This document shows positions 1-64,000 of a DNA stretch of 64,000 bases, in pieces (positions within the stretch are counted from its first letter, which is position 1; the number at the start of each line of letters is the position of its first letter). The DNA is taken from sequence record PP175015.1. One strand, written 5' to 3'. The position numbers and the translations under genes are program-made. Source of the DNA: Escherichia phage UE-S5a. The notes under the pieces are model-generated. The model did not search any database and had not been told where the DNA came from. It saw only the letters and a list, made by a program, of their open reading frames with translations.

Positions 1-259
1 TATCCTTGCAGAATTCTTCAATACTTTTCTTACGCAGAGTCTCAGTCATAGCTGTCTCCTCTGCCAGTTTATTAACAAAGGTATGCATTTCTAATTTAGT
101 ACGGATGGCTTGTTTCTCTGCCATAGTACTTACATATGAATTAAGCATACCTACTGCTTTAGTTGCTGTACCGAATGTATCTGCAACAGTAGTAGCAGCT
201 GAGTTAACAGTACCAAGTAAAGTTCCTGCGGTCATACGTACAGTAGCTTGAGTAGTCAT
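1..259 (-). CDS. hypothetical protein (N-terminal part only; ORF runs off window start)
   Basis: ATG at 259-257 on minus strand preceded by GGAG; frame stays open to position 2; absent from ORF track only because no stop lies inside the window. Confidence 0.4.
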   Translation of the reverse strand, partial: MTTQATVRMTAGTLLGTVNSAATTVADTFGTATKAVGMLNSYVSTMAEKQAIRTKLEMHTFVNKLAEETAMTETLRKKSIEEFCKD

Positions 260-647
260 GATGATAGCTCCAATAGTTGATGATAGGACGACATGTCCAT
301 AACATGCGGAGCATGTGTAACGTGTAAGGTGGGGTAGGGTAGTGGCTACACCGTCAACATACCGGGGGGGCTAGTTGAGTGTAAGGGTGTAGCCCCAGCC
401 ACAACACTGCTGCTGTATATAGCTATCACAATTTTGACATGCAAAAATATTATAGGCACTATCTCTATAAGCAGATAACTTTGAGGTACTAACATGAAAG
501 ATGGTTGGGGTAATTACAATCCTACAGACCCTTAGAACTGGCTTCACTTTATTGCCTGTGCCTTCGCTATAGGATTCATAGGTATTGTACTCTTGTCACC
601 GGTTCTGCCTTATTTATAAATATTATGAGAAGGTATATATCTACCCT

Positions 648-920
648 CTATTTAGTTCTATATAACATCTTCTCTGCTCTATGCCCATTAACTGCTAAGA
701 AGTAGCATGGGCCAGATACATCGGATACCCTATCCCATGGTTCTAGTTTTATGAAGTTAACTATCATATTTCTAAGTAAGCACTCGCCTCTTAACCAGTG
801 ATAGTCTATATCGGAGTGAACATATACAGGTACATTGGGAATATTGTTACATATCCAATTCCATAGTATACCCTCTCCTACATGTAACCTTCCCATATCT
901 GATAGGAAATATAATCTCAT
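648..920 (-). CDS. hypothetical protein
   Basis: 90-aa ORF, tightly packed with neighbouring minus-strand genes (stop/start 920/922). Confidence 0.4.
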   Translation of the reverse strand: MRLYFLSDMGRLHVGEGILWNWICNNIPNVPVYVHSDIDYHWLRGECLLRNMIVNFIKLEPWDRVSDVSGPCYFLAVNGHRAEKMLYRTK

Positions 921-921
921 G

Positions 922-1251
922 CTAATCCTTATAAGCAGTTAAATAGGAGGAAGGAATCTGGGAGAGGATGTGGTCATAGTAATAGCAATATGCTTCACTA
1001 TTGGCAGAGTTTATAGGCATACCTATGTAGTCAAACGCCCACAAACAGAAATGGTTGAGTTCGTGGATGAGTGTATGTAAAGGTTCCCTAAAGATACCAA
1101 TCAATACTCGATTGCCAGAATAAGAAGTATACCCCTTACAACCATCCAAGTCTGGCTCATGCCCTTTAAGTTTCTTATACTTTTTAATGAAGGTATCCTG
1201 GTCGAATACTACTTCTAACTGTACCGGGTAGGGTGATGTGTTTAGTTTCAT
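922..1251 (-). CDS. small HExxH-motif protein (putative zinc metallopeptidase-like)
   Basis: 109-aa ORF containing LIHELNHF (HExxH) with a downstream Glu; start overlaps stop of upstream gene. Confidence 0.4.
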   Translation of the reverse strand: MKLNTSPYPVQLEVVFDQDTFIKKYKKLKGHEPDLDGCKGYTSYSGNRVLIGIFREPLHTLIHELNHFCLWAFDYIGMPINSANSEAYCYYYDHILSQIPSSYLTAYKD

Positions 1252-1719
1252 TAGAGACTCTCGTCGCTAGATAAATATGAGGTAGAAGGATAGAGGGTAA
1301 TAAGTCTACCAGTAAGGGTAGTTACTACCATAGGTTCACTCTCTGACAATATGTACACACTGGTGTGTTCCGGTATTTCTACGGAATCTACTATCTTAAT
1401 GAATTGGATAGGTTGCCCCAACATTAAGCAAGTACCTATGAACACATCTGCATCTTCACTTGGCTCATACAGGATGGTGGTAACTCTCCCCTTACCTGCC
1501 AGGATATTATCCAATGTATGGTATTTCTACGGAATCTACTATCTTAATGAATTGGATAGGTTGCCCCAACATTAAGCAAGTACCTATGAACACATCTGCA
1601 TCTTCACTTGGCTCATACAGGATGGTGGTAACTCTCCCCTTACCTGCCAGGATATTATCCAATGTATATGGAGACAAATAGCAAGTAGTAGCAAAGCTAC
1701 TAAGGCAATACAGATGCAT
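1251..1719 (-). pseudogene. GroES-like co-chaperonin gene split into two ORFs (1507..1719 and 1251..1514) by a 148-bp tandem duplication
   Basis: Both ORFs encode the same LDNILAGKGRVTTILYEPSEDADVFIGTCLMLGQPIQFIKIVDSVEIP segment; C-terminal ILSESEPMVV resembles the GroES C-terminus; duplication length is not a multiple of 3. Confidence 0.4.
1372..1667. repeat. exact tandem duplication, 2 x 148 bp (1372-1519 and 1520-1667)
   Basis: Two 148-nt units compared base by base and found identical; flanks differ. Confidence 0.9.
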
Positions 1720-1722
1720 ATC

Positions 1723-2037
1723 TTACTTCCTTATATAGTAGTAACAGTATTCATCATTTACATACCGACTATCCCATTGGTAGTCATTAGATACCAACAT
1801 ATATGGGATAGGGTCACCTGCACTGTAGTTGGTATAGACAGAGGGTGGAATAATACATACAACCTTACGATCATTACCTGCTAAGAATAGTTGTCCCCTT
1901 ACTTCATGGTAGTCCTCTAAGGTAGGAACCAGGATTACTTGCTGGGGGTTGCTGTTCATTACTTCTTCTAAAGAGAAGTCAGTTGTATACATAGATTCCC
2001 TTTCAGCAAAACTGGGGATGGTCATTATGAATTTCAT
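1723..2037 (-). CDS. hypothetical protein (paralog of 2003..2401 product)
   Basis: ORF track gives 1723..2100; ATG at 2037 has AAGGA RBS about 9 nt upstream; shares EDYHEVRGQLFLAGN-type motif with upstream paralog (EESHEVIGSLFLSN). Confidence 0.4.
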   Translation of the reverse strand: MKFIMTIPSFAERESMYTTDFSLEEVMNSNPQQVILVPTLEDYHEVRGQLFLAGNDRKVVCIIPPSVYTNYSAGDPIPYMLVSNDYQWDSRYVNDEYCYYYIRK

Positions 2038-2401
2038 GATTAATTTTCCTTCCTTTAGGAATAGGTCTGAAGTAAATGGAAAGTGTTTTATTAAAGACAT
2101 TATGGTCAGCTATCAATTCCCAACCAGGTATTTTATAGAACCTAACACCAGGGAAAATCATACTAAAGTCGCTGTAAAAGGAGAGGTCATACACCTTTGG
2201 TTCAGTGAGTATCTTAGTATTGAGTTGCAGGTTGGATAGGAAAAGAGAACCAATAACCTCGTGTGACTCTTCACAGTCAGGTAAGAATACTGTTTGCCAT
2301 GGGGTAATGAACTTACTTACTACTTCTGGTTCCCCAAGGTAATAAGGTTCTTGATTACGAAGTATCCCAGTAATATCAATATCAAAAGCGTAGATGCTCA
2401 T
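2003..2401 (-). CDS. hypothetical protein (paralog of downstream gene)
   Basis: 132-aa ORF, AGGAGG RBS at 2411-2416 upstream of ATG at 2401. Confidence 0.45.
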   Translation of the reverse strand: MSIYAFDIDITGILRNQEPYYLGEPEVVSKFITPWQTVFLPDCEESHEVIGSLFLSNLQLNTKILTEPKVYDLSFYSDFSMIFPGVRFYKIPGWELIADHNVFNKTLSIYFRPIPKGRKINHEIHNDHPQFC

Positions 2402-2417
2402 ATTTGCATACCTCCTG

Positions 2418-2453
2418 AAAAAGAAATGGGGTAGAGCCTCTCGACTCTACCCC
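2418..2453 (-). terminator. hairpin plus T-tract (minus strand) between small genes
   Basis: GGGGTAGAG / CTCTACCCC 9-bp stem (2428-2453) followed on minus strand by ATTTCTTTTT. Confidence 0.45.
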
Positions 2454-2601
2454 TTACCGTTTTCAATCACGGGTCAGTTCATCACCCTAGATACATGTGT
2501 ATCGTTAGCCTACTAGGTAGGAAAGGAGCCGGGTAACCCTGACTGTAGAAGTTATTAACTCTTTACGAGTACCGCCACTGTCTACTAGGCGGCATGACTA
2601 A

Positions 2602-2892
2602 TCACATCGTCACCATCATCCGAACACTATCTTTGCTTCGCCTGACGGAGACACTATGAGGTAATTTTGTGAAGAACACAAGAGCTGAAAGTCTCTTTTC
2701 TAAAGAGTAAGTTTCTCTTGGTTCTAAGATCTTAATGCCTGGACGATTCTCTAACAGCATCATCCCAGCTAATTCATGGTAGGAATCTTCATCATGTGTA
2801 ATGATAATATCATCTGAAAGAATACCAGCCTTGGTATGGTCTAGTTCTTTGTATTCATCTTTGGAGTCGTGGACTCTCATATAGATTCTCAA
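2602..2892 (-). CDS. hypothetical protein
   Basis: 96-aa ORF; start codon uncertain. Confidence 0.35.
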   Translation of the reverse strand: MRIYMRVHDSKDEYKELDHTKAGILSDDIIITHDEDSYHELAGMMLLENRPGIKILEPRETYSLEKRLSALVFFTKLPHSVSVRRSKDSVRMMVTM

Positions 2893-3063
2893 ATGTTACT
2901 CCTTTTAGGAATAGGGTCATCGGAACATTACATACTATTTAGTATCATGAACTTTTTCTATATCATGACTAAAGTGTAACTGTATGGTATGGTTTCTTCA
3001 AGGGGTAACTCACCCCAAGAAAAGAATCTTCTTTAATAGACATAACTTTGTAGCGAGATAAGT

Positions 3064-3753
3064 ATGAGTGAACTAACTAAGCAGCAGATTGTTAATGCCC
3101 TACCTGCTAACTTCAAGAACAGTGTAACCCAGGAGTTGGTGGACACGATCAACAACATTACCCAAGACCAACTGGTTGCTGAGTCCTTCCGTGAAAACTT
3201 TATCTCCTACTCTGGTGTAATGAAGGAAGGTAAGTTTAAGACACAGGATTACATGAATGCAGTTCAGTATGTGACTTACAAACATATGGGCTATTCAAAT
3301 AAGGAAGCCTACTTCAAAACATTCCCTAACCGACAGGCAGAACTTGTAGCACGAGGAACCAGTGAGAAAGATATCAGTGCTTATGTATCTGCTTACCATA
3401 GGGGTAAATTGGTTAACCTCATCATGGAACAAAGTTTGGTTCCAGTGTGGATTGTGAACCAGGACAATTATCAAAAGGCTATCAACGTTCAGGTTGAACT
3501 AATGACCACAGCAGCAAGTGAGAAAGTAAGATGTGATGCAGCTAACTCTATCCTTACTCACTTGGCTAAACCGAAAGACCAGGTAACGAACATCAATCTG
3601 GACTTGAGAGAGAACTCCGGATTAACTGACCTCAAGGCAACACTTGCTGCATTGGCTGAACAGCAGATTAATGCAATCAATAGTGGAGTACCTACTAAAG
3701 AGGTTGCTGGTTCTAAACTAGTACGTGCAGATGAGGACATTACAGATGTCTGA
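3064..3753 (+). CDS. putative terminase small subunit
   Basis: 229-aa ORF immediately upstream of and overlapping the large terminase; position-based call. Confidence 0.4.
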   Translation: MSELTKQQIVNALPANFKNSVTQELVDTINNITQDQLVAESFRENFISYSGVMKEGKFKTQDYMNAVQYVTYKHMGYSNKEAYFKTFPNRQAELVARGTSEKDISAYVSAYHRGKLVNLIMEQSLVPVWIVNQDNYQKAINVQVELMTTAASEKVRCDAANSILTHLAKPKDQVTNINLDLRENSGLTDLKATLAALAEQQINAINSGVPTKEVAGSKLVRADEDITDV

Positions 3754-5335
3754 GTTAATTAAACAGGAACTGGATGAATGGCTGGACCAGGTGGACTACT
3801 CCCACCTTAATTCATCTAACTATGTTCCTAGTCAGTTTGCTCTTACCTTTGCCAACTTTATTAAGTTGGTTAATGGCAAAGAAGGTGAATCCAACAAAAC
3901 ACCTCCAGTTCACTTGAAGATGTTGGATAAGATGATTAGCCCGAACCAGTATGTAGTTAACCTGTGTTTCCGTGGTGCAGGTAAAACTGCTGTGTTCATG
4001 GAGTACTTTACTTTGTTCCTGGCAGTGTTTGGTCATTTACCAAGCCTGGGTAAGGTAGAAGGAATGATTTACGTATCTGACTCAATGGATAACGGTGCTA
4101 AGTCTGCACGTAAGAACATTGAGTTCCGTTACAAGAATAGTGAGTTCCTTCAGCAATGGATACCTGAGGCTACATTTACAGATAACCTTCTGGAGTTCCG
4201 TAATGTAGAAGGACATCGACTTGGTGTTAAGTTGTTTGGTGCTAAGACAGGTCTTCGTGGTACGAAGATATATGGTAAACGTCCAACACTCTGTGTACTG
4301 GATGACTTGATTAGTGATGGTGATGCTAACTCCAAGACAAGCATGGAAGCTATTAAGGATACCGTCTATAAAGGTGTGAACCATGCTCTTGACCCAACCC
4401 GTCGTAAAGTAATTTTCAATGGTACTCCCTTTAATAAGGAAGACATTATCATTGAAGCAGTTGAGTCTGGTGCATGGGATGTCAACGTATGGCCTGTATG
4501 CGAGAAGTTCCCCTGTAGCAGGGAAGAATTTCAGGGTGCATGGGATGACCGTTTCTCTTATGACTATATCAAAGCCCAATACGATATGGCAGTTAAGACG
4601 GGTAAGCTGGCAGGCTTCTATCAGGAACTTATGCTTCGTATTAGTTCTGAAGATGAGAGACTGGTTCAGGATAGTGAAATTAGGTGGTATAGCAGACAAC
4701 AACTATTAAGGATGAAGTCCTGCTACAACTATTACATTACAACTGACTTTGCTACTTCGGAGAAACAGACCAGTGACTACAGTGTCATTTCAGTTTGGGC
4801 TTATAGTTCTAATGGAGATTGGTTCTGGGTTGATGGTGTGGCTAATCGTCAGCTTATGGATAAAAACTTTGATGACTTATTCCGTCTGGTTCAGGAATAC
4901 CAACCACAAAATGTTGGGGTCGAAACCACAGGTCAACAAGGTGGATTCATCTCACTCCTTCAAAAAGAAATGATTAACCGTAATGTCTTCTTTAACTTTG
5001 CATCCTCTGAAGGTGGTAAGCCAGGCATACGTCCTGTAACCTCTAAGCTGTCACGCTTTAACCTGGTAGTTCCATGGTTCAAAGCTGGTAAGATGTACTT
5101 CCCGGAAGAGTTGAGAGATTCAACTATTATGGGTTTGTTCATGGGCCAGATTAAATTAGCTACCATTAATGGAATCAAAGGTAAGGATGACTGTATTGAT
5201 ACTATCTCTATGCTGGGTTATCTCAATCCCTGGAAACCACAGGCAGGTATGACTATGGTGGATAACAAGGGTGACCCGATGTGGGACGATGAAGAAGAAG
5301 ATAGTGTTAACCCCCTACGTTCATATATTGTGTGA
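3746..5335 (+). CDS. terminase large subunit
   Basis: ORF 3725..5335; Walker A-like RGAGKT, ATPase plus nuclease architecture of about 530 aa; likely start ATG 3746 (MSELIKQ) with GAGGA RBS. Confidence 0.8.
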   Translation: MSELIKQELDEWLDQVDYSHLNSSNYVPSQFALTFANFIKLVNGKEGESNKTPPVHLKMLDKMISPNQYVVNLCFRGAGKTAVFMEYFTLFLAVFGHLPSLGKVEGMIYVSDSMDNGAKSARKNIEFRYKNSEFLQQWIPEATFTDNLLEFRNVEGHRLGVKLFGAKTGLRGTKIYGKRPTLCVLDDLISDGDANSKTSMEAIKDTVYKGVNHALDPTRRKVIFNGTPFNKEDIIIEAVESGAWDVNVWPVCEKFPCSREEFQGAWDDRFSYDYIKAQYDMAVKTGKLAGFYQELMLRISSEDERLVQDSEIRWYSRQQLLRMKSCYNYYITTDFATSEKQTSDYSVISVWAYSSNGDWFWVDGVANRQLMDKNFDDLFRLVQEYQPQNVGVETTGQQGGFISLLQKEMINRNVFFNFASSEGGKPGIRPVTSKLSRFNLVVPWFKAGKMYFPEELRDSTIMGLFMGQIKLATINGIKGKDDCIDTISMLGYLNPWKPQAGMTMVDNKGDPMWDDEEEDSVNPLRSYIV

Positions 5336-5341
5336 GGAACC

Positions 5342-6052
5342 ATGCAAAAATTATCGGAAGTATACCGTGGCTTGGCACTAAGTACCTTGAAGGGTACTGG
5401 TGCAGTCACGGATGACAGATTGGGTATTGAGCCTGATAGTAAGCCTGAGATACTGGCAGCTATTAATGAAGGATTGGTTCGACTGCATAGTCGTTTCCCT
5501 CTCAGAACTAATAGTTGTATTGTGGAGATGAAAGAAGGGCGTACCGATTATCCTCTTCAATCCAGATATGCTTACTCCAGATTTACTAAGCCCACTCTTG
5601 AGGTTCAGTATCCATACATCATGGATGGGTTCATGAAACCTTTCCAGGATGATGTTATTAAAATCTTAAATGTATTTGATAACTCAGGGAACCGACGTAG
5701 ACTGAACGATGATTCGGACCCTCGTGCTATCTTCACTCCACGGCCTGATACTATTCAGTGTATGCGTCCTCGACACTTTGAGGCACTTAACGTAATGTAT
5801 CAAGCCAAGCACCCAGTGCTTACGGGTGATGAAGAACAGGAAGTTGATTTAGCTGATACGCTAATGACGGCACTTCATAACTGGGTGGGTTATCGTTACC
5901 ACACCGGTTTGAATACTCCGGAAGCTAACGCTAAAGCAGCAGAGCATCTGCAAACATATGAAAGCATCTGTGGTGAGGTTGTTGATTACGACCTGGCTAA
6001 TGGAAGTATTTCAATTACCGAAACTAAATTTGAACAACGAGGATGGCGATGA
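5342..6052 (+). CDS. hypothetical virion-associated protein
   Basis: 236-aa ORF inside structural operon between terminase and tailspike. Confidence 0.4.
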   Translation: MQKLSEVYRGLALSTLKGTGAVTDDRLGIEPDSKPEILAAINEGLVRLHSRFPLRTNSCIVEMKEGRTDYPLQSRYAYSRFTKPTLEVQYPYIMDGFMKPFQDDVIKILNVFDNSGNRRRLNDDSDPRAIFTPRPDTIQCMRPRHFEALNVMYQAKHPVLTGDEEQEVDLADTLMTALHNWVGYRYHTGLNTPEANAKAAEHLQTYESICGEVVDYDLANGSISITETKFEQRGWR

Positions 6053-9000
6053 ACGCACATACCCCCTTTGATGCAAATCAGGATTGGACCAATCCATATT
6101 GTCATAACAGTTCCAATGACCAAATGGTGGATGCACTGCTTGGTAATGCTTACCATGTGGTTCGTACTGTGTACTGCAACCTGGGTAATCTTAAACTCCT
6201 GTATGATTTCCTGAACCAGTATGGGATGGTCATCGGTGTAAACTCTGAAGAGGAATTGAAGGCATTATCCACGCAGGTTAAATATTCCCGTATCTACGGT
6301 TTCTCCCGTGCAGGTGACCGGCAGGTAACTGATTACTTGTACGTAGAAGGTGATCGTACTGGCATCATCCCAGATGACTCAGAAGCAACTGGTTCGTGGA
6401 TTACTGTTGCTACTTCTGGTTCCAATGGTGGTGGTACTTCTTCCAGTGAAGGTGCTTATATTCCTTGGGTATACAGCAATGGTTCTGCTACTGGTGGGGA
6501 AACCACAATCAACGTACCAGATGGTACGGTGGGTGTACCTTTCATTATTGTTAATGGCGACATGCAGTATGTAGGTCGTGGATTTGAGTTCAACGTAGAC
6601 AGCCTGTCCGTAACTCTGGCTCAACCTTTAGAGGAAGGAGATGAAGTAGTATTCCTTCTGACTGGTGTTCCTGCTGTACCGGATAATCCTAACATTAATG
6701 ACTGGATTCAGATCAATTGGTTGTACAACAATGGTGCTGCTGTAGGGGGTGAGCAGGTTATTGCTATTCCGTATACCTTCCAGTCTATTCCGGCTGTGTA
6801 TAAGAATGGTCTTCGTTTGTATAAAGGATTAACTACTGAGTCTTATACTGCTGACCCAGATAACCAACGTATTTTTCTTACCGAACCACTGACAACCAAT
6901 GATCGTTTGATAGTACAGATTGGTGGTGAAGCACGAGTATTGGAAGCAACAGATCGTACTCTACAGGAAGTGGCTCGTGCGGCTAATGTAAAAGATTCTG
7001 AGGTTATTCTCAGTACTAATACAGTACAATCCTTAAATAACAAAAAAGTTATTTATAATCCCGATAATCAGCAGATTTACGTTATTCCAGAATTACCAAC
7101 TAATGTGTATATATCCAGCGTAGTTGGTAATATCCTTACATATACTCCAGGTAACATTCAGGTTGAGTTACTAACCAAAAAAGAAACTGACCAAAATACC
7201 CTATGGCGTAATCAGGGAGATGTCCGTGGTTGGGGTGTTAAAGGGGACGCTGTGCATGATGATACAGTAGCATTAACGAACGTATTAAACGACACACCAG
7301 TTGGACAAAAGATTAATGGCAATGGGAAGACATATAAGGTCACATCCTTGCCTGATATTAGTCGATTCGTCAACACTCGTTTTGTTTATGAGCGTATTCC
7401 TGGTCAGCCGCTTTATTATGCCTCTGAAGAATTTGTTCAGGGCGAGCTTTTCAAAATAACGGACACCCCTTATTACAATGCGTGGCCACAGGATAAAGCG
7501 TTCGTTTACGATGATGTTATTTACTGCCCGTTCATGGCTAGTGATAGACATGGGGTCAGCAGGCTGCATGTATCCTGGGTTCGTTCAGGGGATGACGGAC
7601 AGACCTGGACAACGCCGGAATGGTTAACCGACCTACATCCTGATTACCCGACAGTTAACTACCACTGTATGAGTATGGGGGTGATGCGTAATCGTCTCTT
7701 TGCGATGATTGAGACACGTACTTTAGCATCTAACGCACTGGTGACCTGTGAGATATGGGACCGTCCTATGTCCCGTAATTACCATCCGACAGGTGGTATC
7801 ACAAAAGCCGCTAATCAGCCTGTGGCTGTAATTACTATTCCTGACCATGGATTGTTTGCCGGAGATTTTGTTAACTTCTCGAACTCTGGGGTGACTGGTG
7901 TTTCGGGGAATATGACTGTAACTTCAGTTATTGACCGCAACACATTTACTGTCACCACGCCAAATCAACAGGAATCTGACCAAAATAACTCTACCAAAGT
8001 CTGGCATATGGGGACATCGTTCCACCAGTCACCTTGGCGTAAAACCAACCTTGGACTGATTCCCATGGTTACCGAGGTTCACAGTTTTACCGCCATCAAT
8101 AATGATTCATTTATGATGGGATATCACCAGGGTGATGCTGCTCCACGTGAAGTTGGTATGCTGTATTTCCCGGATGCATTTAACAATCCTGGGCATTATA
8201 TAAAACGACGTATCCCTGCTGAATATGAGCCAGATGCGGCAGAACCCTGTGTTAAATATTTTGACGGTGTTCTTTATGTTGTAACCCGTGGAACTCGGTC
8301 GGATCGTCTGGGTAGTTCACTACATCGTAGTAACGATTTGGGTATATCCTGGCAATCATTGAGGTTCCCGAATAATGTCCACCACTCCACCCTGCCATTC
8401 GCTAAGGTAGGAAACGAACTCATTCTTTTTGGAACAGAACGTGCGGACAACGAGTGGGAAGCAAACGCACCCGACCAGCGATATTTCAGTTCTTACCCGC
8501 GAACGTTTTACACACGAGTGAACTTAGACACCTGGAATCTGGATAATACTCAGTGGGTGAATATCACTGACCAGATATATCAGGGTGGCATTGTCAACTC
8601 TGGCGTTGGTGTTGGCTCAGTGGTTGTTAAGGATAGTTATATCTATTACATGTTCGGTGGGGAAGACCATCTGAACCCCTGGACATATGGAGATAACTCA
8701 TCGAAAGACCCATTCAAATCAGATGGTCATCCATCAGATTTGTATTGCTACAAAATGAAGATTGGTTCAGACAATCGTGTTTCCAGGGATTTCAGATATG
8801 GTGCTGTACCTGACAGAGCTGTCCCCGTGTTTTTTGATACAAATGGGATTCGCACTGTTCCTGCTCCAATGGAATTTACAGGAGATTTGGGTTTAGGTCA
8901 TGTGACCCTTAGAGCCAGCACCAGTAGTAACATTCGCTCTGAAGTTTTAATGGAAGGTGAGTATGGGTTTATCGGGAAATCTGTACCGACTAATAACCCA

Positions 9001-9696
9001 GCAGGGCAGCGCATCATATTTTGCGGGGGAGACGGAACCAGTTCTTCTACTGGTGCACAGATTACGCTTTACGGTGCGAGCAACACAGCTTCTCGCAGGA
9101 TAGTTTACAACGGAAATGAACATCTGTTTCAGGGTGCTGATGTTAAGCCTTATAACGATAACGTCATTGCGCTTGGTGGACCAAGTAACCGTTTCACCAC
9201 TGCATACCTCGGAAGTAACCCTATTGTTACTTCTAACGGGGAGAAGAAAACAGAGCCGGTAGTTTTTGATGATGCTTTCCTGGATGCCTGGGGTGACGTT
9301 CACTACATCATGTACCAGTGGTTAGATGCTGTTCAACTGAAAGGCAATGATGCTCGTATTCACTTCGGGGTTATTGCTCAACAAATTCGTGATGTATTCA
9401 TTGCACATGGTCTGATGGATGAAAACAGTACGAATTGTCGTTATGCTGTTCTGTGCTATGACAAGTATCCACGGATGACCGATACGGTATTTTCACACAA
9501 TGAAATCGTTGAACACACTGACGAGGAGGGTAATGTCACTACTACGGAAGAACCTGTATACACCGAGGTGGTTATTCATGAAGAGGGTGAGGAGTGGGGT
9601 GTTCGGCCTGACGGAATTTTCTTTGCTGAAGCCGCTTATCAGAGAAGAAAACTGGAAAGAATCGAAGCCAGACTTTCTGCTCTTGAACAGAAGTAA
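6049..9696 (+). CDS. tailspike / tail fibre protein with pectate-lyase-like beta-helix and C-terminal intramolecular chaperone (peptidase S74-like) domain
   Basis: About 1215 aa; GDVRGWGVKGD motif; C-terminal FDDAFLDAWGDVHYIMYQW...RIHFGVIAQQI chaperone signature; ORF track start 6043. Confidence 0.7.
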   Translation: MNAHTPFDANQDWTNPYCHNSSNDQMVDALLGNAYHVVRTVYCNLGNLKLLYDFLNQYGMVIGVNSEEELKALSTQVKYSRIYGFSRAGDRQVTDYLYVEGDRTGIIPDDSEATGSWITVATSGSNGGGTSSSEGAYIPWVYSNGSATGGETTINVPDGTVGVPFIIVNGDMQYVGRGFEFNVDSLSVTLAQPLEEGDEVVFLLTGVPAVPDNPNINDWIQINWLYNNGAAVGGEQVIAIPYTFQSIPAVYKNGLRLYKGLTTESYTADPDNQRIFLTEPLTTNDRLIVQIGGEARVLEATDRTLQEVARAANVKDSEVILSTNTVQSLNNKKVIYNPDNQQIYVIPELPTNVYISSVVGNILTYTPGNIQVELLTKKETDQNTLWRNQGDVRGWGVKGDAVHDDTVALTNVLNDTPVGQKINGNGKTYKVTSLPDISRFVNTRFVYERIPGQPLYYASEEFVQGELFKITDTPYYNAWPQDKAFVYDDVIYCPFMASDRHGVSRLHVSWVRSGDDGQTWTTPEWLTDLHPDYPTVNYHCMSMGVMRNRLFAMIETRTLASNALVTCEIWDRPMSRNYHPTGGITKAANQPVAVITIPDHGLFAGDFVNFSNSGVTGVSGNMTVTSVIDRNTFTVTTPNQQESDQNNSTKVWHMGTSFHQSPWRKTNLGLIPMVTEVHSFTAINNDSFMMGYHQGDAAPREVGMLYFPDAFNNPGHYIKRRIPAEYEPDAAEPCVKYFDGVLYVVTRGTRSDRLGSSLHRSNDLGISWQSLRFPNNVHHSTLPFAKVGNELILFGTERADNEWEANAPDQRYFSSYPRTFYTRVNLDTWNLDNTQWVNITDQIYQGGIVNSGVGVGSVVVKDSYIYYMFGGEDHLNPWTYGDNSSKDPFKSDGHPSDLYCYKMKIGSDNRVSRDFRYGAVPDRAVPVFFDTNGIRTVPAPMEFTGDLGLGHVTLRASTSSNIRSEVLMEGEYGFIGKSVPTNNPAGQRIIFCGGDGTSSSTGAQITLYGASNTASRRIVYNGNEHLFQGADVKPYNDNVIALGGPSNRFTTAYLGSNPIVTSNGEKKTEPVVFDDAFLDAWGDVHYIMYQWLDAVQLKGNDARIHFGVIAQQIRDVFIAHGLMDENSTNCRYAVLCYDKYPRMTDTVFSHNEIVEHTDEEGNVTTTEEPVYTEVVIHEEGEEWGVRPDGIFFAEAAYQRRKLERIEARLSALEQK

Positions 9697-9880
9697 TAAA
9701 CAAAACCATTTTGCCATTAAGTTGGTGGAGGGGTGGATACGGTATTAGTTATGAGAAATCTCCCGTACTTAAGTGTGCATTTCTTCGTCGGCAATTGGAA
9801 AAATTTAAATAATCTTCCAATGTGTACATAAGGATATATTCGGCAAGGACGCCATTAACCAGAAAAACAAAGAGGTTCTT

Positions 9881-12235
9881 ATGAACGAAATGTTCTCACA
9901 AGGTGGTAAAGGCTCCACTGGTATTCTTACCAACAAACAAGCCATTGCCCGTAAGTTTGGTGTTAAGCAGAATGAGGTTGTTTACTTTGCTGTAGGTGTA
10001 GACTTAGGGGAATACAAGGTCATTTATGATAAGACTACCCAGCGAGCTTACTCATTACCTGCAGACCTTGGTTCAGGGGTTACTGCTGTAAGCCTTAATA
10101 CTGCCGGTGTGTTAGTTCACTCTACTGGTAATGTTGACCTGGGTGCACTAGCTGTTTCACGAGGAGAGTTTATAACAGTCCCTGGGTCCTTCTCTTTGGG
10201 TTATGAGATTAAAGTAAAGAATGAATGTCTTGAATACCAGGGTGGGTTGTATCGATGGGATGGCGCACTGCCAAAGGTTGTAGATGCTGGGTCTGTTCCT
10301 GATATTGGTACAGGAAAGTGGCTGAGCGTCGGTGATGCAGCCCTGCGCAGCCAGATTTCAGACCCGGATGGTGCGTCCAGTTACCCTGAATTGCAGATGG
10401 CAAGATGGCGTGATGAGGGTGATGTTCGAGGCTGGGGTGCTAAAGGGGATGGTGTAACAGATAGTACGGAGAATATAGCTGCTTCACTAAATTCTCAAAA
10501 AGCTGTCGTAGCATCAGACGGTGTATTCTCTAGTTCTGGTATTAATAGTAATTACTGTAACTTAGACGGTAGAGGCAGTGGTGTACTAAGTCACCGTTCA
10601 AGTACAGGTAACTACTTAGTATTTAACAATCTACGCTCAGGTCGCTTAAGTAATATTACGGTAGAAAGTAATAAGGCGACCGATACCACTCAAGGGCAGC
10701 AGGTATCTCTTGCTGGTGGCAGTGATGTTACTATAAGTGATGTTAATTTCTCAAACGTTAAGGGCGCTGGTTTCAGTTTAATCACATACCCTAATGATGC
10801 ACCCTCTGATGGGCTTATGATTAAAGGCATTCGAGGTAGCTACTCCGGCTATGCTACTAATAAGGCGGCTGGATGCATACATGCTGATTCCTCGGTTAAC
10901 TCCCTCATAAATAACGTCATTGCTAAGAACTACCCTCAGTTCGGGGCTGTAGAACTGAAAGGTACAGCCAGTTATAACATAGTCAGCAATGTTATAGGGG
11001 CAGACTGCCAGCATGTAACTTACAACGGTACAGAAGGGTCAATAGCTCCCTCTAACAACCTTATCAATGGGGTAGTGGCTAATAATCCTAAATATGCAGC
11101 GGTTGTTGCAGGCAAAGGTAGTACCAACTTAATCTCAGATGTGCTTGTAGATTTCTCAATCTCTGACGCTAGTCAGGCTCACGGTGTTACAGTAGAAGGC
11201 TCTGATAACGTAATAAGCAATGTGCTTATGTCAGGATGTGATGGTACTAACTCTTTAGGGCAAGCTCAAACTGCTACAATTGCGCGCTTTATAGATACAG
11301 CTAATAACAACTATGCGTCTGTATTTCCTAGCTACAGTGCTACAGGTGTTATTACTTTCGAATCAGGTTCTACCCGTAACTTCGTAGAGGTAAAGCATCC
11401 GGGAAGGAGAAACGACCTTCTCAGTGCTACTGGTACTATTGAAGGTGCAGTTACTATTGACGGCACTAGTAATAGCAACGTAGTGCACGCACCTGCCTTA
11501 GGACAGTACATAGGTAGTATGTCAGGTCGGTTCGAATGGCGGATTAAGTCCATGTCACTTCCGTCAGGCGTTCTTACCTCGGCTGATAAATACAGAATGC
11601 TTGGGGATGGTGCTGTGTCATTAGCTGTAGGCGGGGGTACTTCTTCTCAAGTTCGCCTATTTACTTCTGATGGTACTTCTCGGAAAGTATCACTCACCAA
11701 CGGTAACGTGCGTCTTCCTACCAGTAGCACAGGTTATTTGCAGTTAGGTTCTGATGCAATGACCCCAGATAGTACTAATACATACGCATTAGGTTCCGCA
11801 AGTAGAGCATGGTCTGGCGGTTTTACTCAATCAGCATTCACTGTTGTCTCAGATGCTAGGGATAAAACAGAGCCTCTTAATATCTCAGATGCTTTACTGG
11901 ATGCTTGGTCTGAAGTTGACTTTGTGCAGTTTCAGTACTTGGACAGGATTGAGGAGAAGGGTGCAGACTCAGCCAGATGGCACTTTGGTATCATCGCTCA
12001 GCGAGCTAAGGAGGCTTTCGAACGTCACGGCATAGATGCACATCGCTATGGCTTCCTGTGCTTCGACAGTTGGGATGATGTATATGAGGAAGATGCCAAT
12101 GGCTCTCGTAAACTGATTACACCAGCAGGTTCCCGCTACGGTATTCGTTACGAGGAAGTACTGATATTAGAAGCTGCGTTGATGCGGCGTACTATTAAGC
12201 GTATGCAGGAAGCATTAGCTGTTATGTCTAAGTGA
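9881..12235 (+). CDS. second tailspike (putative depolymerase) with C-terminal intramolecular chaperone domain
   Basis: 784 aa; RDEGDVRGWGAKGDGVTD beta-helix motif; C-terminal SDARDKTEP...LDAWSEVDFVQFQY...WHFGIIAQR chaperone signature; AAGAGG RBS. Confidence 0.7.
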   Translation: MNEMFSQGGKGSTGILTNKQAIARKFGVKQNEVVYFAVGVDLGEYKVIYDKTTQRAYSLPADLGSGVTAVSLNTAGVLVHSTGNVDLGALAVSRGEFITVPGSFSLGYEIKVKNECLEYQGGLYRWDGALPKVVDAGSVPDIGTGKWLSVGDAALRSQISDPDGASSYPELQMARWRDEGDVRGWGAKGDGVTDSTENIAASLNSQKAVVASDGVFSSSGINSNYCNLDGRGSGVLSHRSSTGNYLVFNNLRSGRLSNITVESNKATDTTQGQQVSLAGGSDVTISDVNFSNVKGAGFSLITYPNDAPSDGLMIKGIRGSYSGYATNKAAGCIHADSSVNSLINNVIAKNYPQFGAVELKGTASYNIVSNVIGADCQHVTYNGTEGSIAPSNNLINGVVANNPKYAAVVAGKGSTNLISDVLVDFSISDASQAHGVTVEGSDNVISNVLMSGCDGTNSLGQAQTATIARFIDTANNNYASVFPSYSATGVITFESGSTRNFVEVKHPGRRNDLLSATGTIEGAVTIDGTSNSNVVHAPALGQYIGSMSGRFEWRIKSMSLPSGVLTSADKYRMLGDGAVSLAVGGGTSSQVRLFTSDGTSRKVSLTNGNVRLPTSSTGYLQLGSDAMTPDSTNTYALGSASRAWSGGFTQSAFTVVSDARDKTEPLNISDALLDAWSEVDFVQFQYLDRIEEKGADSARWHFGIIAQRAKEAFERHGIDAHRYGFLCFDSWDDVYEEDANGSRKLITPAGSRYGIRYEEVLILEAALMRRTIKRMQEALAVMSK

Positions 12236-12312
12236 GTAATACTGGTACGGTTAGATCAGTAGAGTTGGTTAACAGTAGCCTACGTACTACCAGGCTATTA
12301 CTTATCTAGGTA

Positions 12313-12343
12313 TAAAACCCCGCTCAGGCGGGGTTTGTTTTTA
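12313..12343. terminator. bidirectional rho-independent terminator
   Basis: AAACCCCGC-tcag-GCGGGGTTT stem-loop followed by GTTTTTAT; A-rich on the other side. Confidence 0.65.
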
Positions 12344-12360
12344 TCTATTAATAATATTTC

Positions 12361-12987
12361 TTATATAGAGTTTACTGTTTGCATTGCCCTAATTGATACT
12401 GCTGTTAGGGTAATTACTTGTCCTGAGATATTAAACATACCTAACTGAATACCGTCTACCATGAAAGGGTCAGTTGAACCAAGTGTGTAAGTAGCCAGTA
12501 CGTTATCTCTGTTAGCAATGTCTGTACCCTGTACTTTAACACTAGCATCTGAACCTACTATCGTAATTCCATTGGTTCGTCTTGTTTGTGTTCTCCATTC
12601 CCTTGCTGTACCTGCACCACCTGCAATAATTCCTGATATACGAACACTGAACATTACCTGGGTATTCCTGGTTCTAATGGGGAACTTAAGATTTCCTTCT
12701 TCAATTGTTAGTGCTGCTGTACCTCCAGGTGATTTAGTTATCCCTGGTAATGAAAAGTAATTGAACCAGGATTGGTCATTTACTGCCTGGCTCCCGGTCC
12801 ATGTATACAAGTCCAGAAGAAATGTGTCTTCTAACTCTGTTGGTGGGAAAGGTAGTAGTTCTGGGGGGATCTCTGAGATGTTATTAGCAGAAACTATTCG
12901 TTCCCCATAACTTCCCACGACCAACAATCCCCCCTTCATTTTGCACACAACATCCCTACCACTTTGGAAAATATCTTTAATAGACAT
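12361..12987 (-). CDS. hypothetical protein encoded antisense to the structural operon (moron-like)
   Basis: ORF track 12361..13014 begins at GTG; ATG at 12987 has GAGGT RBS 7 nt upstream; Gly/Thr-rich beta-type 208-aa protein. Confidence 0.45.
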   Translation of the reverse strand: MSIKDIFQSGRDVVCKMKGGLLVVGSYGERIVSANNISEIPPELLPFPPTELEDTFLLDLYTWTGSQAVNDQSWFNYFSLPGITKSPGGTAALTIEEGNLKFPIRTRNTQVMFSVRISGIIAGGAGTAREWRTQTRRTNGITIVGSDASVKVQGTDIANRDNVLATYTLGSTDPFMVDGIQLGMFNISGQVITLTAVSIRAMQTVNSI

Positions 12988-13111
12988 AGTTACCTCGCAG
13001 TTGATACCAGACACTATGTCTGGATGTATCCCATCATACTAAGTATTATCTAAGAGTCATCTTATGATACGACCCTATTGGGGTTCTTAACTTTACAACT
13101 ACGGTAATATT

Positions 13112-13441
13112 ATGAATGAATCGGGCGAACTGCTTCTAGTCAGACTGGAGGAACGATTGAAGACTCTGTTTGAGAATCAGACGAGAGACAGACAGGACCG
13201 TGAGAAACTGGAGGAAACTCTGGGAGAATTACGGGATTCAATCAATGACATAGGCAATAGACTAAAAAATGTGGAGGATAGCTTAGCTAAGAATGAACCT
13301 ACTATTGAAGAGTTCATCACCATTAAGCATAAAGTTGTTGGTGCTGGAATTTTTGGTAAGTGGGTATGGGCTGGAGCAGGTGCAATTATTGGTGTATTGG
13401 CTGCTGCAAGACGGGAGATATTCGCATGGTTCGCAGGCTAA
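13112..13441 (+). CDS. coiled-coil protein with C-terminal transmembrane segment (lysis-associated candidate)
   Basis: 109 aa; charged helical N-terminus, C-terminal GAGIFGKWVWAGAGAIIGVLAAA hydrophobic segment; directly upstream of holin-like gene. Confidence 0.4.
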   Translation: MNESGELLLVRLEERLKTLFENQTRDRQDREKLEETLGELRDSINDIGNRLKNVEDSLAKNEPTIEEFITIKHKVVGAGIFGKWVWAGAGAIIGVLAAARREIFAWFAG

Positions 13442-13686
13442 AAAGAAAAGTAGAGTTAGTACCTAACTGGAAAAGGTGTTGGAAGTGGGCATCCATTCAG
13501 ATTAGTACACTTGGTTTAGTTCTATTTTCCGCTATAGATATTATCCAACCAATGGTGACAGGATTACCTCGTCACATCTTGGAAGATATTCCCCATGGTT
13601 CCAATATTGCAATCGCACTGTTTGCCTTAAACATCATAGGCAGATTAATACGATTCCGACCAAAGGAAGATTCACATGAAAGCTAA
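13426..13686 (+). CDS. putative holin / pinholin (two TM segments)
   Basis: ATG 13426 inside ORF 13360..13686; MVRRLKRK basic N-terminus followed by two hydrophobic segments; immediately upstream of endolysin. Confidence 0.45.
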   Translation: MVRRLKRKVELVPNWKRCWKWASIQISTLGLVLFSAIDIIQPMVTGLPRHILEDIPHGSNIAIALFALNIIGRLIRFRPKEDSHES

Positions 13687-14311
13687 ACAGAAACTTGCTG
13701 CAAAAGGTGGTGCAGTGGGAGGGGTTATCGCTGCTATTCTGGGGGCAGTGTTCTATATGGAAGGAGGTTATGTAAACAATCCTCGTGACCCAGGTGGGGA
13801 AACTAATCATGGTATTACCCAATCAGTAGCTAAGACTCATAAAGAAGTTCTGGCTACTGAGTATGGTTGGGATGGTTCTATGAAGGGTTTATCTAAAGAG
13901 ATGGCTGCTGAGATATACATTGATGACTATGTACTTAAACCTAACTTCGTAGCCTTCGCTGATATATCTCCTGCTGTAACGCATAAGCTAGTAGATGCTG
14001 GTGTTAATACTGGTGTAACCCGTCCTGCTAAGTGGTTGCAGATGTCTCTTAATGAAATGTCACGTAATGGCAAAGACTACCCTAAAATACAGGTTGATGG
14101 TAAAGTCGGTACAAGTACTGTTAATGCATATAAAGCATTACAGAAAAAACGGGGCAAAGTTGCAGCATGTCAGGTAATGATTAAGCTGCTTGATGCTAAA
14201 CAACTGAACCACTATACCTCATTAAACATGCCAGACTTTACGTATGGTTGGGTAGCTAACCGAATAGGCAATGTGCCACTGGAGGCATGTAATGAAGATG
14301 CTAATCTCTAA
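13676..14311 (+). CDS. SAR endolysin, GH108-type N-acetylmuramidase with peptidoglycan-binding domain
   Basis: EGGYVNNPRDPGGETNHGITQ matches the GH108 signature; N-terminal Gly/Ala-rich weakly hydrophobic segment typical of signal-anchor-release domains. Confidence 0.75.
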   Translation: MKAKQKLAAKGGAVGGVIAAILGAVFYMEGGYVNNPRDPGGETNHGITQSVAKTHKEVLATEYGWDGSMKGLSKEMAAEIYIDDYVLKPNFVAFADISPAVTHKLVDAGVNTGVTRPAKWLQMSLNEMSRNGKDYPKIQVDGKVGTSTVNAYKALQKKRGKVAACQVMIKLLDAKQLNHYTSLNMPDFTYGWVANRIGNVPLEACNEDANL

Positions 14312-14798
14312 AGGTTGGCCTTATCTTCTGGTGGTGGTCCTTGGGGCCACCATTTACTTTTGGGGCAATTCCAATGGGCAGTCTACTGTTCAAAAGAAAT
14401 GGGATGCCCAAAAGGTCGAAGACCAAAAGGCAACGCAAAAATTACAGGACAAATACAATGCTCTCCAAAGAAACCATAGTTATGAAGTCGGGTTACTCAC
14501 TTCCCGGTTGCAGACGGCTGAGAGTAATTACGCAAGCGAGCTTGCTCGCGTTAGCAGTGATTACGACAGCCGGATGCAACAGTCTGAAAGACGAGCATCG
14601 GTATATAAACGTCAAGCCGAAGCCGGAACCCTTGAGTGCAGAAGTCTTGCAAGCCATGCAGCCAGACTCGACAATAGTCTTGAAGAAGGCAGACGTTTGG
14701 TTGAAGAACTCCGGGCAACTGTTAGACTCCGTGACAGCCAACTAATTGAGTTGGGTAAACAGATTCAGGCTGACCGTAAACTTTTTGAACAGGAATAA
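14292..14798 (+). CDS. i-spanin (Rz-like)
   Basis: ORF 14271..14798; GGAGG 6 nt upstream of ATG 14292; N-terminal TM ([17 protein letters not shown]) then long charged coiled-coil region. Confidence 0.6.
14482..14745 (+). CDS. o-spanin (Rz1-like lipoprotein) embedded in the i-spanin gene in another frame
   Basis: Internal ATG at 14482 of ORF 14341..14745; signal-like [22 protein letters not shown] with lipobox-like TAGC, followed by Pro-rich segment. Confidence 0.45.
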   Translation: MKSGYSLPGCRRLRVITQASLLALAVITTAGCNSLKDEHRYINVKPKPEPLSAEVLQAMQPDSTIVLKKADVWLKNSGQLLDSVTAN

Positions 14799-14800
14799 CT

Positions 14801-17071
14801 ATGGAACACCAAGACACTTTTAAGCCTTTACCAGACCCGGCTCAATCAGAGAAGTTAACGGACTGGAAGAAGGAACCAAGTATCCAATTACTGAAGGGTG
14901 ATTTGGAATCTGCTAAACCTGCTCACGATGCAATCATGGCACAGATTCGTGAGTGGAATGATTTAATGGAAGTAAAGGGTAAGGCTAAACCCCCAAAGGT
15001 TAAGGGACGCTCGCAAGTCCAGCCTAGACTGGTTCGCCGTCAGGCAGAGTGGCGTTATGCTCCATTGTCTGAACCATTCCTCTCGTCTAACAAACTATTT
15101 AAGGTAACTCCGGTTACTTTTGAAGATGAGTTAGCTGCACGCCAGAATGAGCTAGTTCTTAACTACCAATTCCGTACTCAGCTTAATAAAGTAAAACTGG
15201 TAGATGATTACGTGCATAGTGTCGTAGATGACGGTACTGGTATTGCTCGTATTGGTTGGGAACGTAAGACAGTTAAGATTAAAACAGAAACACCAGTCTT
15301 CCAGTTGTACCCAATTGAGAACCAGGAACAAGCAGATATTCTTCAGCAGGCTTTGCAGCTTCAGGCAGAGAATCCTCGTGAGTATGATGAAACGATGCCA
15401 GAAGATATTAAGGAAGCTGTTAACTACTTCAATGAAACTGGAGAAGCTACTTATGCAATTCAGACAGGGGTCACTGAAGTAGAAGTAGAAAAAGCACTGG
15501 TTAACAGACCTACCGTTGAAATGCTTAATCCTAATAACGTAGTTATTGACCCAAGCTGTAATGGTGATTTGGACAAGGCTCTTTATGCAGTCATCTCATT
15601 TGAGACTTGTAAAGCAGACCTCATGAAAAACAAGGACCGTTACCACAACCTGGATAAGATTGACTGGGAAAGTTCCAGTCCTATGACTGACCCAGACCAT
15701 GAAAGTAAAACTCCAGGTGACTTCCAGTTTAAGGATGCACTTCGCAAGAAAGTAATTGCTTATGAGTACTGGGGATTCTACGACATTAACGATGATGGTT
15801 CGCTGGAACCAATTGTTGCTACCTGGATTGGTTCTACTCTTATTCGTATGGAGAAGAACCCATTCCCAGATGGTAAGTTACCATTGGTAGTTGTTCCTTA
15901 TATGCCTCGTAAACGTGAACTCTATGGTGAAGCTGATGCTGAATTGCTAGGAGATAACCAAGCAATTCTTGGTGCAACCATGCGTGGGATGATTGACCTG
16001 TTGGGCCGAAGTGCAAATGGTCAACGTGGTTATCCTAAAGGGATGTTAGATACCCTGAACCGTCGTCGATACGATGATGGACAAGACTACGAATATAACC
16101 CAATGCAGGGCAATCCTAGTCAGGCCATTATGGAACACAAGTTCCCTGAGTTACCCCAGTCGGCAATAGTAATGACTCAGATGCAAAACCAGGAAGCAGA
16201 AGCACTAACGGGTGTTAAAGCATTCTCGGGTGGTGTAACTGGTGAAGCTTACGGAGATGTAGCTGCTGGTATTCGTGGTGTACTAGATGCAGCATCCAAA
16301 CGTGAGATGGCAATCCTTCGTCGATTAGCTAAGGGTATGGCAGACATTGGTACTAAGATTTGTGCAATGAATGCTGTGTTCTTATCTGAGAAAGAAGTAG
16401 TACGTATTACTAACGAGCAGTACGTAGAGATTAACCGTGAAGACCTTAAAGGTAATTTCGACATTGAAGTTGATATTAATACTGCTGAGATTGATAACCA
16501 GAAATCCCAGGACTTGAGCTTCATGGTTCAAACGTTAGGTAATACGGTTGACCAGACTATTACGTTATCTCTTGTAGCTAAGATTGCAGAACTTAAACGT
16601 ATGCCAGACCTTGCTCATGAGTTACGTACATGGCAACCACAACCAGACCCTATGGAAGAACAGCTTAAGCAATTGGCAATTCAGAAAGCACAGCTTGAGA
16701 ACGAAGAGCTGCAAAGTAAGATTGCACTCAATATGGCTAAGGCTAAAGAGGCTGCTTCTAGTGGTGACCTTAAAGATCTGGATTATCTGGAACAGGAATC
16801 TGGTACTAAACATGCTCGTGACATGGAAAAACAAAAAGCACAATCCCAAGGAAACCAAAACCTTCAGATAACTAAGGCGTTGACAACACCTACTAAAGAA
16901 GGTGAAACTACCCCCAACATATCTGCTGCTGTTGGATATAACGCTTTGACTAACGGGAACTCTATACCAGAACGTGACTTAGCTGCACAACAAGACCCAG
17001 CTTATTCACTTAGTTCCCAATTCTATGACCCTAGCCAAGACCCAGCATCGGCTCTTGGCATGAACTTGTAA
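14801..17071 (+). CDS. portal protein
   Basis: 756 aa, size and position in N4-like head module; AGGAA RBS. Confidence 0.7.
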
Positions 17072-17084
17072 GGCAGACCTTCAC

Positions 17085-17429
17085 ATGAGTAAAGAATCAA
17101 CAATCGCTGGACTGGAACATCGACTGGAAGCTGCTAAAGGTGCAGTTGCACACGCAGAAGATGTACGTAAACTTCTGGAGAATCCACTGTTCCGTAAAGT
17201 AATTCTTCGCCAGTTCTGTGTAGAAGATTGTGCACGTTACGTGCAGGAGTCTGGTGACCCACTGCTTGAACCAAATAACCGTGCAGATGCACTTAACATG
17301 GCTCAAGCTGCTGGTCACTTACGTCGTTGGCTCGACCTCGCCATTCGTATGGGCGAAAACGAAGCTGACGTTATTCTTCAGGTAGAAGAAGAACTCGATG
17401 CAGTTCGTGCTGAACCTGAAGATGAATAA
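17085..17429 (+). CDS. hypothetical head-morphogenesis protein
   Basis: 114-aa ORF between portal and scaffold-like gene. Confidence 0.4.
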   Translation: MSKESTIAGLEHRLEAAKGAVAHAEDVRKLLENPLFRKVILRQFCVEDCARYVQESGDPLLEPNNRADALNMAQAAGHLRRWLDLAIRMGENEADVILQVEEELDAVRAEPEDE

Positions 17430-17448
17430 TTAACCGGAGATATTTCCT

Positions 17449-18669
17449 ATGACTACGGAAGCTGCAACCACAGCTTCCGACATTCTCGCAATGTCGGATG
17501 ATGAGATTCTGAATATGGAAGCCCCAGCAGTTATCGCTGAGGAAGATACTTCCACTCAGAACAACCCAGAAACCAACGGCGTACAGACTCCTGATGAAGA
17601 AGTTGACCCCTCTGCTGTTGAAGACCTACCAACCGAAGAAACCTCCCCTGAAACCGAACCAGTTGAAGAAGATGCAGCAAATTCTTTAACTTCTGATAAA
17701 GTTGATGATAAAGTTGTTGACACAGAAGTTGATAGTAACGGTAAGCCGATTACTAAAGCTGAACCTTCTACTGCTGAACCCGGCCAGGAACAGAAAGAAG
17801 AAGGCAAACAGTCTGAAGGTCTGCCTGCTGACTTCAACTATAAGGAAGGTTATGAGAAGTTGATGGCTCCTTTTAAAGCTAACGGCAAAATGATTACTCC
17901 CCGTTCACCGGAGGAGGCCATTAGCCTGATGCAGATGGGTGCTAACTATACTCGTAAGATGCAAGAACTTCAGCCGTACCGTAAGGTAATGCTGATGTTA
18001 CAGAACAACGGTTTAATGGATGAGGACAAACTCTCTTTCCTGATTGACCTGGATAAGAAGAATCCTGAGGCCATTAAGAAGTTGCTCAAAGACTCTGGTA
18101 CAGACCCTCTGGACTTTAACCCAGATGAGGAAATTAACTACCAGGGTGGCAATCACCGTGTTACCGACACCGAAGCAGATTTTGCAACCGAAATTGACGA
18201 CTTAAAGTCTACTCAAGAAGGACAAGCTACATTAGGTGTTATTGGCTCGACATGGGATGCTGCCAGTAAAGATGCTCTTTATCAGAATCGTGGCTTACTC
18301 CATACGATTCACGAACAGCGTGAGAATGGTATTTATGACACCATTGCTAACGAAGTGAATCGTCTTCAGATGTTAGGTCAGATTCCGGTAGGTACTCCGT
18401 TTATTCAGGCTTATAACTACGTTGGTAATCTCCTTGCACAACAGGGAGCATTTAACCAAGTAGCTAAGCCTGAACCGGTACAAGCAGTTAAACCAGCGGT
18501 TCAGCCGGTAGTGCGTGTAGCACAACCTAAGCAGACTCTGGCTAACAACGAGCAAGCTAAAGCAGCTTCCCTTAATCGGGCTGCTACACGCAAAGCAACA
18601 CCTATTGTAAACCCACTCGCCATGAGTGATGAAGATTTCGCTAAACTCCCAGTACCGGGTAGTCTTTAA
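17449..18669 (+). CDS. putative scaffolding protein
   Basis: 406 aa, highly acidic Glu/Asp/Pro-rich N-terminus, immediately upstream of major capsid gene. Confidence 0.4.
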   Translation: MTTEAATTASDILAMSDDEILNMEAPAVIAEEDTSTQNNPETNGVQTPDEEVDPSAVEDLPTEETSPETEPVEEDAANSLTSDKVDDKVVDTEVDSNGKPITKAEPSTAEPGQEQKEEGKQSEGLPADFNYKEGYEKLMAPFKANGKMITPRSPEEAISLMQMGANYTRKMQELQPYRKVMLMLQNNGLMDEDKLSFLIDLDKKNPEAIKKLLKDSGTDPLDFNPDEEINYQGGNHRVTDTEADFATEIDDLKSTQEGQATLGVIGSTWDAASKDALYQNRGLLHTIHEQRENGIYDTIANEVNRLQMLGQIPVGTPFIQAYNYVGNLLAQQGAFNQVAKPEPVQAVKPAVQPVVRVAQPKQTLANNEQAKAASLNRAATRKATPIVNPLAMSDEDFAKLPVPGSL

Positions 18670-18685
18670 ACAGGAATAATACGAT

Positions 18686-19888
18686 ATGTTAAACTATAAC
18701 GCTCCAATTGACGGTCAGAAATCTAGCATTGATGGTGCTGGTTCCGATCAGATGAATACCTTTTACTGGCTGAAGAAAGCTATTATTCAGTCTCGTAAAG
18801 ACCAGTACTTCATGCCACTGGCTAACACCATTAACATGCCTAAGAACTATGGTAAGACTGTTAAGGTGTATGAGTACGTTCCACTGCTCGACGATAAGAA
18901 CATTAACGACCAGGGCATTGATGCTAATGGTGCTACCATCGTTAATGGTAACCTGTATGGTTCTTCTAAAGACGTAGGTAACATCACTTCCAAACTGCCT
19001 CTGCTGACAGAGAATGGTGGTCGTGTTAACCGTGTAGGCTTTACCCGTCTGTCTCGTGAAGGCTCCATCCATAAGTTCGGTTTCTTCTACGAATTTACCC
19101 AAGAGTCCCTGGACTTTGATTCTGATGATCAACTGAAAGAACACCTGTCTCGCGAACTGATGAACGGTGCTGTACAGTTGACTGAAGCTGTTCTCCAGAA
19201 AGACCTGCTTGCTGCTGCTGGTACTGTATTGTATGCAGGTGCTGCTACTTCTGATGCTACCATCACCGGTGAAGGTTCTACTCCGTCTGTAGTTTCTTAT
19301 AAGAACCTGATGCGTCTTGACCAGATTCTTACTGAGAACCGTACCCCGACTCAGACTACTATTATCACTGGTTCTAAACTGACTGATACCAAAGTACTTG
19401 GTGGTACTCGTGTAATGTACGTTGGTTCTGAATTGGTTCCAGAACTGAAAGCGATGAAAGATCTGTTCGGTAACAAAGCATTCATCGAAATTCAGCACTA
19501 TGCTGATGCCGGTACTCTGATGAATGGTGAAGTTGGTTGTATCGACAAGTTCCGTATTATCCAGGTTCCTGAGATGCTGCATTGGGCAGGTGCTGGTGCT
19601 CAGGCTACTTCTAACCCAGGCTATCGTTCTACTATGGTTGGTGGTCAGGAACACTACGACGTATTCCCGATGCTGGTAGTTGGTGATGACTCCTTCTCTA
19701 CCATTGGCTTCCAGACTGATGGTAAGTCTGTTAAGTTCTCCATCATGACTAAGATGCCTGGTAAAGAAACTGCTGACCGTAATGACCCGTATGGTGAAAC
19801 TGGCTTCAGTTCTATCAAGTGGTACTACGGTATCCTGGTTAAACGCCCAGAACGTCTGGCTATGATTAAGACTGTTGCTCCTCTGTAA
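18686..19888 (+). CDS. major capsid protein
   Basis: 400 aa, strong codon bias, position after scaffold-like gene, followed by stem-loop; AGGAA RBS. Confidence 0.75.
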
Positions 19889-19902
19889 TAGTCCGAAATA
19901 AA

Positions 19903-19930
19903 ACAAGGGGGACTAATGTCCCCCTCTTAA
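19903..19930. terminator. stem-loop after capsid gene (terminator/attenuator candidate)
   Basis: AGGGGGAC-taat-GTCCCCCT 8-bp stem at 19906-19925; U-tract weak on + strand. Confidence 0.4.
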
Positions 19931-19955
19931 TAAAACTGAATGAACCACAGGAAAT

Positions 19956-20597
19956 ATGAACATGAGCATTAACGATAAACCGACCACTGACGTAGAAGTG
20001 AACGTACAGGGCAACGAAGATACCGTTAACGATATTGCAATGCCTAGCGAACTTGAAGTTCTTAAGCAACGTGCAACGTTGATGAATATCAAGTTCTCTA
20101 ACAACATTTCCGTTGAAAAGCTTCGTGAGAAGATTGAAGCTGCACAAGTAAAAGATGAACCAGTATTAGAAGAAGCTGCCGTTAATCCGCTGGGTGAAAA
20201 ACAGGAAGCTGGTGTTAAGAAGATGACTCTTGGTCAAAAGATTCGTGCAGAACAGACTCGACTGATTCGTGTACGTATCCAGAACCTTGACCCTAAGAAG
20301 AAAGACCTGCCAGGTGAGATTATCACCGTAGCTAACGAATATATGGGTACTGTGCGTAAGTTTGTTCCATTCGGTGAAGTAACCGACAATGGTTATCACA
20401 TTCCGTATTGTATCTACGAGTTCCTTAAAGAGCGTAAGTTCATCAACATTACGACCCGTAAAGGTAAGAATGGCTTACCGGATATTCGTGCAACTGAAGC
20501 ACGAGAGTTCTCCATTGAGGTACTGCCTCCGTTGACTGAAGCTGAATTAGCTCAACTAGCTCAGGCACAGATTGCTGCTGGTAGCCTGAACGATTAA
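19956..20597 (+). CDS. hypothetical virion protein
   Basis: 213-aa ORF in structural operon. Confidence 0.4.
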   Translation: MNMSINDKPTTDVEVNVQGNEDTVNDIAMPSELEVLKQRATLMNIKFSNNISVEKLREKIEAAQVKDEPVLEEAAVNPLGEKQEAGVKKMTLGQKIRAEQTRLIRVRIQNLDPKKKDLPGEIITVANEYMGTVRKFVPFGEVTDNGYHIPYCIYEFLKERKFINITTRKGKNGLPDIRATEAREFSIEVLPPLTEAELAQLAQAQIAAGSLND

Positions 20598-20617
20598 CGT
20601 ATAAGCTACAGTTCAAC

Positions 20618-20656
20618 ACGGCTCACTGGGGTAACTCCGTGGGCCGTTTCTTTTTG
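20618..20656 (+). terminator. rho-independent terminator
   Basis: ACGGCTCAC / GTGGGCCGT stem with 12-nt loop followed by TTCTTTTTG. Confidence 0.5.
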
Positions 20657-20667
20657 AACCAAGAGGA

Positions 20668-21510
20668 ATGATTATGTCTTGTTCTGCTGAGGTAGAAGCT
20701 AACCGACTCCTAGAAGAGTTAACTAAGGGTGATGACTTTACCCTTCCTGATGTTGATATGACTGGCCCCGAATGGGATATCCCTGGTGGGGATGCTTCCC
20801 CAATCTTTGGTGCTATTGATAAAATATCCAATGAATCACTCACTACCCGTGAAGTTGGTGGTAGTGGTACGTTTGATGCATTAATGGAATCTGCACACAA
20901 TCATCTGAAAGCTGAGTTTAAAGCTAACCGTATTACCGGTGGTGAATATACCAAAGCATACATTGCTATGATGGAATCTTGCATGAGCAATGCTGTTCAG
21001 TTCTTACTTGGTCGTGACCAGGCATACTGGGCTGCTGCTATGGCACAGATTCAGGCAGTTACTGCTCGTGTTCAACTGGCAACGTCTAAAGCACAGTTTG
21101 TGCTGGCTAAGATTCAGGCACTGTCTGCTAAGAGTGAGTATGCTCTTACTAAGATGAAGATTGCTACTGAGTCTGAAACATACTGTGCTGCATTGTTTAA
21201 TGTTAGTCAGATGTTACCTCAACAGCTTAAATTGCTTACTGAGCAGACTGAAGCACAACGTGCACAGACACTTGATACCCGTAGTGATGGAGCTACTGTT
21301 ACTGGTTCTGTAGGTAAACAGAAAGAGTTGTACTCACAACAGATTACTTCTTATCAACGTGATGCAGAGGTTAAAGCATCTAAGCTGTTTACTGATGCAT
21401 GGATTACTCAGAAGACTATTGATGAAGGCTTGAATCCACCAAATGGTTTCACTAACGCAAGTATTGACACCATTCTGACCAAGCTGAAGTCTAACAACGG
21501 GCTGAACTAA
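20668..21510 (+). CDS. hypothetical virion structural protein
   Basis: 280-aa ORF with helical Ala/Gln-rich repeats. Confidence 0.4.
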
Positions 21511-21511
21511 T

Positions 21512-24166
21512 ATGGGCTTATTCAGTGGGAAGACCAAAGTATACGTAGCATCCTCTGTCTATAACATGGCAGGGGATATACATAAACGCCCTAACTATAT
21601 GAAGACTGTAGTTATAGGTAATATTGTTTCCAATACAGGATTCACTATGGCAGATACTATCTCTGATAGTTATCTGAATGGGCCAGGTATTCGTATGCGA
21701 CTGTTCTCCAGCTGGAGTAAGAACCACTATGATTCAGTAGTTGGTATGGCTGGTTCTTCATTGGGTGTATTGGCTAAGATTGACCCTACCGTTATAGAGG
21801 GTCAAATTACACCCCCTGCTGGTGAATCAGTCTATGTTCAGGCAGCAGAGATTGGCTTTGCTGACTTTGAGCAATGGTGTGACCAGTATCTTTATGAGAA
21901 TGCTCCAAGTCGAATCATGGAACGATTCGACATAGATATTGATGAAGATACTAATGAAATCACTATGACCTCCTTAGATGGGGGCTCTACTATTACATTC
22001 ACACCTACTAACTTTGAACCAGGTGCTTTATATCTCTATGCTGATTACTCATTCTATAAGACCCCTTCTACTAATCCTCCGGTAGTAGGACCGACTACTG
22101 TCTATGATGATGAGGATGACTTACCTTCCACTTTGTTATGGACTACCGTCTCAAGTGATACGACGGCTAACACAACCAATCTTACTAAGACTATACATAC
22201 TCATTCTGTTTACTCTGATGGCAGACCGGATGAAGACAGTACTGTCACAGAACCAAGTGTGGATAACTGGAACTCTTACGTTAAAGTTTATCGTAGAGGA
22301 TTCACTGAGAAACCTGATGATGTGACTGTAGTTGTATCTGACAGGGTAATGACTCATACAAAATTTGGTGAGATTCAATCCAGTACTTCTGTAACTACTA
22401 ATGTGGTTGATATAGGTGGAGGTGTTACTCGTACAGATACAATCACTACAACCACAGAGACACTGGTTCGTAAGTACTCATCCCAGACTACCCGTACTGA
22501 TACCGAGATGACTGCTGTTAGTACACCTAAAATGCTTATTTATAAGCAGAACTCCGGTAACGTTGCACTGGATTCTTTGTTCGAGACTGAAGCTACTGAT
22601 AACCGATTCTACCCATTCATTCCAATCAGAAATGATAAGCAATGGGTAGAGAATGACCCAATCTACCCACACTGTAAGAAAGCCCTTTATAAAGCTACTG
22701 GTGGAAAAATTGATAAAGTAGTCACAGAGCTTAAGAAGAATGATGACATAGGTGATATTCAGTACATCTATGGTTCATTTGGTGTATCCCTTAATACCCC
22801 CGAGGATAGTGCTAAGGAATACATCTATCGTTTCTTTCAGATGGCTACTGAAGCATTCCCACCTGACCCAACCTACCCAACACTGGAAGCAGTGATTGCA
22901 GGCTATCAGGCAGCAAATGATGCAGTTGACGCATATGTGGAATGGTGGAACAGGACTGAAGGGCATATTATTGGAACACCTCCACCACTGCCAGAATACC
23001 CAGTTATACCTAAGCGAGAGTTTAGGGTGCATAGTAATAAGCAGTACAAGTACGACATGACTATTGGCTGGAACTATGTATCTGAAACTACCCATTCAGG
23101 TCAAGCATGGTCTGGTGCTAAGCAGGGGCAACTTCGAGCCAGGTATGCAGGAGATATAACCCTTACTCGTAAGAACATAAGGACAGCTTCCAACTCCGGT
23201 TCTGCTAAGAAACTTGAGGTAACATACACATTCTATTCAATGCAGGAATACGAGTTGCTTTGGCAGGATGGTAATAATACCTATCGTAAACTTAGAGTAC
23301 TGGGTCTAAATCACAACAACAGGGTATATAAAAATAAGTCAGTGCACATTGATGTTGCCGAAGCAATGGGTGATGCAGAGGAGAGTGGATTCATTATTCC
23401 ACTGCACACCAATATCTACCGTTCAATGTCACTGGTTCGTAGCACTCAGTTATCCACTGCCTGCTCCTACTTAGTGATGAACTCATATAAGAAGGTTAAG
23501 CAGAAGTGGTATCAGACTGGGGCATTTAAAATTGTTGTTGTAGTGGTAGCTGTAGTTGTCTCTGTATTTACAGCAGGTGCTGGTGGTGCAGGTATACTTG
23601 GGGCATACGGTGCAGTCGGTGCATCACTTGGTTTTGTTGGATTAGCTGCTGTAATAGTTGGTGCTGTAGCAAACGCCATAGCTGCAATGATTCTGGTATC
23701 CATTATTACTAAAGTATCTACTTCACTGTTCGGTGATAAGCTAGGTTTTATCATTGCTGCTATTGCCTCAATGGTAGCCATGAACGTTGGTACTGCTTTG
23801 TCTACTGGTACATCCTTATCCTCTTTAGCTGGTGAAATGATGAATGCTCAAAACATCATGCAACTTACCAGTTCAGTGGGTAATGGCATTAGTCAGTATA
23901 TTAATGCATCCACGGCTGCTACTATTCAGAAAGCAGAGAGTGTAATGCAGCAGTACAATACTGATATGATGGCAATCAATAAGCAGTATGAAGAGATGTT
24001 CGGTACTGCTGGACAGGGTGTGATTGACCCCATGCAATTCGTGTCAATGGAGTCGTTGGATTCATTCTTGTCACGTACTCTCATGACTGGTTCAGATATA
24101 GCTGACTTGTCTTTAGACATGGTTGGCAACTACTCTGATATGACTCTTAATACTGACCTTGTTTAA
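21512..24166 (+). CDS. large virion protein with C-terminal multi-pass hydrophobic (Gly/Ala-zipper) region
   Basis: 884 aa; residues about 670-780 form consecutive hydrophobic segments (FKIVVVVVAVVVSVFTAGAGGAGILGAYGAVGASLGFVGLAAVIVGAVANAIAAMILVSII...). Confidence 0.5.
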   Translation: MGLFSGKTKVYVASSVYNMAGDIHKRPNYMKTVVIGNIVSNTGFTMADTISDSYLNGPGIRMRLFSSWSKNHYDSVVGMAGSSLGVLAKIDPTVIEGQITPPAGESVYVQAAEIGFADFEQWCDQYLYENAPSRIMERFDIDIDEDTNEITMTSLDGGSTITFTPTNFEPGALYLYADYSFYKTPSTNPPVVGPTTVYDDEDDLPSTLLWTTVSSDTTANTTNLTKTIHTHSVYSDGRPDEDSTVTEPSVDNWNSYVKVYRRGFTEKPDDVTVVVSDRVMTHTKFGEIQSSTSVTTNVVDIGGGVTRTDTITTTTETLVRKYSSQTTRTDTEMTAVSTPKMLIYKQNSGNVALDSLFETEATDNRFYPFIPIRNDKQWVENDPIYPHCKKALYKATGGKIDKVVTELKKNDDIGDIQYIYGSFGVSLNTPEDSAKEYIYRFFQMATEAFPPDPTYPTLEAVIAGYQAANDAVDAYVEWWNRTEGHIIGTPPPLPEYPVIPKREFRVHSNKQYKYDMTIGWNYVSETTHSGQAWSGAKQGQLRARYAGDITLTRKNIRTASNSGSAKKLEVTYTFYSMQEYELLWQDGNNTYRKLRVLGLNHNNRVYKNKSVHIDVAEAMGDAEESGFIIPLHTNIYRSMSLVRSTQLSTACSYLVMNSYKKVKQKWYQTGAFKIVVVVVAVVVSVFTAGAGGAGILGAYGAVGASLGFVGLAAVIVGAVANAIAAMILVSIITKVSTSLFGDKLGFIIAAIASMVAMNVGTALSTGTSLSSLAGEMMNAQNIMQLTSSVGNGISQYINASTAATIQKAESVMQQYNTDMMAINKQYEEMFGTAGQGVIDPMQFVSMESLDSFLSRTLMTGSDIADLSLDMVGNYSDMTLNTDLV

Positions 24167-24623
24167 CAGGAGAATCCCCATGGATTTGTCATTCTTAACA
24201 GGCAACCCAACTCCACAGCCAGCTGCTATGTCTTGGATGTCTAATAACAATCAGAACTTTAATACCCCGGCTATGAACTATAACCCAGGTGCAACTATTG
24301 GTATGGGGGCAAATACAGGAGTAGCCTCCCCTACTTCTTTCCTGTCTGGTTCAGCTGATCAGTTGGGATTGAATGTACCTACCTTCCAATTAGGACTGGG
24401 TGCACTTGGTTCATTAGCTAATATCTACAGTGGTTTCCAGGCTAATAAGTTAGCCAAAGACCAGTTGAACTTTACTAAGAGTGTTACTAACACTAACCTG
24501 AATAACCAGATTAAGTCTTATAACACTGCACTGGAAGATCGTGCTCGTAGTCGTGCTACAGCAGAGAACCGTGACCAGTCTACTGCTGATGCTTATATTG
24601 CAGCTAATAAATTAACCCGTTAA
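24159..24623 (+). CDS. hypothetical virion protein
   Basis: 154-aa ORF, translationally coupled. Confidence 0.4.
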   Translation: MFNRRIPMDLSFLTGNPTPQPAAMSWMSNNNQNFNTPAMNYNPGATIGMGANTGVASPTSFLSGSADQLGLNVPTFQLGLGALGSLANIYSGFQANKLAKDQLNFTKSVTNTNLNNQIKSYNTALEDRARSRATAENRDQSTADAYIAANKLTR

Positions 24624-24635
24624 TAGGAAACCATC

Positions 24636-26600
24636 ATGGCTCAAATTACATGGCGTAATGTTGATGCACCTAACTTCTCTGGAGTAGGTGACAGCATTCG
24701 CACATTTGGCAACATGATTGGTAACGCCACCTCTGGCTTAAGTGATGCACTGGGTAATTTCCAGAACGCTGCCAAGCAGGAGGCTGGCAATGCCGTCATG
24801 ATGAATGCTATGCAGTATCAAGATCCTACTGAGTACCGTAATGCTTTGGCATCAGGTGCACTGTTTCAGGGGGTTGACCCTTCATTGGTAAACCAGCGTA
24901 CTCTCCAGAATCTGGATGAGCGAGCAGGTACACTGCTGACTCAACAAGGACAGCAGGGAACCAATGACTACATTGCATATCGCTTTGGTCGCTTAAAGGA
25001 TATTAACTCAGCACTAGATAATGCTTCTCCGGCTATTCGTTTATTGTCTGAGGCTTATCAGTCTGGTGACCAGAATCGTATTAATACTGCATTGGGTCAG
25101 ACTCGTGAGGCATTATCTACGCTCCCAGCTGACCAACAGTTAGAATTGTTAGGTAGTTTACAAGGACAGGGTAGTGCTGCTATTAATCAGGCGAGCAATC
25201 GTTTTGATTTGGGTGTTGCTCAACGTAATGATGCCGATAGTCAGGCAGCTATGGGTGTAATGGCACAGATTACCCGTGGTGCTGAGAACCCTAATGATGC
25301 CCGTCTGTTGGCAGAAGCATACAGTAAGAACCTGTCTCCAGTTGCACAGGCACGCTTGCAGGGATTACTGGCTAATGCTTACCCGGGTGTTTACGGTAAT
25401 GGTGTAGGTGCTACGTCTGCTCCTGGTACTGCTGGTACTCGTCAGGGTTCACCTTACGATGTTACTTATCAGTTTGCTGGTACATCTACTCCTATTACTC
25501 AAATGAGTATTGGTGATGTAATTAAACACCAGGATGGTATGAAATCGAACCAGGGTGCTTCCCCTGTTGGTGCATTCCAGATTAACCAAGCTACTCTGAA
25601 AGACTTCGCTCCCAAAGTTCTTGGTTCAGATTGGCAAAGCCAGCCTCTTTCTGCTGAGAACCAGGATAAGATTGGTAAGGCTATCTTCGAGTCTCGTAAG
25701 AATGGCAACCTTAAAGATACCTGGGCTGCTCTTCCTAACTCTACCCCTGGTGCTTATAAGGATATGACTTGGGAACAGATTAAACCTGTTATTGCCCAAG
25801 CTGAAGTAGGGGCTGACCCATTCGCTCTGATTCAGAATAATCAAGGAAATCAGGCAGTATCCACTCTGGCTCAGGGTATGATTGGTACTCGTTCTATGCA
25901 GGATAATACCGGTAGTCTTAATACTGACTTCCTTGGTACTGTCACTGATAATACTCCAGTAGGTGAAATTGCTAACCGTCTATTAGATGGTGACTTTAAA
26001 GGTGCTGACCGTAACTGGGTACTGAACCGACTAACTGATATTTCTCAACGTGGAAATATGTCACCAGCTATGGCTGCTGCTGTTATGCAGCGTGCACAGA
26101 CTGGTGTACCGGAAGGTTACATTAGCCGTGCTATTGATGCAGTTAACCCATTCATTACCAACGAAGCCGGTAATGGTATGCGTCTTAATGACCGTTTGGT
26201 AGATCAGTTAATTGAGGGTGTACAACGTGGTGAACCACTGGAAGGCAGTGTGCGTAATCTTGGACGTGCTCAAGCTATGCAGAACATTCAGGCAGCACAG
26301 ACTGCTTATGATGCTGCTGTAGCTGCACTGACAAATACTCAGAACAAGATTAACACCGGACAAACAGGACTTACTGCATTGTTACCTGCACGTCAGGAAG
26401 CTGTTACTAAAGCTGCTGCAATGCTTCAAGCTGCACAAGCCCAAGTGCAAGCAGACCCAGCTAACCTGGCTCCAAGAGGTTTTCGGTCACAGGTTAGTGT
26501 GGACAGAGCACGAGCCAAGGAAGATGAAGAACGTGCTGCACGTTATCTACGTCAGGCACAGGGTTTGCCTGAGTATATGCAACCAAGACAAAATCGGTAA
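24636..26600 (+). CDS. hypothetical virion protein
   Basis: 654-aa ORF directly upstream of vRNAP gene, followed by terminator. Confidence 0.45.
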   Translation: MAQITWRNVDAPNFSGVGDSIRTFGNMIGNATSGLSDALGNFQNAAKQEAGNAVMMNAMQYQDPTEYRNALASGALFQGVDPSLVNQRTLQNLDERAGTLLTQQGQQGTNDYIAYRFGRLKDINSALDNASPAIRLLSEAYQSGDQNRINTALGQTREALSTLPADQQLELLGSLQGQGSAAINQASNRFDLGVAQRNDADSQAAMGVMAQITRGAENPNDARLLAEAYSKNLSPVAQARLQGLLANAYPGVYGNGVGATSAPGTAGTRQGSPYDVTYQFAGTSTPITQMSIGDVIKHQDGMKSNQGASPVGAFQINQATLKDFAPKVLGSDWQSQPLSAENQDKIGKAIFESRKNGNLKDTWAALPNSTPGAYKDMTWEQIKPVIAQAEVGADPFALIQNNQGNQAVSTLAQGMIGTRSMQDNTGSLNTDFLGTVTDNTPVGEIANRLLDGDFKGADRNWVLNRLTDISQRGNMSPAMAAAVMQRAQTGVPEGYISRAIDAVNPFITNEAGNGMRLNDRLVDQLIEGVQRGEPLEGSVRNLGRAQAMQNIQAAQTAYDAAVAALTNTQNKINTGQTGLTALLPARQEAVTKAAAMLQAAQAQVQADPANLAPRGFRSQVSVDRARAKEDEERAARYLRQAQGLPEYMQPRQNR

Positions 26601-26607
26601 TACTAAC

Positions 26608-26630
26608 AAAAGCCCTTCGGGGCTTTTTTC
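26608..26630 (+). terminator. rho-independent terminator
   Basis: AAGCCC-ttcg-GGGCTT stem-loop followed by TTTTTTC. Confidence 0.65.
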
Positions 26631-26694
26631 TTACACTGGCTTACTGTAGAGTAAGCTTTCCATATACGATATAAGTTTGAACAGGAAACATGCT

Positions 26695-29600
26695 ATGTCA
26701 ACATTTGACCGTCTGGCAGGTTTCGCAGACAGCATCACTAATGCTAAGCAAGTCGATGTCTCTACTGCAACCTCTCAGAAGCAAGCTGCACAAGGGCAAA
26801 GCCCTTTCCAATTAACCCCAGAGAATGCTTACAATCTCCAAACTGGTCGTGTAGGTAATCTTGGAATCGGTGCATTCGAACCAGGTTCACTTCAGGCAGA
26901 TTTCACTCAAGCCTCCCCATTAGAAATTCTTAATAAATACGGTAATGAGCAAGGTCTACAGATTCTTAATAGCCGGGCTAATGCTGCTGATGCTGTACGT
27001 CAGGACTTATCTAAACAACGTACTAACGCAGAAGCATTTGGTGATACTCTTTCTGGTGTTGGTCTTGGTGTTGCTAATACCCTTGGGGGCATTGCTGCTC
27101 TTGGCACAGGTCTGGTCAATGATAATGCCGGGGCATCCATTGCTTCCGGTATGGATTGGCTGAATGAAGGGGTACACAATCTACAGTCTGATGCTCTGAA
27201 TGCTACCCGTAAGGTTGTTCAGAATCAGAACCAGATTTCTGCACAAAAGAACCAGAGACTCTACGAAGAAGATATTAAAAATGGTGAGAACGATTTAGTT
27301 GCCTCCCTGTCTCGTATTGGTCGTGATGCTTTTGATTCTGTTGCTAATACACTTAATAATGGTATGGCTGCTACTGATGGGCTGAGTGAAGGTGTTGGTT
27401 CTCTCTTTACCGGTGGTCCATTAATTCGTGGTGTATCTGCACTCGGTAAAGTAATGGTAGGTGGTGATAAAGCTGTTAAGGGTATTACCTTAGCTGCTGA
27501 GTTAGGTTCACGTCCTGCACAGGTTGCATTGTCTGCTGGTCGTGTTGCTGCACCTGCTATTGCAATTGGTGGTATGGAAGCTGGTGGTGCATACCAACAG
27601 ACTGCTTCCGAAATCATGAAGATGTCCCATCAAGAATTGGCAAGTAAGTCTCCTGTTTATCAACAGCATATCGCTGATGGTTTATCTCCTGATGAAGCAC
27701 GTCGCCAAACTGCATCTGAAACGGGTATCATTGCTGCTGGCTTAACTGCTCCGGTTGCTGCTGCTACTGGTCCTCTGGTATCCAAATTTGAACTTAACCC
27801 ACTTAAGGTAGGTTCGCTGGCTGGTGCTGGTTCTAACATGCTACGTGAAACAGTAGAAGAAGGTATTCAGTCTGGTACAAGTCAGTTTGCACAGAACAAG
27901 GCAATTCAGGGTAATGTAGATGCTAAGCGTGATTTGCTTAAAGGTGTCGGTGAGCAAGCAGGTCTTGGTGCACTCTACGGCTTCGGTAGTGCTGGTGTTG
28001 CTCAGGCTCCAGGTACAACTGTTAAAGCTGTTGGTGCTTCTGCTGGGCCTGCTTTACGTACTACTCTGGCTGGTGCTTCTCTGGTTGGTAGTGCATTAGC
28101 AAAAGCTGCCTCTCCTATTACTAACATCCTGGTTCAGCGTGGCGAAGAAGTTGCTAAGCGTAATGAACAAGCTTCCCCTGTATCTGATGCTACGGTTAAT
28201 GCTGCTGCACAAGAAGCTACTGCTCAAGCAGAACAAGCACAAGCAACTGTACAAGAAGCAGTAGATGCAATGGATATTTCTCCTGAAGATAAAGCTGCTG
28301 CTACTCAGTATGCTGCTGACTTAACTCAGGCAATGAAATTTGACCCAGTAGAACTGGAACAAGCTAACCCAGCAATCCGTGAAGCTGTTTCTGGTTCCAC
28401 TAACCGTGTTGAAGCTATTCAGAAGATGGCTGACCTGGTTAATACTGCCGAAGACCCTAACGTTCAAATGGAAGCTGCAATCCAGATGTATGACAACATC
28501 ATGTCTATGGATAGCTTCATTAACCGTGATCCTGGTGCTTTAGCTAATCTGGAACAGGGTTCTCCTGCTGCTAATATTGTTGACCAGTTCTCCGGCCTGA
28601 TGGCTAACGTTCAGAATACACCAAAGGTACTTCGTGCATTCCGTGCCATCCATTCTATGATTCAGGAACAGGCTGAAGCAGGTAAACTGAAAGCTACCGA
28701 AGAAGCTAACCAAGCCCAAGCAAACAACATTGCTATGGCTGCTGATATGTCTCCAGAAGTACTGGATGCAGACTCAGTGAACATGGTTCTGAAACATGCA
28801 AGTGAAGGTAAGATTACACTGGGGAATCGTCAGCGTGCTGCCCTGCAATCTGCTGCTGCTCTATTGCAAGGAGCACGAGAATTTGACGCTAAAGCAGAAG
28901 AACTAGGCTTACGTCCTCAAGACATTGTTAGTAAACAGATTAAAACCGACGAGTCTCGTTCTAATGAAGGTCAGTACTCTGCGTTGCAACATGCTAAACG
29001 CATTCGTTCTGCGTACAACTCTGGTAACTTCGATTTGGCTTCCGCTTACCTCGACGACTTTATGAAGTTCGCCCAGCACATGCAGAATAAGGTCGGAGCG
29101 TTGAATGAGCATCTGATTTCTGGGAATGCGGATAAGAATAAGTCTGTCCATTATCAGGCTCTTACTCCCTCCCGTGAATGGGTACGTAGTCGTACTGGTC
29201 TTGGTGTTAATCCGTATGATACCAAGTCGGTTAAGTTTGCCCAGCAAGTAGGACTGGAGGCCAAAACCGTAGCTGATATTGCTAACGCACTTGCTACGGC
29301 TTACCCGGAGCTTAATGTTTCTCATGTGAAGGTTACTCCATTAGATTCACGTCTGGACAAGCCTGCTGCCCAGGTAGTTAAAGAGTTCCGTCAAGGTGGT
29401 CTTGATGCCACTCAGTCTCAACAGACCAATGAACCAGTGAATCAGGTTGATGAAACTCCTGCACCAGCGCAAGAGACTACTACTACTGTACAGCCTAAAG
29501 CTAAACCAGTGGTAGAAAATAAGACTGTTCCTGTTAAAGAGGCTAGTTCAAAAGCAGAAGAAGTCTCTACTACTAAGTCTGAAACAGTAGATGCTACCCT

Positions 29601-32600
29601 CACCAATGAGGATACCACTCAAAAAGTAGCTGAAACTAAAACGGAAATGGAAACAGTTTTCCCTGTCTATAACAATGACAAGACACCGAACCAGTTCCTG
29701 AAATCATTTACCCTGCCGGAAGAACCTAAGTCTCGCACCATTGGTTCTGAATCCCCTTTGACTGATATTAAGCAAGCACTGTCTTCTACTGCACGCTTTG
29801 AAGCATTCACTCAAAAAGAAAATAACGCTCTCACAAGTGATGTGATTAAGCGTTATCAGGACTTAATGGGCTTTGGTGAAACTCTGAAGACTACTCTGTC
29901 TGATCGTCTGGCTAAGTTTCTTGCTAATAAGAACGTTGGTAAACGCTTTGCAGAAGGCACAGAGGCTAACCGTTGGGTAGGTGGTAAGTTACTTAATATC
30001 GTAGAGAAAGACGGAGACACCTTTAAGTTCAATGACCAGTTGTTAGAGACTGCTGTACTTGCTGGTCTGCAATGGCGACTGACTGCTACACAGAATGCTG
30101 CTGTTAAAGACATGAAAGATGTAGCTGCTATTACTGGAGTAGAAGCATCCTTGTTACCTGAAGGTATCCTGGCTGAATTTGAGAATGCTCAGACTCTGGT
30201 TGAAGCTACTAACTCACTGGCTCAAAAGATTGAATCTTACTGGGGATTGAATCGTAATCCTAATGCACCACTGGGTTATACCAAAGGTATTCCAATGGCA
30301 ATGGCTACAGAGATTCTGTCTTCTCTCATTGAGATGGGTGAAGTTAAAGAGTCTATGCTTGATGTGTCTGAGATTGACCCAGACTCTAATAAGACCGTCG
30401 GTCTGTATACCATTGAGAAGCTGGATGATAACGATGCCATTAACAAGTTCCCTACTGCTATCGAGGAAGCTGTTCTCGTAGAACCAGAAGAGAAAATGTA
30501 CTTTGGTGATGATATTCCTTCCGTGGCTCAAACTCAGTTACGTAACCCTGCTGTTAAGAATACCCCAGAGCAGAAAGCTGCTCTTAAAGCAGAACAGGCT
30601 ACCGAGTTCCGTGTACACATGCCGATGGTTAACTTCTATGAAGCATTAGGTCGTGACAACATTCTGGAACTGATGGGTGCTGGTACTCTTAATCCTGAAC
30701 TGCTGAACGTGAACACTGCTAAGTCACTGGAGGGTAAAAACCTGTCAGTGTCTATGGCATATGATTCCCTGTTCGGTGTAATCAACCAGTTACAGGAACA
30801 GGAGAATGGTCTGGATACGCCTATTCACTATGGTTACAACATGACCCGTGTAGGTCGTATGCAGATGTTAGGTAAGAACAACCCACAGTCCAGCAAGCTG
30901 GTTCGTGAAGCAATTCTGCCAACCTTCTCTACTATCGACTTAAGTAATGAAAACAGTCAGACGTTCTCTGATTTCCAGTTAGGTCTGTCTCAGGCATTAG
31001 GTATCAAGGTTCATAATATGTCCCGTGAAGCTATGTCTGAAAAACTGACCAAAGCTCTGGAAGGTAATTTGAAACCTGCTGTTGATATGATGGTTGAGTT
31101 TGATAAGTCCGGGCACTTACCAGCCGATGCAGTAGATATTCTTAAGACATCTCTGGGTGGTGATAAATCATTCGTAGCTCTTATGGCTCTTATGGAGTAT
31201 GCCCGTTACCTGAACAGTGATGACCGTGCCAACTTTAATACCCCACTGTACGTTGAAGCCGATGGTGTAACCAACGGACCAATCAACGCAATGGTATTAA
31301 TGACTGGTGGTAAGTTCACTTCAGACTGGATTAAGAATACTGCTAAAGGTGGTCTGTTCTTCGGTAAAGCTGGTAAGACTATGAATGAACATCGTTCACA
31401 GGATGACAGTGTTGACCTGTATGAAGCATCTACCAATGGTCTGCAACAAGCACTTAATGAGTTACGTACTACTTACCGTAACAACGTTCCGGTTATGAAC
31501 CAAATGAATCATCTTCAGAAGTTAATGGACCTGTTTATTAAAGACTTTAACCTGAATGAAGACGGTACTCTGGACCTGAAACGTGGTATCGCTAAAAACC
31601 CACTGACCATTACCATCTATGGTTCAGGTGCTCGTGGTATTGCTGGCAAGATGGTTAGTGCAATTACTGACACCATCTATGAACGATTCAGTGATGTTCT
31701 GCAAGCTCGTGCTGCTGACCCTAGCATTTCCCCAGCTATGGCAATGTTTGGTAAGGAGGCTGCGTCTGAGGCTGATGCTCAGGCTATGCTGGATACTTTC
31801 CTTACTTCTATGGAAGCACTGACTGGTAATGTTCCAGTTATGCGTAAAGGTGAATTGTCTATTCAACAGGTAGAAGGTGCTCTGACTGGTAAGTTAGACC
31901 CTCAGAAGTTTACCGTATCGGGTAATGCCCTGAAGAACTTACAAGAGAACATGCTTCACCTGTTCGTTGAACCAATGCGTACTGGTATCCGGAATACTGT
32001 TGGGGAAGGTCTGATGCATTCTACTGAGAACTTGCAGAAGGCTACCCAGATTCAGTCTTTGGTTCTACAAGACATGTTCCAACAAGCAGTACAGGCTAAG
32101 CTGGCAGAAAAAGAAAAAGACCCAACCTGGAAGAAGGGTGATTTCTTAACACAGAAAGAACTGAATGAAATTCAGGAATCATTGTCTCCACTGGCTCCAA
32201 TGATTGAGACTGGTTCACAGACTTTCTATATTGCTGGTAGTGAGAATACTGATGTTGCTAACCAGGTACTGGCTACCAACTTAGATGACCGTATGCGTGT
32301 GCCAATGAGCATCTATGCTCCTTCTCAGGCAGGCGTTGCAGGTATTCCATTTATGACCATTGGCACTGGTGATGGCATGATGATGCAGACCCTTTCTACT
32401 ATGAAAGGTGCTCCGAAGAATACCCTGAAAATCTTTGATGGTATGAACATTGGTATCGACAACATCACTGATGCAAGTCGTAAAGCTAACGAGGCTGTAT
32501 ACACTTCCTGGCAGGGTAACCCTATCAAGAATGTTTATGAGTCTTTTACTAAGTTCATGAAGAACGTAGACTTCAGCAAACTATCGGATGAAACCAAACA

Positions 32601-40205: not shown

Positions 40206-40376
40206 TTAACTACTCTTTTTTAATGCCTTTACTTCACCATCTTTATACCAAGCATATGGTATTAAGATTTTGCAACCTTCTGAATCAATGTGGAATGCTT
40301 TGTTCCCTTCAACAGGTTCTCCACCCACGAAAGAACTAACCTTTCCATTGAGCCAGTGAATAGTAAATTTGTTCAT
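40206..40376 (-). CDS. small hypothetical protein (56 aa)
   Basis: ATG 40376 with AGGG about 7 nt upstream; MNKFTIHWLNGKVSSFVGGEPVEG...; below ORF-track size cutoff. Confidence 0.3.
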   Translation of the reverse strand: MNKFTIHWLNGKVSSFVGGEPVEGNKAFHIDSEGCKILIPYAWYKDGEVKALKKSS

Positions 40377-40437
40377 GTTAACCCTGTTTGAACCAATCCC
40401 CTTCAGAGAGTATTAAAGGGGACTGGTTCGGTTGTTG

Positions 40438-40599
40438 TTATTCTGGCGGCTTGTCACCACCGTGTTTACCACTGCATTTCCACAGGATAATGACAGTGAT
40501 GATAAAAGCTATGTATGGAGCCGACACGTCTATAATCCTGACCAGTAGTAGCATCAGGACTATAAACACTACCACACCTAGCAGCAGCTTCTGAGCCAC
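40438..40599 (-). CDS. small hydrophobic protein candidate (53 aa, GTG start)
   Basis: Hand translation gives VAQKLLLGVVVFIVLMLLLVRIIDVSAPYIAFIITVIILWKCSGKHGGDKPPE with two hydrophobic segments, 8 nt after stop of upstream gene; weak RBS. Confidence 0.2.
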   Translation of the reverse strand: MAQKLLLGVVVFIVLMLLLVRIIDVSAPYIAFIITVIILWKCSGKHGGDKPPE

Positions 40600-40607
40600 C
40601 TACCAGA

Positions 40608-41051
40608 TTAACTACGTTTAAGGCCAGCGAACAGTGAAGGTTTCGCAGCAGGTTTCTCTGCTGGTTCTTCAGCCTTAACCTCTTCCTGCACAACTTCTTC
40701 TTGTGCTTCTGGTTCAGTTACTGCTTCTTCTTCAGGTTCCGGCGTAGAACTCTCGTTCGGACCACCAGTAGAGGTCTGGATTTCTTCTCCCTTTACCTCT
40801 TCAACCACTTCTTCTGGTTCCGGTTCTACCGGACGGTGTTTAGCTTCCTGAGGGTTCTTACGAGAACGACGTGTCTTCTTCTCTACCAAGGGCGGAGTAT
40901 CATCGTTATGACTTACCTCTTCGTTAATACCAACGGAGGCTGTACCATCTGCATTGATGACAATACTAATGTCTCCAGCAAGATTGATTTGATCATCGAC
41001 ATAAGCCTGTACAGCAGCTTCTACTTCGGACTGGTTCAAAATGATTTGCAT
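40608..41051 (-). CDS. hypothetical protein with highly acidic Pro/Glu-rich C-terminal tail
   Basis: 147 aa; structured N-terminal about 45 aa then low-complexity acidic region. Confidence 0.45.
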   Translation of the reverse strand: MQIILNQSEVEAAVQAYVDDQINLAGDISIVINADGTASVGINEEVSHNDDTPPLVEKKTRRSRKNPQEAKHRPVEPEPEEVVEEVKGEEIQTSTGGPNESSTPEPEEEAVTEPEAQEEVVQEEVKAEEPAEKPAAKPSLFAGLKRS

Positions 41052-41052
41052 A

Positions 41053-41607
41053 TTACGCCTTTATTAAATTAAGAAGGTTTTGGAAAGCTGGGAGATTTAC
41101 ACCAGCGTGGATTGCACCGATTGCATCTGCTAAGTGCTCATTCTTATTCAGAAGTTTACCTTTTTTATCTGTGAGCCAGTTGGCTTCTGGATAGATAGCA
41201 TGGGCAGCACGAATCATCGTGTCTTTGGATGCAGTTTTATCACCGACCAGTGCAAGTTTATTTTCAATTGGGGATACTTCAAAGATTGGACAACCCAATG
41301 CACGAAATGCACCAATTAATCCTACGCATACGCCATAGGATTTCATACCGTTAGCAGACTGAGAGCCTACTGGTACTTCTACGAATACTGCTTTAGCAGA
41401 CCGTAACCATTCTTCACAACCAAGAAACAAATCGTGAGCGGCTTGTATATCTTTGGAGTTGGTTCGAACTTGTTTGTTGTGGTCAACTTCAGTTTGAACC
41501 AGTTTAAGTTCGACCTGCTCGAAGACGCCGGACTCAATGTCCAGCATCCCACGAGCTAAACCCCAATTGCGGAGACTAATGTCTGCACCAACAATTGGGA
41601 TTTTCAT
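41053..41607 (-). CDS. RuvC-like Holliday junction resolvase
   Basis: 184 aa; N-terminal IVGADIS acidic motif and C-terminal EHLADAIGAIHAG motif typical of RuvC/YqgF fold. Confidence 0.5.
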   Translation of the reverse strand: MKIPIVGADISLRNWGLARGMLDIESGVFEQVELKLVQTEVDHNKQVRTNSKDIQAAHDLFLGCEEWLRSAKAVFVEVPVGSQSANGMKSYGVCVGLIGAFRALGCPIFEVSPIENKLALVGDKTASKDTMIRAAHAIYPEANWLTDKKGKLLNKNEHLADAIGAIHAGVNLPAFQNLLNLIKA

Positions 41608-42404
41608 TAACGTTTACCGAACAGTGATTTACCACCAGCAGGAGCAGTACCCGTGCCAGCACTTGGTTTAGGAGGCAAGCCACCTTTGCCATTACCACCA
41701 GCAGAACCCTTGGTCTTATCACGGGTTTTACCCTTGTTCTTTTCTAACCATGCTGCATAAAATACAGCCAGTTCTGGGGTCAGTTCTTTCTCAGCCTTCT
41801 CTGCTTCCTGAGCCTCGACGACTGTGACCAGCAGTTCCGGGTGAAACACTTTCTGAATCTCGTTTACTTCACGGGTTTCACCGGAATCAACGTAACCGTT
41901 GTCACCCTTAACCTGCTTAGATTCCAGAACCTTTTCCAGGGCGAAGGTAACAGTCTGACCAACCAGGTCTACTGGAACCATGACAGATTTATTAACTTCT
42001 GCTTTAGCATCGAAGTCATAGACTTTAACAATCTTCTCTTCGAAGTCAGCTTCAGGCAGTTCCGTACCGGTAGCCATCAGCATCATGTCGTTAATGACGG
42101 TGTATCCCGGCAGGAAGTATTCTTTACCGTTCTTCTCGTAAGTAGGCTTATTGCCTTTAGAATTACCAGAAGTGAAGTACACCTGTGAACGGAACTCGCC
42201 AGCATCATTACCATCAGAACCTTTCAGGTTTTCAATGATTAACTGCATCCAGTCTGCACCAGAGTCAGCTTTACCTACGTAAGCTACTTTTACAGTACCG
42301 GTGTAGATATCTGACTCCTTTGCACCGAAGCCACCACCACCAAGGGAGTCTTTTACAGCTTCAACGTTTTTGGTTTTTTCTTTCAAGTTACTGAACAGTG
42401 ACAT
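41607..42404 (-). CDS. single-stranded DNA-binding protein (N4 SSB-like)
   Basis: 265 aa, same length as N4 SSB, position between recombination ATPase and resolvase, Gly-rich basic C-terminus. Confidence 0.5.
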   Translation of the reverse strand: MSLFSNLKEKTKNVEAVKDSLGGGGFGAKESDIYTGTVKVAYVGKADSGADWMQLIIENLKGSDGNDAGEFRSQVYFTSGNSKGNKPTYEKNGKEYFLPGYTVINDMMLMATGTELPEADFEEKIVKVYDFDAKAEVNKSVMVPVDLVGQTVTFALEKVLESKQVKGDNGYVDSGETREVNEIQKVFHPELLVTVVEAQEAEKAEKELTPELAVFYAAWLEKNKGKTRDKTKGSAGGNGKGGLPPKPSAGTGTAPAGGKSLFGKR

Positions 42405-42444
42405 AATATTTTTCCTAATAAGTGATTAACAACCAGGCAAACGC

Positions 42445-43197
42445 TTAAGCGTAGTATTCAGCCAGATGGTCTAAGAGTTTCTGGGCATCATTATCAATGT
42501 AAGTCTCAGACTTATCGAACATACCCATTGGGGAACGTAGACGTTTACCAACAGACTTCTTGGTTGGGCGAGTCTGGAATACGTGCTTATAACCTAAGTC
42601 ACGTTCTTCTTCGGTAATTTCAAGCATCTTGTTGCCATACTTCTCCAGCTCTTTAATGTCTACACGCTCTGCGTAAACCACTGTAGAGAAGTAAGCCTCA
42701 AGACCATTGTTCTTCAGAGAACCTTTCACTGGGATGAATGTTTTAATCACACCAGCAGCTTCGTCGAGTTCATCTTTGGCATGGGCAGTAATAATTACTG
42801 GCTTACCAAATTTAACAACTTTCTGTTGCAGCAGTATTTTAAAGAACTGTGCAAAATCTCCCCATGCCTTCTGAGTATTAGCAGATGGCAGTACATACTG
42901 AGATTCCAGCATATCCATCATGAAGGTAGCAGAGTCGATAATGATTCCATCAACATCGTCTGCCATTTCACCACCTGGGGATGCAACATCAAATGCTTCC
43001 CAAATCTGATATGGGTCTTCAATGTTGTAGGTATTGAATTTGTTACGGAAGGGTAGACGTTTGCCCGCTTCAGTATTCAGATATAGCCAGCGTTCCTGGT
43101 TCCTGATGTTACGCAGTGATGCTGATTTACCACTCGCTGAGAATCCTGCAATCAGGATTAGCTGAGTGTTCATATCATTGGAGATTTCTTCGGACAT
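42445..43197 (-). CDS. P-loop ATPase (RecA-fold, Sak4-like recombination protein candidate)
   Basis: 250 aa; Walker A GFSASGKS near N-terminus, Walker B-like IIIDSAT. Confidence 0.5.
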   Translation of the reverse strand: MSEEISNDMNTQLILIAGFSASGKSASLRNIRNQERWLYLNTEAGKRLPFRNKFNTYNIEDPYQIWEAFDVASPGGEMADDVDGIIIDSATFMMDMLESQYVLPSANTQKAWGDFAQFFKILLQQKVVKFGKPVIITAHAKDELDEAAGVIKTFIPVKGSLKNNGLEAYFSTVVYAERVDIKELEKYGNKMLEITEEERDLGYKHVFQTRPTKKSVGKRLRSPMGMFDKSETYIDNDAQKLLDHLAEYYA

Positions 43198-43253
43198 TAT
43201 TTTTCCTCGTTTAATTTAGGAGTCCTTCAAACCAAAGAAAGACTCCTGTTTAC

Positions 43254-45464
43254 TTATTTGCCAGCGTAGCGTTTAGCCACGGTGACCATTACGGTTGCAT
43301 TCAATTCATCATCTGGTAATGGATTAGCCAGTTTCTTATTGAATGTGTGGACGGCTTGCTGTACTTGAGCAAAGTCCCAACCACTGTCAACCAATGCCAG
43401 TGCGTACTTAATCATTTGATTATTACGATTACCGGAGGCAATACGACTAGCGAACCAACGCTCCAGATTATCCAACGACTGTACTTCCTTCATCTGGTTC
43501 TGGAACTGCTCGTTCTTACTAGTACGAGGAATAAAGTCACGCACATCTAACAGATTCGCATCAAGATTGTAATGATAGGAACCAGTCTCACAGGACATCC
43601 ACTTCTTGGCTCGTTGGTTAGCAGACTCATCTGTTTCAAATGGTAGCCAAGCCATAACGTTATTCATGAACTCTTTGTATTCCTCAGTGTCGAGGTGTAA
43701 CTCATAGTTCATTGGAATAATCAGACGGAAGCGGTTCTCTTCATCAGTATGACGCTTGGTGGTATAGGTCATGAACTTATATTCCTTCATTAGTTCATGG
43801 CACGTATGCAGGGGTACTCCACCATCACAGTCAATAACAATCATGTTAAATCCTGGGATAACATTTTCTTCAGAACGATGCCCATTCTTCATGTGATGGT
43901 TTACCCAGTGCATACCGGGAGCTTGGGTTAATACATGCAACTGGTCGAACGGTACACGTTCACCAATGTAGTCATAAGCAAAGCTATCACTATACGCCAC
44001 AATCATCTCATTGATGTCTGTCTCTTTAAGAGTTTCACCACGGAAGAACTCAATACCTTCATTGAAGGTCTTCTTAATGATGATGTGCTGCTTGTAACCC
44101 CATGCTGTAGCAAGAGTCATCATCTCATTACGAGCTGCATTACCACTCTTATAGAATGGTAAAGACTCCACCAAATCAGCATGGGTTACTTCTTTACCTA
44201 CAGAAGCAATGTACTTAGCCAGCTTCACATAAGCCTTCTCACGATTGAGGATTGTCTGAAATGCTGCTCCAGATTCTTCTACAAGCAGAATTGCTTGTTT
44301 AAGGTGGGTCATCTCAATGAATGAACTTTGGTCAACAAACGCCAGTGCACCTGCCAGCTTAAGTGCTTTGAAATAACGGTGAGAAATTTCAGCTTTACGA
44401 ATATCTTCATGGTCAGCCATAGCTTCTGCTTGCTTCTCACAATCAATTTTGTAAGCAATCAGAGCAATACCCACGGCATCTTCTACAACCATCTTAAAAC
44501 CAAACAGGTTTGGGTCAGCCAGACTATGGAAATGGTTAGCCCACTTACCAAGAGTCTGTACGTTATCTTGTTTAATCAGGTTACGGTAGATTTCTTCCGG
44601 GGTTAGTGTTGCATGTGCTCTCTTGTCTAAGTGACCAGTAGCAAACAGACAGCGACGTGCATACCCTATATCGAGAAAGCCATAGAACTGGTCTTCAGTC
44701 TGACCACCATCCAGCAGCTTACTCGGAGTACCGAACAGCAGCAGGTTAGTTGGAGTTTTTCCATCCAATTCTTCACCACGAACGCTTTCAGCAGTATTCT
44801 TGGTTAGCTTCTGTTTTACTTTTCCCTGGTCATATAACTCCAGGAATAGGGTTAGTACATCCATGTTAGCCAACAGGTTCGAACCAATTTCATCAATCTG
44901 AAGATTGATTGAACCACACCCAGCCATTAACAGCTTATGCCGTAGCTGTTTAACTGCTGGTGGAGTACCAGAGTCAAACGTAAACGGATATGCCCCGGCA
45001 CGTTTATACTCTGCTTCAACTTTATCAAACTCTTCCTGCTGGTCAGTACCCTGACGAGCAGAACGTTCGTTAGCAATCTTCCATAGACGATCATTTGCAA
45101 TGACGGGCATGGTGTCTTCCATAAAGCGTTTACGGAAGCCAGACATGAACCCGTCTTCAATGATATTTACTGAGTGACCTTTACCGAAACCAGATGTAGC
45201 CAACGCTATAGCGTAGATGTTTACCGGCAGGTCACCACGGTCTTTAGTTACAATGGTTGCACCCATGCAGGATGCCATTTTAGCCAAGAAGTAGGCTACT
45301 TCGACACGGAAGAATCCCCGGTCATTATTCTGGGTTTTATTGCAGAGCACATCTACGATTTCTTCAATCGCCTGATGATGCACTACTCCGGTAAGGTCAA
45401 TACTCATGATGGAAAATATCTCTCTCTTTGTTTGCAAATGGATGCGACAGGGCAGTATAAACAA
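43254..45464 (-). CDS. putative DNA primase / replication initiation protein
   Basis: 736 aa; NMIVIDCDGG resembles archaeo-eukaryotic primase motif I; position upstream of DNA polymerase. Confidence 0.4.
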   Translation of the reverse strand: MFILPCRIHLQTKREIFSIMSIDLTGVVHHQAIEEIVDVLCNKTQNNDRGFFRVEVAYFLAKMASCMGATIVTKDRGDLPVNIYAIALATSGFGKGHSVNIIEDGFMSGFRKRFMEDTMPVIANDRLWKIANERSARQGTDQQEEFDKVEAEYKRAGAYPFTFDSGTPPAVKQLRHKLLMAGCGSINLQIDEIGSNLLANMDVLTLFLELYDQGKVKQKLTKNTAESVRGEELDGKTPTNLLLFGTPSKLLDGGQTEDQFYGFLDIGYARRCLFATGHLDKRAHATLTPEEIYRNLIKQDNVQTLGKWANHFHSLADPNLFGFKMVVEDAVGIALIAYKIDCEKQAEAMADHEDIRKAEISHRYFKALKLAGALAFVDQSSFIEMTHLKQAILLVEESGAAFQTILNREKAYVKLAKYIASVGKEVTHADLVESLPFYKSGNAARNEMMTLATAWGYKQHIIIKKTFNEGIEFFRGETLKETDINEMIVAYSDSFAYDYIGERVPFDQLHVLTQAPGMHWVNHHMKNGHRSEENVIPGFNMIVIDCDGGVPLHTCHELMKEYKFMTYTTKRHTDEENRFRLIIPMNYELHLDTEEYKEFMNNVMAWLPFETDESANQRAKKWMSCETGSYHYNLDANLLDVRDFIPRTSKNEQFQNQMKEVQSLDNLERWFASRIASGNRNNQMIKYALALVDSGWDFAQVQQAVHTFNKKLANPLPDDELNATVMVTVAKRYAGK

Positions 45465-46384
45465 CGCTTAACCTGCCCCTCCACGACCTTGATAGCACCC
45501 TTGCCACCTTTTTCAGCCATGAAGATACGAGCAGATGCCATATCGTCAAAGTTTTTGGTACTTCTGGCTCCAGGCATATCTACCTTAGAAGCATCAGAGA
45601 AGTATTTGAACTGTGGCTCTGTTCGCCACAACTCCTCGTCAGTACATTCAGGAATTTCCTCTTCAGGAGCATCCCAGTACTTTTCGATGAGATGTATCTT
45701 CTCTTCTACCCAACGTTCAGTCTTATCGACAGATAACAACGGAATATCCTTATGCATAATACGATTAGCAGGATAGTTCGGATTGCTATTAGCCATGTGT
45801 TTCATGAAGTCAGTGAAGATGTAGTTAATACGGATTACATCCTCGGTAATGATGTCGTTGTGAATCCAACGGTACAAGCTACCTTGCATCTTGTGTTCAT
45901 CATCACGGGAACCAGCAACCCAGGAATAGGTTGAGGTAGACTTAAAGTCTTGCAATAGACCTTCTGTTACGATGTCGAACTTACCCCCGATAGTCCAACC
46001 CTTAACTACCCTGGTTCCACGTTGTTCAATGTAGATTGGGATAAGGTCAGGGTTAGCATCAAAGTCTGCTTTGGTTGGGTTAATGACTACTGCATCAATT
46101 ACTCGCTGAGGATAGCCCAGCTTCTTCAATGCAGTCTTATGACCCAGCTTCCAGGCTTTCTCAATAGAATCGTGTAAGCCAGTACCCATTGATGTGGAGA
46201 CAAAATCCATAACATCAATTGACTGGTCACTGAGGTCTACACGATGCTTCATGACGATTTGCTTAAGTGGCTTAAGCAGTGTGGTTACAGACAGATACTT
46301 AGGATTGTCTACATAATCATACTCGTCATGTAATAGCCATACAGCCAGGGCCAGCGAGACATCATGGTTGTTGGTTATCTTCAT
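45404..46384 (-). CDS. PD-(D/E)XK family nuclease (RecB/Cas4-like exonuclease candidate)
   Basis: 326 aa; GKFDIV...QDFK core motif, C-terminal Cys cluster CLYCPVASIC. Confidence 0.45.
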   Translation of the reverse strand: MKITNNHDVSLALAVWLLHDEYDYVDNPKYLSVTTLLKPLKQIVMKHRVDLSDQSIDVMDFVSTSMGTGLHDSIEKAWKLGHKTALKKLGYPQRVIDAVVINPTKADFDANPDLIPIYIEQRGTRVVKGWTIGGKFDIVTEGLLQDFKSTSTYSWVAGSRDDEHKMQGSLYRWIHNDIITEDVIRINYIFTDFMKHMANSNPNYPANRIMHKDIPLLSVDKTERWVEEKIHLIEKYWDAPEEEIPECTDEELWRTEPQFKYFSDASKVDMPGARSTKNFDDMASARIFMAEKGGKGAIKVVEGQVKRCLYCPVASICKQRERYFPS

Positions 46385-46851
46385 CAGTAAGTAATCCTGT
46401 ATCTATGCACCTGGTTCCAACGAATACTCTCTACCTCATCGAAGCTATAGCTGACTATGTTATCTAGTTCACCTTTGTACGCTACCTCAATGAACTGAAA
46501 GTTCACTGTTAGATAAGGCTTTCCATTCCCCGGGTAATGCCAGCATCTCCCAGTAGCAGTGATATCTGTGGCAGGTAATTCATCTACTAACTTCTCTTTA
46601 GTAAGAATACGATTAGCGTAATGAACCAATTTCTCACAGTCATAAACTGAAGTGTTTCCAGGTTTACCATTACCCATACGGGCAGCAGCATTTCGCCATA
46701 GAGCTTTAAAGGCACAACCTTCATCGAAGGTCATGCCCAGCGCTTGGATAATATCCTCACACTCTGCTTGGTATGGCTCTTGCTCTTTCCGTTGGGGATT
46801 CTTAATTGTAACTACATAGTAGTTATTAAGACCACCGGAGAGCTTAGTCAT
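46384..46851 (-). CDS. hypothetical protein
   Basis: 155-aa ORF, translationally coupled. Confidence 0.4.
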   Translation of the reverse strand: MTKLSGGLNNYYVVTIKNPQRKEQEPYQAECEDIIQALGMTFDEGCAFKALWRNAAARMGNGKPGNTSVYDCEKLVHYANRILTKEKLVDELPATDITATGRCWHYPGNGKPYLTVNFQFIEVAYKGELDNIVSYSFDEVESIRWNQVHRYRITY

Positions 46852-47156
46852 TATTCCCCCTTGGGAATCATGTTTGCCTGGAACTCTGGTTCAGACATCA
46901 GGCCCAGGTTGTTAATAGATAGATAAACAATATCTTTCAAATCAACTGAGGTATCGAAACGCTGATCCAGACTAATCTTCAGTGAGTGATTGGCACGAGC
47001 CAAATCTTTATAGGTCACATGAGGTTCGTCAGTGAGCAGCATTGTGTTCATGGTAAGCAGGGAGCCATCATCAGCTTTAGGAAGCTGGAAGATTACCTGT
47101 GCTGCCACCATCCAATGATACTTTTTGACTACAGTTTCTTTAGTACTTTTGGTCAT
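46851..47156 (-). CDS. hypothetical protein
   Basis: 101-aa ORF, translationally coupled. Confidence 0.4.
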   Translation of the reverse strand: MTKSTKETVVKKYHWMVAAQVIFQLPKADDGSLLTMNTMLLTDEPHVTYKDLARANHSLKISLDQRFDTSVDLKDIVYLSINNLGLMSEPEFQANMIPKGE

Positions 47157-49732
47157 GCGAATGCCTTTTGAATTATTTGATGAACTTCTTCTGGGGTAGC
47201 GTGATTTGGAATTTCAATCTCGTTAGCCCACGTTGGGTAAAACAAGGATAGTTCCCCACCCAAACCAACTTCTGGATGAGCAATATCAGGATGATCCTGC
47301 CAGTTAACGGCTTCAACCAAGTGCTTGTTCGTATACTGCAAGGTGTCCATGTTATCGCGAATCATGAAGTATTGGGCATCATGAATGTGAATACAAGGGC
47401 GTATATCTAACCTGAACTCACTGGTTCTGACTTTACGCATAAACTCTGAGCCAGCACGGTTATTCAGTAGACACCAGCTTTGACCTAATGCGTTACCAGC
47501 AGTTCTGCCTTCTGCTTCTGCTTCATATGGAGTCTTACATGTCCCACGTAATACCTGAGCCAGTAAAGGAGTACGCACTCTCAAACCAAATGCAGCAGTT
47601 ACATAACCAGTCTTAGCAGCTTCATCTAGCTTAGCCTGAACCCACATATCACTAACTACATAGAGATCGTGATAACGTTTCTCTGTAGTCTTAGCCTTCT
47701 CTTCGGAGAAGCCACAGTTTTTCATTAAGCCCATATAAGTACCACCATAGGTAAGTAAGAAGGTTGGAGCCTTCGAGTCACTACGCAATGATTTGTACTT
47801 ATGCTGAATGGAGTTAATGGATTCTACTGTGTCTTCAATGTCTGGCATCTGCTCACCAAAATAAGCATATGCGCGAAGACTATGACCGTCATAACCATCG
47901 GTATATACCTTAAGCTTCTGTGGGTCTTTAGTCGTCAGTGCAGAGATTCTGTCTTCCAGCGAGGCGAAATCCAAGCCGCAAAATATCCAGCCTGGAGGAG
48001 CTTCGAAGCATTTCTTAATCTTCTTGGCATATTTAGAGCCGGATGGAATTGTTTGTAGATTTGGCTCTGAAGCCGATAACCTACCGGAGACTGTGCCTCC
48101 CAGATTGAGGTTACCGAACAGGTAGTGCCAGCCATCTGGTCCCGGTTGGGCATTCCTGAAAGCTGGTATAAAGCTAGTGATAATCTTATCCACGAGCTTA
48201 TAGTCGATAAGTGCATTGAGCAGTTCCTTAACATCTTCACTCTGCGTATGTGTACGCAGTGCTTTAATAGTGTCACCGTCAGTAGCAGGTTGCTTGCTCT
48301 TAGTAAGACCAAGAACCGGTAAGCCGATATAATCAAATAACAACTTCTGTAGTTGTGGACCAGAGTTAGGATTAAACTCGATGTCACAATCAGCCAGTGT
48401 TACCTGTTTCTTTTTCAACTTAGCATTCTTATCGTCTACCCATTCCTGACGAAGCATCAGGGTAAAGTTCTTCATGAGGTTAGACTCACGAATAGTTTTC
48501 AGAGCCTGGTTCCTGTCAGTTTCCATTTCTTCAGCTACTTGGTTAACGGTTTCCATATTCATGGGCATACCGGTTAACTGCATCTGAATAATGTCTTCAC
48601 AGGCTGGTTTAAAGATGTTGTTGTAAACATCTAGTTGGTCATCGGCAATGAGAGTATCCCAGTGCTTCTCATAAGTGTACCAAGTACACAATCCATCAAT
48701 GAGGTTGTAGCGTAGCAATTGCTCATTGGGTATAAGACGTATGTCTTTAATATCATCCTGAGCATAGTTACCAGCATATTCCTGAGCCTGGTCTTTCAGA
48801 CTAAGGTGATTACCAGCACAACTGTTAGTAGCCAAGTAGGTAATTAACTTAGTACAGTCCCAATTGCGTAGCATGATCTCCATGCCGTGCAGTAAGCCTT
48901 CCGTATCAATCAGGTTATCCATGAACAGCTGATAGATAAGTATGTACACGTCATAGCTAATGTTGTGATACATCTGCCGTTGGGTGTACTTAATGAAGAA
49001 CTCACGCAGAAGGTTTCGAACAATATCATTACGGTTGATACGCCCGTATGGTGCTTCTGTAGCCCCAGGAATTGGCTCGTAGTCCACATTAAAGGCTATG
49101 CCTTGTGTCTTACTCCAACAGAATGTAATTGTTCCTATACCAGCGTTATAATGCTTTAAACCGAATGCTTCGATGTCTATAGCCAAAGGCTTATTCATCT
49201 CAAGCAACTGGTCTAACCAGGCTTTAATCTTCTCAGGAGTATCTGGATAGGCTTCAAACTCAATGATTCCCTGACCTGGTTCAGCATACTGCCCACGTAT
49301 ATGGTTGAGTAATGCATCCATACCCTGAGCAATCTTGGATTTCACTACAGGTGGGTCATAAAATACCTGCCTGTAGCTAGGCGTATAGATAACCTTCTGC
49401 TTACCCCATACTGAGTCACAAACATAGCCGAGGTTAGCCTCTGCTTTAGCTTCCTTAGTCAGTATTTTAAAGTAGTCAGAATCGGTACAGATAATGTATT
49501 GAGTTTCCGCATCATCCAGTACTTGTTGCAGTTCCTGCTGTATGAACTCCTTAATCTCCCTTGCAGGAGTCTTCTTCTTGCCTGGAGCAGAATGAAGTTC
49601 AATGAAGATGAAGTCTTCCATGCTTAGGTCATAAGGCAGCAGGTAGGTTTTAATCATCTCCTCCCTTCGGATTTGATGACCGAGGATAGCAATAGGATAC
49701 TTACCAGTATCCTGAGAGGTGATGTAACGCAT
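47153..49732 (-). CDS. DNA polymerase, family A (Pol I-like) with 3-prime-5-prime exonuclease domain
   Basis: 859 aa; exo motif LAIDIEAFGL; motif A GLDFASLEDRI; motif B RSDSKAPTFLLTYGG; motif C IHIHDAQ. Confidence 0.85.
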   Translation of the reverse strand: MRYITSQDTGKYPIAILGHQIRREEMIKTYLLPYDLSMEDFIFIELHSAPGKKKTPAREIKEFIQQELQQVLDDAETQYIICTDSDYFKILTKEAKAEANLGYVCDSVWGKQKVIYTPSYRQVFYDPPVVKSKIAQGMDALLNHIRGQYAEPGQGIIEFEAYPDTPEKIKAWLDQLLEMNKPLAIDIEAFGLKHYNAGIGTITFCWSKTQGIAFNVDYEPIPGATEAPYGRINRNDIVRNLLREFFIKYTQRQMYHNISYDVYILIYQLFMDNLIDTEGLLHGMEIMLRNWDCTKLITYLATNSCAGNHLSLKDQAQEYAGNYAQDDIKDIRLIPNEQLLRYNLIDGLCTWYTYEKHWDTLIADDQLDVYNNIFKPACEDIIQMQLTGMPMNMETVNQVAEEMETDRNQALKTIRESNLMKNFTLMLRQEWVDDKNAKLKKKQVTLADCDIEFNPNSGPQLQKLLFDYIGLPVLGLTKSKQPATDGDTIKALRTHTQSEDVKELLNALIDYKLVDKIITSFIPAFRNAQPGPDGWHYLFGNLNLGGTVSGRLSASEPNLQTIPSGSKYAKKIKKCFEAPPGWIFCGLDFASLEDRISALTTKDPQKLKVYTDGYDGHSLRAYAYFGEQMPDIEDTVESINSIQHKYKSLRSDSKAPTFLLTYGGTYMGLMKNCGFSEEKAKTTEKRYHDLYVVSDMWVQAKLDEAAKTGYVTAAFGLRVRTPLLAQVLRGTCKTPYEAEAEGRTAGNALGQSWCLLNNRAGSEFMRKVRTSEFRLDIRPCIHIHDAQYFMIRDNMDTLQYTNKHLVEAVNWQDHPDIAHPEVGLGGELSLFYPTWANEIEIPNHATPEEVHQIIQKAFA

Positions 49733-49741
49733 AGCTTTACC

Positions 49742-50272
49742 TTAGAAAATCAGATGGGAAGCTGCATAGTACTCAATAGAAGGCAGAATCTTCTCATACT
49801 GCTTAATTGCCATAGCATCACCAGCAAGTGTCCAGGCTGCTTCACGAATACGTGGCAGTTCCTTGTACTTACCAGTCTGGTCTTGGGCTACCAGACACTC
49901 AGGTAAAGCATCACGTACATCCTGATAGGACATACAACCACGAACCAGACGATATACAGTCTGGTTCACAAGGTGTACTTCCATAATCAAACGACTGGAG
50001 GCTTTCAGATACTTGTCCATTGCAGGCCATAGTTCTGGATTAAGAGTTAGCCGCTCACCGTAGGTGGGAGGTCTGGTAGCATTAGAACGCTGATAGAACT
50101 CTCCCTGGTGAAGGAATCCAGCCGATACATCTACACCGTTAATACGGTCATTCTTATCAATAATACTGTTTAACACACCATCAAGACGAACCAGTTCTGC
50201 TAAGAACAGATGCTTGACTATCTCGCTACTATTGGCAACCTGACCAATAGTCGCTGAACCAATCTGAGGCAT
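49742..50272 (-). CDS. hypothetical protein
   Basis: 176-aa ORF between helicase and polymerase. Confidence 0.4.
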   Translation of the reverse strand: MPQIGSATIGQVANSSEIVKHLFLAELVRLDGVLNSIIDKNDRINGVDVSAGFLHQGEFYQRSNATRPPTYGERLTLNPELWPAMDKYLKASSRLIMEVHLVNQTVYRLVRGCMSYQDVRDALPECLVAQDQTGKYKELPRIREAAWTLAGDAMAIKQYEKILPSIEYYAASHLIF

Positions 50273-50282
50273 ATATCCTCCC

Positions 50283-51593
50283 TTAGAAAGTTAGACCACC
50301 GTACTTACTGGCAAGATTGCCATAGAACACTACTCGCTTACGGGCACGAGACACAGCGACGTAAAGCAGACGGGCAACCATATCTGGTTGGCGACAGCTT
50401 GAGAGGTCATTTGCATCAATGAAGATTGTGTCGTAAGTAGAGCCTTGTGATTTATGGACAGTACATGCATGAGTAGCACGCAGGTCTGGAATGGTTTCTT
50501 TAAGACGGAAGTAAGGTTCCCAGTTCTTCTCCTTACCTAACCACTTAACCAAACGGTTGAAGTAGTCTGGGTCAGTAGGTACTGGAACTTCACTTACAAT
50601 GCCACCATAGCCTAGGTCAAGAGTACTATCACGAACTTCCAGTTCCAGGTCACCTGTAACCTTAATCATGCGAGTACTACTATCCTGGTCAATGAGTTTT
50701 ACGTCCTGTTCAATAGATAAACGATTATCCACACCCAAGCGAACAGCAGAGTTAGAAACTAACTGTTCACCGATGGAGTATTCACCCACATAACCGTTAG
50801 CTTCACGAATGTAGTTATTGTAATTAATAACCTGGTCATTTGTGTAAGCAACAATACGGCTGTTGGTAGGTTGAGTGAAGTGACTGAGAACCAATTTCTC
50901 CATCTCTTCCTCCTGTACCCAGTCAATGATACCTGGGATACATTTAATTGGCAGGAAGCCTGTCTTACCTTCCACCGTATCACGCAATTGCTGGTGCAAT
51001 ACTTTAAGTTCCGGTGCATCAGTACGCATCTGTTCAGTCAGATAGTGTGTTGGGATATTACCTGCGTATACCGGAGACTTATTCTCTTTAACAGGCAAAA
51101 GCTGAGAAGCATCACCTACAAATACCAGTTTGCACTGGTGAGTACCTTCACGAGCATACTTAAGTAACTGACGGTCAATCATGGATGCTTCGTCTACGAA
51201 GATGATTTTGTTCTTCTTAATATTGAATGATTTAGATGGTACGACATTAGCCTCGCCAGTCTTAAAATCATTCTTAACAATCAGACCCTGGAAGGAGTGA
51301 TAGGTAGATGTTGGACGTCCTGTAGCTTGAGCCAGAACTTCAGCAGCTTTGTTCGTGGTCGCAGTCATGACGACTTCGTTATACAGGGGCTTGGTTCCCA
51401 TGAGAGAACAAGTTTCCATGTATGCAGGCATAGTGTCATCAATGAGGTGCGACATCAGGAATGTCTTACCAGTACCACCTGGGCCTGAAATTCCAAATTC
51501 GGTAGCATTAGGGTCGAGCAGGAAGTCGAAGAACTCCTTCGCAACCGCTTCTTGCCCCTTGTTCAGTGGGGCTTTGGTAGGTTTGGAAAACAT
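50283..51593 (-). CDS. SF1 DNA helicase (RecD/Pif1-like)
   Basis: 436 aa; Walker A GPGGTGKT, Walker B FVDEASM, motif TVHKSQGSTYD. Confidence 0.75.
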   Translation of the reverse strand: MFSKPTKAPLNKGQEAVAKEFFDFLLDPNATEFGISGPGGTGKTFLMSHLIDDTMPAYMETCSLMGTKPLYNEVVMTATTNKAAEVLAQATGRPTSTYHSFQGLIVKNDFKTGEANVVPSKSFNIKKNKIIFVDEASMIDRQLLKYAREGTHQCKLVFVGDASQLLPVKENKSPVYAGNIPTHYLTEQMRTDAPELKVLHQQLRDTVEGKTGFLPIKCIPGIIDWVQEEEMEKLVLSHFTQPTNSRIVAYTNDQVINYNNYIREANGYVGEYSIGEQLVSNSAVRLGVDNRLSIEQDVKLIDQDSSTRMIKVTGDLELEVRDSTLDLGYGGIVSEVPVPTDPDYFNRLVKWLGKEKNWEPYFRLKETIPDLRATHACTVHKSQGSTYDTIFIDANDLSSCRQPDMVARLLYVAVSRARKRVVFYGNLASKYGGLTF

Positions 51594-51626
51594 TAAAATC
51601 TCCAGTAAAAAACCCTCCGTAGAGGG

Positions 51627-52094
51627 TTAGATGTAAGGGGTTAAATCCGGGGGAGTGTAGTCTTTCCCCTTCATGACTTTCTTATTCTCATTGAAGACAG
51701 GTTCCCCATCTTCAAACTTAGAATAGTTAGAGCGATTGACTTCATTCAATGCTCCAGGGACATTCATCCCAAGGAAAGTACCGACGCCGGTTGCTGTAAC
51801 AATCTGGTCAGCAAGACTATCAAGGATAGCTAAACGATGGCTGTTCGGTGCATATACCTCTTTGTCATCTTTTTTCATTAAATCAGACAATTCGGTTAAT
51901 GCTGCAATGGCATTGTGAAGAATATCGTAAGCATCTTCTGAGTTAGCGTATAACTCGTCTAGCATCTCTACTACTTCTTCCAGATGACAACCAATCTGGG
52001 TACTAATATTCTTACTCGTCGGATTTGGTACTGCTTTCCGGAACCAGGCTTCCGTATTTGCCAGCGTACAAACGGATGAACTTGTCATGCTCAC
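51627..52094 (-). CDS. hypothetical protein (possible MazG-like NTP pyrophosphohydrolase)
   Basis: 155 aa; helical acidic HLEEVVEMLDEL segment; overlaps upstream gene by 83 nt. Confidence 0.3.
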   Translation of the reverse strand: MSMTSSSVCTLANTEAWFRKAVPNPTSKNISTQIGCHLEEVVEMLDELYANSEDAYDILHNAIAALTELSDLMKKDDKEVYAPNSHRLAILDSLADQIVTATGVGTFLGMNVPGALNEVNRSNYSKFEDGEPVFNENKKVMKGKDYTPPDLTPYI

Positions 52095-52407
52095 TCTCTT
52101 GGTTAAGGTGGCGATTATTATATGCCTCCAGAATTAAGTCTCTTACGTATGAGCGAATCTCATAAGCAGGACCAACTTGTTCTGATAGCCAATCAGCCAC
52201 ATGGGTTGGTAAAGGACGTAATACGTTTTCCATGAATGTCCGACGTGTGTCGGCTGGTTCAATGTTTAAAGAACGCAATCGCAAAGTAACCGTAGTGGGG
52301 TGAACCCCCAACGTCTTAGCGATAGTTGCGAGGGATAGCCCAACAGCATTCATACGAATGATGTCTTCATCAGTTGCTTTGCGATTACTTCTGAATACTT
52401 TACTCAT
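52012..52407 (-). CDS. helix-turn-helix DNA-binding protein
   Basis: ORF 52012..52437; ATG 52407 with AGAGGAA RBS; HTH-like LSLATIAKTLGVHPTTVTLRL. Confidence 0.4.
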   Translation of the reverse strand: MSKVFRSNRKATDEDIIRMNAVGLSLATIAKTLGVHPTTVTLRLRSLNIEPADTRRTFMENVLRPLPTHVADWLSEQVGPAYEIRSYVRDLILEAYNNRHLNQESEHDKFIRLYAGKYGSLVPESSTKSDE

Positions 52408-52469
52408 AGTACAATTCCTCTTCAAATTTACCCTCACTTTATTACAAGTGAGGGCATTTGAACAGGCTA

Positions 52470-54530
52470 TTACTTAACTGCTTTAACCAGCTTGGTAGCT
52501 AATTTAGCTTCTTCTTCAGTCAGACCCATTGCAGTGAATGACTTCTTAGCATGACGTTTATAGTCTTGCAGAGCATGGCCTTTCTGATAGTCAGAATATG
52601 ACGTATCGTTCAGGATGCTACGCAGATTATCAACGTGTTTACCAGAAGGAGCTACTTTAGAAGCAGCAGCAGAACGTGTAGGTTTAACTGTCTTATCCTG
52701 CTTAACAGCTTTAGGTTTACCAATAGGCTTAATTGTATAGGTAGCACGTACATCAGCAATCTTAGCTACCACGTCACTACCTACATCAAATGCAGCCCAA
52801 GGCTTACGAGCTTTGGAACGCAGTTCTACCAGAAGGTCAGCAGCAGCTAACTTATCTTCTGGTGTTGTTGCATTAAGGAACTCTTTAACCAGTTCCTGGA
52901 TTTGTTCTTTCACAGTAGGAGCCTTCTTAATAACGGGTTTAAGGTCAGTAGCCTTCACTGGTTCAGCAGCTACAGCTTCATTCAGTGACTCTTCCATGTC
53001 CAGTGCTTCTTTGCTAGCAACTGTACGGAATTGTTCTACAGAACCAGATGTGAGATTGGTGTATTTGAGGTTAGTACCACGATGTCCACCAACCATAATA
53101 AGTGTGGTAGGTGAACTATGGTTCCCAACGATGGCATCATTAAGTAGTTTCTTACCTACTTCAGTTTTAGACAAATAGATACCACTGTTAACGTTATTAC
53201 GTTCCTCTTCCGGCAGTTCAGCAATAATGTGATACGCAGATACACGCATCTTATTAGTGCTGTACTGAGGAACAGCAAATACATCTTCTGGTGCTACTTT
53301 ACCAAGGATAGTTACGTTACCACCGAAGCTACGAATATAGCTCATGGATGCTACATGCAGACCGTTAGAACAGTCCTGACGACGGTCAGGATCTACCAGG
53401 TCTTCCCGTACCTGCACTTTACAGCCTACCCACTGTTTGATGTTACCTGAGTGACAGTCAACGAATACACGTTTACCATCTTCTTTCCCTTTATACTGAA
53501 GGCGTTTAAGGAACAGGATTGAACCATCATCAGCGATAGGCAATTCAGCAGTTTCCATGAACTTCATCAGGTCTTCTACTGAGTGCAGACGGTCTTTAAT
53601 AACCGGAGCCAGACGCTCAAGGAACTTAGTGAAGCCCTTGTAGTCTTTCAACTTGGCAGACTGACGTAAGTGACGTTGCAGGTTCTCAACTCCAGGGATA
53701 ACCCCATCGTTGGTAACAGCAACAACCACTTCATCTTCCTTCACATCAGTGTGAAAGTTAGCGTTATCAGTACTAATAGCACCTAATGCAGCTAATTTCT
53801 CGGATGCAGCAGCCAGCTTATCCTGGTTCGTAGTTTTAGCTACTTCAATGTAAGGTGGTGGGGTATGTTTACGGCTGGTAAATACAATATGTACACCTTT
53901 GATATGCTTGGCTTGTTTAGCAAACTCACCCATTTCATCATCGGATACTGCACGAACTGCAACAGGCCATTCCTGTCTGAGCATGGTGTTGGTTTGTTCA
54001 TACCCCCAACCCATTACGTCGTTAATAAAACGAACCAGTGCAGGATAGTTATGGTCCTTATCCCAGCCAGTAATCCACATCAGATTGTCACGTCTGTCGT
54101 AGCAACCATCTGATACTGTTACTTCTGGTTCATTAGCTTGTACAGCCAGGAATGTATCCATAGCTTTAGATACTAATGTCTTGGTGGGATTGCCTAGCTT
54201 AATATCAGAAACGGCTTGGGTAGGTTGAACATCTGTACCATCCTGGAAGAACTCTTTGAGTTTAGCTTTAGCTACCTTGAAGAAACGGACGAATCCATTA
54301 GTGTTCTTCTCTGCTTCCAGATACTCATTACGCAGTGATACTTCTGGTGCAATGTTTACTTCTATCAGGTCTTTGGTAATTCCCAAGCCTTTGGTTTGTG
54401 CTTCAGATACGATACGAGCAACCCGTGGGTCGCTCTGTGGATATACAATTGTGGAGCCATCAGGCTTCCACAATGTTAAGTTTCGACTGTCAACTGCCAG
54501 TGCGATGATAGAAATCAGTTCGATTTTCAT
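52470..54530 (-). CDS. hypothetical protein (possible rIIB-like partner of rIIA)
   Basis: 686 aa, directly downstream of rIIA-like gene; Lys-rich C-terminus; identity by position only. Confidence 0.3.
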   Translation of the reverse strand: MKIELISIIALAVDSRNLTLWKPDGSTIVYPQSDPRVARIVSEAQTKGLGITKDLIEVNIAPEVSLRNEYLEAEKNTNGFVRFFKVAKAKLKEFFQDGTDVQPTQAVSDIKLGNPTKTLVSKAMDTFLAVQANEPEVTVSDGCYDRRDNLMWITGWDKDHNYPALVRFINDVMGWGYEQTNTMLRQEWPVAVRAVSDDEMGEFAKQAKHIKGVHIVFTSRKHTPPPYIEVAKTTNQDKLAAASEKLAALGAISTDNANFHTDVKEDEVVVAVTNDGVIPGVENLQRHLRQSAKLKDYKGFTKFLERLAPVIKDRLHSVEDLMKFMETAELPIADDGSILFLKRLQYKGKEDGKRVFVDCHSGNIKQWVGCKVQVREDLVDPDRRQDCSNGLHVASMSYIRSFGGNVTILGKVAPEDVFAVPQYSTNKMRVSAYHIIAELPEEERNNVNSGIYLSKTEVGKKLLNDAIVGNHSSPTTLIMVGGHRGTNLKYTNLTSGSVEQFRTVASKEALDMEESLNEAVAAEPVKATDLKPVIKKAPTVKEQIQELVKEFLNATTPEDKLAAADLLVELRSKARKPWAAFDVGSDVVAKIADVRATYTIKPIGKPKAVKQDKTVKPTRSAAASKVAPSGKHVDNLRSILNDTSYSDYQKGHALQDYKRHAKKSFTAMGLTEEEAKLATKLVKAVK

Positions 54531-54534
54531 CAGA

Positions 54535-57102
54535 TTAGTTACCTTTCAGTTTATTTAGACGATTACGGTAGAGGGACTTAAACCCAGGAATATCCTCTGG
54601 ATTTTTCTTGAGGTGTTTAACTAAACTCCCCAAGTCCAGACTCTGTAGTATGTCACCAGCACTCCAGCTATAGCTGAATAACCCCTTGTACTGATTAAGT
54701 ATTTCAAAGTACTTATGATTACGCGGATTAACCATCATTGTATATGGCTCTAAGTCATCAACTGACTTAATACAACCCATTTCAACAAGTTTTTCTTTGT
54801 TGTTATGTGGTCGATTCCGTAGAAAGTCATATGCCCATTCATACTCTGGTTTAAAAATCAGATTCTGTAATGGTTTGAATGTTAGACCAAGAATATCGAG
54901 GATTTCCCAGTATTCCCTGTCATCTAATCCTACATATTCCAGAATACCAATACGGTGTTCAGTAACATATTTCTTGAAGCCTTTGCTGGTAATAACTGGC
55001 ATCAGCTCCATAAAACGAACGTCATCAATGTGAATAGCACCACGTCGTTTAGCTTTGTTAGCTTCAATTTGATTGCGACAGACAACAGTCTCTGCTTTCA
55101 TCTCGTCAGATAACTCATACCATTTCCACATGGTTCCAATCCGAGCAGTTACAGGACTACCAGAACTAACCTGATTGGCTAGTACGTAGTACTTAGGCTG
55201 TTCCACTTCAACGAAACCGTACTTCTCATGGAAGCTTGGGTCAGTAAAATCCTTGTCAATGTACGGCTTAGAATCCCAATCCCCACTTTTATTTCGTACA
55301 GGAGTAGTACCGAGAACTGCATTCAACGAAATCAGAGCATTAGTTTTACCCCCTGCTTTGGTTTTATTGGCAGCTATCGTCTTAGCTCGTTTCTCAGCAG
55401 CTATCTTAGCTTGTTCTCTGCGGTAGTTAGTTGGTTTGTCCCACTCATTATATTGAGTGAGGTCAATTACCCGATAACCCATAGCAGTGAACTTAGCTAC
55501 AGCTTCTTCTGCTGCACCCTTTTTAGGACTAACGACGTGAACAAAAGCTGTACGCTCCAGGTCACCTCGGTTGTACTCAGGGAAGTATGAGAAAGAGTCT
55601 GCACAGTCAGATAAACGTCGAGTAACTACAACGTTCTTGGTAGTGAATATACCAATACTCTGGTGGGAGTTATGGTACATCTTAAAGTAGTCAGTAAGTT
55701 TGCCTTTTATCAGGTCTACAAAGTTACCCTGGTTCATTATGTAACCAGACCATTTAATGCCAGTAGCTTTTAAATCAGCAAGCTGAGGTAAGTGCAGATG
55801 ACGATATACTAATTCCTGGAATGAGGAATATGTATTTGCTTCACGAGTATCCTTAAGGGCACGCATAGCCTTACCATACAACTTCTTAAGACCTGCATAT
55901 TCGGGACGAGCTAGTAATGCTTTGTTAGATAAGTTACGCCAGTGCTTGATGTGATGCTTACGTTGCTTAGCCCATAAACTAGAGGACATATAACTTTGAA
56001 CAATTGGGTCTGTAACAGCAAGTAGGAAAGATGGATACTCCCAAAAGCGAGTAGAGGATTTAGAGGCGTATTCTTCAACCTGCTTAATAGCTTCAGGAAT
56101 TTTAGCCCTAATCTCTTTCTCCATACGGTCTACTAAATCTACACACAGAGTAGTAATACCATCGTCAGTTAACTTCTGGTTAGACAGTGTTTCTCGACTA
56201 GGAGCAATAGCTAGAGTATCAGGTGCAGCCTGAACCACCAGATTAGAAGCACCAATGATATTCATAAAGTTGAGGATAAGACCTACAGCCTCTTCACTAG
56301 CTGGGCTGGATACAATTGGGTACATTACGTTACCGTAACGAACGAATATGTTACTGTTACCCATATAGCCTTGATACCATCTATCAGACATATCGTATGA
56401 ACCAGGTTCAAATGACATTCCTAGTGTATTCAGTAGAGTGTAGTCACCTTGCTGAATACTATTACCTTCTTCTGTTTTAACGAGTTTAGGGATACTAAGT
56501 TCAGCTTTAATCTCACCGTTAAATACTATTGATGTGATGTAATGTACAAAGGTATTTAAATCATGCTTGCCTAACTGGAATTTAACTTCCAGCCCAGATT
56601 CCTCAGTAGGAATATTAGTAACAATAGGAACAATGCCTGGTTTACCGTCATTCTCAATCGCAGCTTTAGCTACGTTATATACCGACATCTTTCCCTGGTT
56701 CCATGAAGTAACCTGGAAGCTATCTGTATAAGCGAACGGGGATTTACATCCCAGACCAAAACCACCAGTAACACTACTGTTGGCTTTCTTAGTAGATGCA
56801 CCATAGACACCATAAATGGAACCAATGAGTTCATCGGGGATGCCATTACCAAAGTCACGGAAGGTAATAAAGTTGTCTGTATCAATAGTGATACGAATAG
56901 GGGTATCAGTCTTACCTGCTTCAATATGAGCATCCCAACTGTTACAGATAGTCTCACGGACTACTGCCAGAGTAGGATTGTTATATAAGGAAGTACTTAA
57001 TACATGGAAGAATGCCGGGTCATCAGAGATGCCAAAGGCAATTGTTTCTTTGCCACCCAGTGTCGCTGAGGTAGCTACTTCATTGGTATCTGCAACTAAC
57101 AT
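54535..57102 (-). CDS. rIIA: rIIA-like protein with GHKL-type ATPase domain
   Basis: 855 aa; N-terminal motifs ETICNSWDA, RDFGNGIPDE, GGFGLGCKS resembling the histidine-kinase-like ATPase fold. Confidence 0.55.
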   Translation of the reverse strand: MLVADTNEVATSATLGGKETIAFGISDDPAFFHVLSTSLYNNPTLAVVRETICNSWDAHIEAGKTDTPIRITIDTDNFITFRDFGNGIPDELIGSIYGVYGASTKKANSSVTGGFGLGCKSPFAYTDSFQVTSWNQGKMSVYNVAKAAIENDGKPGIVPIVTNIPTEESGLEVKFQLGKHDLNTFVHYITSIVFNGEIKAELSIPKLVKTEEGNSIQQGDYTLLNTLGMSFEPGSYDMSDRWYQGYMGNSNIFVRYGNVMYPIVSSPASEEAVGLILNFMNIIGASNLVVQAAPDTLAIAPSRETLSNQKLTDDGITTLCVDLVDRMEKEIRAKIPEAIKQVEEYASKSSTRFWEYPSFLLAVTDPIVQSYMSSSLWAKQRKHHIKHWRNLSNKALLARPEYAGLKKLYGKAMRALKDTREANTYSSFQELVYRHLHLPQLADLKATGIKWSGYIMNQGNFVDLIKGKLTDYFKMYHNSHQSIGIFTTKNVVVTRRLSDCADSFSYFPEYNRGDLERTAFVHVVSPKKGAAEEAVAKFTAMGYRVIDLTQYNEWDKPTNYRREQAKIAAEKRAKTIAANKTKAGGKTNALISLNAVLGTTPVRNKSGDWDSKPYIDKDFTDPSFHEKYGFVEVEQPKYYVLANQVSSGSPVTARIGTMWKWYELSDEMKAETVVCRNQIEANKAKRRGAIHIDDVRFMELMPVITSKGFKKYVTEHRIGILEYVGLDDREYWEILDILGLTFKPLQNLIFKPEYEWAYDFLRNRPHNNKEKLVEMGCIKSVDDLEPYTMMVNPRNHKYFEILNQYKGLFSYSWSAGDILQSLDLGSLVKHLKKNPEDIPGFKSLYRNRLNKLKGN

Positions 57103-57145
57103 TTATTTACTCTCCAGATTAAATGTTGCTTCTTGGTTATGACTA

Positions 57146-57340
57146 TTAAGAATCTAATGCTGATTTACAGGCTTCAAAGATTACTTTACGTAATTCCCGT
57201 TCTTTTTCCGGTTCCTCGTGGGGACTGTAACCAAAGGGACTGTTTTGCATAAAACTAGCCAGAATTAGTAAATCTTCTTCAGATAGACCATCAATAGCGA
57301 TGGAGTATTGGTTTTTGCTTTTTACTGTAGCGTTAGCCAT
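57146..57340 (-). CDS. hypothetical small protein
   Basis: ORF 57146..57370; internal ATG 57340 more likely. Confidence 0.3.
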   Translation of the reverse strand: MANATVKSKNQYSIAIDGLSEEDLLILASFMQNSPFGYSPHEEPEKERELRKVIFEACKSALDS

Positions 57341-57647
57341 TTCGTTTCTCCGCCATTGCTTGTAGTACAAATACTACAGCATCTGAAATTTGGTCATCGG
57401 TTGGTTCAACTAATTGACCATTCTCATCATACATTTCTTTCAGAAGTGCATTCAGTTCAGCCATACCAGCCAATACCATTTCCTTACTTGGTTCCAGCCA
57501 TAACTTACGTTCCTCTGCCAATGCAGCAATGCACATACACAGGGACGCAATATTTGCTGGGCAAGCAGCAATATCACCAGTTACCACAATTTCACTAAGT
57601 GGAACAGCTTTACCGGTTTTACTATGAATAACTTCAGGATTAATCAT
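57333..57647 (-). CDS. hypothetical protein
   Basis: ORF 57333..57695; start uncertain. Confidence 0.35.
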   Translation of the reverse strand: MINPEVIHSKTGKAVPLSEIVVTGDIAACPANIASLCMCIAALAEERKLWLEPSKEMVLAGMAELNALLKEMYDENGQLVEPTDDQISDAVVFVLQAMAEKRNG

Positions 57648-57852
57648 GGATTTGCTCCAGGTTATGAGCAGGAATAGGGAAGCATGGATAGTCACCGGTA
57701 GGGTCCAGTGTTACTGATACATGCAGTGTATTTGTCATTTGGGTTAACATCAGAGCAGCATTGAAATCGTCCTGGATACAGGCATATACAATGTCACCCT
57801 TCTCTCCCTCACACATTACAGGTGTGTCTTTGATACGGTATTTAGCAGGCAT
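57640..57852 (-). CDS. hypothetical small protein
   Basis: ORF 57640..57882; ATG 57852 has GGAGG RBS 4-5 nt upstream and lies just downstream of a terminator. Confidence 0.4.
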   Translation of the reverse strand: MPAKYRIKDTPVMCEGEKGDIVYACIQDDFNAALMLTQMTNTLHVSVTLDPTGDYPCFPIPAHNLEQIHD

Positions 57853-57880
57853 ATGCCCTCCTAAAAGAGTTAATAGAATC

Positions 57881-57906
57881 AAAAAAAGACCTCCCGGAGG
57901 AGGTCT
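57881..57906 (-). terminator. rho-independent terminator (minus strand)
   Basis: AGACCTCC-cgga-GGAGGTCT 8-bp stem followed on minus strand by TTTTTTTGATT. Confidence 0.65.
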
Positions 57907-57911
57907 TAGGT

Positions 57912-58151
57912 TTACTTACGACTTCCTTCTACGAAAAGTCGTATTTGTTTTTTCACTTCTTCTTTCTCACGTATTGCTTCGTAGTCACGAGCAAAGTAGT
58001 AAACACACCATAATCCAATTTCACTTACAAAGAACAGAATACTAGCTCGAATGAACTGCATATCTGTTTCTACTACAAAGGCAACTTTGTATGCGTAGGT
58101 AAGTGTTAATAGGGTACTAATTAGCATTGCGTACAGAGCTAGTTTTTTCAT
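57912..58151 (-). CDS. small membrane protein (two predicted TM segments)
   Basis: 79 aa; hydrophobic LALYAMLISTLLTLTYAY and ILFFVSEIGLWCVYYF segments. Confidence 0.4.
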   Translation of the reverse strand: MKKLALYAMLISTLLTLTYAYKVAFVVETDMQFIRASILFFVSEIGLWCVYYFARDYEAIREKEEVKKQIRLFVEGSRK

Positions 58152-59092
58152 TCAGTAATAGTCTCACCAGGAATTAACTTACGGAATTGGATAAAGTGAA
58201 GCAGGTTACCTGAGTACAGATTCCCTTCTTTATCCATGGATGTAACACCTTGTTCCCATGTAACTGGGTTCATGTTATTTACATACTTCTCACCAAGGTT
58301 CATAGGTGTAGCCTGATGTTCCGTTGGGGAAGCATGAATAGGTTGGTTTTCCACTAACTTAGCGAATAAGCCAAGGTCTTCCTCGATAGTAGATGGTCGT
58401 CCTTCGAAGTTGTTATAGGAAGCACGAGCACAGCGTGCAGCACTTACTTTGAGAAGTAGTCCATGCACTTCTGCATCACTTGGTTCATCGCGTGTAACTC
58501 GATTGCGTTTGCAGAAATTGTAAGCCCCAACACGGTCAATATGAGCAATATATGGCAGATGCCATTGCCCATATGGTAATGCTCTCGGTGTACTTTCTTC
58601 CTGTGCCTTACGCATTGCTTGAGCCAGTTCACGAATCTCTGGTTGTGCATCTTTGTGGTCACGCAGTCCATAGAAATTAGCCCAGCTGGTTGAAGTTACC
58701 ACTACACGAATATGCGTGAATGGTTCCAGAATACGGTTAACAATCTGCTTATGTACTTGCCCACGTCGTAGCTGTTCTGCATACACAGCAGCAGCAGATG
58801 CAGCGTTATCCCAGATAAACTTAGCATCCTCAATCTCCATAGGAGTGAGTTCTTCTTCTGCTTGCATACCTTTCTGGTTCTTGCCCCAGTGACTAGGCAT
58901 CACTGGTTCATTACGAACTTGTTCGATGAACTTAGCCGTGGGAATAGCACGACTGCTTGAGGCATTACGGTTGAATACACGGTGGGTCATAAACTCACTG
59001 TGAATGAATCGGGGATAAACCAATTCAAAGGTAGTAATACGAGTTCCTGTTTCTGGGTGAACGGAATCTGCAATGACAGTTGCCTTAATCAT
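58148..59092 (-). CDS. ThyX-like flavin-dependent thymidylate synthase
   Basis: 314 aa; THRVFNRNASSSR resembles the ThyX RHR...S motif. Confidence 0.45.
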   Translation of the reverse strand: MIKATVIADSVHPETGTRITTFELVYPRFIHSEFMTHRVFNRNASSSRAIPTAKFIEQVRNEPVMPSHWGKNQKGMQAEEELTPMEIEDAKFIWDNAASAAAVYAEQLRRGQVHKQIVNRILEPFTHIRVVVTSTSWANFYGLRDHKDAQPEIRELAQAMRKAQEESTPRALPYGQWHLPYIAHIDRVGAYNFCKRNRVTRDEPSDAEVHGLLLKVSAARCARASYNNFEGRPSTIEEDLGLFAKLVENQPIHASPTEHQATPMNLGEKYVNNMNPVTWEQGVTSMDKEGNLYSGNLLHFIQFRKLIPGETITE

Positions 59093-59535
59093 TAGAATGA
59101 CCTTAGATAGTTGGTGATACCACTACGGTTTTCTGTAATTTTCTTAACCTGAACATATACCAGCTTAAACTCACTACGGGGTAGTTCTTGTAATACTGCT
59201 ACACCTTCAGTAAGGGCCACAGAACACGCTACAGCGGTTTCTTTTTTAAAGGAGTATAAGTCTTCATACATGAGGGCTTCATACTCCCTGCGGAGCATAC
59301 AGAGAGCATCTCTTGCCTTATCACTTACTTCTTGTGAACCAGCAGACATAGCTAAGCTGTATATGATAAAGATTTGTTCAAAAACAAAGTCCAGTAATCT
59401 ATCAGGATTGTTAGTCCCCATGAATAATTTTGATGTGTAGGAACGGGCTTTACGGTTGAGTTCATACTCATCCTCTATGCCTTTATTGTAAAGAACAGGA
59501 TTTCGTTCCCTTTTCCGTAGGAATGGGATACGCAT
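59092..59535 (-). CDS. hypothetical protein
   Basis: 147-aa ORF translationally coupled to neighbours. Confidence 0.4.
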   Translation of the reverse strand: MRIPFLRKRERNPVLYNKGIEDEYELNRKARSYTSKLFMGTNNPDRLLDFVFEQIFIIYSLAMSAGSQEVSDKARDALCMLRREYEALMYEDLYSFKKETAVACSVALTEGVAVLQELPRSEFKLVYVQVKKITENRSGITNYLRSF

Positions 59536-59924
59536 TAGTATTTACTACCTCTTCTATACCAAGGGTAATGATGGGTAGTGCTCTTGCCTTTGAACACATC
59601 CTTAGTACGAGGATTCTTTTGTATTTGAGCCAGGTAAAGATGCATTTCGTCGTAACACGGACTAAGCCAGAACTTATCTATGATTCGGTCTACCTTAGAT
59701 TTCAGATGAGGTTCTGGTGGAATATATGAAGAAGTATTAAAAGGTTTTCTAGTAGTCCAATTCTTCATAATAATATTTTGCATTACTGCATAAACATCAG
59801 GACCAATTCCATTCTCTTCTACTTGATCATGGATAGTTTTACCCAAAGTAAGCATTGCAGTTTGTTCCAGCTTACTTAAGTCCAGTCCTTGCAGGATAGA
59901 CTTACCATTTTGTCTGCTTGACAT
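59535..59924 (-). CDS. hypothetical protein
   Basis: ORF 59535..60026 trimmed to ATG 59924 because a terminator hairpin occupies 59937-59966. Confidence 0.4.
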   Translation of the reverse strand: MSSRQNGKSILQGLDLSKLEQTAMLTLGKTIHDQVEENGIGPDVYAVMQNIIMKNWTTRKPFNTSSYIPPEPHLKSKVDRIIDKFWLSPCYDEMHLYLAQIQKNPRTKDVFKGKSTTHHYPWYRRGSKY

Positions 59925-59936
59925 AAGAGTACCTGT

Positions 59937-59966
59937 AAATAAAAAAGCCCACGGGTTAGGTGGGCT
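59937..59966 (-). terminator. rho-independent terminator (minus strand)
   Basis: AGCCCAC-gggttag-GTGGGCT stem followed on minus strand by TTTTTTATTT. Confidence 0.6.
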
Positions 59967-60041
59967 TGGGTTAGGAGATGGATAAGCAATGAGCTGGAAG
60001 TAACTTCCGCAAGCACCACTATGCAATGATGCTTAGGTTAG

Positions 60042-60320
60042 TTACTCTGCTTTACTGCCACCATTGGTTTGAACAACAGTTACGTTTGTAACTTGGTTCT
60101 GACCTTTGTTGGACAGTGACCAAATCAGTGCTACTACCCAGAAGACTAAAGACCAGCCTAATACAATATTAAGCACACCAATGCCCCACTTGGAGGCATG
60201 GCCTCGTGCAAAAGCAATGATAGTAGGGATGAGGTATACAGCTAATACAAACAACATAACAAGGATTGCTGCTAAAGATTCCATGATGGTTCCTATGTGA
60301 GGTTGAGTTAGTTTCTTCAC
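60042..60320 (-). CDS. superinfection-immunity-like small membrane protein (Imm family candidate)
   Basis: 92 aa, two TM segments; IIAFARGHASKWGIGVLNIVLGWSLVFWVVALIWSL resembles the Imm_superinfect signature as I recall it. Confidence 0.5.
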   Translation of the reverse strand: MKKLTQPHIGTIMESLAAILVMLFVLAVYLIPTIIAFARGHASKWGIGVLNIVLGWSLVFWVVALIWSLSNKGQNQVTNVTVVQTNGGSKAE

Positions 60321-60357
60321 AAATAGCCCAACTATGCTGGGCTATTTAGGCAGCTAC

Positions 60358-60567
60358 TTACTCAGCATCTTTGCTTGCAGGAGCAAGAGCTTTCTTCAGG
60401 TAATTGCGTACTGAACGATAGGTTTCTTTAGTATCCATAGCACTATCATTTACGAAAGTGATACGTGCACAATCAGACAGCGGAATCTGCTCCACTGCAA
60501 TTACATTTGCAGCATTAATGGTTACACGTACATCTGAGGTTGCATGAGTTACTTGAAATACTGACAT
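60358..60567 (-). CDS. hypothetical small protein
   Basis: 69-aa ORF. Confidence 0.35.
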   Translation of the reverse strand: MSVFQVTHATSDVRVTINAANVIAVEQIPLSDCARITFVNDSAMDTKETYRSVRNYLKKALAPASKDAE

Positions 60568-60597
60568 GTTGTTTCCTTAATTAAGCCGGATAGCCTT

Positions 60598-61104
60598 TTA
60601 TTTTGAAGGTCTAGCAGCTACTGGTTTGTTTTCCTGATTCTGATACTTACCATTGTAATTAGCAGGTTCTTGAACCAGATGAAATAATACTTGAGCTATC
60701 CCAGCACCAGCCGGGATATGCAATTTCTTACGACCGTGATAGACCAGTTCGAGGGTAAGATACCCTTTCCATCCTGGTTCTATTACGGTATTGAACACTG
60801 ATAATGCACGTCTTGCCCATGTAGACTTATCGTGAACGATTGCTACACAGGACGGGGACATGTTGAACTTCTCAATTGCTGAGGCCAAGGCGAACTTACC
60901 GAGATGGCGTGATACTTGATTTCCATCAACGACTTTCACCATTGGAATCAGCCCAAATAAGCGATAGAAGGTAATATCTTGTTTGATACGAATATCATAA
61001 CCAGCTTCACCTAATCCATAGCTTACACCATGCTCTGATACCTTATGGTCTGGGACATCCAGCAACTGAGATGAACGGTATAGAGAATTACCATTAACAA
61101 CCAT
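60598..61104 (-). CDS. dCTP deaminase-like protein (dUTPase superfamily)
   Basis: 168 aa; AGYDIR and EPGWKGYLTLEL motifs typical of dCTP deaminase/dUTPase fold. Confidence 0.55.
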   Translation of the reverse strand: MVVNGNSLYRSSQLLDVPDHKVSEHGVSYGLGEAGYDIRIKQDITFYRLFGLIPMVKVVDGNQVSRHLGKFALASAIEKFNMSPSCVAIVHDKSTWARRALSVFNTVIEPGWKGYLTLELVYHGRKKLHIPAGAGIAQVLFHLVQEPANYNGKYQNQENKPVAARPSK

Positions 61105-62279
61105 TATTTCATTCCTTTAGGGATATGAACTACCTCCCCAAAAGGTACGGTAGCATTGGGATTATTCAGAACACACCAGATGATAGGAATATCAAATGGT
61201 AATTCTTCCATTGGACGAACATACATATCGGAGAATATGATTGCAGCGGTTGGTTTATTCTTAATAATCCACTCGCGTACTGGTTCCAGGTTTGTACCAC
61301 CACGACCGGTAATCTTAATCTCTTCAAAAGTATCTTCTTCAGTGATGTCTATCTCTTCTTGGATAATATCGTCGAAGGTAATTAAGGACATCTTCTTAGG
61401 ATTGAACTGGCTCTTAACGTAGGCAACCTCTGAGTTAAAACGCAGAGAGTCAGCACTACTAATAGAACCAGATACATCCTCAAAGTAGGCTAAGTGTCGT
61501 AAGCGTCCTTCATCATCTTCCATGGAAGGTAGATAGATGTCAGTAAAACGACGGTTAGGTCTGGCCCACGTATAATGAGTATCGTCAATGTCGGTAAAGA
61601 AGTTCATGAGGACTTCCTGCCATGGAACCACTGGTTTAAGGAATTGGGTAATAACCTCTTCCATACGACCAGCACCCTTACCGGGCATCTGTCCACCAGC
61701 CATTTTCTGGCTCTGCATTGCTCGTACTACGTTGTTGACGACAGCACCCTGGGACTGCCCCGAAGTGGGGGATTTCATGTCGCCAGCAAGACCTGCTCCA
61801 GCACCCCCTGACGGCTTCTGCCTTTTCTGAGGGTTCTTCATCAGGTCATCGTAGATGTCTTCTTCGACCCATCCTTTATATTGAGGGTCTTTGCAAATAC
61901 CTTTATCAATGCCAGTGAACTTATAACCATCTTCTTCTAACTGAAGGTTAATGAAGTGGTCACACGCCTGGTTCCAGATTTCTGGGTCACGGCTTCCACG
62001 ACGGATGCCATGCAGATATGCCACATGCCAAAGTTCATGCATTAACACTGTTTCTCTGGCATCTGGACACATCCAGATAAAGAAATCTGGATTGAAGTGA
62101 AGTTCTATCCCATCAGTACATGCAGTGGGACAATTCTCACGTTTCCATGAGAACTTAAGACTACATAGTAATGAACCAAAGAACGCAGCACTGCGTCCGA
62201 GAAATGCGTTGGCCTGTATTCTATCGTATTCCCTCATTAACTGTTCATCAGTGAGGTTATGTGGTGGTATGTTATTCAT
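61104..62279 (-). CDS. VWA-domain protein with N-terminal HExxH metallopeptidase-like domain (DUF2201-type partner of MoxR ATPases)
   Basis: 391 aa; MHELWHVAYLH HExxH motif; C-terminal MIDAS-like DVSGS. Confidence 0.5.
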   Translation of the reverse strand: MNNIPPHNLTDEQLMREYDRIQANAFLGRSAAFFGSLLCSLKFSWKRENCPTACTDGIELHFNPDFFIWMCPDARETVLMHELWHVAYLHGIRRGSRDPEIWNQACDHFINLQLEEDGYKFTGIDKGICKDPQYKGWVEEDIYDDLMKNPQKRQKPSGGAGAGLAGDMKSPTSGQSQGAVVNNVVRAMQSQKMAGGQMPGKGAGRMEEVITQFLKPVVPWQEVLMNFFTDIDDTHYTWARPNRRFTDIYLPSMEDDEGRLRHLAYFEDVSGSISSADSLRFNSEVAYVKSQFNPKKMSLITFDDIIQEEIDITEEDTFEEIKITGRGGTNLEPVREWIIKNKPTAAIIFSDMYVRPMEELPFDIPIIWCVLNNPNATVPFGEVVHIPKGMK

Positions 62280-62755
62280 TAAGATGCTCCATGATTTATA
62301 TGGTAACCCAATAATTTTTCTGCTTCCTTTCTGGCTGTAATGGCCTCTTGTTTACTGTTAAACTTTCCTAAGTAAATTTGTTTACCATTATCATTTATAT
62401 GGGCAGCCCAGATTTTATCTCGGGTGTGCCAGTAAACTCCTGTCACACCTGATGTATTTGTAATTCTCTTGGTTTGATTTTTGCAATTAATCGAGTTTGT
62501 TACTAAACGGAAATTGCTTGGGTAATTATTTAATCTATTATGGTCAATATGGTCTACCTGCATACCGTCAGGAATTGGTCCAATCTCCATTTCATAAATT
62601 ATGCGGTGAACTAAATGCATTTTCTTGTTACATTTAACACGCAAATACCCACTGTTATCCAAACAACCGGCAATGGCACCTGCTTTTACGCAGCCCCTGC
62701 TTACTTTCCAGTAGAGGGAACCATTGCTATAAACAAATAGTTCATGCCAATTCAT
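62279..62755 (-). CDS. HNH homing endonuclease with AP2 DNA-binding domain
   Basis: 158 aa; HRIIYE...VDHIDHNRLNN HNH core plus GVTGVYWHTRDKIWAAHINDNGKQIYLGKFNSKQEAITAR AP2-like domain; inserted between the MoxR and VWA genes. Confidence 0.75.
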   Translation of the reverse strand: MNWHELFVYSNGSLYWKVSRGCVKAGAIAGCLDNSGYLRVKCNKKMHLVHRIIYEMEIGPIPDGMQVDHIDHNRLNNYPSNFRLVTNSINCKNQTKRITNTSGVTGVYWHTRDKIWAAHINDNGKQIYLGKFNSKQEAITARKEAEKLLGYHINHGAS

Positions 62756-62759
62756 TATT

Positions 62760-63812
62760 TTATCCGTGAATGTAACGAGAGATATTAGCAGCAGCCTTAC
62801 GCCATTCAGGTGTAGCCTGAAGTTCTGGCAATGCTCTGCCTACTGTACGGAAGTACAGAATCTTATGGGTGAACGTTTTAAAGCGTTCAATGTACTGAAG
62901 AACATCAGAGAAGTTTTCTTCAGTAGTTTTGTTAGCCAGGTGGTTAACAGTAGCCCAACACAGGTTGTTATCTTCCGGTAGTGCACAGCCCAGAGGGTCT
63001 TTGACTACTTTCTCAATCGTAATCATACGATTGTATACCTGAGTGAATTGAACAAACTCTGTAGCCTTACCAGCAGTAACATGTCCTGCGTAGTAGATAG
63101 AATCTTCATCTGGCAGAGCACCTTCAGGACGGTTCTTGAGGTCTTTGTTAACAAAGTCCCAGGTGCGTGGGCAACAGAACGTTTTGTTCTTATGGGCTGG
63201 GTCGAAGTCATGCAGATAACCTGGGTTAGCATGTAAGAATGCAACCAGACGTTCATCCCATTCTTGTGGAATCATTACATCTTCAACAAAGATGTCGAAG
63301 TTAAGTTCCATTTCGAAGTGAACCACGCGAGACTGCATTGCAGTGCCCAGTGGGTTAACAATGGCACGGTCAGTAGCTTTGTTACCAGCACATATAATCA
63401 TCACATTAGGATGGAGTTTTTTCTGACCAGTCATACGGTCCAGAATCAGTTTGTATGCAGCAGCTACTACTTCTTTTCTGGCTGAGTTGAACTCATCAAG
63501 GAACAGGAGCCAACCATTATATCCTTCCGGTATCTCATCCCCCTCAATAGGGAATAAGTCAGCGAATGGGATAAACTCTGCACGGTCACCATTACGGAAT
63601 GGTAGACCAGACAAATCCTCTGGGGCAGAAGTAGACAGACGATGGTCTATCAGTTTCATACCAAATTCTTCTGCAACAGAGCGAATAATTGCAGATTTAC
63701 CCATTCCCGGTGATGAAGTCAGGAACGGTACGTTACCTGCTTGCAGGGCACGGATAATAAAGTTACGGGCCTGACGTGTATTACATATGGTCAGTGAGTC
63801 AATGCTCGCCAT
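62760..63812 (-). CDS. MoxR-like AAA+ ATPase
   Basis: 350 aa; Walker A SSPGMGKS, Walker B LLFLDEFN; AGGAGAG RBS. Confidence 0.7.
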   Translation of the reverse strand: MASIDSLTICNTRQARNFIIRALQAGNVPFLTSSPGMGKSAIIRSVAEEFGMKLIDHRLSTSAPEDLSGLPFRNGDRAEFIPFADLFPIEGDEIPEGYNGWLLFLDEFNSARKEVVAAAYKLILDRMTGQKKLHPNVMIICAGNKATDRAIVNPLGTAMQSRVVHFEMELNFDIFVEDVMIPQEWDERLVAFLHANPGYLHDFDPAHKNKTFCCPRTWDFVNKDLKNRPEGALPDEDSIYYAGHVTAGKATEFVQFTQVYNRMITIEKVVKDPLGCALPEDNNLCWATVNHLANKTTEENFSDVLQYIERFKTFTHKILYFRTVGRALPELQATPEWRKAAANISRYIHG

Positions 63813-63846
63813 TTACTTACTCTCCTAAAGTTAATGGAATTACTAA

Positions 63847-64000
63847 TTAAGATTTAATACATGGGTAGGCTGTATCAATTGCCATCAGAACCATGTCTGA
63901 TGGTACTTTTACTGCATTAACCTTTCTGTCATACAGAATAATAGTGGCTACTTTGTCAAAGACATTTCCTAACTTCAAACTATCTGGTACGCAGTTCTTA
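63847..64000 (-). CDS. hypothetical protein (C-terminal part only; gene starts beyond window end)
   Basis: Minus-strand frame open from window end to TAA at 63849-63847. Confidence 0.3.
   Translation of the reverse strand, partial: KNCVPDSLKLGNVFDKVATIILYDRKVNAVKVPSDMVLMAIDTAYPCIKS

Follow-up and report, generated by a model that had tools for sequence, protein, structure and literature searches.

The genome of Escherichia phage UE-S5a, as deposited (PP175015.1), carries an exact 148-bp tandem duplication that breaks a small minus-strand gene into two overlapping reading frames. The sequence, taken together with the published contig coordinates, makes it very probable that this duplication is not a property of the phage: it would be an overlap shared by both ends of an assembly contig, which was left untrimmed and made internal when the contig was rotated to the genome terminus. 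A preliminary description of the window, by which we mean the whole stretch of 64,000 nucleotides that was analysed, had offered three readings of the complete identity of the copies, namely a very recent event, an unstable locus or an assembly artefact; the artefact is the one that we hold with strong confidence, while a very recent event appears improbable and an unstable locus scarcely credible.

The duplication and its boundaries

The duplication is seen directly in the deposited sequence, and its initial characterization as an exact 148-bp tandem array was borne out by inspection of the sequence, by Tandem Repeats Finder and by a repeat finder, all of which agree on two base-identical units (148/148) lying head-to-tail and directly abutting each other (Table 1). 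Tandem Repeats Finder reported a period of 148, 2.0 copies, 100% matches, 0 indels and a score of 592, and no other tandem array with a score of at least 80 was found in the whole 64-kb window; likewise, a BLAST comparison of the 64 kb with itself returned no internal repeat besides this one. An exact match of 148 nt cannot have originated by chance. Regarding the boundaries, position 1371, just before copy 1, is c whereas copy 1 ends in t (position 1519), and position 1668, just after copy 2, is a whereas the unit begins with g (position 1520); there is thus no microhomology (0 bp) at the join, which is blunt.

These features bear on the main alternative, according to which a genuine and very recent tandem duplication arose in UE-S5a by replication slippage or illegitimate recombination, splitting or inactivating a right-end accessory gene related to gp71.2 of phage G7C. 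We regard this as improbable. The duplication is, after all, present in the deposited sequence; however, events of this kind commonly, if not obligatorily, leave microhomology at their boundaries, and the copies show zero divergence.

Table 1. Coordinates of the features discussed, as positions in the UE-S5a window.
Feature	Position	Strand	Remarks
Left copy of the 401-bp direct terminal repeat (DTR)	1..401	.	Rotation point; reference for the junction arithmetic
Gene affected by the duplication, probable true span	1251..1719	-	321-nt CDS, 106 aa once one 148-bp copy is removed
87-aa ORF, probably artefactual, TTG start	1251..1514	-	Residues 20-106 of the 106-aa protein
70-aa ORF, probably artefactual	1507..1719	-	Residues 1-67 of the 106-aa protein, followed by 3 residues read out of frame, YIG
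Copy 1	1372..1519	.	100% identity with copy 2; under the best explanation, the final 148 bases of the contig
Copy 2	1520..1667	.	First 148 bases of the contig under the best explanation, in which case redundant and to be trimmed
Junction of copy 1 and copy 2	1519/1520		Sequence GATATTATCCAATGTAT/GGTATTTCTACGGAATC
Terminase small subunit	3064..3753		
Terminase large subunit	3725..5335		
Intact exonuclease, 327 aa	45404..46384		Also intact in UE-M3

Comparison with related phages

UE-S5a is a G7C-like N4-type podophage (Schitoviridae, Enquatrovirinae, Gamaleyavirus). A megablast search with window positions 900-2500 matched 55 phage records, of which those of Escherichia phages UE-S5b, UE-M3, UE-M6, PBM-3 and PBM-2 are 99.9-100% identical. 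The comparison with sister genomes proposed in the preliminary description as a check was performed on these near-identical phages, and in all of them (5/5) a single copy is directly observed, the match spanning 1,453 bases in each relative against 1,601 in the window, i.e. 148 fewer. With a query centred on the junction, the same five relatives match in two pieces, both of which fall on one 148-bp stretch, and the junction of the two copies was found in one piece in none of 50,697 phage genomes. A junction 34-mer was also absent from the IMG/VR viral contigs and the JGI metagenome contigs, in scans that have no power for this purpose: a single-copy control 32-mer was equally absent from the viral contigs, so these collections lack the lineage and are uninformative about the junction.

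The closest comparison is provided by UE-M3, in which window positions 1-1519 correspond to 1-1519 and window positions 1520-64000 correspond to 1372-63852, both at 100.000% identity with 0 mismatches and 0 gaps. After removal of one copy the window is string-identical to positions 1-63852 of UE-M3, and therefore the extra copy is the sole difference between the two sequences in 64 kb. Beyond the window, the UE-M3 record (PP301342) contains an exact tandem repeat with a 55-bp period (71,721-71,831) that is unique to this phage and present as a single copy in UE-S5b and UE-M6. The 148-bp copy and this 55-bp repeat together account for the difference in size between the two genomes, given that 73,728 (UE-M3) + 148 - 55 = 73,821, which is the published size of UE-S5a. 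The 55-bp repeat falls at the position of UES5b_082, where UE-M3 has no annotated gene. A genuine duplication would thus have to be missing from all relatives, including the otherwise identical UE-M3.

The affected gene and its intact form

The 148-bp unit corresponds to nt 53-200 of the single-copy CDS, and the additional 148 nt on the minus strand shift the reading frame, giving rise to two overlapping ORFs of 70 and 87 aa. Both ORFs exist as first described, and so does the intact ancestral frame of about 106 aa that had been proposed for them, which is annotated as one gene in the sister phage UE-S5b (UES5b_04, 1251..1571, 106 aa). The gene belongs to a cluster of small genes on the minus strand (346-2892) that lies between the left terminal repeat and the terminase genes.

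When one copy is removed, residues 1-105 of the restored 106-aa protein align with positions 1-105 of the 106 positions of the phrog_12099 profile (E 3e-54). The protein is 83% identical to gp71.2 of Escherichia phage vB_EcoP_G7C, and 100% identical to a sequence whose cluster is named UES5b_04. By sequence, the gene is assigned to the phrog_12099/G7C gp71.2 family, whose function is unknown; it shares with the family an end-to-end profile match, and differs in its appearance as two fragments in the window, for which the extra copy is solely responsible. When 5.8 billion proteins were searched with the restored protein, 247 relatives were retrieved. Among the best 120 of these 247, which include G7C gp71.2 and U1G gp88 and many of which are encoded on contigs of 70-73 kb, sizes range from 98 to 108 aa, almost all being 105-107 aa, and no split form of the gene occurs. 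Moreover, an alignment of 29 homologues contains 39 invariant columns that are spread over the full length. The homologue sizes and these conserved columns indicate that the single-copy form is the conserved, selected form. Among the genes on record in public assemblies, none encodes exactly the 70-aa or the 87-aa product; a genuine duplication would accordingly have neither its junction nor its fragment ORFs on any independent record. The gene is, on the other hand, small, genus-restricted and of unknown function, and its loss by a genuine duplication could be tolerated.

The label of GroES-like protein that had been attached to this gene could not be sustained. No Pfam family, Cpn10 (PF00166) included, was matched at E <= 1 by the restored protein or by either fragment, BLASTP gave no alignment with E. 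coli GroES at E <= 100, and a profile search against the PDB returned just two matches, both unrelated (E 0.7-1.2). What the protein has in common with the GroES/Cpn10 group, which includes gp31 of phage T4, is a small size of about 100 aa, a prediction of mostly beta strand and a short C-terminal motif, ILSESEPMVV in the window protein as against IMSESDILAIV in GroES.

Contig coordinates and the position of the join

UE-S5a was described in a single study together with three other phages, the genome sizes being 73,821 bp for UE-S5a (PP175015), 73,766 bp for UE-S5b, 73,728 bp for UE-M3 and 76,110 bp for UE-M6; sequencing was performed with Illumina PE150 and the assembly with A5-miseq from subsets of 50,000 reads (PMC11927229). 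PhageTerm identified a 401-bp DTR in all four phages, at contig positions 71,902-72,302 in UE-S5a, 13,108-13,508 in UE-S5b, 55,507-55,907 in UE-M3 and 71,795-72,195 in UE-M6 (PMC11927229). In agreement with this repeat, the first 401 bases of the window match at 100% both ends of UE-M3 (1-401 and 73,328-73,728) and also the ends of UE-S5b.

These coordinates allow the position of the former contig ends to be calculated under a model in which the contig is turned to the start of the DTR and a second DTR copy is appended. For UE-S5a, the model gives an original contig of 73,821 - 401 = 73,420 bp, and the piece moved to the front, contig positions 71,902-73,420, comprises 73,420 - 71,902 + 1 = 1,519 bases. 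It follows that the join between the contig end and the contig start lies between window positions 1519 and 1520, precisely on the boundary between the two copies. This correspondence is observed directly in the published coordinates, and the odds of the join falling on the copy boundary by coincidence are about 1 in 73,000.

The joins in the sister genomes were predicted from the same formula before the records were inspected. For UE-S5b the join was predicted after position 60,258, and an "N" sits exactly there; it is an inserted base that UE-M3, UE-M6 and the window lack, and it shows as a 1-nt gap in the alignment. As the 73,766 bases of UE-S5b include 69 N sites, the chance of an N at the predicted join is about 0.1%. 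This N is a closure scar, and its presence at the predicted site validates the rotation model on an independent record. The join predicted for UE-M3, between 17,821 and 17,822, is clean and bears no scar, from which it can be concluded that trimming was done correctly in this case, that the overlap was not retained in every genome, and that rotation is visible only in records in which the overlap escaped trimming. In the case of UE-M6, the start of the contig was inferred from the PhageTerm position and the 73,165-bp period of the record; assuming the same orientation, the contig apparently starts at the equivalent of window base 1372 (position 1370 in the UE-M6 record), as in UE-S5a. As the two genomes are 99.6% identical, the shared contig start is most simply explained by a deterministic cycle break by the assembler. 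The contig start of UE-M3 differs from the one shared by UE-S5a and UE-M6.

The agreement between the rotation arithmetic and the copy boundary is not decisive when taken alone, since a real 148-bp repeat assembled at k = 149 would likewise cause the main contig to start and end with the unit. The length of the unit, and its recurrence elsewhere in the data set, must be considered as well.

The 148-bp length as a probable assembly overlap

An exact duplication of 148 bp is directly observed at a second place in the data set. In the UE-S5b record (PP301341), at an unrelated locus, exact 148-bp copies occupy positions 45,905-46,052 and 46,054-46,201 with one "N" between them, and a pair of 262-bp copies (46,507-46,768 and 46,770-47,031) is also joined by one "N". 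These N-joined copies are scaffolder butt-joins of contigs with untrimmed overlapping ends; they split the exonuclease and the phosphatase/kinase genes, neither of which is interrupted in UE-M3 or in the window. The UE-S5b joins resemble the window duplication in coming from the same study and the same pipeline, in their 148-bp length and in the false splitting of a gene; they differ in that the join is flagged by an "N", whereas the copies in the window abut without any flag. The recurrence of the same length in two genomes processed by one pipeline, at loci that are unrelated, indicates that 148 bp is a property of the assembly and not of the gene. For a genuine duplication, the unit would have to equal by coincidence the overlap length of the pipeline seen at the UE-S5b N-join.

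A further sign that end redundancy was not cleanly handled in this data set comes from the UE-M6 record (PP301343), whose right end (73,166-76,110) is an exact 2,945-bp copy of its left end, as against the reported DTR of 401 bp; the true length of the genome is probably near 73,566 bp. The 2,945-bp terminal redundancy of the 76,110-bp UE-M6 record is not reproduced by any simple rotation model. Within this terminal copy, genes UEM6_084-088 duplicate UEM6_02-06. A total of 71 Ns occur in the UE-S5b record, and the clustering of many of these at variable sites is suggestive of a mixed lysate.

Proposed origin of the duplication

Taken as a whole, these observations can be accommodated by the following sequence of events. 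The 401-bp terminal repeat would collapse during assembly, rendering the assembly graph cyclic, and the assembler would emit a single contig whose last 148 bases are the same as its first 148 bases. A5-miseq assembles with IDBA-UD, a de Bruijn assembler, and we infer a final k-mer of 149, a plausible value for 150-nt reads, with which an overlap of k-1 = 148 would be obtained; a literature search for reports tying A5-miseq to a 148-bp overlap found nothing. The authors would then have rotated the contig to the PhageTerm terminus, so that the record would consist of contig positions 71,902..73,420 followed by 1..71,901 and a second 401-bp DTR. With the overlap left untrimmed, the former contig ends would become an internal, exact and blunt tandem duplication, whereas in the true genome the unit would occur once and the 106-aa gene would be intact.

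The duplication shares several traits with the terminal-overlap redundancy (of k or k-1 bases) of de Bruijn assemblies: the repeat is exact, with a blunt join and a length equal to that of the overlap at another join, its boundary coincides with the meeting point of the contig end and the contig start, and the relatives have a single copy. Such redundancy is usually located at both ends of a contig, whereas in the window it is internal, a difference that is due to the rotation of the contig to the PhageTerm terminus. In the original study, the authors report that they mapped the reads onto the contigs and that an ApaLI digest was in agreement with the assembly (PMC11927229). Neither procedure would be able to expose a 148-bp overlap of the ends, and the contig used for the mapping was the unrotated one.

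Alternative explanations and the reported phenotype

The genuine very recent duplication introduced above finds its sole hint in the reported phenotypes, UE-S5a forming plaques of 1 mm compared with 2 mm for UE-M3 and having a narrower host range (PMC11927229). These phenotypes differ although the remaining 63,852 bases of the window are identical in the two phages, and, in spite of this identity throughout the first 64 kb, a real difference between them may exist somewhere. It is conceivable, at a low probability, that a real 148-bp duplication splits the gp71.2-like gene and perhaps adds to the smaller plaques and the narrower host range; if true, this would be a natural knock-out that gives a phenotype to an ORFan of the G7C-like phages. 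However, the differences may be attributed to the last ~9.8 kb of the genome outside the window, where UE-M3 has its 55-bp repeat, or to assay noise.

Even less probable, to the point of being hardly worth entertaining, is a heterogeneous population with an unstable locus, in which the lysate would mix one-copy and two-copy genomes and the assembler would have reported the two-copy form: the common start of the UE-S5a and, apparently, UE-M6 contigs at base 1372 could mark a branch of the graph, and the many ambiguous bases in UE-S5b suggest mixed lysates, but the final UE-M6 record is single-copy at this locus, a deterministic cycle break would be expected to give the same start in genomes that are 99.6% identical, and the 148-bp coincidence with a constant of the pipeline applies equally here.

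Consequences for the sequence records

If the duplication is an untrimmed contig overlap, as we consider very probable, it has no biological significance, and PP175015 should lose 148 bp (for example positions 1520-1667), with the intact 106-aa gene replacing the two fragments. Comparable problems exist in the sister records, PP301341 having its N-joined duplications and PP301343 its terminal redundancy of 2,945 bp. The case illustrates how a contig-end overlap turns into an internal "frameshifting duplication" after re-orientation of a phage genome, and that published contig coordinates can suffice for its diagnosis without the reads.

Other observations in the UE-S5a region and its relatives

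Some additional features of these genomes were noted. In the block of small minus-strand genes, an ORF of 132 aa at window positions 2003-2401 (minus strand) has a match to phrog_9160 that covers the entire ORF (E 1.7e-63); it is unannotated in the sister records, where it corresponds in UE-S5b to a gap at 1889-2454, and it is probably a missed gene. In UE-M6, an insertion of ~505 bp at 45,253-45,768, between the primase and exonuclease genes, carries an HNH homing endonuclease (UEM6_036); this insertion is absent from the window (~45,401-45,407) and from UE-M3, and represents a presence/absence polymorphism of a mobile element between phages that are nearly identical.

Two other small right-end genes on the minus strand, 1723-2037 and 2602-2892, belong to phrog_11661 and phrog_7213, respectively, and both show weak matches to phrog_16338 (E 0.0095 and 1e-4, in the same order). 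The motif E-x-HE-[VL]-x-G-x-[LM]-[FL]-L is common to the two products and, judging from this resemblance, the two genes may be diverged paralogues.

Follow-up and report, generated by a model that had tools for sequence, protein, structure and literature searches.

Tailspikes carried on other tailspikes have been described in phages vB_EcoP_G7C, hereafter G7C (gp66 and gp63.1; Prokhorov et al. 2017), Moo19 (gp82) and B2 (gp48 and gp49), all of which feature anchor or docking modules homologous to those reported here. In G7C, gp63.1 binds the XD3 domain of gp66 (PMC8825819), and the two B2 proteins were purified together and the structure of their complex was solved (PMC11654681). Spikes of these three phages terminate in O-antigen esterase or other heads, and lack chaperone domains. 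Two tailspikes have been described as common in Gamaleyavirus (PMC11990801), the genus of G7C.

Other relevant systems differ in the way in which capsule depolymerases are mounted. The SP6-like phage K1-5 encodes a K5 lyase (gp46) and an endosialidase (gp47); both enzymes are found on one virion, and each ends in a C-terminal chaperone domain (PMC5380687). In K1-5, both spikes are held by an adaptor protein distinct from them, to which each attaches through a short N-terminal peptide. The K1F endosialidase gp17 (endoNF; 1V0E, 3GVL, 3GW6) has a T7-gp17-like N-terminus, and the N-termini of KflA and of Kayfunavirus K5-lyase tail fibres (e.g. AN24P4; PDB 9VVR) are either T7-gp17-like or SP6-type. 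CBA120-type Ackermannviridae, among which YX22, are myoviruses with four spikes on the baseplate, equipped with XD branching and TSP1-like docking domains. In these the endosialidase is a secondary (docking) spike.

The window analyzed, a stretch of 64,000 nucleotides, matches at 100% identity Escherichia phage UE-M3, an N4-like podophage (Gamaleyavirus, Schitoviridae). Two consecutive ORFs separated by 184 bp, each with a GDVRGWG-x-KGD motif and a chaperone signature, had been reported in a preliminary description of this DNA, and all these features are confirmed (Table 1). ORF1 and ORF2 correspond to UEM3_010, labelled 'endosialidase', and UEM3_011, labelled 'K5 lyase', and encode full-length products of 134-kDa and 84-kDa, respectively. 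Both have been detected by mass spectrometry in purified UE-M3 virions (Virol J 2025; PMC11927229). The tailspike pair is therefore already known, as it was correctly named in the deposit and the proteins were found in virions. As a case of modular tailspike swapping it is ordinary and already published, and a branched design with two spikes is usual for the genus. ORF1 residues are numbered from the ATG at 6043; the ATG at 6049, annotated as the start in GenBank as well as in the preliminary description, is favoured by a GAGG at 6039-6042, and numbers decrease by 2 if it is used. The order TerL, gp67, gp66, gp63.1, lysis genes is common to UE-M3 and G7C.

Table 1. Features of the UE-M3 tailspike locus (positions in the window).
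Feature	Residues	Positions	Strand	Remarks
N4 gp67-like virion structural protein ('adaptor')		5342..6052	+	directly upstream of ORF1; phrog_2125
ORF1, tailspike 1		6043..9696	+	likely start at the second ATG, 6049
ORF1 N-terminal module, G7C gp66-like	1-391	6043..7215	+	phrog_12242
GDVRGWGVKGD motif, ORF1	392-402	7216..7248	+
Putative endosialidase body, ORF1		7240..9231	+	Pfam PF12218, PF12217, PF12195, PF12219
ORF1 C-terminal intramolecular chaperone domain	1064-1217	9232..9693	+	Peptidase_S74; 3GW6 E 3e-180
Intergenic spacer, 184 bp		9697..9880	+
Kayfunavirus gene-17 3' flank		9697-9739		within spacer
Apparent decayed chaperone-domain C-terminus		9738-9812		within spacer; YGISYEKSPVLKCAFLRRQLEKFK, then stop
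Conserved 5'UTR/RBS of gp63.1-type gene		9855-9880
ORF2, tailspike 2		9881..12235	+
ORF2 N-terminal docking module	1-~165	9881..10375	+	like G7C gp63.1, CBA120 TSP1, B2 gp48
GDVRGWGAKGD motif, ORF2	180-190	10418..10450	+
Putative K5 (heparosan) lyase body, ORF2	184-656	10430..11848	+	beta-helix, then triple-stranded beta-helix
ORF2 C-terminal intramolecular chaperone domain	657-784	11849..12232	+	Peptidase_S74; 3GUD, 3GW6
GC-rich hairpin terminator closing the tailspike operon		12315..12336	.	faces a reverse-strand gene

The locus most plausibly encodes a host-recognition module built on the G7C plan, in which a gp66-type spike with an endosialidase head carries a gp63.1-type spike with a K5 lyase head; to this reading we assign a probability of about 0.87. 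Homologies, conserved residues, synteny and mosaic breakpoints were observed; from these we infer that, in UE-M3, both enzymes are active, ORF2 docks on ORF1, the chaperones cleave themselves off and host range is affected. Solved structures at 86-95% identity cover all parts of the two proteins.

The ORF1 N-terminal module is 84% identical to Bp4 orf11 and, over aa 1-388, 69% identical to G7C gp66. It comprises a virion anchor and two tandem T4-gp10-like XD branching domains (~aa 127-306), followed by a TSP-N (D1)-like domain at aa 308-377. Structural counterparts are Moo19 gp82 (9D80_D, E 6e-149) and B2 gp49 (9D83_D, E 1e-135); aa 127-210 match also the CBA120 TSP4-N structure 7RFO and the KP32-type branching domain. 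An internal DNA repeat (6467-6496 and 6719-6748) is found in the same module. From the GDVRGWG motif, where the crossover lies, to the C-terminus, ORF1 is 86% identical to K1F gp17, and the two agree in domains, in catalytic residues and in the site of cleavage; the closest endosialidase is the YX22 spike (93%), which is set on a TSP1-like N-terminus. In UE-M3, unlike in Ackermannviridae, the endosialidase is borne by the primary, anchoring spike.

The endosialidase body is made of an N-terminal extension (aa 400-465), a six-bladed beta-propeller (aa 466-907) interrupted by a beta-barrel insert (aa 577-659), and a triple-beta-helix stalk (aa 910-1063). It matches four endosialidase Pfam domains (among them PF12217, the propeller, E 4e-205; PF12219, E 3e-78; PF12195, E 4e-42), and the endoNF structures 1V0E and 3GVL align to aa 398-1063. 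The beta-helix core earlier attributed to ORF1 is hence not borne out. Glu581, Arg596 and Arg647 (and His350) are reportedly the active-site residues of the K1F enzyme; all four are conserved in ORF1 (H503, E734, R749 and R800 correspond to H350, E581, R596 and R647). By homology, ORF1 is probably an endosialidase of the K1F or endoNF/GH58 type, hydrolysing the alpha-2,8-polysialic-acid K1 capsule.

ORF2 is similarly composite. Residues 1-167 are 61% identical to G7C gp63.1, and the N-terminus matches the structures 4QNL (aa 1-160, E 2e-57), 4OJ5 (aa 1-204, E 2e-70) and 9D84_A (aa 1-167, E 5e-59), with PF18668 at aa 91-152. The rest is shared with K5 lyases. Identity to KflA aa 31-632 is 92.5% over 602 aa; 2X3H (KflA) matches ORF2 aa 184-657 (E 4e-278), and 9VVR is also matched. 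Identity to Kayfunavirus lyase genes is 93% at the nucleotide level, over a stretch that begins at ORF2 aa 146 and ends 16 nt beyond the stop codon. In contrast to all these lyases, the N-terminal 100-145 residues of ORF2 are of the gp63.1/TSP1 type. The SP6-type adaptor-binding peptide is absent from ORF2, as homology begins at KflA aa 31. KflA-type proteins fold as a beta-helix followed by a triple-stranded beta-helix (PMC8822698). ORF2 would thus be a KflA-type lyase, predicted to cleave the K5 (heparosan) capsule by beta-elimination. Pfam pectate-lyase and beta-helix models gave no match at E<=10 with the motif-containing segments of either protein or the ORF2 body, and the beta-helix was assigned to ORF2 solely via its identity to 2X3H. 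Of the two pectate-lyase-like beta-helices originally envisaged, the one in ORF2 stands as a beta-helix enzyme, the one in ORF1 is replaced by a propeller, and neither is pectate-lyase-like according to Pfam; with pectate-lyase-type tailspikes, only the GxKGDxxxD motif is common.

The C-terminal regions of the two proteins are 30% identical (pairwise E 1e-26), and share the signature LDAW...HFGxIAQ (aa 1080/1107 in ORF1, 673/701 in ORF2). Peptidase_S74 (PF13884) scores 36.6 bits in ORF1 and 52.9 bits in ORF2, the gathering cut-off being 22. Self-cleavage relying on a serine and a lysine five residues downstream has been described for K1F and T5 pb1 (PMC4690869). Equivalents of K1F S911/K916 are conserved in ORF1, where cleavage is predicted at T1063|S1064, with K1069; the ORF2 dyad is formed by S657 and K662. 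Each chaperone domain would help trimerisation of its own protein, and then cut itself off at the conserved serine. Domain scores and dyads thus fit the proposal that both spikes end in a self-cleaving chaperone, a trait which sets UE-M3 apart from G7C, Moo19 and B2.

In the assembled structure, the N-terminal ~390 residues of ORF1 would anchor the spike to the tail and supply the XD branching domains, the distal part of a gp66-type protein having been replaced by the K1F-type endosialidase. The N-terminal ~165 residues of ORF2 would dock on an XD domain of ORF1; which one is extrapolated from G7C. That one spike docks on the other had been suggested as a possibility from the DNA alone, and is well supported by the homology of the N-termini to G7C gp66/gp63.1 and B2 gp49/gp48, whose complexes were shown experimentally. 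The N-terminal anchors had also been regarded as unrelated to each other. This holds for the first ~300 aa of ORF1, which have no counterpart in ORF2, but not for ORF1 aa 308-377, which resemble ORF2 aa 20-90 (32% identity, E 2e-4). Such docking-like domains are consequently not exclusive to secondary spikes, and both spikes might be attached independently to the tail, for example through the gp67-like protein, with no ORF2-on-ORF1 docking. This arrangement is very improbable, however, as gp63.1 requires the gp66 XD3 domain in G7C, B2 gp48 and gp49 form a stable purified complex, and pairwise comparison found in ORF2 no region like the aa 1-125 anchor of ORF1.

With a branched spike of the G7C type, a single virion should be able to remove either capsule, K1 or K5, and homology to a polysialic-acid endosialidase and a heparosan lyase agrees with the dual-depolymerase host-range module proposed at first. 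The K1/K5 enzyme pair is the same as in K1-5, and has been assembled also on an N4-like scaffold. Modes of attachment differ, UE-M3 using gp66/gp63.1-type modules, and so does gene order, the lyase coming first in K1-5, the endosialidase in UE-M3. UE-M3 may be an N4-like phage that has converged on the K1-5 arrangement, if infection truly uses both capsules. The published isolation host is O25:H4, its K type not being stated, and UE phages lyse also K-12 laboratory strains. Evidently a K1 or K5 capsule is not obligatory for these phages, and a K1/K5 effect on host range is putative. Growth on acapsular strains and unreported host K types would also suit a phage that is effectively mono-specific, one enzyme being a non-functional passenger, to be compared with the second spike of K1E, a truncated remnant. 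We regard this as improbable: both ORFs are intact and full length, their identity to characterised enzymes is 86-93%, the residues needed for catalysis and for cleavage are conserved in the endosialidase, and both proteins are present in virions.

The GDVRGWG segment deserves separate consideration. ORF1 and ORF2 match at this site in pairwise BLASTP (E 1e-7), and the longest direct DNA repeat between the two genes is the same segment (51 nt at 82%). Differences are nearly all at synonymous third positions, and identity drops immediately outside the conserved residues; the DNA similarity is therefore attributable to constraint at the protein level, and recent gene conversion was rejected. The motif had been placed near the start of a predicted beta-helix, which is correct for ORF2 only.

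K1F-like DNA homology begins at 7218, exactly at the ORF1 motif, and homology to SP6-like K5 lyase genes at 10465, 15 nt past the ORF2 motif. Both enzyme cassettes thus have intragenic 5' junctions, at or adjoining the motif. For the endosialidase cassette, the 3' junction falls instead in the spacer, at about 9729-9739, adjoining the apparent chaperone remnant. In the related phage PBM-3, ORF1, spacer and ORF2 aa 1-134 are kept at 98%, and divergence starts only afterwards. The suggestion that the spacer acts as a recombination joint is accordingly right for one junction, but neither for the 5' junctions nor for the PBM-3 exchange. The wider scheme first put forward, tandem pectate-lyase-type beta-helix depolymerases exchanged through the spacer, may draw on this 3' junction, on the beta-helix of ORF2, and on the resemblance of the GAKGDGxTD-type motif to the cap opening many beta-helix tailspike domains (the neighbouring YX22 spike has FGAVGDGVTDDT). 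It is scarcely credible: the endoNF crystal structures match ORF1 and already refute it for this protein, and it is disfavoured by the failure of either protein to match Pfam pectate lyases at E<=10, by the intragenic 5' junctions, and by PBM-3, which exchanges the second enzyme leaving the spacer intact.

The breakpoints suggest, tentatively, that the GDVRGWG-x-KGD(G)VTD segment and the chaperone 3' end are recurrent crossover points for depolymerase cassettes among Schitoviridae, Autographiviridae and Ackermannviridae, the spacer being a scar that includes the last ~24 codons, decayed, of the chaperone domain of the displaced spike. Three independent junctions lie no more than 15 nt from the motif; at two loci, a 3' chaperone-gene remnant directly follows the incoming cassette. 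If the proposal is true, motif and chaperone 3' end effectively act as homology arms. The locus itself provides clean natural breakpoints, motif (5') and chaperone-domain end (3'), with which capsule specificity might be engineered; their practical value is modest.

What appears to be left in the spacer is the end, now decayed, of a displaced gene for a chaperone domain. A database-wide tblastn search with the 38-aa translation of the spacer gave, outside UE/PBM phages, only non-significant matches (E 1-9), so that the significance of the remnant rests on a pairwise shuffle test. Several of the matches in this E range sit at the 3' ends of tail-fibre or tailspike genes. A promoter and terminator scan detected neither sigma-70-like promoters nor terminators in the spacer, and no regulatory role is thus demonstrable for it. 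Two terminator-like matches given by the scan are located inside ORF2, and are not credible. In G7C, in contrast, a terminator hairpin separates the two spike genes. Hairpins have been annotated after both gp66 and gp63.1, and the one found downstream of ORF2 is their counterpart in UE-M3.

The two adjacent tailspike genes of phage UE-S5a, ORF1 and ORF2, are best explained, from the sequence comparisons described here, as encoding the components of a branched two-enzyme spike. In megablast, the interval 5300-13100 is 100% identical across the whole query to phage UE-M3 (PP301342.1), and 99.9% identical to the siblings UE-M6 and UE-S5b. UE-M3 is recorded as a sewage-derived Gamaleyavirus (Schitoviridae, Enquatrovirinae), an N4-like podophage infecting uropathogenic E. 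coli; a virion RNA polymerase ORF of 3456 aa at 26677-37047 agrees with the N4-like assignment. The locus was already annotated and published. ORF1 and ORF2 are denominated 'endosialidase' (UEM3_010) and 'K5 lyase' (UEM3_011) in GenBank, and mass spectrometry has found both proteins in purified virus particles (Virol J 2025, PMC11927229). The same paper compares them as receptor-binding proteins among four sibling phages, and does not discuss spike mounting or target capsules. The isolation strain is O25:H4, and K-12 strains are lysed as well (PMC11927229), which argues against a strict capsule requirement. The locus fits standard tailspike modularity, in a genus in which two spikes are the rule; only the pattern of crossovers centred on the motif and the apparent scar of a chaperone gene, both described below, are mildly new.

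Features and homology tracts of the tailspike region (ORF1 residues are counted from the ATG at 6043)
Feature	Position	Strand	Basis or remarks
ORF1	6043-9696	+	second ATG at 6049
ORF1 N-terminal module	aa 1-391		84% to Bp4 orf11; 69% to G7C gp66 aa 1-388
GDVRGWGVKGD	ORF1 aa 392-402 (nt 7216-7248)	+	shared with ORF2
Endosialidase N-terminal extension	ORF1 aa 400-465		Pfam
Beta-propeller	ORF1 aa 466-907		Pfam, E 4e-205
Beta-barrel insert	ORF1 aa 577-659		Pfam
Stalk	ORF1 aa 910-1063		Pfam
Peptidase_S74 chaperone domain	ORF1 from aa 1067		Pfam
ORF2	9881-12235	+	184 bp after ORF1
ORF2 N-terminal module	~165 residues		matches G7C gp63.1, CBA120 TSP1, B2 gp48
GDVRGWGAKGD	ORF2 aa 180-190	+	shared with ORF1
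Peptidase_S74 chaperone domain	ORF2 from S657		52.9 bits, above gathering; K662 five residues after
Homology to Bp4 (same genus)	TerL to ORF1 aa 327; 9861 to ORF2 aa 98; 12357 onward		89%
Homology to PBM-3	TerL through ORF1, whole spacer, ORF2 aa 1-134		98%; different enzyme beyond
Homology to K1F DNA	7218 (two bases into motif) to 9728		ends 32 nt into spacer
Homology to Kayfunavirus K5-lyase genes	ORF2 aa 146 to 16 nt past stop
Homology to SP6-like K5 lyase genes	from 10465		15 nt after ORF2 motif

For ORF1 the ATG at 6049, used both in GenBank and in the preliminary description, is more likely the start than that at 6043, because a GAGG (6039-6042) is found 6 nt upstream of it. The two genes are separated by 184 bp. 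Their motif segments match at E 1e-7 in BLASTP, and their C-termini, both of which contain LDAW and HFGxIAQ, align at 30% identity (E 1e-26). The features initially noticed are hence real and far beyond chance, and the interpretation given to them is half right. The motif copies are 82% identical at the DNA level. Recent conversion between them was considered and rejected, as this value is expected where the amino acids are conserved and third codon positions can vary freely.

ORF1 features four endosialidase-specific Pfam domains, in order. Residues 398-1063 align end-to-end with the K1F endosialidase (endoNF) structures 1V0E and 3GVL, and residues 943-1217 with the stalk-plus-chaperone structure 3GW6. 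Identity is 86% with K1F gp17 aa 235-1064, and 93% with the endosialidase tailspike that YX22, a phage of the Ackermannviridae, carries. The key residues of endoNF (H350, E581, R596, R647) are all conserved, as H503, E734, R749 and R800, and so is its cleavage pair S911/K916, as S1064/K1069. Because of the domains, the structural matches and the conserved residues, the ORF1 catalytic core is assigned as a six-bladed beta-propeller, and not as a beta-helix of the pectate-lyase type. The N-terminal module matches the solved N-termini 9D80_D (E 6e-149) and 9D83_D (E 1e-135), which are Moo19 gp82 and B2 gp49, respectively (PMC11654681). Residues 127-210 also match the XD3 region of CBA120 TSP4-N and the KP32-type branching domain. 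A 30-nt repeat within the module (6467-6496, WVYSNGSATGGE; 6719-6748, WLYNNGAAVGGE), with copies 252 nt (84 aa) apart, reflects two tandem XD (T4 gp10-like) domains.

ORF2 is 92.5% identical to the K5 (heparosan) lyase KflA (Y10025) across 602 residues, which start at KflA aa 31 and extend to its end. Residues 184-657 match the KflA crystal structure 2X3H (E 4e-278), and residues 102-784 match 9VVR, a full-length tail spike of 843 aa. KflA, whose substrate is the K5 polysaccharide (PMC5380687), is a trimeric beta-helical protein continuing into a triple-stranded beta-helix (PMC8822698). The beta-helix assigned to both spikes is thus retained for ORF2, and gives way in ORF1 to the propeller. 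Since neither protein matches Pfam pectate-lyase or beta-helix models even at E<=10, the label pectate-lyase-like fits nothing beyond the short cap motif GxKGDxxTD, a canonical form of which, FGAVGDGVTDDT, opens an unrelated YX22 spike. The proposed dual depolymerase and self-cleaving chaperones are both borne out by these homologies. The ORF2 N-terminus matches G7C gp63.1 (4QNL 1-164, E 2e-57; 61% identity), CBA120 TSP1 (4OJ5, E 2e-70) and B2 gp48 (9D84_A, E 5e-59). The two N-terminal anchors had been described as unrelated, which is not completely so: ORF1 aa 308-377 is similar to ORF2 aa 20-90 (E 2e-4), as G7C gp66 306-445 is to ORF2 20-145, and the primary spike holds a copy of the D1-like domain seen in the ORF2 N-terminus.

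Gene order in UE-M3 (TerL, gp67-like protein, ORF1, ORF2, lysis genes, portal) is shared by G7C (gp68, gp67, gp66, gp63.1, gp63-60, gp59). According to the summary of Prokhorov 2017 in PMC8825819, G7C gp66 and gp63.1 assemble into a stable complex with two branches; gp63.1 cannot bind without the XD3 domain of gp66, and of the two XD domains just one is necessary. The phage B2 anchor gp49 was expressed and purified together with gp48, and the structure of the pair was solved as a single complex (PMC11654681); two tailspikes are described as the usual arrangement in Gamaleyavirus (PMC11990801). Because both partner modules are kept at 61-69% identity, docking of ORF2 on ORF1, already suspected, is well supported by homology. 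An ORF1 trimer anchored to the tail would bear the endosialidase head, and an ORF2 trimer docked on the ORF1 XD domain would bear the K5 lyase head; each chaperone domain would aid folding and then cut itself off at the conserved Ser, by the mechanism reported for K1F and T5 pb1 (PMC4690869). The pair functionally resembles the spikes of K1-5, a phage that infects both K1 and K5 strains with the same two enzyme types, mounted on an adaptor protein (PMC5380687). The mounting is not that of K1-5, because the ORF2 N-terminus is not of the KflA/SP6 type.

Three independent junctions each lie no more than about 15 nt away from the motif, which separates the mounting modules from the enzyme heads; the 5' joints are found inside the genes, outside the spacer. 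A further junction is seen in the Kayfunavirus AN24P4 (L006 1646-3685), in which 96% identity to K1F extends until 11 nt beyond RGWGAKGD, and is followed by a K5-lyase cassette with its own stop. K1F homology then resumes as a dead remnant, the final 214 nt of gene 17, which is 97.7% identical to window 9483-9739. With a K5-lyase cassette in place of the endosialidase, this K1F-like phage exemplifies a clean natural K1-to-K5 specificity swap.

The spacer had been proposed as a possible recombination joint; this is partly supported, for the 3' side only, and the spacer is not the main joint. A scan of the spacer found no sigma-70-like promoter and no terminator. A CCCCGCTTCGGCGGGG hairpin follows each spike gene in G7C, but only ORF2 in UE-M3 (12315-12336). 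The first ~40 nt of the spacer correspond to the Kayfunavirus gene-17 3' flank, and the last ~25 nt to the conserved leader of gp63.1-type genes; the middle is found in UE and PBM phages only. Translated from 9738, one of the six frames gives YGISYEKSPVLKCAFLRRQLEKFK-stop, which can be aligned to the C-terminal end of the ORF2/KflA chaperone domain (YGIRYEEVLILEAALMRRTIKRMQ) with a score of 53 (z 8-9), reached by 0/300 shuffles; the other five frames gave background scores in the same test. The first 21 nt of this frame are 86% identical to ORF2 12137-12157. As a database-wide tblastn of the peptide is not significant, the case rests on the pairwise shuffle test, and we infer, short of proof, that the spacer is the scar of a recombination event. 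An incoming endosialidase cassette would have crossed over at its 3' side close to where a resident chaperone-domain gene ended, and the last codons of that gene would have stayed behind and decayed; AN24P4 offers a parallel.

Some annotations in the region and in relatives deserve comment. In PBM-3, the true endosialidase (L002 4750-8397), 99% identical to ORF1, is named 'tail spike protein', and the second spike (L002 8582-11260) 'endo-N-acetylneuraminidase'. The latter is related to ORF2 in the N-terminal docking domain alone, and its similarity to ORF1 is limited to the C-terminal chaperone region (41.6% over 190 aa); the two names look swapped. The UE-M3 names 'tail needle protein gp26' (13112-13441) and 'tape measure protein' (17449-18669) look like pipeline carry-over in a podophage. 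The former product matches unknown-function PHROGs only, and the two correspond to the N4 gp63 and gp57 homologues of Bp4 and G7C. Between the tailspikes and the lysis cassette lies a 217-aa gene (12361-13014, - strand), named 'tail needle knob' in UE-M3, whose product matches phrog_17779 (unknown function). It is found in Bp4 (orf14, 92% nt), and is absent from PBM-3 and G7C. Because a 79-aa C-terminal remnant of this gene adjoins the YX22 endosialidase gene on its 3' side (L005 6469-6708, - strand), the cassette of YX22 is suggested to derive from a Gamaleyavirus-like context. The region 3' of ORF2 that includes the terminator hairpin (12314-12586) is 83-86% identical to YX22 6422-6694 and 11437-11574, each downstream of a different tailspike gene; 3' flanks shared in this way may move along with tailspike cassettes, or help to direct the exchange of such cassettes.

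Follow-up and report, generated by a model that had tools for sequence, protein, structure and literature searches.

The best-described relative of the gene studied here is gp45 of Shigella phage B2, a 99-aa decoration protein that cryo-EM and mass spectrometry showed to be a capsid-bound homotrimer (PMC11654681). It is reported to share its binding positions on the capsid with the Hoc-like protein of Moo19 (PMC11654681), and in phage N4, domain I of the decoration protein gp17 lies at every quasi-3-fold site (PMC11768535). The N-terminal ∼49 residues of gp45 are homologous to those of UEM3_012, the product of a minus-strand gene in the late region of an N4-like coliphage. Both are small proteins of N4-like phages, but gp45 ends in a phi29-head-fiber-like tip (PF11133), whereas UEM3_012 ends in a 154-aa TNF-like knob and lacks PF11133; of the two, gp45 is the one with demonstrated capsid binding.

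Other described systems share the knob, the proposed role, or the gene arrangement. The Sf6/HS1 tail needle (gp9 C-terminal domain; PDB 3rwn and 4k6b) carries a TNF-like knob with 15 to 19% sequence identity to that of UEM3_012. Sf6 gp9, however, also starts with a gp26-type plug domain, which a long trimeric coiled coil follows; because UEM3_012 has neither, it is not a P22/Sf6-type tail needle, and N4-like tails lack a P22-type needle altogether. BclA and ExsFA/BxpB of Bacillus, viral collagen-repeat proteins, and PRD1 P5 resemble the knob in fold and distal fiber position, and Aeromonas phages encode true sequence homologs of it fused to collagen-like repeats. UEM3_012 differs from these in having no collagen or other shaft, only a linker of ∼5 to 15 residues, so its knob would lie close to the docking site. 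The lectins BC2L-C-Nt (Burkholderia) and PLTL (Photorhabdus) match the knob in fold (Foldseek E ∼1e-5; TM ∼0.65 to 0.69, target normalized; ∼10% identity); the match hints that sugars might be bound where subunits meet, although lectin activity of UEM3_012 is speculation. The phi29 head fiber gp8.5 (a helical fiber) and T4 Hoc (Ig domains) have folds unrelated to UEM3_012, and the Hoc-like gp17 equivalent is a separate gene here, but the role we propose is like theirs: a nonessential, outward-facing, easily lost capsid appendage. Finally, the gene loosely resembles a moron in structure but not in prophage expression for the benefit of a lysogen, as the phage is virulent.

The minus-strand gene and its candidate control signals

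The window, a stretch of 64,000 nucleotides from Escherichia phage UE-S5a (PP175015.1), is 100% identical over bases 12000 to 13500 to record PP301342.1 of Escherichia phage UE-M3. The latter is a virulent N4/G7C-like coliphage (Schitoviridae, Enquatrovirinae, Gamaleyavirus) whose isolation host was a uropathogenic E. coli strain (record PP301342.1). Because the window has a 148-bp tandem duplication near 1372 to 1667 compared to that record, window coordinates equal PP301342.1 coordinates plus 148.

We surveyed strand usage with nonoverlapping, ATG-started open reading frames (ORFs) of ≥90 aa and the annotation of PP301342.1. From the small terminase at 3064 to the virion RNA polymerase at 37047, all ORFs lie on the plus strand except 12361 to 12987, in agreement with the original prediction of one opposite-strand gene within a uniform structural operon. 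That gene was correctly placed between tailspike and lysis genes. On one side, it converges with the gene for a 784-aa tailspike (9881 to 12235; Pfam domains Tail_spike_N and Peptidase_S74), annotated as "K5 lyase"; on the other lies an N4 gp63-like gene (13112 to 13441), with the genes for holin, endolysin, and spanin coming after it. The GC content of the minus-strand ORF (0.41, versus 0.434 for the window) gives no sign of foreign origin.

Table 1. Features of the minus-strand gene and its surroundings, in window coordinates
Feature	Coordinates	Strand	Details
CDS UEM3_012	12361..12987 (stop codon included)	-	208 aa, 22.5 kDa, pI 5.5; ATG start; PHROG 17779; protein accession WWE95502.1
N-terminal module (likely anchor), aa 1-49	12841..12987	-	Homology to gp45 (Shigella phage B2), aa 1-49
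Linker, aa 50-54	12826..12840	-	End of Pro-rich stretch EIPPELLPFPPTELED; least confident part of the model
TNF/C1q-like jelly-roll knob (modeled), aa 55-208	12364..12825	-	Invariant motif GGAGT.REWRTQTRRT
Shine-Dalgarno sequence GAGGT	12992..12996	-	4-nt spacer to ATG; read directly; conserved in Bp4 and pSb-1
Palindrome CCAGACA-CTA-TGTCTGG	13007..13023		Perfect; 7-bp stem, 3-nt loop; identical in Bp4 and pSb-1
Candidate sigma70-like promoter ATGACT-16-TATGAT	13033..13060	-	Consensus match only; identical in UE-M3, Bp4, and pSb-1
Putative hairpin terminator shared by the tailspike and minus-strand genes	12315..12336		9-bp GC-rich stem
3' end of the gene, right-hand boundary of the tailspike cassette	12357..12463		90.7% identity in ECBP1, ZQ2, and A221

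The Shine-Dalgarno sequence (Table 1) bears out the ribosome-binding site first noted for this gene. An alternative GTG start at 13014 would add 9 codons (217 aa); it lies inside the palindrome and has no ribosome-binding site. The length of 97 bp originally given for the divergent spacer is right only if one counts from this GTG, since the spacer measures 124 bp from the ATG of the 208-aa ORF. Similarly, the product had been called Gly/Thr rich, which is true but mild (10.1% for each residue).

The gene also appears to be insulated, as had been proposed: it lies on the opposite strand with its own promoter-like site and hairpin terminator, both putative and recognized at the consensus level. 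The hairpin is situated 25 nt beyond the minus-strand stop and 80 nt beyond the tailspike stop, and it is followed by U-tracts in both directions (a T-run on the plus strand and TTTTAT on the minus strand), so that calling it a bidirectional terminator is reasonable at that level. At the other end, the palindrome is directly downstream of the sigma70-like site, at or just past the predicted transcript start, and is possibly a 5' stem-loop or an operator. The identity of promoter and palindrome in Bp4 and pSb-1 says little, because the entire spacer is 97% conserved in this comparison. We considered the palindrome as an N4 virion RNA polymerase early promoter and rejected it, though not rigorously, for its TAG/CTA loop and A-T closing pairs; the promoter-like comparators were two hairpins with 3-nt loops in the likely early (right-end) region, which have the form ...GC-TCC-GC... 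followed by ATGGA.

The minus-strand ORF is a real gene under purifying selection. Its product matches PHROG 17779, a family of unknown function, essentially from end to end (E = 4.7e-113; residues 1 to 207 on profile positions 4 to 207 of 208), and at least 10 phage records contain orthologs at 91 to 99.5% identity; those of UE-M6, UE-S5b, pSb-1, nithesis, PD38, Bp4, and Uz-1 are full length and occupy the same strand and position. N4-like phages of Salmonella and Shigella that belong to a different subfamily encode homologs with 52 to 67% identity. Compared to Bp4 and pSb-1, dN/dS (Nei-Gojobori) is 0.07 to 0.15 for the whole gene, 0.06 to 0.15 for the N-terminal 52 codons, and 0.08 to 0.15 for the rest. 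A Pfam search with the 208-aa protein yielded no match. Our literature search found no study of the gene, nor anything about it in the Salmonella SP-058 or DSF2 papers. Two labels attached to the family in GenBank have little behind them: "tail needle knob" expresses no more than a resemblance in fold, and for "protease," used for homologs, we found no supporting match.

A decoration protein-like N terminus joined to a TNF-like knob

The N-terminal module of UEM3_012 and gp45 align over a common motif, DGKD..K..GG..VVG..GE.ILAAKD.SELP. When we searched PDB sequences with a profile built from 13 family members, gp45 being left out, the sole solved-structure match was 9d82_J, "B2 Dec Gp45" (profile residues 1 to 48 on gp45 residues 1 to 49; E = 1.9e-8); this search returned no solved relative of the C-terminal domain. 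The reverse test agreed: gp45 residues 1 to 46 match PHROG 17779 positions 1 to 45 (E = 3.5e-7), and two other small gp45-like proteins also match the N terminus of this PHROG. The C-terminal half of gp45 (residues 55 to 99) instead matches the phi29 head-fiber tip (PF11133 positions 233 to 277 of 277; E = 3.1e-10), whereas UEM3_012 and its B2 homolog, gp46, gave no Pfam match of any kind. Since it is the C-terminal half of gp45 that resembles the phi29 head fiber, the N-terminal half common to gp45 and UEM3_012 is likely a capsid-proximal anchor. The major capsid proteins of B2 and UE-M3 are 58% identical.

The anchor family appears narrow, because a word-indexed search with an anchor-only profile brought up short or frameshifted fragments only and no new architectures; across the window, we found no anchor-like sequence besides the minus-strand gene. 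The purifying selection seen in Gamaleyaviruses is an argument that the anchor still has a binding partner there.

For the C-terminal part, a first AlphaFold2 model from 13 close homologs was poor (pLDDT 71) and was replaced by a monomer model based on a 52-sequence alignment (mean pLDDT 89.7; >93 in the sandwich and a moderate 63 to 78 in the anchor). The 208 residues are modeled as a short helix, a β-hairpin, a second helix, and then the knob, in which residues 55 to 208 form a jelly-roll β-sandwich of the TNF/C1q-like fold. Its top structural match is the Sf6 tail-needle knob (Foldseek, Sf6/HS1 knob, E = 1.6e-7); further Foldseek matches include the exosporium proteins ExsFA and BxpB and the trimeric TNF-like lectins BC2L-C and PLTL. 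Among predicted viral structures, the matches are collagen-repeat, C1q-domain, "Sf6-type knob," minor-tail, and tail-fiber proteins.

An exhaustive profile search identified 160 relatives of the knob. In those that extend past the domain (∼180 to 900 aa), it sits at or within a few residues of the C terminus, and its N-terminal partners include tail-fiber repeats, collagen-like repeats, and a "head decoration" PHROG with a GDSL esterase; the last of these proteins is encoded in a P2-like prophage, between lysis and tail-completion genes. Salmonella Uetakevirus PAT1 has a 181-aa knob-domain protein whose gene is codirectional with, and lies between, the portal and protease/capsid genes, and the tail-fiber cluster of Aeromonas phage ZPAH14 ends with a collagen-like version. 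Because it is C terminal in relatives with varied N-terminal partners, in both head and tail contexts, the knob is a promiscuous distal head for trimeric virion fibers, found on heads and tails, and its attachment point is decided by the N-terminal module. UEM3_012 is thus a domain-shuffled mix: the anchor of a capsid head fiber/decoration protein and a TNF-like fiber knob.

This combination bears on the function that had been suggested for the gene. Exclusion is unlikely for a protein with a TNF/C1q-like knob, as found at virion fiber tips, and an N terminus homologous to a capsid decoration protein. We also discarded a role as tailspike chaperone: the tailspike has its own intramolecular chaperone domain, Peptidase_S74, and the TNF-like knob is no chaperone fold.

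Could UEM3_012 instead be part of the tail, as a third, small receptor-binding knob on the tail or on a branched tailspike complex? Its gene adjoins and converges on tailspike genes, and its 3' end moves with tailspike cassettes even into Ackermannviridae (see below); the knob's top structural match is a tail-needle knob, and homologous knobs terminate tail-fiber-like proteins, including the one that closes the ZPAH14 cluster. We nonetheless think this improbable, because no relative of the N-terminal module could be detected other than a capsid protein, which is not a tail adaptor, nothing else in the window resembles the anchor, and the protein has no coiled-coil needle or gp26-type N terminus. 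In addition, the homolog is absent from both the tail reconstruction and the mass spectrometry list of B2 (PMC11654681).

Placement in relatives, loss, and exchange with tailspike cassettes

In Ithacaviruses (B2 and FSL SP-058), the genes for holins, lysozyme, spanin, the gp45 head fiber, the gp46 homolog, and gp47 share one strand. The portal gene is on the strand opposite the gp45/gp46 block, and tail fiber and tailspike genes converge on this block. B2 gp46, 52% identical to UEM3_012, is encoded directly downstream of gp45 on the same strand; this gene order makes a proven capsid protein and the UEM3_012 homolog neighbors in an opposite-strand block. Each of the two genes is followed by a hairpin of its own, which could grade their expression. 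Similarly, the Hoc-like capsid decoration gene UEM3_064, the N4 gp17 equivalent, is not part of the late operon and shares its strand with replication and nucleotide metabolism genes. As both gp45 and the Hoc-like gene are opposite-strand genes, such placement is not evidence against a structural role for UEM3_012. The original prediction had weighed its moron-like reading against homologs that are structural components on the same strand as the operon: PAT1 and ZPAH14 provide such cases in part, through the shared C-terminal domain, and Ithacavirus gp46 is opposite to the structural genes, as is UEM3_012.

Not all Gamaleyavirus records contain the complete gene; only some do. ECBP1 and ZQ2 have the same 536-bp deletion (window 12464 to 12999), which removes the ribosome-binding site, the start codon, and ∼172 codons but spares the candidate promoter, the palindrome, and ∼35 codons at the end of the gene; the boundary segment listed in Table 1 is the sole remainder of the gene in these phages, and other G7C-type phages have the same short remnant. 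In VTCCBPA_322 the gene is in two pieces, and truncated or frameshifted versions occur among database proteins (for example, P0123). Given that ECBP1 and ZQ2 are isolated phages that carry the deletion, and given the patchy distribution, the gene is dispensable for lytic growth.

The retained 3' end coincides with a boundary of tailspike exchange. The tailspike body (window 10175 to 12356) is unrelated among the phages compared, whereas two flanks are conserved, one at 9861 to 10174 (N-terminal adaptor of the tailspike) and the other from 12357 on, where the minus-strand gene has its 3' end. The latter thus serves as right-hand homology arm for an exchangeable tailspike cassette. Both arms also surround a tailspike gene in Ackermannviridae phage A221, at 80% and 90.7% identity, and there codons ∼117 to 208 of the gene survive unannotated. 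Several other ∼150-kb phages contain this same fragment. From its sequence, the A221 fragment looks like the scar of a tailspike transfer from an N4-like phage.

The UEM3_012 gene is therefore dispensable, accessory, and mobile, and the accessory and mobile sense of "moron-like" in the original prediction fits its patchy occurrence in Gamaleyavirus, its deletion in ECBP1 and ZQ2, and its fragments elsewhere.

Two readings take these losses further. In one, the gene is a decaying remnant without protein function, whose DNA is kept as a recombination arm for tailspike exchange; phages without the gene do retain 3' fragments of 107 to 280 nt, which are 90.7% identical, and VTCCBPA_322 and P0123 exemplify its frameshifted or truncated copies. 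We regard this as highly improbable: at least 10 records have an uninterrupted, full-length reading frame, the protein is still 52% identical to homologs in another subfamily, and dN/dS values as low as those given above along the whole length exclude a remnant for full-length copies.

In the other, the product is a nonvirion, moron-like accessory protein that acts in the infected cell as a host-interaction or exclusion factor. The promoter-like site and terminator on the opposite strand, the patchy distribution with repeated loss, and the absence of gp46 from the B2 virion protein list (PMC11654681) are all in keeping with such a protein. Inspection of the sequence by eye, however, revealed neither a signal peptide nor a lipobox or membrane segment; both the fold and every homologous architecture resemble virion fibers; and the anchor, which is under purifying selection, has its homolog in a structural protein. 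Since the phage is virulent, there is also no lysogen to benefit, and according to its abstract, the UE-M3 source paper found no lysogeny factors (PMC11927229). We consider a nonvirion role unlikely.

A possible accessory fiber on the virion surface

Our leading explanation, held tentatively and at somewhat less than an even chance, is that UEM3_012 is an accessory trimeric fiber of the virion surface, with the capsid as its most likely site. Transcription, independent of the neighboring genes, would start from the sigma70-type promoter in the 124-bp divergent spacer and end at the hairpin shared with the tailspike gene. The 22.5-kDa product would trimerize through its C-terminal TNF/C1q-like jelly roll, and the 49-residue module, as at the start of B2 gp45, would dock it on the particle, with the knob projecting outward on the short Pro-rich linker. 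There, the knob may serve as a low-affinity lectin-like adhesin or have another surface-contact role that helps infection but is not required for it. Our analysis shows a real gene under selection, its two modules, the kinship of the anchor with gp45, the knob fold, and the gene's dispensability and mobility; for UEM3_012 itself, we infer trimerization, presence in the virion, attachment to capsid rather than tail, and ligand binding.

What points to the capsid is the homology of the anchor to the capsid protein gp45. Gene context does so too, since the Ithacavirus homolog adjoins the gp45 gene and the PAT1 relative lies between portal and protease/capsid genes, as does the fusion of the knob domain to a "head decoration" PHROG in the P2-like prophage. 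The patchy distribution and the deletion, for their part, fit an accessory protein of the head-fiber or Hoc type. Counting against a virion fiber, the mass spectrometry table for B2 virions contains gp45 but not the homolog gp46 (PMC11654681). Nor does UEM3_012 appear among the particle-associated proteins named in the main text of the proteomics paper on UE-M3 (PMC11927229).

UE-M3 also encodes an N4 gp17/Hoc-like decoration protein. Because gp17 fills the quasi-3-fold sites of N4 and gp45 shares the Hoc-like positions, the docking site for UEM3_012 may already be taken, in which case UEM3_012 would need to compete, bind substoichiometrically, or dock elsewhere. One possible, though rather unlikely, extension of the capsid fiber explanation accommodates this: N4-like phages would have a plug-in head-fiber system, in which a single conserved capsid anchor of ∼50 residues carries swappable distal modules and the knob form, substoichiometric and competing with or complementing the gp17 lattice, gives the capsid glycan binding. 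The distal modules may be the phi29-like tip of gp45 and a TNF-like lectin knob in gp46 and UEM3_012, and the glycans may be those of capsule, mucus, or biofilm matrix. Such a system, if true, would explain why the gene is exchanged along with tailspike cassettes.

The most useful new points, in our opinion, are the kinship with the B2 decoration protein and the position of the gene as a tailspike-cassette boundary. If its product is on the capsid, K1/K5 coliphages that are therapeutic candidates would have a second, tail-independent surface-binding module, which could alter how they adsorb and how well mucus or capsule retains them, as well as their immunogenicity and the stability of the particles; UEM3_012 would then also be the only known paralog of the recently solved B2 decoration protein, an instance of one anchor with different heads. 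The 3' end of the gene marks the exchange of tailspike cassettes, including transfer between N4-like phages and Ackermannviridae.

Probable tailspike exchange and its arms

The variable body of the tailspike is bordered on both sides by conserved arms, one formed by the tailspike N-terminal adaptor and the other by the 3' end of the minus-strand gene, UEM3_012. Both arms also border a tailspike gene in Escherichia phage A221, a member of the Ackermannviridae with a genome of ∼153 kb (80% and 90.7% identity). All that A221 keeps of UEM3_012 is an unannotated remnant, codons ∼117 to 208; by tblastn, we also found this fragment in RPN242, PC3, PH4, SKML-39, fGh-Ecl02, and LHE287. The pattern resembles the scar left by a tailspike transfer between phage families.

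Features in the window, in record PP301342.1 (UE-M3), and in related phages
Feature	Location	Strand	Remarks
GC-TCC-GC hairpin	window about 303-315 (record 73636)
GC-TCC-GC hairpin	PP301342.1 about 72954		outside window
Tailspike 1	window 6043-9696	+	annotated endosialidase (K1 capsule)
Left arm, tailspike N-terminal adaptor	window 9861-10174; A221 8613-8310
Tailspike 2	window 9881-12235	+	annotated K5 lyase
Right arm, 3' end of minus-strand gene	window 12357-12636; A221 6253-5975
Palindrome CCAGACA-CTA-TGTCTGG	window 13007-13023		in divergent spacer
N4 gp63-like gene	window 13112-13441	+	PHROG 5211 (unknown function)
Embedded out-of-frame ORF	window 14341-14745	+	within Rz-like gene 14271-14798
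UEM3_064, N4 gp17/Hoc-like Ig-type capsid decoration gene	PP301342.1 64759-65592	-
Deletion junction	ECBP1 about 3998-4001; ZQ2 about 4006-4009

Deletion variants and the divergent spacer

ECBP1 and ZQ2 share an identical 536-bp deletion, equivalent to window 12464-12999, through which the minus-strand gene has lost its RBS and about 172 codons; the residual 44-codon frame is annotated in ECBP1 as a hypothetical protein. In UE-M3, the direct repeat TCAACTG lies close to each of the deletion breakpoints. Retained by both variants, and present with the same sequence in Bp4 and pSb-1, is a perfect palindrome located at the predicted start of the minus-strand transcript, where it may act as a 5' stem-loop or an operator. 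It is unlike two hairpins of UE-M3 that have 6- to 7-bp stems and 3-nt loops; in these, the early-gene sense strand shows GC-TCC-GC and then (T)ATGGA. These two hairpins resemble the N4 virion RNA polymerase promoter type and are likely early promoters.

Window 1-401 and the final 401 bp of PP301342.1 (the direct terminal repeat) have identical sequences. Compared with that record, a 148-bp segment is tandemly duplicated in the window (about 1372-1667): window 1-1519 equals record 1-1519, and the window from 1520 on equals the record from 1372 on.

Lysis-cassette and decoration genes

The N4 gp63-like gene, which overlaps the start of the holin gene, is labeled "tail needle protein gp26" or "tail length tape-measure protein," depending on the record. 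It encodes a coiled-coil protein of 109 aa whose C-terminal segment (GAGIFGKWVWAGAGAIIGVLAA) is hydrophobic; the protein matches PHROG 5211, and Pfam yields only weak coiled-coil matches. It appears to belong to the lysis cassette, as a membrane-anchored component, and not to the tail. The out-of-frame ORF embedded in the Rz-like gene, which lacks a separate annotation in UE-M3, has a lipobox-like motif (LAVITTAGC) and corresponds to the Rz1-type o-spanin that one expects to find within the i-spanin gene.

The Hoc-like gene maps to about window 64907-65740, just past the window end, among replication and nucleotide-metabolism genes and in opposite orientation to the late operon. According to the UE-M3 paper, mass spectrometry detected its protein in UE-S5a and UE-M6 alone and failed to do so in UE-M3 (PMC11927229). 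This is odd for a protein of which each capsid should carry about 180 copies.

Tailspike specificities

The second tailspike has a C-terminal Peptidase_S74 intramolecular chaperone domain. Taken as annotated, the tailspike pair would give an N4-like chassis specificity for both K1 and K5, a putative combination that recalls the SP6-like phage K1-5.

Follow-up and report, generated by a model that had tools for sequence, protein, structure and literature searches.

The region at positions 13112-14798 of the window, the 64,000-nucleotide stretch of Escherichia phage UE-S5a (PP175015.1) analyzed here, is very probably an ordinary, late-expressed five-gene lysis cassette of an N4-like coliphage, with N4-type roles assigned to its products by homology. 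This type of cassette is already known as the N4-type pinholin/SAR-endolysin/embedded-spanin system, and the N4 cassette has been dissected experimentally in a preprint (Awuah et al., bioRxiv 2025, PMC12642591); every functional step proposed below is transferred from N4, at 57-79% identity. Compared with the initial annotation, the roles of the two small membrane proteins are probably reversed, in that the 109-aa protein would be the pinholin and the two-TM protein the regulator. The features of the region are as follows (window coordinates):

13112..13441, plus strand: gp63 homologue, probable pinholin, 109 aa (68.5% identity to N4 gp63; phrog_5211, E = 2.7e-50)
13157..13159, plus strand: internal TTG in gp63, with GGAGG at 13146-13150, at the position of the N4 alternative start Met17
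13360..13425, plus strand: possible N-terminal extension of the gp62 homologue, from GTG 13360 (108 aa) or ATG 13366 (106 aa)
13426..13686, plus strand: two-TM gp62 homologue, 86 aa, probably a holin-like regulator of lysis (PF25612; phrog_1356; 67% identity to N4 gp62)
13676..14311, plus strand: gp61 homologue, predicted SAR endolysin, 211 aa (PF05838; PF09374; 70% identity to N4 gp61)
14292..14798, plus strand: gp60 homologue, predicted i-spanin, 168 aa (phrog_6197 'Rz-like spanin', E = 1.5e-77; 57% identity to N4 gp60)
14458..14745, plus strand: gp60a homologue, predicted o-spanin, in the +1 frame wholly inside the i-spanin gene (tblastn; lipoprotein pattern; 79% identity to N4 gp60a)

Over 13000-14900, the sequence matched Escherichia phage UE-M3, a Gamaleyavirus of the Schitoviridae, with 100% identity. 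All five ORFs described in the initial annotation were present on the plus strand at the positions it had assigned, and its reading of the region as a lysis cassette was supported by the presence of five N4 homologues arranged as in N4 and followed, as there, by the portal gene. Identity to phage N4 was 68.5% for gp63, 67% for gp62, 70% for gp61, 57% for gp60, and 79% for gp60a. The order gp63-gp62-gp61-gp60(/gp60a), with the portal gene directly downstream, is that of N4 and is common to Piffle (Stenotrophomonas), Axy24 (Achromobacter), Frozen (Erwinia), and Zuri (Pseudomonas); it was also observed in IME11, Klebsiella phage PW7, Moo19, and PhAPEC5. When related loci were compared by tblastn (n = 28), all five genes were recovered, except the two-TM gene in Erwinia phage Frozen, in which tblastn missed the two-TM protein and a "holin" is annotated at that place. 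A scan for promoters and terminators within the cassette, with hits inside CDS disregarded, gave no operon-splitting signal above shuffle expectation. The minus-strand ORFs in the cassette were all <=82 aa and were treated as by-products. The annotation of Axy24 has a minus-strand call where the spanins should be, apparently an artefact of gene calling.

The 109-aa protein aligned with N4 gp63 at 68.5% identity over 108 aa. It comprises a coiled coil (residues ~9-58), the 'Receiver' PTIEEFITIKHK (residues 63-74), a Gly/Ala-rich C-terminal TM helix (residues ~77-99), and a short tail. Both the coiled-coil N-terminus and the single C-terminal TM segment proposed in the initial annotation were recovered: residues 9-58 kept an unbroken a/d heptad register, with an a/d enrichment that none of 20000 shuffles reached, and the hydropathy profile showed one hydrophobic region, near the C-terminus, with the best 19-residue window at 80-98. 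A single-sequence AlphaFold2 model was all-helical at low confidence (mean pLDDT 53), which indicates a helical tendency only. Twenty-one columns were invariant among 10 diverse relatives, mostly within residues 63-106 (Receiver and TM), and PTIEEFITIKHKVVGAG is identical in N4. Rapid-lysis mutations of N4 map to gp63 S62, T65, I70, T71, and I72, and to gp61 G12 and G13 (PMC12642591). Four of the five gp63 positions are identical in the present protein (N4 T65, I70, T71, and I72 being T64, I69, T70, and I71 here), and the fifth, S62, is N61. The predicted topology is a cytoplasmic N-terminus with the C-terminus out; the two Arg residues after the TM were counted against N-in/C-out, and prediction tools disagree on the topology of N4 gp63 according to its authors (PMC12642591). 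A Pfam scan of the 109-aa protein gave only sub-threshold matches to unrelated eukaryotic coiled-coil families, and the hits of a large protein search, about 300 in number, were near-identical N4-like proteins whose names were uninformative.

Two start codons were considered for this gene. The GenBank CDS of UE-M3 begins at TTG 13157, as do many 94-aa gene calls in the databases, and a start at this codon would yield a possible 94-aa isoform of gp63. Because the equivalent codon is CTG, CTT, TTC, or TTT in most relatives, the TTG is not conserved as a start. The ARLEER motif lies upstream of the TTG and is kept even in distant relatives; thus, ATG 13112 is the conserved gp63 start.

The assignment of roles to the two small membrane proteins follows the N4 phenotypes. 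The cloned gp60-63 cassette of N4 caused rapid lysis, and its gp63, with a single C-terminal TM and a helical cytoplasmic N-terminus, was identified as a pinholin that complemented the S21 pinholin defect but not the lambda S105 defect and that killed upon triggering, its small lethal holes letting out a SAR endolysin and not a soluble one (PMC12642591). Six rapid-lysis alleles were found in gp63, and no gp62 mutant was found among more than 60 rapid lysers (PMC12642591). Thus, N4 gp63 is the holin because it complements S21, kills on triggering, and bears rapid-lysis mutations. N4 gp62 was dispensable for lysis, its deletion advanced lysis in infection, and the authors classed it as a regulator of lysis whose holin-like activity is late and triggerable (PMC12642591). 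In light of these gp63 and gp62 phenotypes, the wording 'possible antiholin or lysis regulator', which the initial annotation applied to the 109-aa protein, suits the two-TM ORF better, and the earlier assignment of roles, with the two-TM ORF as holin-like, was probably inverted. The division into pinholin and regulator is not absolute, because gp62 is also lethal and triggerable and because either gp62 or gp63 was enough for rapid plasmid-driven lysis (PMC12642591).

The opposite assignment appears improbable; in it, the SAR endolysin would be freed by the two-TM 86-aa protein as a true (class II-like) holin or pinholin, with the 109-aa protein serving as an antiholin or as a regulator facing the cytoplasm. 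This assignment agrees with the label 'holin' given to the two-TM protein in phrog_1356 and most GenBank/RefSeq records, and with the curated annotation of Piffle, in which the gp63 homologue is a 'putative antiholin'; however, the 'holin' labels were propagated by homology. N4 gp62 alone kills after CCCP triggering and slowly frees soluble lambda endolysin, and in N4 without gp63 it supports rapid plasmid lysis with a delay of only about 20 min, but it complemented neither holin defect within two hours. Moreover, deletion of gp62 left lysis unimpaired and, in infection, advanced it, the >60 rapid lysers included no gp62 mutant, and it is gp63 that complemented the S21 pinholin defect, killed immediately, and yielded the six rapid-lysis alleles.

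It is less probable still that the cassette encodes two independent holins, the 109-aa protein making early pinholes and the 86-aa protein larger late holes as a back-up or under particular conditions, with the 86-aa protein not regulating the 109-aa protein. A route of this kind has been proposed for the multiple holin-like proteins of phage P1, and in N4 the effects of gp62 and gp63 were independent in a soluble-endolysin background, the 17.8-kDa lambda endolysin was released late by gp62, and either protein sufficed in plasmid-driven lysis. With the SAR endolysin, however, gp62 and gp63 of N4 acted synergistically, and large holes are unnecessary for an endolysin of this kind; deletion of gp62 made lysis faster, not slower, and the two genes co-occurred in 60 of 65 N4-like genomes. 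Finally, the possibility that the 109-aa protein is part of the virion structure, without a lysis role, can practically be dismissed, since the names 'tail needle protein gp26' and 'tail length tape-measure protein' in many GenBank records, presumably derived from coiled-coil similarity, are all that speaks for it, whereas the protein matched no structural Pfam or PHROG family, 109 aa with a C-terminal TM helix are incompatible with a tape measure, the gp63 homologue always heads the lysis cassette, and pinholin activity was demonstrated for N4 gp63.

The 86-aa protein, as the probable regulator, scored 53.8 bits (E = 3e-14) with Pfam PF25612 (DUF7940), for which the gathering score is 27, and also matched phrog_1356 'holin'. 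Its hydropathy profile contained two hydrophobic stretches, in agreement with the two TMs proposed earlier, and the net charge of its first 21 residues is +7; judged from the positive-inside rule alone, the protein is probably N-in/C-in. The start is preceded, at a distance of 8 nt, by a GGGAG Shine-Dalgarno sequence, and the ORF shares its first 16 nt with the end of gp63. With the possible extension upstream of this start, the protein would be the equivalent of the 109-aa form employed for N4 gp62, for which a dual-start motif producing long and short forms has been proposed. In the present phage, the frame of the extension is open from GTG 13360, and most Enquatrovirinae as well as Axy24 also keep it open. 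It is interrupted by a stop in Moo19 and one other relative (L017), and is absent in Piffle and Zuri, which makes 4 of 21 distinct relatives without an intact extension. The third positions of gp63, which are the first positions of the extension, had a diversity of 0.28 across the extension versus 0.33-0.36 in the adjacent sequence, and the analysis revealed no added constraint on the overlapped gp63 codons and no selection signature for the extension. The extension is probably not a conserved coding segment.

The N4 counterpart of the 211-aa protein was reportedly first described as an endolysin by Stojkovic and Rothman-Denes in 2007. In the present phage, the protein matched PF05838 (Glyco_hydro_108; 71.8 bits vs. 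a gathering score of 21.2, E = 7e-20) and PF09374 (PG_binding_3; 32.6 bits vs. a gathering score of 24.6, E = 9e-8), and its solved structural relatives include 6v3z (E = 4.7e-27) and 6v40. It contains the motif EGGYVNNPRDPGGETNHG, and the EGGY motif of the GH108 N-acetylmuramidase domain starts at residue 29 (E29). The SAR segment, residues 7-25 (LAAKGGAVGGVIAAILGAV), is the best 19-residue window, consists of 58% Gly/Ala/Ser/Thr, and is flanked by lysines (K2, K4, K6, and K10). In a manual alignment of the SAR segments, G15/G16 corresponded to G12/G13 of N4 gp61, at which Glu substitutions led to rapid lysis (PMC12642591). N4 gp61 is experimentally a SAR endolysin, which is held at the membrane with its signal segment uncleaved, is let go on depolarisation, works with a pinholin, and leaks when alone (PMC12642591). 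The PF05838 match, the Gly/Ala/Ser/Thr-rich N-terminus, and the 70% identity to N4 gp61 support the GH108 SAR endolysin named in the initial annotation, with tethering and release predicted by analogy to the N4 protein.

The two remaining ORFs were examined as candidate spanins. The gp60 homologue has a TM-like window at residues 3-21, a periplasmic helical domain, and a single periplasmic Cys (C116); a heptad pattern was seen over residues 119-168 (p about 0.005). Its longest ORF begins at 14271, a start that was dropped in favor of 14292 on the basis of the Shine-Dalgarno sequence and GenBank annotation: ATG 14292, the more likely start, has GGAGG 7 nt upstream and is the annotated start in UE-M3 and St11Ph5. 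In the o-spanin frame, initiation at ATG 14458 would give a 95-aa precursor and initiation at ATG 14482 an 87-aa one, with the same mature protein. The initial annotation had placed this ORF at 14482..14745; the end and the embedding in the i-spanin gene stood, and the start is ambiguous. ATG 14458 has a better Shine-Dalgarno sequence than 14482 and is the annotated start in St11Ph5, and in one related locus (L008, with a gp63 99% identical) the codon equivalent to 14482 encodes Thr, leaving the equivalent of 14458 as the sole ATG.

The o-spanin precursor carries TAGC, ending in the lipobox Cys, and would give a 56-residue mature lipoprotein, equal to the 56 residues in N4. The Thr at -3 falls outside the strict consensus [LVI][ASTVI][GAS]C but fits a broader lipoprotein pattern, which we take to be PROSITE PS00013, and the +2 residue is Asn rather than Asp. 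At the same Cys, which is kept in every relative examined, relatives carry IVGC (N4), LAGC, LSGC, LLGC, or ISAC; the IVGC lipobox of N4 was shown to be functional. No free Cys is present in the mature o-spanin, whose motif NVKP...QAMQP.ST...SG.LLDSVT is conserved; searches with the o-spanin gave no Pfam match and no PHROGs family. Conservation in frame, which the initial annotation had proposed as a check on the embedded ORF, was observed by tblastn in all 28 loci at 46-98% identity, including those of Stenotrophomonas, Achromobacter, Erwinia, and Pseudomonas phages. In addition, the third-position diversity of the i-spanin gene was 0.357 outside but 0.096 inside the mature o-spanin overlap (Mann-Whitney p = 9e-10), and this collapse of synonymous diversity supports a dual-coding signature. 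The frame conservation, the invariant Cys, and the reduced diversity together exceed what chance would be expected to produce. N4 gp60 and gp60a complement lambda Rz/Rz1 defects (PMC12642591). These results support the gp60 and gp60a homologues as a nested i-/o-spanin pair, which would disrupt the outer membrane by analogy to N4.

We propose the following lysis sequence, the steps of which were shown in N4 and are carried over here by homology. The endolysin would be exported by Sec, and its weakly hydrophobic SAR segment would keep the enzyme tethered to the inner membrane and restrained, the catalytic glutamate of EGGY lying within a few residues of the membrane. The 109-aa protein may build up in the inner membrane through its single Gly/Ala-rich helix, the coiled coil and Receiver facing the cytoplasm, until at a set time it triggers and opens small, lethal holes through which the membrane potential collapses. 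Depolarisation would free the SAR endolysin into the periplasm, where it would cleave peptidoglycan. The 86-aa two-TM protein may act as an accessory timing tuner, its N4 counterpart having slow holin-like toxicity and synergy with gp63. Once the wall is gone, the i-spanin and the o-spanin lipoprotein, together spanning the periplasm, would disrupt the outer membrane.

The N4 segment corresponding to the Receiver has been proposed to mediate lysis inhibition. N4 shows lysis inhibition, and G7C has been reported to be without it. We take the genus of the present phage to be G7C-like, with G7C as the reference phage of the group; the report on G7C and the N61 in place of N4 S62 were both counted against the N4-based explanation. 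The Receiver is kept almost letter for letter beside a fast-diverging coiled coil, and this clade has the TTG together with a strong GGAGG. Speculatively, the Receiver and coiled coil might be a general cytoplasm-facing timing sensor of a class of tail-anchored pinholins rather than a device for lysis inhibition in particular, and the 109- and 94-aa isoforms might further constitute a holin/antiholin pair; we consider this unlikely. Such a pair, if real, would explain why the two-TM partner is dispensable.

The gain for biology is small, and the main worth of these assignments lies in database curation: the gp63 homologue is widely mislabelled as 'tail length tape-measure protein' or 'tail needle protein', the two-TM protein bears a 'holin' label carried over by homology, and many records, that of UE-M3 among them, lack the embedded o-spanin. 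For Gamaleyavirus therapy against uropathogenic E. coli, the lysis-timing gene (13112-13441) would be relevant to the engineering of burst size and timing.

Among known systems, the cassette resembles that of N4 in its five genes, their order and portal neighbour, the nearly identical Receiver and TM, the SAR Gly pair, the 56-residue mature o-spanin, and the +1 embedding. It differs from N4 in the diverged coiled coil of gp63, in Asn for N4 S62, in TTG for N4 Met17, in a TAGC rather than IVGC lipobox, and in the N-terminus of the i-spanin. The cassette proteins of Gamaleyavirus St11Ph5 (gp63, gp62, gp61, gp60.2, and gp60.1) and other G7C-like phages are 95-99% identical; all five genes are annotated in St11Ph5, including the embedded o-spanin (gp60.1), with no substantive difference from the present cassette, whereas in the UE-M3 record the o-spanin is unannotated and gp63 is called 'tail needle protein' from the TTG.

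With phage 21 (S21-68/R21/Rz-Rz1), the cassette would share a small-hole holin, a SAR endolysin released by depolarisation, and an embedded two-component spanin. S21 has two TMs, one of them SAR-like, and a dual-start antiholin. There is no sequence relationship between the two systems: the predicted holin of the present phage combines a single C-terminal TM with a large coiled coil on the cytoplasmic side, and the endolysin is of the GH108 rather than the T4-lysozyme type. The predicted pinholin is also comparable to the T4 holin T with its antiholins RI/RIII, as a single-TM holin with a soluble domain that receives a regulatory signal and a link to lysis inhibition. In T4 T, the TM is N-terminal and the large domain lies in the periplasm, and the protein forms large holes for a soluble endolysin. 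The two proteins show no homology, and the large domain here is N-terminal and predicted to be cytoplasmic. Compared with lambda Rz/Rz1, the spanin family is different, N4 gp60/gp60a being its type members (PMC12642591), and the three homotypic intermolecular disulfides of lambda contrast with the one periplasmic Cys of the i-spanin and an o-spanin without free Cys. As in lambda, however, the o-spanin gene lies wholly within the i-spanin gene in the +1 frame, here spanning about 0.33-0.89 of the i-spanin length versus the typical 0.4-1.0.

At 13112-14798 on the plus strand, homologues of the phage N4 genes gp63, gp62, gp61, gp60 and gp60a were found in the same order, which bears out the initial annotation of a lysis cassette; all of the open reading frames (ORFs) that it listed were present.

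Features of the cassette and its surroundings
Ending at 12235: tailspike gene, 784 aa, annotated 'K5 lyase', upstream of the cassette
12315-12336: strong, bidirectional terminator-like hairpin between the tailspike gene and a convergent 217-aa ORF
12361-13014, minus strand: 217-aa ORF between the tailspike gene and the cassette; phrog_17779 (unknown function)
13112-13441, plus strand: gp63 homologue, 109 aa; ORF with heptads and one hydrophobic stretch
13426-13686, plus strand: gp62 homologue, 86 aa; ORF, DUF7940, PHROG 1356
13676-14311, plus strand: gp61 homologue, 211 aa; Glyco_hydro_108 and PG_binding_3
14292-14798, plus strand: i-spanin (gp60 homologue); PHROG 6197, E = 1.5e-77
14458 or 14482 to 14745, plus strand, +1 frame of the i-spanin: embedded o-spanin ORF; lipoprotein pattern, tblastn
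Starting at 14801: portal gene, downstream of the cassette, 3 nt past the i-spanin stop

In N4, the cloned gp60-63 block caused rapid lysis, gp61 behaved as a leaky SAR endolysin that functioned with a pinholin, and gp60 together with gp60a complemented lambda spanin defects (Awuah et al. 2025, PMC12642591). The SAR-endolysin reading was supported for the gp61 homologue, in which the Glyco_hydro_108 and PG_binding_3 matches were both above threshold, and residues 7-25, immediately N-terminal to the EGGY motif, were Lys-flanked and 58% Gly/Ala/Ser/Thr; solved relatives exist (e.g., 6v3z). When the SAR segments of the two endolysins were aligned by hand, G15/G16 of the window corresponded to N4 G12/G13, at which Glu substitutions led to rapid lysis (PMC12642591).

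The nested spanins also held up. Across the comparison set of 28 related loci, tblastn matched the embedded-frame protein in all 28 (46-98% identity), including those of Stenotrophomonas, Achromobacter, Erwinia, and Pseudomonas phages, and the Cys was conserved together with a motif downstream of it, NVKP...QAMQP.ST...SG.LLDSVT. Among 19 distinct Enquatrovirinae i-spanin genes aligned by codon, diversity at third positions was 0.096 over the stretch shared with the mature o-spanin versus 0.357 outside the overlap (Mann-Whitney p = 9e-10), and its ratio to first-plus-second-position diversity was 0.97 versus 1.67; such a drop is expected when both frames are under constraint. Thus, the embedded ORF has been kept in frame among relatives. 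Its product matched a lipoprotein pattern, which we take to be PROSITE PS00013, and the mature protein would be 56 residues long and carry Asn at +2. Two starts are possible for the o-spanin: ATG 14458 is preceded by a better Shine-Dalgarno sequence, is annotated in St11Ph5, and corresponds to the only ATG remaining in one locus (L008) with a 99% identical gp63; with ATG 14482 the Cys would be residue 32, which is more typical. In the lipobox-like TAGC, the residue at position -3 does not fit the consensus [LVI][ASTVI][GAS]C given by Kongari et al. For the i-spanin, ATG 14292, which is the annotated start and has GGAGG 7 nt upstream, is the likely start rather than the longest-ORF start at 14271. 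The RefSeq record of Achromobacter phage Axy24 lacks spanin genes at 3675-4193 and carries just a 57-aa minus-strand 'hypothetical protein'; both spanin frames were intact there by tblastn, and this is therefore an annotation gap in the reference record.

The two small membrane proteins were read differently. The two-TM ORF had been called holin-like and the coiled-coil ORF a possible antiholin or lysis regulator; by homology to the experiments of one preprint on N4, these roles are most likely inverted. N4 gp63 killed immediately and complemented an S21 pinholin defect but not lambda S105, and six spontaneous rapid-lysis alleles (S62F, T65I, I70N/T, T71A, and I72L) fell in a segment that the authors named the Receiver domain (PMC12642591). 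N4 gp62 was non-essential, its deletion advanced lysis, and it showed slow, triggerable holin-like toxicity, for which the authors' term was lysis regulator (PMC12642591). In the window, the hydrophobic residues of the gp63 homologue keep to one unbroken a/d heptad register over residues 9-58, an enrichment reached by none of 20000 shuffles, and a single hydrophobic, Gly/Ala-rich stretch lies close to the C-terminus. Its PTIEEFITIKHKVVGAG is identical in N4, as are four of the five rapid-lysis positions, the exception being N4 S62 (N61 here). The gp62 homologue has a strongly basic N-terminus and two hydrophobic stretches, with an above-threshold Pfam DUF7940 match and a match to PHROG 1356 'holin'. 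We proposed that the 109-aa protein is probably the pinholin and the 86-aa protein probably an accessory regulator. Because the N4 study itself shows overlapping gp62 and gp63 activities, two rivals were retained: the reverse assignment, with the 86-aa protein as holin and the 109-aa protein as antiholin or regulator, agrees with the PHROG label and appears unlikely against the N4 complementation and deletion phenotypes; that both proteins act as holins seems very improbable. The Receiver is intact in this G7C-like phage, although G7C was reported to be without lysis inhibition.

ATG 13112 gives the conserved gp63 product, since the ARLEER motif upstream of the internal in-frame TTG 13157 is conserved even in distant relatives. 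This TTG has GGAGG 5 nt upstream (13146-13159), matches the alternative start Met17 of N4 in position, and is where the UE-M3 GenBank entry and many metagenomic gene calls begin gp63 (94 aa). This clade may make a second isoform, which would not be a family feature, because most relatives have CTG, CTT, TTC, or TTT at that codon. The conserved form of gp62 is that of 86 aa, whose start has GGGAG 8 nt before it. The N-terminal extension (the N4 '109-aa' form) is open from GTG 13360, contains a stop in Moo19 and in a metagenomic relative (L017), and is absent from Piffle and Zuri. The extension looks conserved because the other frame there encodes the conserved TM segment of gp63, since gp63 third positions (gp62-frame first positions) stay variable over it (0.28 versus 0.33-0.36 nearby).

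Consecutive cassette genes overlap by 11-20 nt (i-spanin start taken as ATG 14292), and the arrangement is thus consistent with a single transcription unit with translational coupling. Upstream, the GC-rich hairpin (AAACCCCGC-TCAG-GCGGGGTTT, T-runs on both sides) looks like a bidirectional intrinsic terminator. The 217-aa ORF had no Pfam match, and UE-M3 labels it 'tail needle knob'; minus-strand genes are unusual in the late region of N4-like phages. The ORF is limited to some Gamaleyaviruses, Salmonella N4-like phages ('protease'), and Aeromonas and Klebsiella phages, which match just its C-terminal ~150 aa ('collagen-like').

Unannotated fragments 66-93% identical to the 13112-13441 and 12361-13014 genes were observed in ~155-160 kb myovirus records (Salmonella phage SKML-39, positions 1-186 and 4897-5131; Escherichia phages PC3, YX22, and AV101), and 99%-identical gp63 proteins were assigned to a 2.76-Mb 'Enterococcus faecium' contig; both are probably contamination or chimeric assemblies.

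By megablast, 13000-14900 was 100% identical to Escherichia phage UE-M3 (PP301342.1; Schitoviridae, Enquatrovirinae, Gamaleyavirus) and matched 87 further records, almost all of N4-like phages. UE-M3 labels the region 'tail needle protein', 'holin', 'endolysin', and 'Rz-like spanin', followed by the portal gene, and leaves the o-spanin unannotated; the annotation of St11Ph5, a close relative, follows N4 numbering for these genes (gp63, gp62, gp61, gp60.2, and gp60.1) and includes the embedded spanin. Two PhAPEC5-type loci (L018 and L028) were 97-98% identical to the window in endolysin and i-spanin versus 71% in gp63 and 84% in gp62, a mosaic break inside the cassette, which suggests that recombination took place between the two membrane-protein genes and the endolysin and spanin pair. 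The N4 gene order followed by the portal gene is repeated across Schitoviridae. Annotated in close relatives and functionally characterised in N4, the cassette is already known and is a routine family member, with identities to N4 of 68.5% (gp63), 67% (gp62), 70% (gp61), 57% (gp60), and 79% (gp60a), and with a mature o-spanin of the same length as that reported for N4 gp60a (PMC12642591).

Follow-up and report, generated by a model that had tools for sequence, protein, structure and literature searches.

The window, by which is meant the whole 64,000-nucleotide stretch of Escherichia phage UE-S5a DNA analysed here, is collinear with phage N4 over gp24-gp49, and all of those genes lie on the minus strand. 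Over its region 57800-61200 it matches Escherichia phage UE-M3 (PP301342; Schitoviridae, Enquatrovirinae, Gamaleyavirus) at 100% identity and other G7C-like, N4-like podoviruses at 90-98%. One of the genes in this region, an ordinary one, encodes a small membrane protein of the T4 Imm family and already has an annotation in sister genomes. The UE-M3 record labels it (UEM3_054) a “hypothetical protein”. In G7C the ortholog, gp27.1, is annotated “immunity to superinfection; similar to Imm of JS98”; the orthologs in Bp4, St11Ph5, IME11, and ECBP1 are also annotated as immunity to superinfection, and “putative membrane immunity protein” is another label used among Gamaleyavirus orthologs. The practical outcome of the analysis is an annotation fix, in which the “hypothetical protein” UEM3_054 becomes the Imm-family gene named in G7C, Bp4, IME11, ECBP1, and other relatives.

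The imm-like gene and its surroundings

The imm-like gene sits in a fixed slot between homologs of N4 gp27 and gp28, with dCTP deaminase, the gp27 and gp28 homologs, gp29, and ThyX as neighbours. A PF14373 search of N4 finds no such gene, including at the gp27-gp28 slot. N4 gp28, which occupies the same slot, is unrelated to the imm-like protein; as a candidate counterpart it was rejected, having no PF14373 match and corresponding to the C-terminus of the next ORF (59535-59924). Because N4 lacks a PF14373 gene and gp28 matches that next ORF, the imm-like gene is an extra one, lying between the homologs of gp27 and gp28. The features of the locus are collected in the table.

Features of the imm-like locus, in order of transcription of the minus strand
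Feature	Coordinates	Strand	Evidence or remarks
Upstream hairpin between the gp27 homolog and the imm-like gene; 13-bp stem, 3-nt loop, no U-tract	60320..60348	-	Fold, alignments
5' leader, formerly taken as a 12-codon N-terminal extension	60285..60319	-	Near-invariant in six Gamaleyaviruses
imm-like CDS, 80 aa, Imm_superinfect family, G7C gp27.1 ortholog	60042..60284	-	PF14373 residues 16-57, phrog_1039, homologs, dN/dS, AF2 model
3'-UTR hairpin directly past the stop codon	60010..60035	-	Sequence differs among relatives, pairing kept
Small conserved GGAAG/CUUCC hairpin	59996-60008	-	Downstream of the 60010-60035 hairpin
Canonical intrinsic terminator; stem AAGCCCAC/GUGGGCUU, 7-nt loop, then UUUUUAUUU	59936..59967	-	Terminator scan; stem 59945-59967 plus U-tract

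The original prediction described a protein of 92 aa that includes the segment GHASKWGIGVLNIVLGWSLVFWVVALIW. The ORF, read from a GTG on the minus strand (60042..60320), is present, segment included, but its length is a longest-ORF artefact, and the true start is almost certainly the ATG at 60284. The 80-aa form is preferred because the 12-residue N-terminal extension is found in none of the 83 retrieved database homologs (44-86 aa), and all 27 aligned homologs begin at the methionine equivalent to ATG 60284. The GTG at 60318-60320 is GAG in phage ECBP1, and the G of this GTG is the last paired base of the 13-bp stem of the upstream hairpin. A Shine-Dalgarno-like AGGAA at 60290-60294 stands 5 nt ahead of the ATG, and the GenBank record of the identical phage UE-M3 places the start at the same ATG.

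The ORF downstream, 59535-60026 (UEM3_053), has a TTG start at 60026 in GenBank and runs across the intrinsic terminator stem at 59945-59967; in relatives the start is the ATG equivalent to 59924, which gives 129 aa. At its C-terminus (…HHYPWYRRGSKY) UEM3_053 matches N4 gp28, and this ORF is therefore the gp28 homolog; G7C lacks it.

At least 52 closely related records have the imm-like gene at this locus. Among N4-like metagenomic contigs of ~72-74 kb, homologs of only 56-60% identity occupy the identical slot, in the order gp25, dCTP deaminase, gp27, imm, two ORFs at the gp28/gp29 positions, and ThyX. Because homologs this divergent hold the same slot, the gene is not a recent acquisition, and its locus is fixed in a wider N4-like clade. 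The nearest relatives beyond the N4-like phages belong to myoviruses: Chaseviridae phage Mangalitsa (62% identity), Acinetobacter Obolenskvirus (53-55%), and the Moonvirus T4-likes (50%). A blastn search of 5,426 complete E. coli genomes with the imm-like gene gives no match, so these genomes hold no close prophage copy at the DNA level. In Mangalitsa, as in the window, a gene for a flavin-dependent thymidylate synthase (4823 onward) follows the Imm homolog (L012:2501-2755) at a distance of ~2 kb downstream, which may be either coincidence or a shared module.

At 62279-62755, an HNH_3/AP2 homing endonuclease gene (G7C gp24.1 homolog) lies between the gp24 ATPase and gp25 VWA-like genes, where N4 has no gene. 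Directly after ThyX, at 57912-58151, is the gene of a 79-aa hydrophobic protein (gp30.1 homolog, phrog_12633, no Pfam match); it is followed at 57886-57907 by a second strong terminator, symmetric on both strands, and is thus another small membrane-protein gene that ends at a terminator.

Family membership, structure, and conservation

The original prediction likened the protein to the T4 Imm family and named a Pfam PF14373 search as one check. That search is positive: the PF14373 (Imm_superinfect) match scores 61.9 bits against a cut-off of 27.9 bits (E=5e-17) and spans model positions 1-42 of 42. On the same model T4 Imm (NC_000866) scores 58.2 bits and Bp7 Imm 65.1 bits. In PHROGs, the protein falls in phrog_1039, “immunity to superinfection” (E=1.2e-29). 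With tblastn it retrieves 933 phage records at E<=1e-3, including annotated imm genes of T-even-type phages, and the matches to these genes sit at the imm locus of those phages. The best T-even-type matches, 50% identical over 60 residues, are in Citrobacter phages Moon and Merlin; identity is 36-38% to the Bp7 imm product and 26-30% to T4 Imm. Residues R27 and W44 of the protein align with T4 Imm R33 and W50. R27 is near-invariant among homologs, and W44 is replaced by leucine in some, including those of the Chaseviridae, so W44 is not universally required. At the level of sequence comparison the resemblance to Imm is far above chance, and the Pfam and PHROGs assignments, the tblastn links, and the conservation of R27 and W44 support the predicted family assignment, confirming a membership (PF14373/phrog_1039) that is not new.

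Other searches returned less. NCBIfam yields no match for the imm-like protein; T4 Imm is also unmatched there, so this negative is uninformative. PADLOC gives no match, and a PDB sequence search finds nothing at E<=10.

The two transmembrane segments proposed earlier correspond to two hydrophobic stretches in the 80-aa form, residues 3-26 and 34-57, with the loop RGHASKW between them. Positive charges lie in this inter-helix loop and one Glu at the N-terminus, a charge pattern compatible with an N-terminus-out orientation; the N-terminus of T4 Imm is placed on the periplasm side in work cited by a 2026 preprint (10.64898/2026.03.06.709160). An AF2 model built from a diverse 38-sequence alignment has a pLDDT of 83, exceeding 90 for 50 residues, with helices at 2-17, 19-26, 32-42, and 46-57 and a break at G43-W44-S45. 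The fold is confidently predicted as an N-terminal helix followed by a compact hydrophobic helical core that is interrupted at the conserved G43-W44 loop. Searched against BFVD with Foldseek, this model has superinfection immunity proteins as its six best matches (probability 1.0, E 8e-4 to 5e-2). A first AF2 model, from a shallow alignment of close relatives only, gave two long helices with a pLDDT of 70 and no significant Foldseek match, and is superseded by the diverse-alignment model. The 80-aa form is thus a small protein within the range of ~70-100 aa, with an N-terminal hydrophobic helix and a conserved hydrophobic helical core.

Compared with T4 Imm (83 aa), the imm-like protein matches the same PF14373 model, both proteins doing so full-length and above the cut-off, and is alike in size class and in how the hydrophobic helices are ordered. 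The two also have the R-G motif and the G/N-W loop in common. Both proteins come from virulent coliphages in which the gene lies among DNA-metabolism genes. The differences are in detail and in setting: in the alignment the N-terminal helix is 6 residues shorter than that of T4 Imm, and the motifs read RGHASKW and SLSNKGQ in the imm-like protein versus RGSKSTV and AGETK in T4 Imm. Unlike T4 Imm, the imm-like protein has no identified Spackle-like partner.

Gamaleyavirus orthologs, including G7C gp27.1, share the locus and are 93-100% identical over a 61-residue core; they also have the flanking hairpins and the terminator in common with UE-M3. Across codons 1-60 of six Gamaleyaviruses, pairwise dN/dS is 0.03-0.27 at dS of 0.15-0.38, and the gene is under strong purifying selection. 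Residues invariant in the clade include Y17, P20, R27-G28-H29, S31, W33, N39, G43, W49, W55, and the N59-K60-G61 motif. The C-terminal tail is variable and occurs as an 80-aa allele, carried by UE-M3 (…NQVTNVTVVQTNGGSKAE), and an 86-aa allele, carried by G7C. In Bp4 (L006:2271-2474) a 1-nt deletion just past imm codon 61, equivalent to ~60100 in the window, leads to a 67-aa product without the normal tail. Because of this truncation and the two alleles, the tail looks dispensable or modular.

Flanking hairpins and terminator

Gaps of at least 40 nt are few in the otherwise closely spaced minus-strand genes, and the imm-like gene, with its flanking structured elements, is therefore a structurally delimited cassette. 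The conserved layout is hairpin, gene, hairpin plus terminator. The original prediction had the gene flanked by minus-strand terminators, which holds on one side. Downstream lies the canonical terminator called by the scan, invariant in 6 of 6 relatives and immediately upstream of the N4 gp28-like ORF (ATG at 59924). The upstream hairpin has only three U's, and the terminator scan does not call it.

The upstream element is nevertheless a conserved structure. A 76-nt region containing it folds at -21.7 kcal/mol (z=-3.4), the hairpin is kept in relatives, with one compensatory G/C swap in a divergent N4-like contig (L014), and the G7C record annotates a stem_loop at its position. On the downstream side, the hairpin directly past the stop codon has 3 pairs with compensatory changes on both sides, and at this position two divergent N4-like contigs (L014 and L016) have hairpins of other sequence. 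The downstream terminator is also present in these two contigs, where the region folds with z=-5.2 and -5.4. An Rfam search of 59800-60700 gives only sub-threshold chance matches.

Independent regulation of the imm-like gene, which the original prediction drew from the flanking terminators, stands as a suggestion. A sigma-70 promoter scan, whose scope does not extend to N4-type middle promoters, finds no promoter on the minus strand from the upstream hairpin up to the gene. Inspection of all intergenic gaps for a promoter motif yielded only a loose ATTT[G/A], which is too weak to claim.

The hairpins and terminators of the minus-strand array tend to precede ATTT[G/A] directly, near 60318, 59936, 57880, 38230, and 37590 (examples are …GGGCTATTTGTG, …TTTTTTATTTACAGG, …TTTTTTATTTGAG, and …TCTCATTTGAGG); the motif could be a restart or promoter signal for a phage RNA polymerase, or a remnant of a U-tract. 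The upstream hairpin, read over 60322-60348, has the form AAATAGCCCA-GCATAGT-TGGGCTATTT in UE-M3, ECBP1, and IME11, and the same orientation with one loop change in Bp4 and St11Ph5. In G7C (L002:2443-2469) the loop is ACTATGC, the exact reverse complement, so that within perfect 10-bp arms the 7-nt centre has been inverted. The sequences suggest a natural template switch or loop inversion at a quasi-palindrome.

Proposed superinfection exclusion and its possible targets

The mechanism of the family is described for T4 Imm, which co-purifies with one part of the T4 tape measure protein gp29, its helical-bundle domain, in a complex resolved by cryo-EM; exclusion is reduced by R33A and W50A, and the model advanced is that Imm prevents the inner-membrane DNA conduit from forming (10.64898/2026.03.06.709160). 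The same preprint draws a mechanism-only analogy between Imm and small inner-membrane proteins proposed to stop the membrane insertion of an incoming pore-forming helical domain. N4 delivers its genome through ejected proteins: gp52 at the outer membrane, gp51 as a periplasmic tunnel, and the N-terminal domain of gp50, the virion RNA polymerase, in an inner-membrane complex, with the hydrophobic C-terminus of gp51 and the gp50 N-terminal domain located at the inner membrane (PMC13434306). Superinfection exclusion in N4-like phages is described as an uncharacterised system (PMC12642591). No experimental report on any Gamaleyavirus Imm was found in the literature, and neither a G7C lateral-transfer preprint nor a CRISPRi-ART paper contains anything on the imm-like gene.

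The tape measure protein, the demonstrated partner of T4 Imm, has no counterpart here. An Imm-encoding phage might be expected to carry a tape measure target as well; tblastn with T4 gp29 as query, full length or residues 205-518, gives only chance matches (E>=0.9) in the window and elsewhere in the UE-M3 genome. Because this is a podovirus without a tape measure protein, the T4 Imm mechanism cannot serve self-exclusion here. The absence lowers the case for a protein that works exactly like T4 Imm on its own kind and leaves family membership standing.

The best explanation, given a probability of roughly 0.55, is that the 80-aa inner-membrane Imm-family protein stops the entry of a second phage's DNA, with the N4-type ejectosome of sibling phages as its likeliest target. 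The gene would be transcribed together with the leftward replication and nucleotide-metabolism genes, by synteny the N4 middle class, and its product would insert into the inner membrane of the infected cell, where the DNA of the second phage would be halted. To cause the block, the protein would bind the part of the incoming phage's DNA conduit that inserts into the membrane, as T4 Imm does with the T4 tape measure protein. The least certain step is the target itself, which would be the inner-membrane end of the siblings' ejectosome, that is, homologs of the hydrophobic gp51 C-terminus and the gp50 N-terminal domain. This target is favoured because there is no tape measure protein, because siblings are the commonest secondary adsorbers, and because the gene is stably retained. 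Against this explanation, the only mechanism known for the Imm family uses a tape measure protein, and expression, judged from gene position, is probably later than that of immediate-early genes such as T4 imm. The myovirus affinity of the closest relatives outside the N4-like phages would also fit equally well with exclusion of foreign myoviruses.

The main rival keeps the family and the membrane block and redirects them: the protein would be aimed at coliphages with contractile or long tails that compete for the same cell (such as T-even and Chaseviridae types), binding their tape measure proteins, rather than at N4-like phages. It gains from the fact that a tape measure protein is the sole demonstrated partner of any Imm protein (10.64898/2026.03.06.709160), from the lack of one in UE-M3, from the homologs in Mangalitsa, Obolenskvirus, and Moonvirus, and from the conservation of R27 and W44. 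It is nonetheless judged unlikely. The near-invariant core and the retention of a single locus through long N4-like divergence suggest constant selection, which would come more reliably from siblings than from occasional foreign phages. Broad cross-family action would also be unusual for an Imm protein, given that T4 Imm is not known to act beyond T-even relatives.

A small membrane protein could instead have another role, such as a holin-like function in lysis timing, protection of the membrane against secondary adsorption, or some other part in host takeover, with no block to DNA entry. A likeness to holins has been ascribed to T4 Imm, which in addition influences both resistance to lysis from without and how stable lysis inhibition is (PMC6832632), and its over-expression impairs growth (10.64898/2026.03.06.709160). 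The imm-like gene, however, lies among nucleotide-metabolism genes (dCTP deaminase, ThyX) and away from the lysis genes, which in N4 are gp60-63 of the late region; G7C is reported to lack lysis inhibition (PMC12642591). Neither an endolysin nor a spanin gene is adjacent, and with this placement a holin identity was rejected. The residues on which exclusion by T4 Imm depends are moreover conserved, and such another role is improbable. Highly improbable, and largely refuted by selection and synteny, is the idea of a decaying passenger of horizontal transfer that is functionless in UE-M3. The Bp4 truncation and the fact that N4 manages without the gene would suit such a passenger, but the truncation leaves the entire PF14373 core intact, the dN/dS values across the six phages are low, and the locus is the same in the closely related records and in the divergent N4-like contigs.

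That an Imm-family protein, kept at one locus under strong purifying selection in podoviruses devoid of a tape measure protein, either jams the N4-type ejectosome or serves as an inter-family weapon is put forward tentatively, with the odds somewhat against it. If self-exclusion through the ejectosome is true, Imm proteins also jam a DNA conduit quite different from that of T4, the N4-type ejectosome (gp51 C-terminus/vRNAP N-terminal domain), and would give a handle on how it crosses the inner membrane. If only myoviruses bearing a tape measure protein are excluded, the gene would be a dedicated inter-family weapon of a virulent podovirus. Whether an Imm protein can block an ejectosome-type conduit would also bear on therapeutic cocktails that mix Gamaleyaviruses with other coliphages.

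N4 gp18 (Pfam PF17420 GP17, P22 gp17-like superinfection exclusion) is also an accessory exclusion-type gene, in the left arm of the N4-like genome; its family is unrelated to the imm-like protein, its locus is another one, and it has no detectable homolog in UE-M3. Over 63600-73728 of the UE-M3 record (L011), just past the end of the window, no homologs of N4 gp18, gp19-gp21, or gp23 are detectable, and four small unrelated ORFs are present there instead. Because UE-M3 lacks a gp18 homolog and N4 lacks a PF14373 gene, the exclusion-type accessory genes differ between the two sister genera. A 108-aa ORF that covers 63847-64000 and continues past the end of the window (L001:112-438) is annotated “Tai4” in UE-M3. 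Its match to Pfam Rap1a (type VI secretion amidase immunity protein) is sub-threshold, at E=0.002 and 19 bits against a cut-off of 27.7. Should the match be real, the product might act in the periplasm to inhibit cell-wall hydrolases, as a loose analogue of T4 Spackle.

Follow-up and report, generated by a model that had tools for sequence, protein, structure and literature searches.

In T-even phages, intronless homing has reportedly been traced to SegF at genes 56/69, SegG at gene 32 and MobE at nrdB. I-HmuI, from Bacillus phage SPO1, is a group I intron-encoded, strand-specific nickase whose C-terminal DNA-binding modules differ from the AP2 type discussed here. Proteins that join an HNH nuclease to an AP2 domain form a described class of homing endonucleases (PMC10448857, which cites Magnani et al. 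2004 for it), and a spliced g16 intron has been described in G7C-like phages (bioRxiv 10.1101/542787). Both HNH homing endonucleases of the free-standing type and homing without introns belong to textbook phage biology. The gene described here already bears such a label in GenBank ('HNH homing endonuclease', UEM3_058, PP301342.1); it belongs to an ordinary, previously annotated class of elements and has little bearing on basic principles. What goes beyond the existing annotation is that the differences fixed between phages with and without the gene are confined to a recoded block in the VWA-like gene beside it.

The locus lies in a window of 64,000 nucleotides, the whole stretch of DNA that was analysed (Escherichia phage UE-S5a, PP175015.1), which is 100% identical to phage UE-M3 (PP301342.1), an N4-like Gamaleyavirus. 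Judged from sequence, the locus is probably best explained as a free-standing HNH_3+AP2 homing endonuclease gene within the gp24-gp25 operon in this G7C-like coliphage, with proposed homing and self-immunity.

The HNH-AP2 gene and its neighbours

The features of the locus are the following:

62760..63812, minus strand: gp24-like AAA+ ATPase gene, upstream neighbour (350-aa ORF; Pfam AAA, phrog_1297)
62756..62759, minus strand: 4-nt spacer separating the HNH start from the ATPase stop; reads AATA in gene orientation (sequence, alignment)
62279..62755, minus strand: free-standing HNH-AP2 homing endonuclease gene, 158 aa (Pfam, phrog_99, GenBank UEM3_058)
62486..62614, minus strand: HNH_3 nuclease core, aa 48–90 (Pfam range; phmmer alignment to PDB 1u3e)
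62342..62452, minus strand: putative AP2-type DNA-binding domain, aa 102–138 (Pfam AP2, 31.2 bits)
62287..62290, minus strand: GGAG, putative Shine-Dalgarno-like element in the last HNH codons (read from the sequence)
62217..62273, minus strand: recoded block, VWA codons 3–21 (13 fixed carrier/non-carrier differences)
62208..62755, minus strand: cassette of the HNH ORF plus VWA nt 6–72 (comparison of UE-M3 with PGN829.1)
61104..62279, minus strand: gp25-like DUF2201_N+DUF2201 VWA-like gene, 391 aa, downstream neighbour (Pfam; GenBank annotation)

Gene order and boundaries: The earlier note had placed an HNH-AP2 gene between the ATPase and VWA genes, with start and stop codons abutting both neighbours, and both statements were confirmed. 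The three ORFs occupy the minus strand at the coordinates listed above and carry the corresponding Pfam domains; the HNH ATG follows the ATPase TAA after 4 nt, and the VWA ATG shares one base with the HNH TAA (TAATG). The GGAG lies 7 nt upstream of the VWA ATG, and a CATGGRG motif at this position is kept in all six of the aligned HNH-bearing genomes; through its 3' end, the inserted gene may thus give the VWA gene a new ribosome-binding site. A promoter or terminator belonging to the cassette was considered and rejected: sigma-70-like promoter sites numbered 5 against 8.7 in shuffled sequences, with none at the cassette boundaries, N4-type promoters lying outside the reach of the tool.

The HNH-AP2 protein: The HNH ORF is not a chance ORF. 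Its 158-residue product matches HNH_3 with 65.8 bits (E = 2.6e-18; Pfam) and phrog_99 at 2.4e-63. Residues D68, H69 and N90 align, with an equal 21-residue spacing, with D74, H75 and N96 of I-HmuI (phmmer against PDB 1u3e), which reportedly have catalytic roles in that enzyme; the nuclease family domain is present with its predicted catalytic residues intact. The AP2 match scores 31.2 bits (E = 2.8e-7), 2 bits short of the Pfam gathering score of 33.3, and the Mimir124 ortholog exceeds that score at 35.9 bits. The AP2 region also has weak PDB matches to plant WRI1 and Toxoplasma AP2 factors, and a single-sequence AlphaFold2 model places three strands and a helix at residues 106–154, but with a mean pLDDT of only 39. 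The gene has a GC content of 36.9%, against 44.5–44.8% in the flanking genes. By tblastn, homologs occur in 2287 phage records, often in multiple copies per genome; within the 64 kb of the window, tblastn with the HNH protein returned the self match and no paralogs. NCBIfam gave zero matches for the ATPase, HNH and VWA-like proteins, and the literature searched yielded no cleavage, nicking or homing assay for the HNH protein or a close ortholog.

The flanking pair: The neighbours had been described in the earlier note as a MoxR/VWA pair, of which the adjacency stands and the MoxR assignment is only loosely supported. In 18 IMG/VR loci spanning 45–97% protein identity, the VWA gene directly follows that of the ATPase, two of the loci having small extra ORFs in between; other small ORFs occupy the junction in some distant relatives and in the N4-type phage VEc25. 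In Pfam, the ATPase matches PF00004 (AAA) over the cut-off at 28.7 bits, reaches only 17.5 bits for AAA_5 (cut-off 22) and has no match to AAA_3; its closest match among solved structures is a midasin AAA module (E = 9.6e-5), and it matches phrog_1297, 'ATPase', at 1.3e-133. The downstream protein matches DUF2201_N (191 bits, 3.3e-56), a putative metallopeptidase domain, and DUF2201 (119 bits, 1.7e-34), a VWA-like domain, and its gene is named 'VWA-like domain-containing protein' in the GenBank record of UE-M3. An annotation error also came to light: by way of PHROG 1314, the VWA/DUF2201 gene is commonly given the wrong label 'HNH endonuclease'.

Other element types: An intron-encoded endonuclease was rejected, the ORF lying between two complete genes; a search of 60500..64000 against Rfam returned no intron family at E <= 1, the one match being a chance miRNA (E = 0.34). 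A transposon or insertion sequence was likewise rejected, as the boundaries have neither terminal inverted repeats nor a conserved target duplication; Pfam detected no transposase domain. The 8-bp repeat TAATGAAT that bounds the insertion on both sides in UE-M3 is reduced in G7C and Mimir124 to ATGAA, simply the common start context.

Empty sites and carriers

The earlier note had read the arrangement as a homing-endonuclease invasion and had called for comparison with relatives lacking the insertion, whose absence would have spoken against that reading. Such relatives were found: a precise empty site, at which the VWA start follows the ATPase stop after 4–7 nt, is present in about 31 distinct genomes of Gamaleyavirus and also in Moovirus Moo19 and phage Jgk1, against nine genomes that hold an HNH gene at the exact ATPase-VWA junction. 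In the alignment, the gene appears as a clean 476-bp insertion beginning at a common ATGAAY, and the 4- or 7-nt spacers that precede the VWA start in empty-site phages are of the same types as those of the carriers.

The distribution of the gene cuts across the relationships of the phages. At this locus, the nearest relative of UE-M3 is PGN829.1, which lacks the HNH gene and has flanks of about 99% identity. Neighbour-joining trees of the ATPase gene and of VWA nt 76 to the end plus the dCTP deaminase gene, built from 14 genomes (six carriers and eight non-carriers, representing only about 3–4 independent carrier lineages), interleave the six carriers with non-carriers; carriers are polyphyletic on both flanks, and UE-M3 pairs with PGN829.1. 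The HNH proteins fall into three sub-lineages, with 94%, 81.5% and 58% identity to that of UE-M3, and four diverged lineages have an intact ORF that retains the catalytic D/H/N.

Some copies have decayed. The Moonfish insertion is about 30 nt shorter than that of its closest homologue, PD38 (451 versus 486 nt from the ATPase stop to the VWA start), with a frameshift in the AP2 part, and the Bp4 copy has a 1-nt frameshift that could be a sequencing error; these degenerate copies fit a cycle of invasion and decay. The empty sites, the polyphyly of the carriers, the degenerate copies and the recoded block described below support, at the level of sequence comparison, the reading of the locus as an invasion. 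No description of the empty sites, carrier polyphyly or recoded gp25 block was found in the papers searched.

The recoded block at the gp25 5' end

Extent and origin of the block: Across about 2,640 gap-free flank columns, with the non-carrier gp25 start anchored on its ATG, all 13 of the fixed differences between carriers and non-carriers fall in VWA nt 7–63, and none in the ATPase gene. An earlier run on the raw alignment had given 12 fixed differences, two of which were alignment artefacts; 2000 random 6/8 partitions of that alignment gave a mean of 0.03 and a maximum of 3, never reaching 12. Codons 11–23 (DEQLMREYDRIQA) contain 12 nucleotide differences and zero amino-acid changes, among them CGT>AGG, CGT>AGA and CTC>TTA, which introduce codons that are rare in the phage. 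The same pattern is seen in the closest pair, UE-M3 and PGN829.1, which differ at 27/75 positions in VWA nt 1–75, compared with 20/1607 in the rest of the right flank and 10/1091 in the ATPase (Fisher p = 1e-26 for the local divergence); the differences run through VWA nt 6–72 and then cease until nt 589, and on the ATPase side the nearest lie at -15 and -51. The non-carrier form is kept in the outgroups Moo19 and Jgk1 and in IMG/VR relatives at 76–85% protein identity, which makes the carrier form the derived one; in a set of 50,697 phage records, the carrier haplotype is confined to those bearing the HNH gene.

The block as a proposed immunity site: Taken on its own, the block is the candidate recognition site of the nuclease, probably changed for self-immunity. 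The fuller claim, that the 57-bp block is a selected immunity determinant that maps the recognition site, forms one cassette with the nuclease gene and marks a target kept by three HNH lineages only 58–94% identical in protein, is about as likely as not. The three HNH sub-lineages share a single such haplotype, which requires constant target specificity despite large protein divergence and counts against the explanation.

Rather unlikely, in our estimate, is that the block has no role in immunity and represents a divergent donor's gp25, or compensation for gp25 translation, the true target lying elsewhere, for example at the insertion junction. Co-conversion of the donor flank is normal in homing and would make the perfect linkage a matter of hitch-hiking, and immunity could already follow from the insertion itself, which parts the ATPase stop from the VWA start; however, the carrier-like gp25 5' end is absent outside HNH carriers in the 50,697 records, and relatives at 76% protein identity differ by only about 10% in the block, as against 36% for the carrier form, in which every amino acid of codons 11–23 is unchanged; this argues against a distant donor. 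As for translation, the block has a lower GC content than the ancestral form (40% versus 45%) and its AT-richness might favour initiation, but it uses the rare codons AGG, AGA and ATA, and placing either the recoded or the ancestral block behind the HNH 3' end gives the gp25 start region the same predicted accessibility (0.58), a weak test that lends the idea no support.

Quite improbable is the view of the HNH ORF as an inactive or immobile relic, its patchiness arising from ordinary recombination among co-infecting Gamaleyaviruses with occasional deletion. G7C-like phages do recombine very frequently, swapping modules at some 22 loci (bioRxiv 10.1101/542787), and degenerate HNH copies exist. 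Yet the ORF and its catalytic residues persist in the four diverged lineages, deletion of the HNH gene should leave behind recoded gp25 ends, of which there are none in the approximately 33 empty-site genomes or the 50,697 records, and free recombination should unlink 13 sites lying within 60 nt, given how thoroughly the surrounding flanks have been reshuffled. Domestication of the protein, as an AP2 DNA-binding regulator or as a nuclease against host or competitor DNA, is very improbable: AP2-domain phage proteins can be DNA-binding silencers (bioRxiv 10.64898/2026.02.23.707548), and homing nucleases also exclude competitor markers and can benefit the carrier, but about three quarters of the phages, near-identical in other respects, lack the gene and some have a decayed copy, so that it is dispensable, its nuclease residues are intact, and the recoded site next to it points to a target in the phage's own relatives.

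A possible course of homing: Returning to a mobile homing endonuclease, we infer a nuclease activity, a cut position, a nick or double-strand break, an immunity role for the block and translational coupling. When a carrier and a non-carrier phage co-infect one cell, the enzyme would bind non-carrier DNA through its AP2 module and N-terminal region and nick or cut it in the first ~65 nt of gp25. Repair of the break by recombination, with the carrier genome as template, would copy both the 476-bp HNH insertion and the recoded gp25 5' end next to it. This recoded stretch would hardly alter the gp25 protein but would protect the carrier's own copy from cleavage, so that the nuclease gene and its immunity site would travel as one cassette. 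The insertion would take over the original gp25 start context (spacer plus ATGAAY) and bring the GGAG and the TAATG stop/start overlap for gp25, thus preserving expression of the operon.

Uses of the locus: UE-M3 and PGN829.1, about 99% identical around a 548-bp cassette, make a clean natural pair for studying homing and for mapping the site of an HNH-AP2 enzyme, and a footprint of fixed synonymous differences offers a computational route to a homing site that bypasses biochemistry. Gamaleyaviruses are under development for phage therapy, so the design of cocktails benefits from knowledge of the segments that are driven from one co-infecting phage to another.

Comparison with known homing systems

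Among solved structures, I-HmuI (PDB 1U3E, E = 1.3e-5) comes closest to the nuclease core; the gene in the window differs from it in being free-standing, with no surrounding intron RNA, and in having a predicted AP2 domain. The IPA-HNH genes of ICP1-like phages encode an N-terminal HNH and a C-terminal AP2 domain, the layout predicted for the gene in the window, and, like that gene, are variably present, frameshift-prone and located beside conserved genes at boundaries of genetic exchange (PMC10448857); their HNH domains are too divergent for Pfam HNH_3, which the protein in the window matches strongly.

Closer at hand, the ATPase gene, uninterrupted in the window, bears intron-like HNH insertions at three internal sites in relatives. 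In the sister phages U1G, NAN33P5, PW8 and pSb-1, these gp24 insertions share the operon and the HNH_3+AP2 type with the free-standing gene, but they lie within the coding sequence as 860–890-bp elements with sub-threshold group I intron matches and an extra NUMOD4, and their proteins are only distantly related to that of the window (about 35% identity for pSb-1). If the fuller immunity claim is true, the gp24-gp25 operon, with three intron-like HNH-AP2 sites in its ATPase gene in sister phages, would be a natural multi-invader hot spot, and near-isogenic natural phages such as UE-M3 and PGN829.1 could serve to compare free-standing with intron-borne homing, along with how immunity evolves. 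The g16 intron of G7C-like phages comes from the same phage group and has the same nuclease type.

A direct counterpart is gp24.1 of G7C, the same gene at the same junction with 94% protein identity, whose record reads 'putative HNH homing endonuclease, similar to EndZ of phage TLS'; its label and that of UEM3_058 both come solely from similarity. In layout, the locus resembles the Seg and Mob systems of T4: an endonuclease gene sits between conserved genes and is missing in close relatives, and the expected features include a cut in the neighbouring gene of phages lacking the endonuclease gene, co-conversion of adjacent markers and an altered target in the carrier. The enzymes of T4, of the GIY-YIG (Seg) or HNH (Mob) type, lack AP2 and their cutting has been shown, whereas the protein in the window is known from its sequence; compared with T4, the candidate immunity block is unusually compact and entirely synonymous across codons 11–23.

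Organization of the gp24/gp25 junction

Over this region, the window matches Escherichia phage UE-M3 (PP301342.1), an N4-like Gamaleyavirus (family Schitoviridae), at 100% identity. The minus strand carries four genes arranged head to tail:

62760..63812, minus strand: AAA+ ATPase, 350 aa, homolog of N4 gp24
62279..62755, minus strand: HNH ORF, 158 aa, with Pfam HNH_3 and AP2 matches
61104..62279, minus strand: putative metallopeptidase and VWA-like protein, 391 aa, homolog of N4 gp25 (DUF2201_N, 191 bits; DUF2201, 119 bits)
60598..61104, minus strand: dCTP deaminase

A 4-nt spacer separates the ATPase stop from the HNH ATG; at the other end of the HNH ORF, its TAA overlaps the ATG of gp25 (TAATG). 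The HNH-AP2 ORF that an earlier note had placed between the ATPase and VWA genes was confirmed by ORF and Pfam analysis. The same note's ‘MoxR-type’ ATPase is an approximate label: PF00004 passed, but AAA_5 fell below cut-off, and the best solved relative is the midasin AAA module.

The gene upstream of the ATPase (63847..64000, running past the window end) is annotated in several relatives as Tai4/Rap1a, a protein resembling the immunity partners of type VI secretion amidases and surprising to meet in a lytic phage. Variability close to the locus is also seen around the gp28-like ORF: this ORF (59535..60026) encodes 163 aa from a TTG start, as in the UE-M3 annotation (492 nt), but is only 360–390 nt long in relatives (PGN829.1, Bp4, IME11 and others), and its distance from the Imm-like gene is not constant.

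Empty and occupied sites

A 261-nt probe covering the intact PGN829.1 junction gave one contiguous alignment in ~31 distinct Gamaleyavirus genomes, and likewise in Moovirus Moo19 and phage Jgk1. The probe was split by a ~450–490-bp insertion in nine genomes: UE-M3, UE-S5b, UE-M6, G7C, Mimir124, PD38, Bp4, Uz-1 and Moonfish. This comparison, proposed in the earlier note, defines the empty site as the ATPase stop followed by 4 or 7 nt and then by gp25 ATGAAC; carriers (genomes with the HNH gene at this junction) have these spacer types ahead of the HNH ATGAAY. Compared with PGN829.1, UE-M3 has 476 bp inserted (480 nt versus 4 nt from ATPase stop to VWA start). The 8-bp TAATGAAT present at either end of the UE-M3 insertion is not preserved in G7C and Mimir124; it represents a start-codon context common to both ends and was rejected as a target-site duplication. 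Neither terminal inverted repeats at the insertion boundaries nor intron RNA around the HNH gene in the window was found. In all six carriers aligned, the last HNH codons contain CATGGRG, which puts a GGAG 7 nt ahead of the gp25 start codon. The insertion is economical: it adopts the native initiation context of gp25 for itself and supplies GGAG from its own 3' end, and gp25 translational coupling was probably kept.

Neighbor-joining trees were built from 14 genomes (six carriers) for the ATPase and for gp25 from nt 76 onward joined with dCTP deaminase. Carriers and non-carriers are interleaved in both: UE-M3 pairs with HNH-less PGN829.1, and Bp4 and PD38 are surrounded by phages lacking the HNH gene. 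In the ATPase tree, Bp4 and PD38 neighbor IME11, and Mimir124 pairs with NAN33P5. The HNH genes form three sub-lineages: UE-M3/G7C (94% protein identity to UE-M3), Mimir124 (81.5%) and PD38/Bp4/Moonfish (57–60%). The HNH gene is compositionally foreign, with 36.9% GC versus 44.5–44.8% in its neighbors. Two copies appear decayed: Moonfish's insertion is ~30 nt shorter than PD38's and is frameshifted within the AP2 portion, and the Bp4 copy is frameshifted by 1 nt.

Other elements occur nearby. Sister phages carry 860–890-bp insertions within gp24 at three sites (in relatives' loci L004, 4415-5296; L008, 4025-4898; L014, 3599-4460 and 4787-5674; L026, ~774-1641):

window ~63612, after aa ~67: PW8, pSb-1
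window 63497/63498, inside the Walker B motif LLF/LDEF (slash marks the site): U1G, NAN33P5 (insertions 95% identical)
window ~63168, after aa ~215: NAN33P5

Each holds an HNH ORF, those of U1G and PW8 matching NUMOD4+HNH_3+AP2 (Pfam), and two gave Rfam group I intron matches of 35.6 and 25.6 bits, below the Rfam gathering score (50). In the window, none of these three ATPase sites holds an insertion or intron, and the gene would be a possible target for homing. At the ATPase/VWA junction of N4-type and more distant Schitoviridae lie other small ORFs dissimilar to the window's HNH protein: one of 59 aa in N4-type phage VEc25 (locus L017, 1393-1572), three of 50–82 aa in locus L032 (1880-2480) and one of 82 aa in locus L029 (2199-2447). 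These unrelated ORFs suggest that the junction is a general insertion hot spot, more than a homing site alone.

A recoded block linked to the HNH gene

The main addition made by the comparison is a linked recoded block at the gp25 5' end. UE-M3 and PGN829.1 differ at 27/75 positions in the first 75 nt of gp25, versus 20/1607 in the following nucleotides and 10/1091 in the ATPase (Fisher p = 1e-26); these differences cover nt 6–72, and the next occurs only at nt 589. In the 14 genomes, 13 fixed differences separate carriers from non-carriers, all of them within gp25 nt 7–63 (window 62217..62273) and none elsewhere in ~2,640 gap-free flank columns; random 6/8 partitions (n = 2000, raw alignment from an earlier run) gave ≤3 fixed sites. 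Across codons 11–23, the peptide DEQLMREYDRIQA is identical, yet 12 nucleotides differ, including CTC>TTA, CGT>AGG and CGT>AGA, each two steps and to codons seldom used by this phage. The non-carrier form is ancestral, being nearly unaltered in Moo19, Jgk1 and IMG/VR relatives (only 76–85% protein identity). The carrier form was not found away from the HNH gene among 50,697 phage records.

Intronless homing is the simplest reading of the locus. The enzyme would recognize the conserved gp25 5' end of HNH-less genomes, and repair templated by the carrier genome would copy the HNH gene in; the carrier's own gp25 would be shielded by dense recoding, protein-neutral in codons 11–23. Selection would hold the HNH gene and immune block together as a cassette amid freely recombining surroundings, because the gene without the block would attack its own genome. 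Hitch-hiking of the block from a divergent donor is the less probable origin: a distant donor would not be expected to give 36% nucleotide divergence while leaving the codon 11–23 peptide intact. A translational-compensation origin gained no support from a folding comparison. The earlier note's observation holds, and its interpretation, homing-endonuclease invasion of a conserved site, is supported by the empty sites, interleaved carriers and linked block. Block and HNH histories were compared in loci L002, L005, L007 and L009: the UE-M3 block (VWA nt 1–75) is nearest Moonfish's (94%) and Mimir124's, and its HNH gene is nearest G7C's. The two parts therefore differ in history, which suggests that HNH sub-lineages have recombined within the cassette.

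Relation to known homing endonucleases

HNH+AP2 proteins are a described homing-endonuclease class in phages, cyanobacteria and protists, and phage nuclease genes are known markers of genetic-exchange boundaries (PMC10448857). Published work on G7C-like phages describes exchanges of modules in which homing-endonuclease-like genes take part, as well as splicing of an intron in g16 (bioRxiv 10.1101/542787). The UE-M3 gene is annotated ‘HNH homing endonuclease’, its ortholog G7C gp24.1 ‘putative HNH homing endonuclease, similar to EndZ of TLS’, and homologs occur in 2287 phage records (tblastn). The window gene itself is an ordinary, previously annotated, putative free-standing homing endonuclease. 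No description of the junction polymorphism or recoded block was found in the literature searched, and the candidate immunity footprint is neat and testable.

The gp25 gene (61104..62279) and homologs (in loci L003, L005, L012 and others) bear the label ‘HNH endonuclease’ both in PHROG phrog_1314 and across many GenBank/RefSeq records, including PGN829.1, Mimir124, PBM-3 and Moo19. Pfam detects no HNH domain in this DUF2201 protein, and the label was apparently copied from record to record in error, with the adjoining HNH gene as its possible source.

The window's HNH protein matches HNH_3 at 65.8 bits (E 2.6e-18) and AP2 at 31.2 bits (E 2.8e-7), slightly below the gathering score of 33.3, which the Mimir124 ortholog exceeds (35.9 bits). 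A single-sequence structure model was too poor for use (pLDDT 39). The best solved relative is I-HmuI (1u3e, E 1.3e-5), an intron-encoded HNH nickase. Its residues D74, H75 and N96, reportedly described in the structure paper as metal ligands and general base, correspond to D68, H69 and N90 of the window protein, with a 21-residue spacing common to both.
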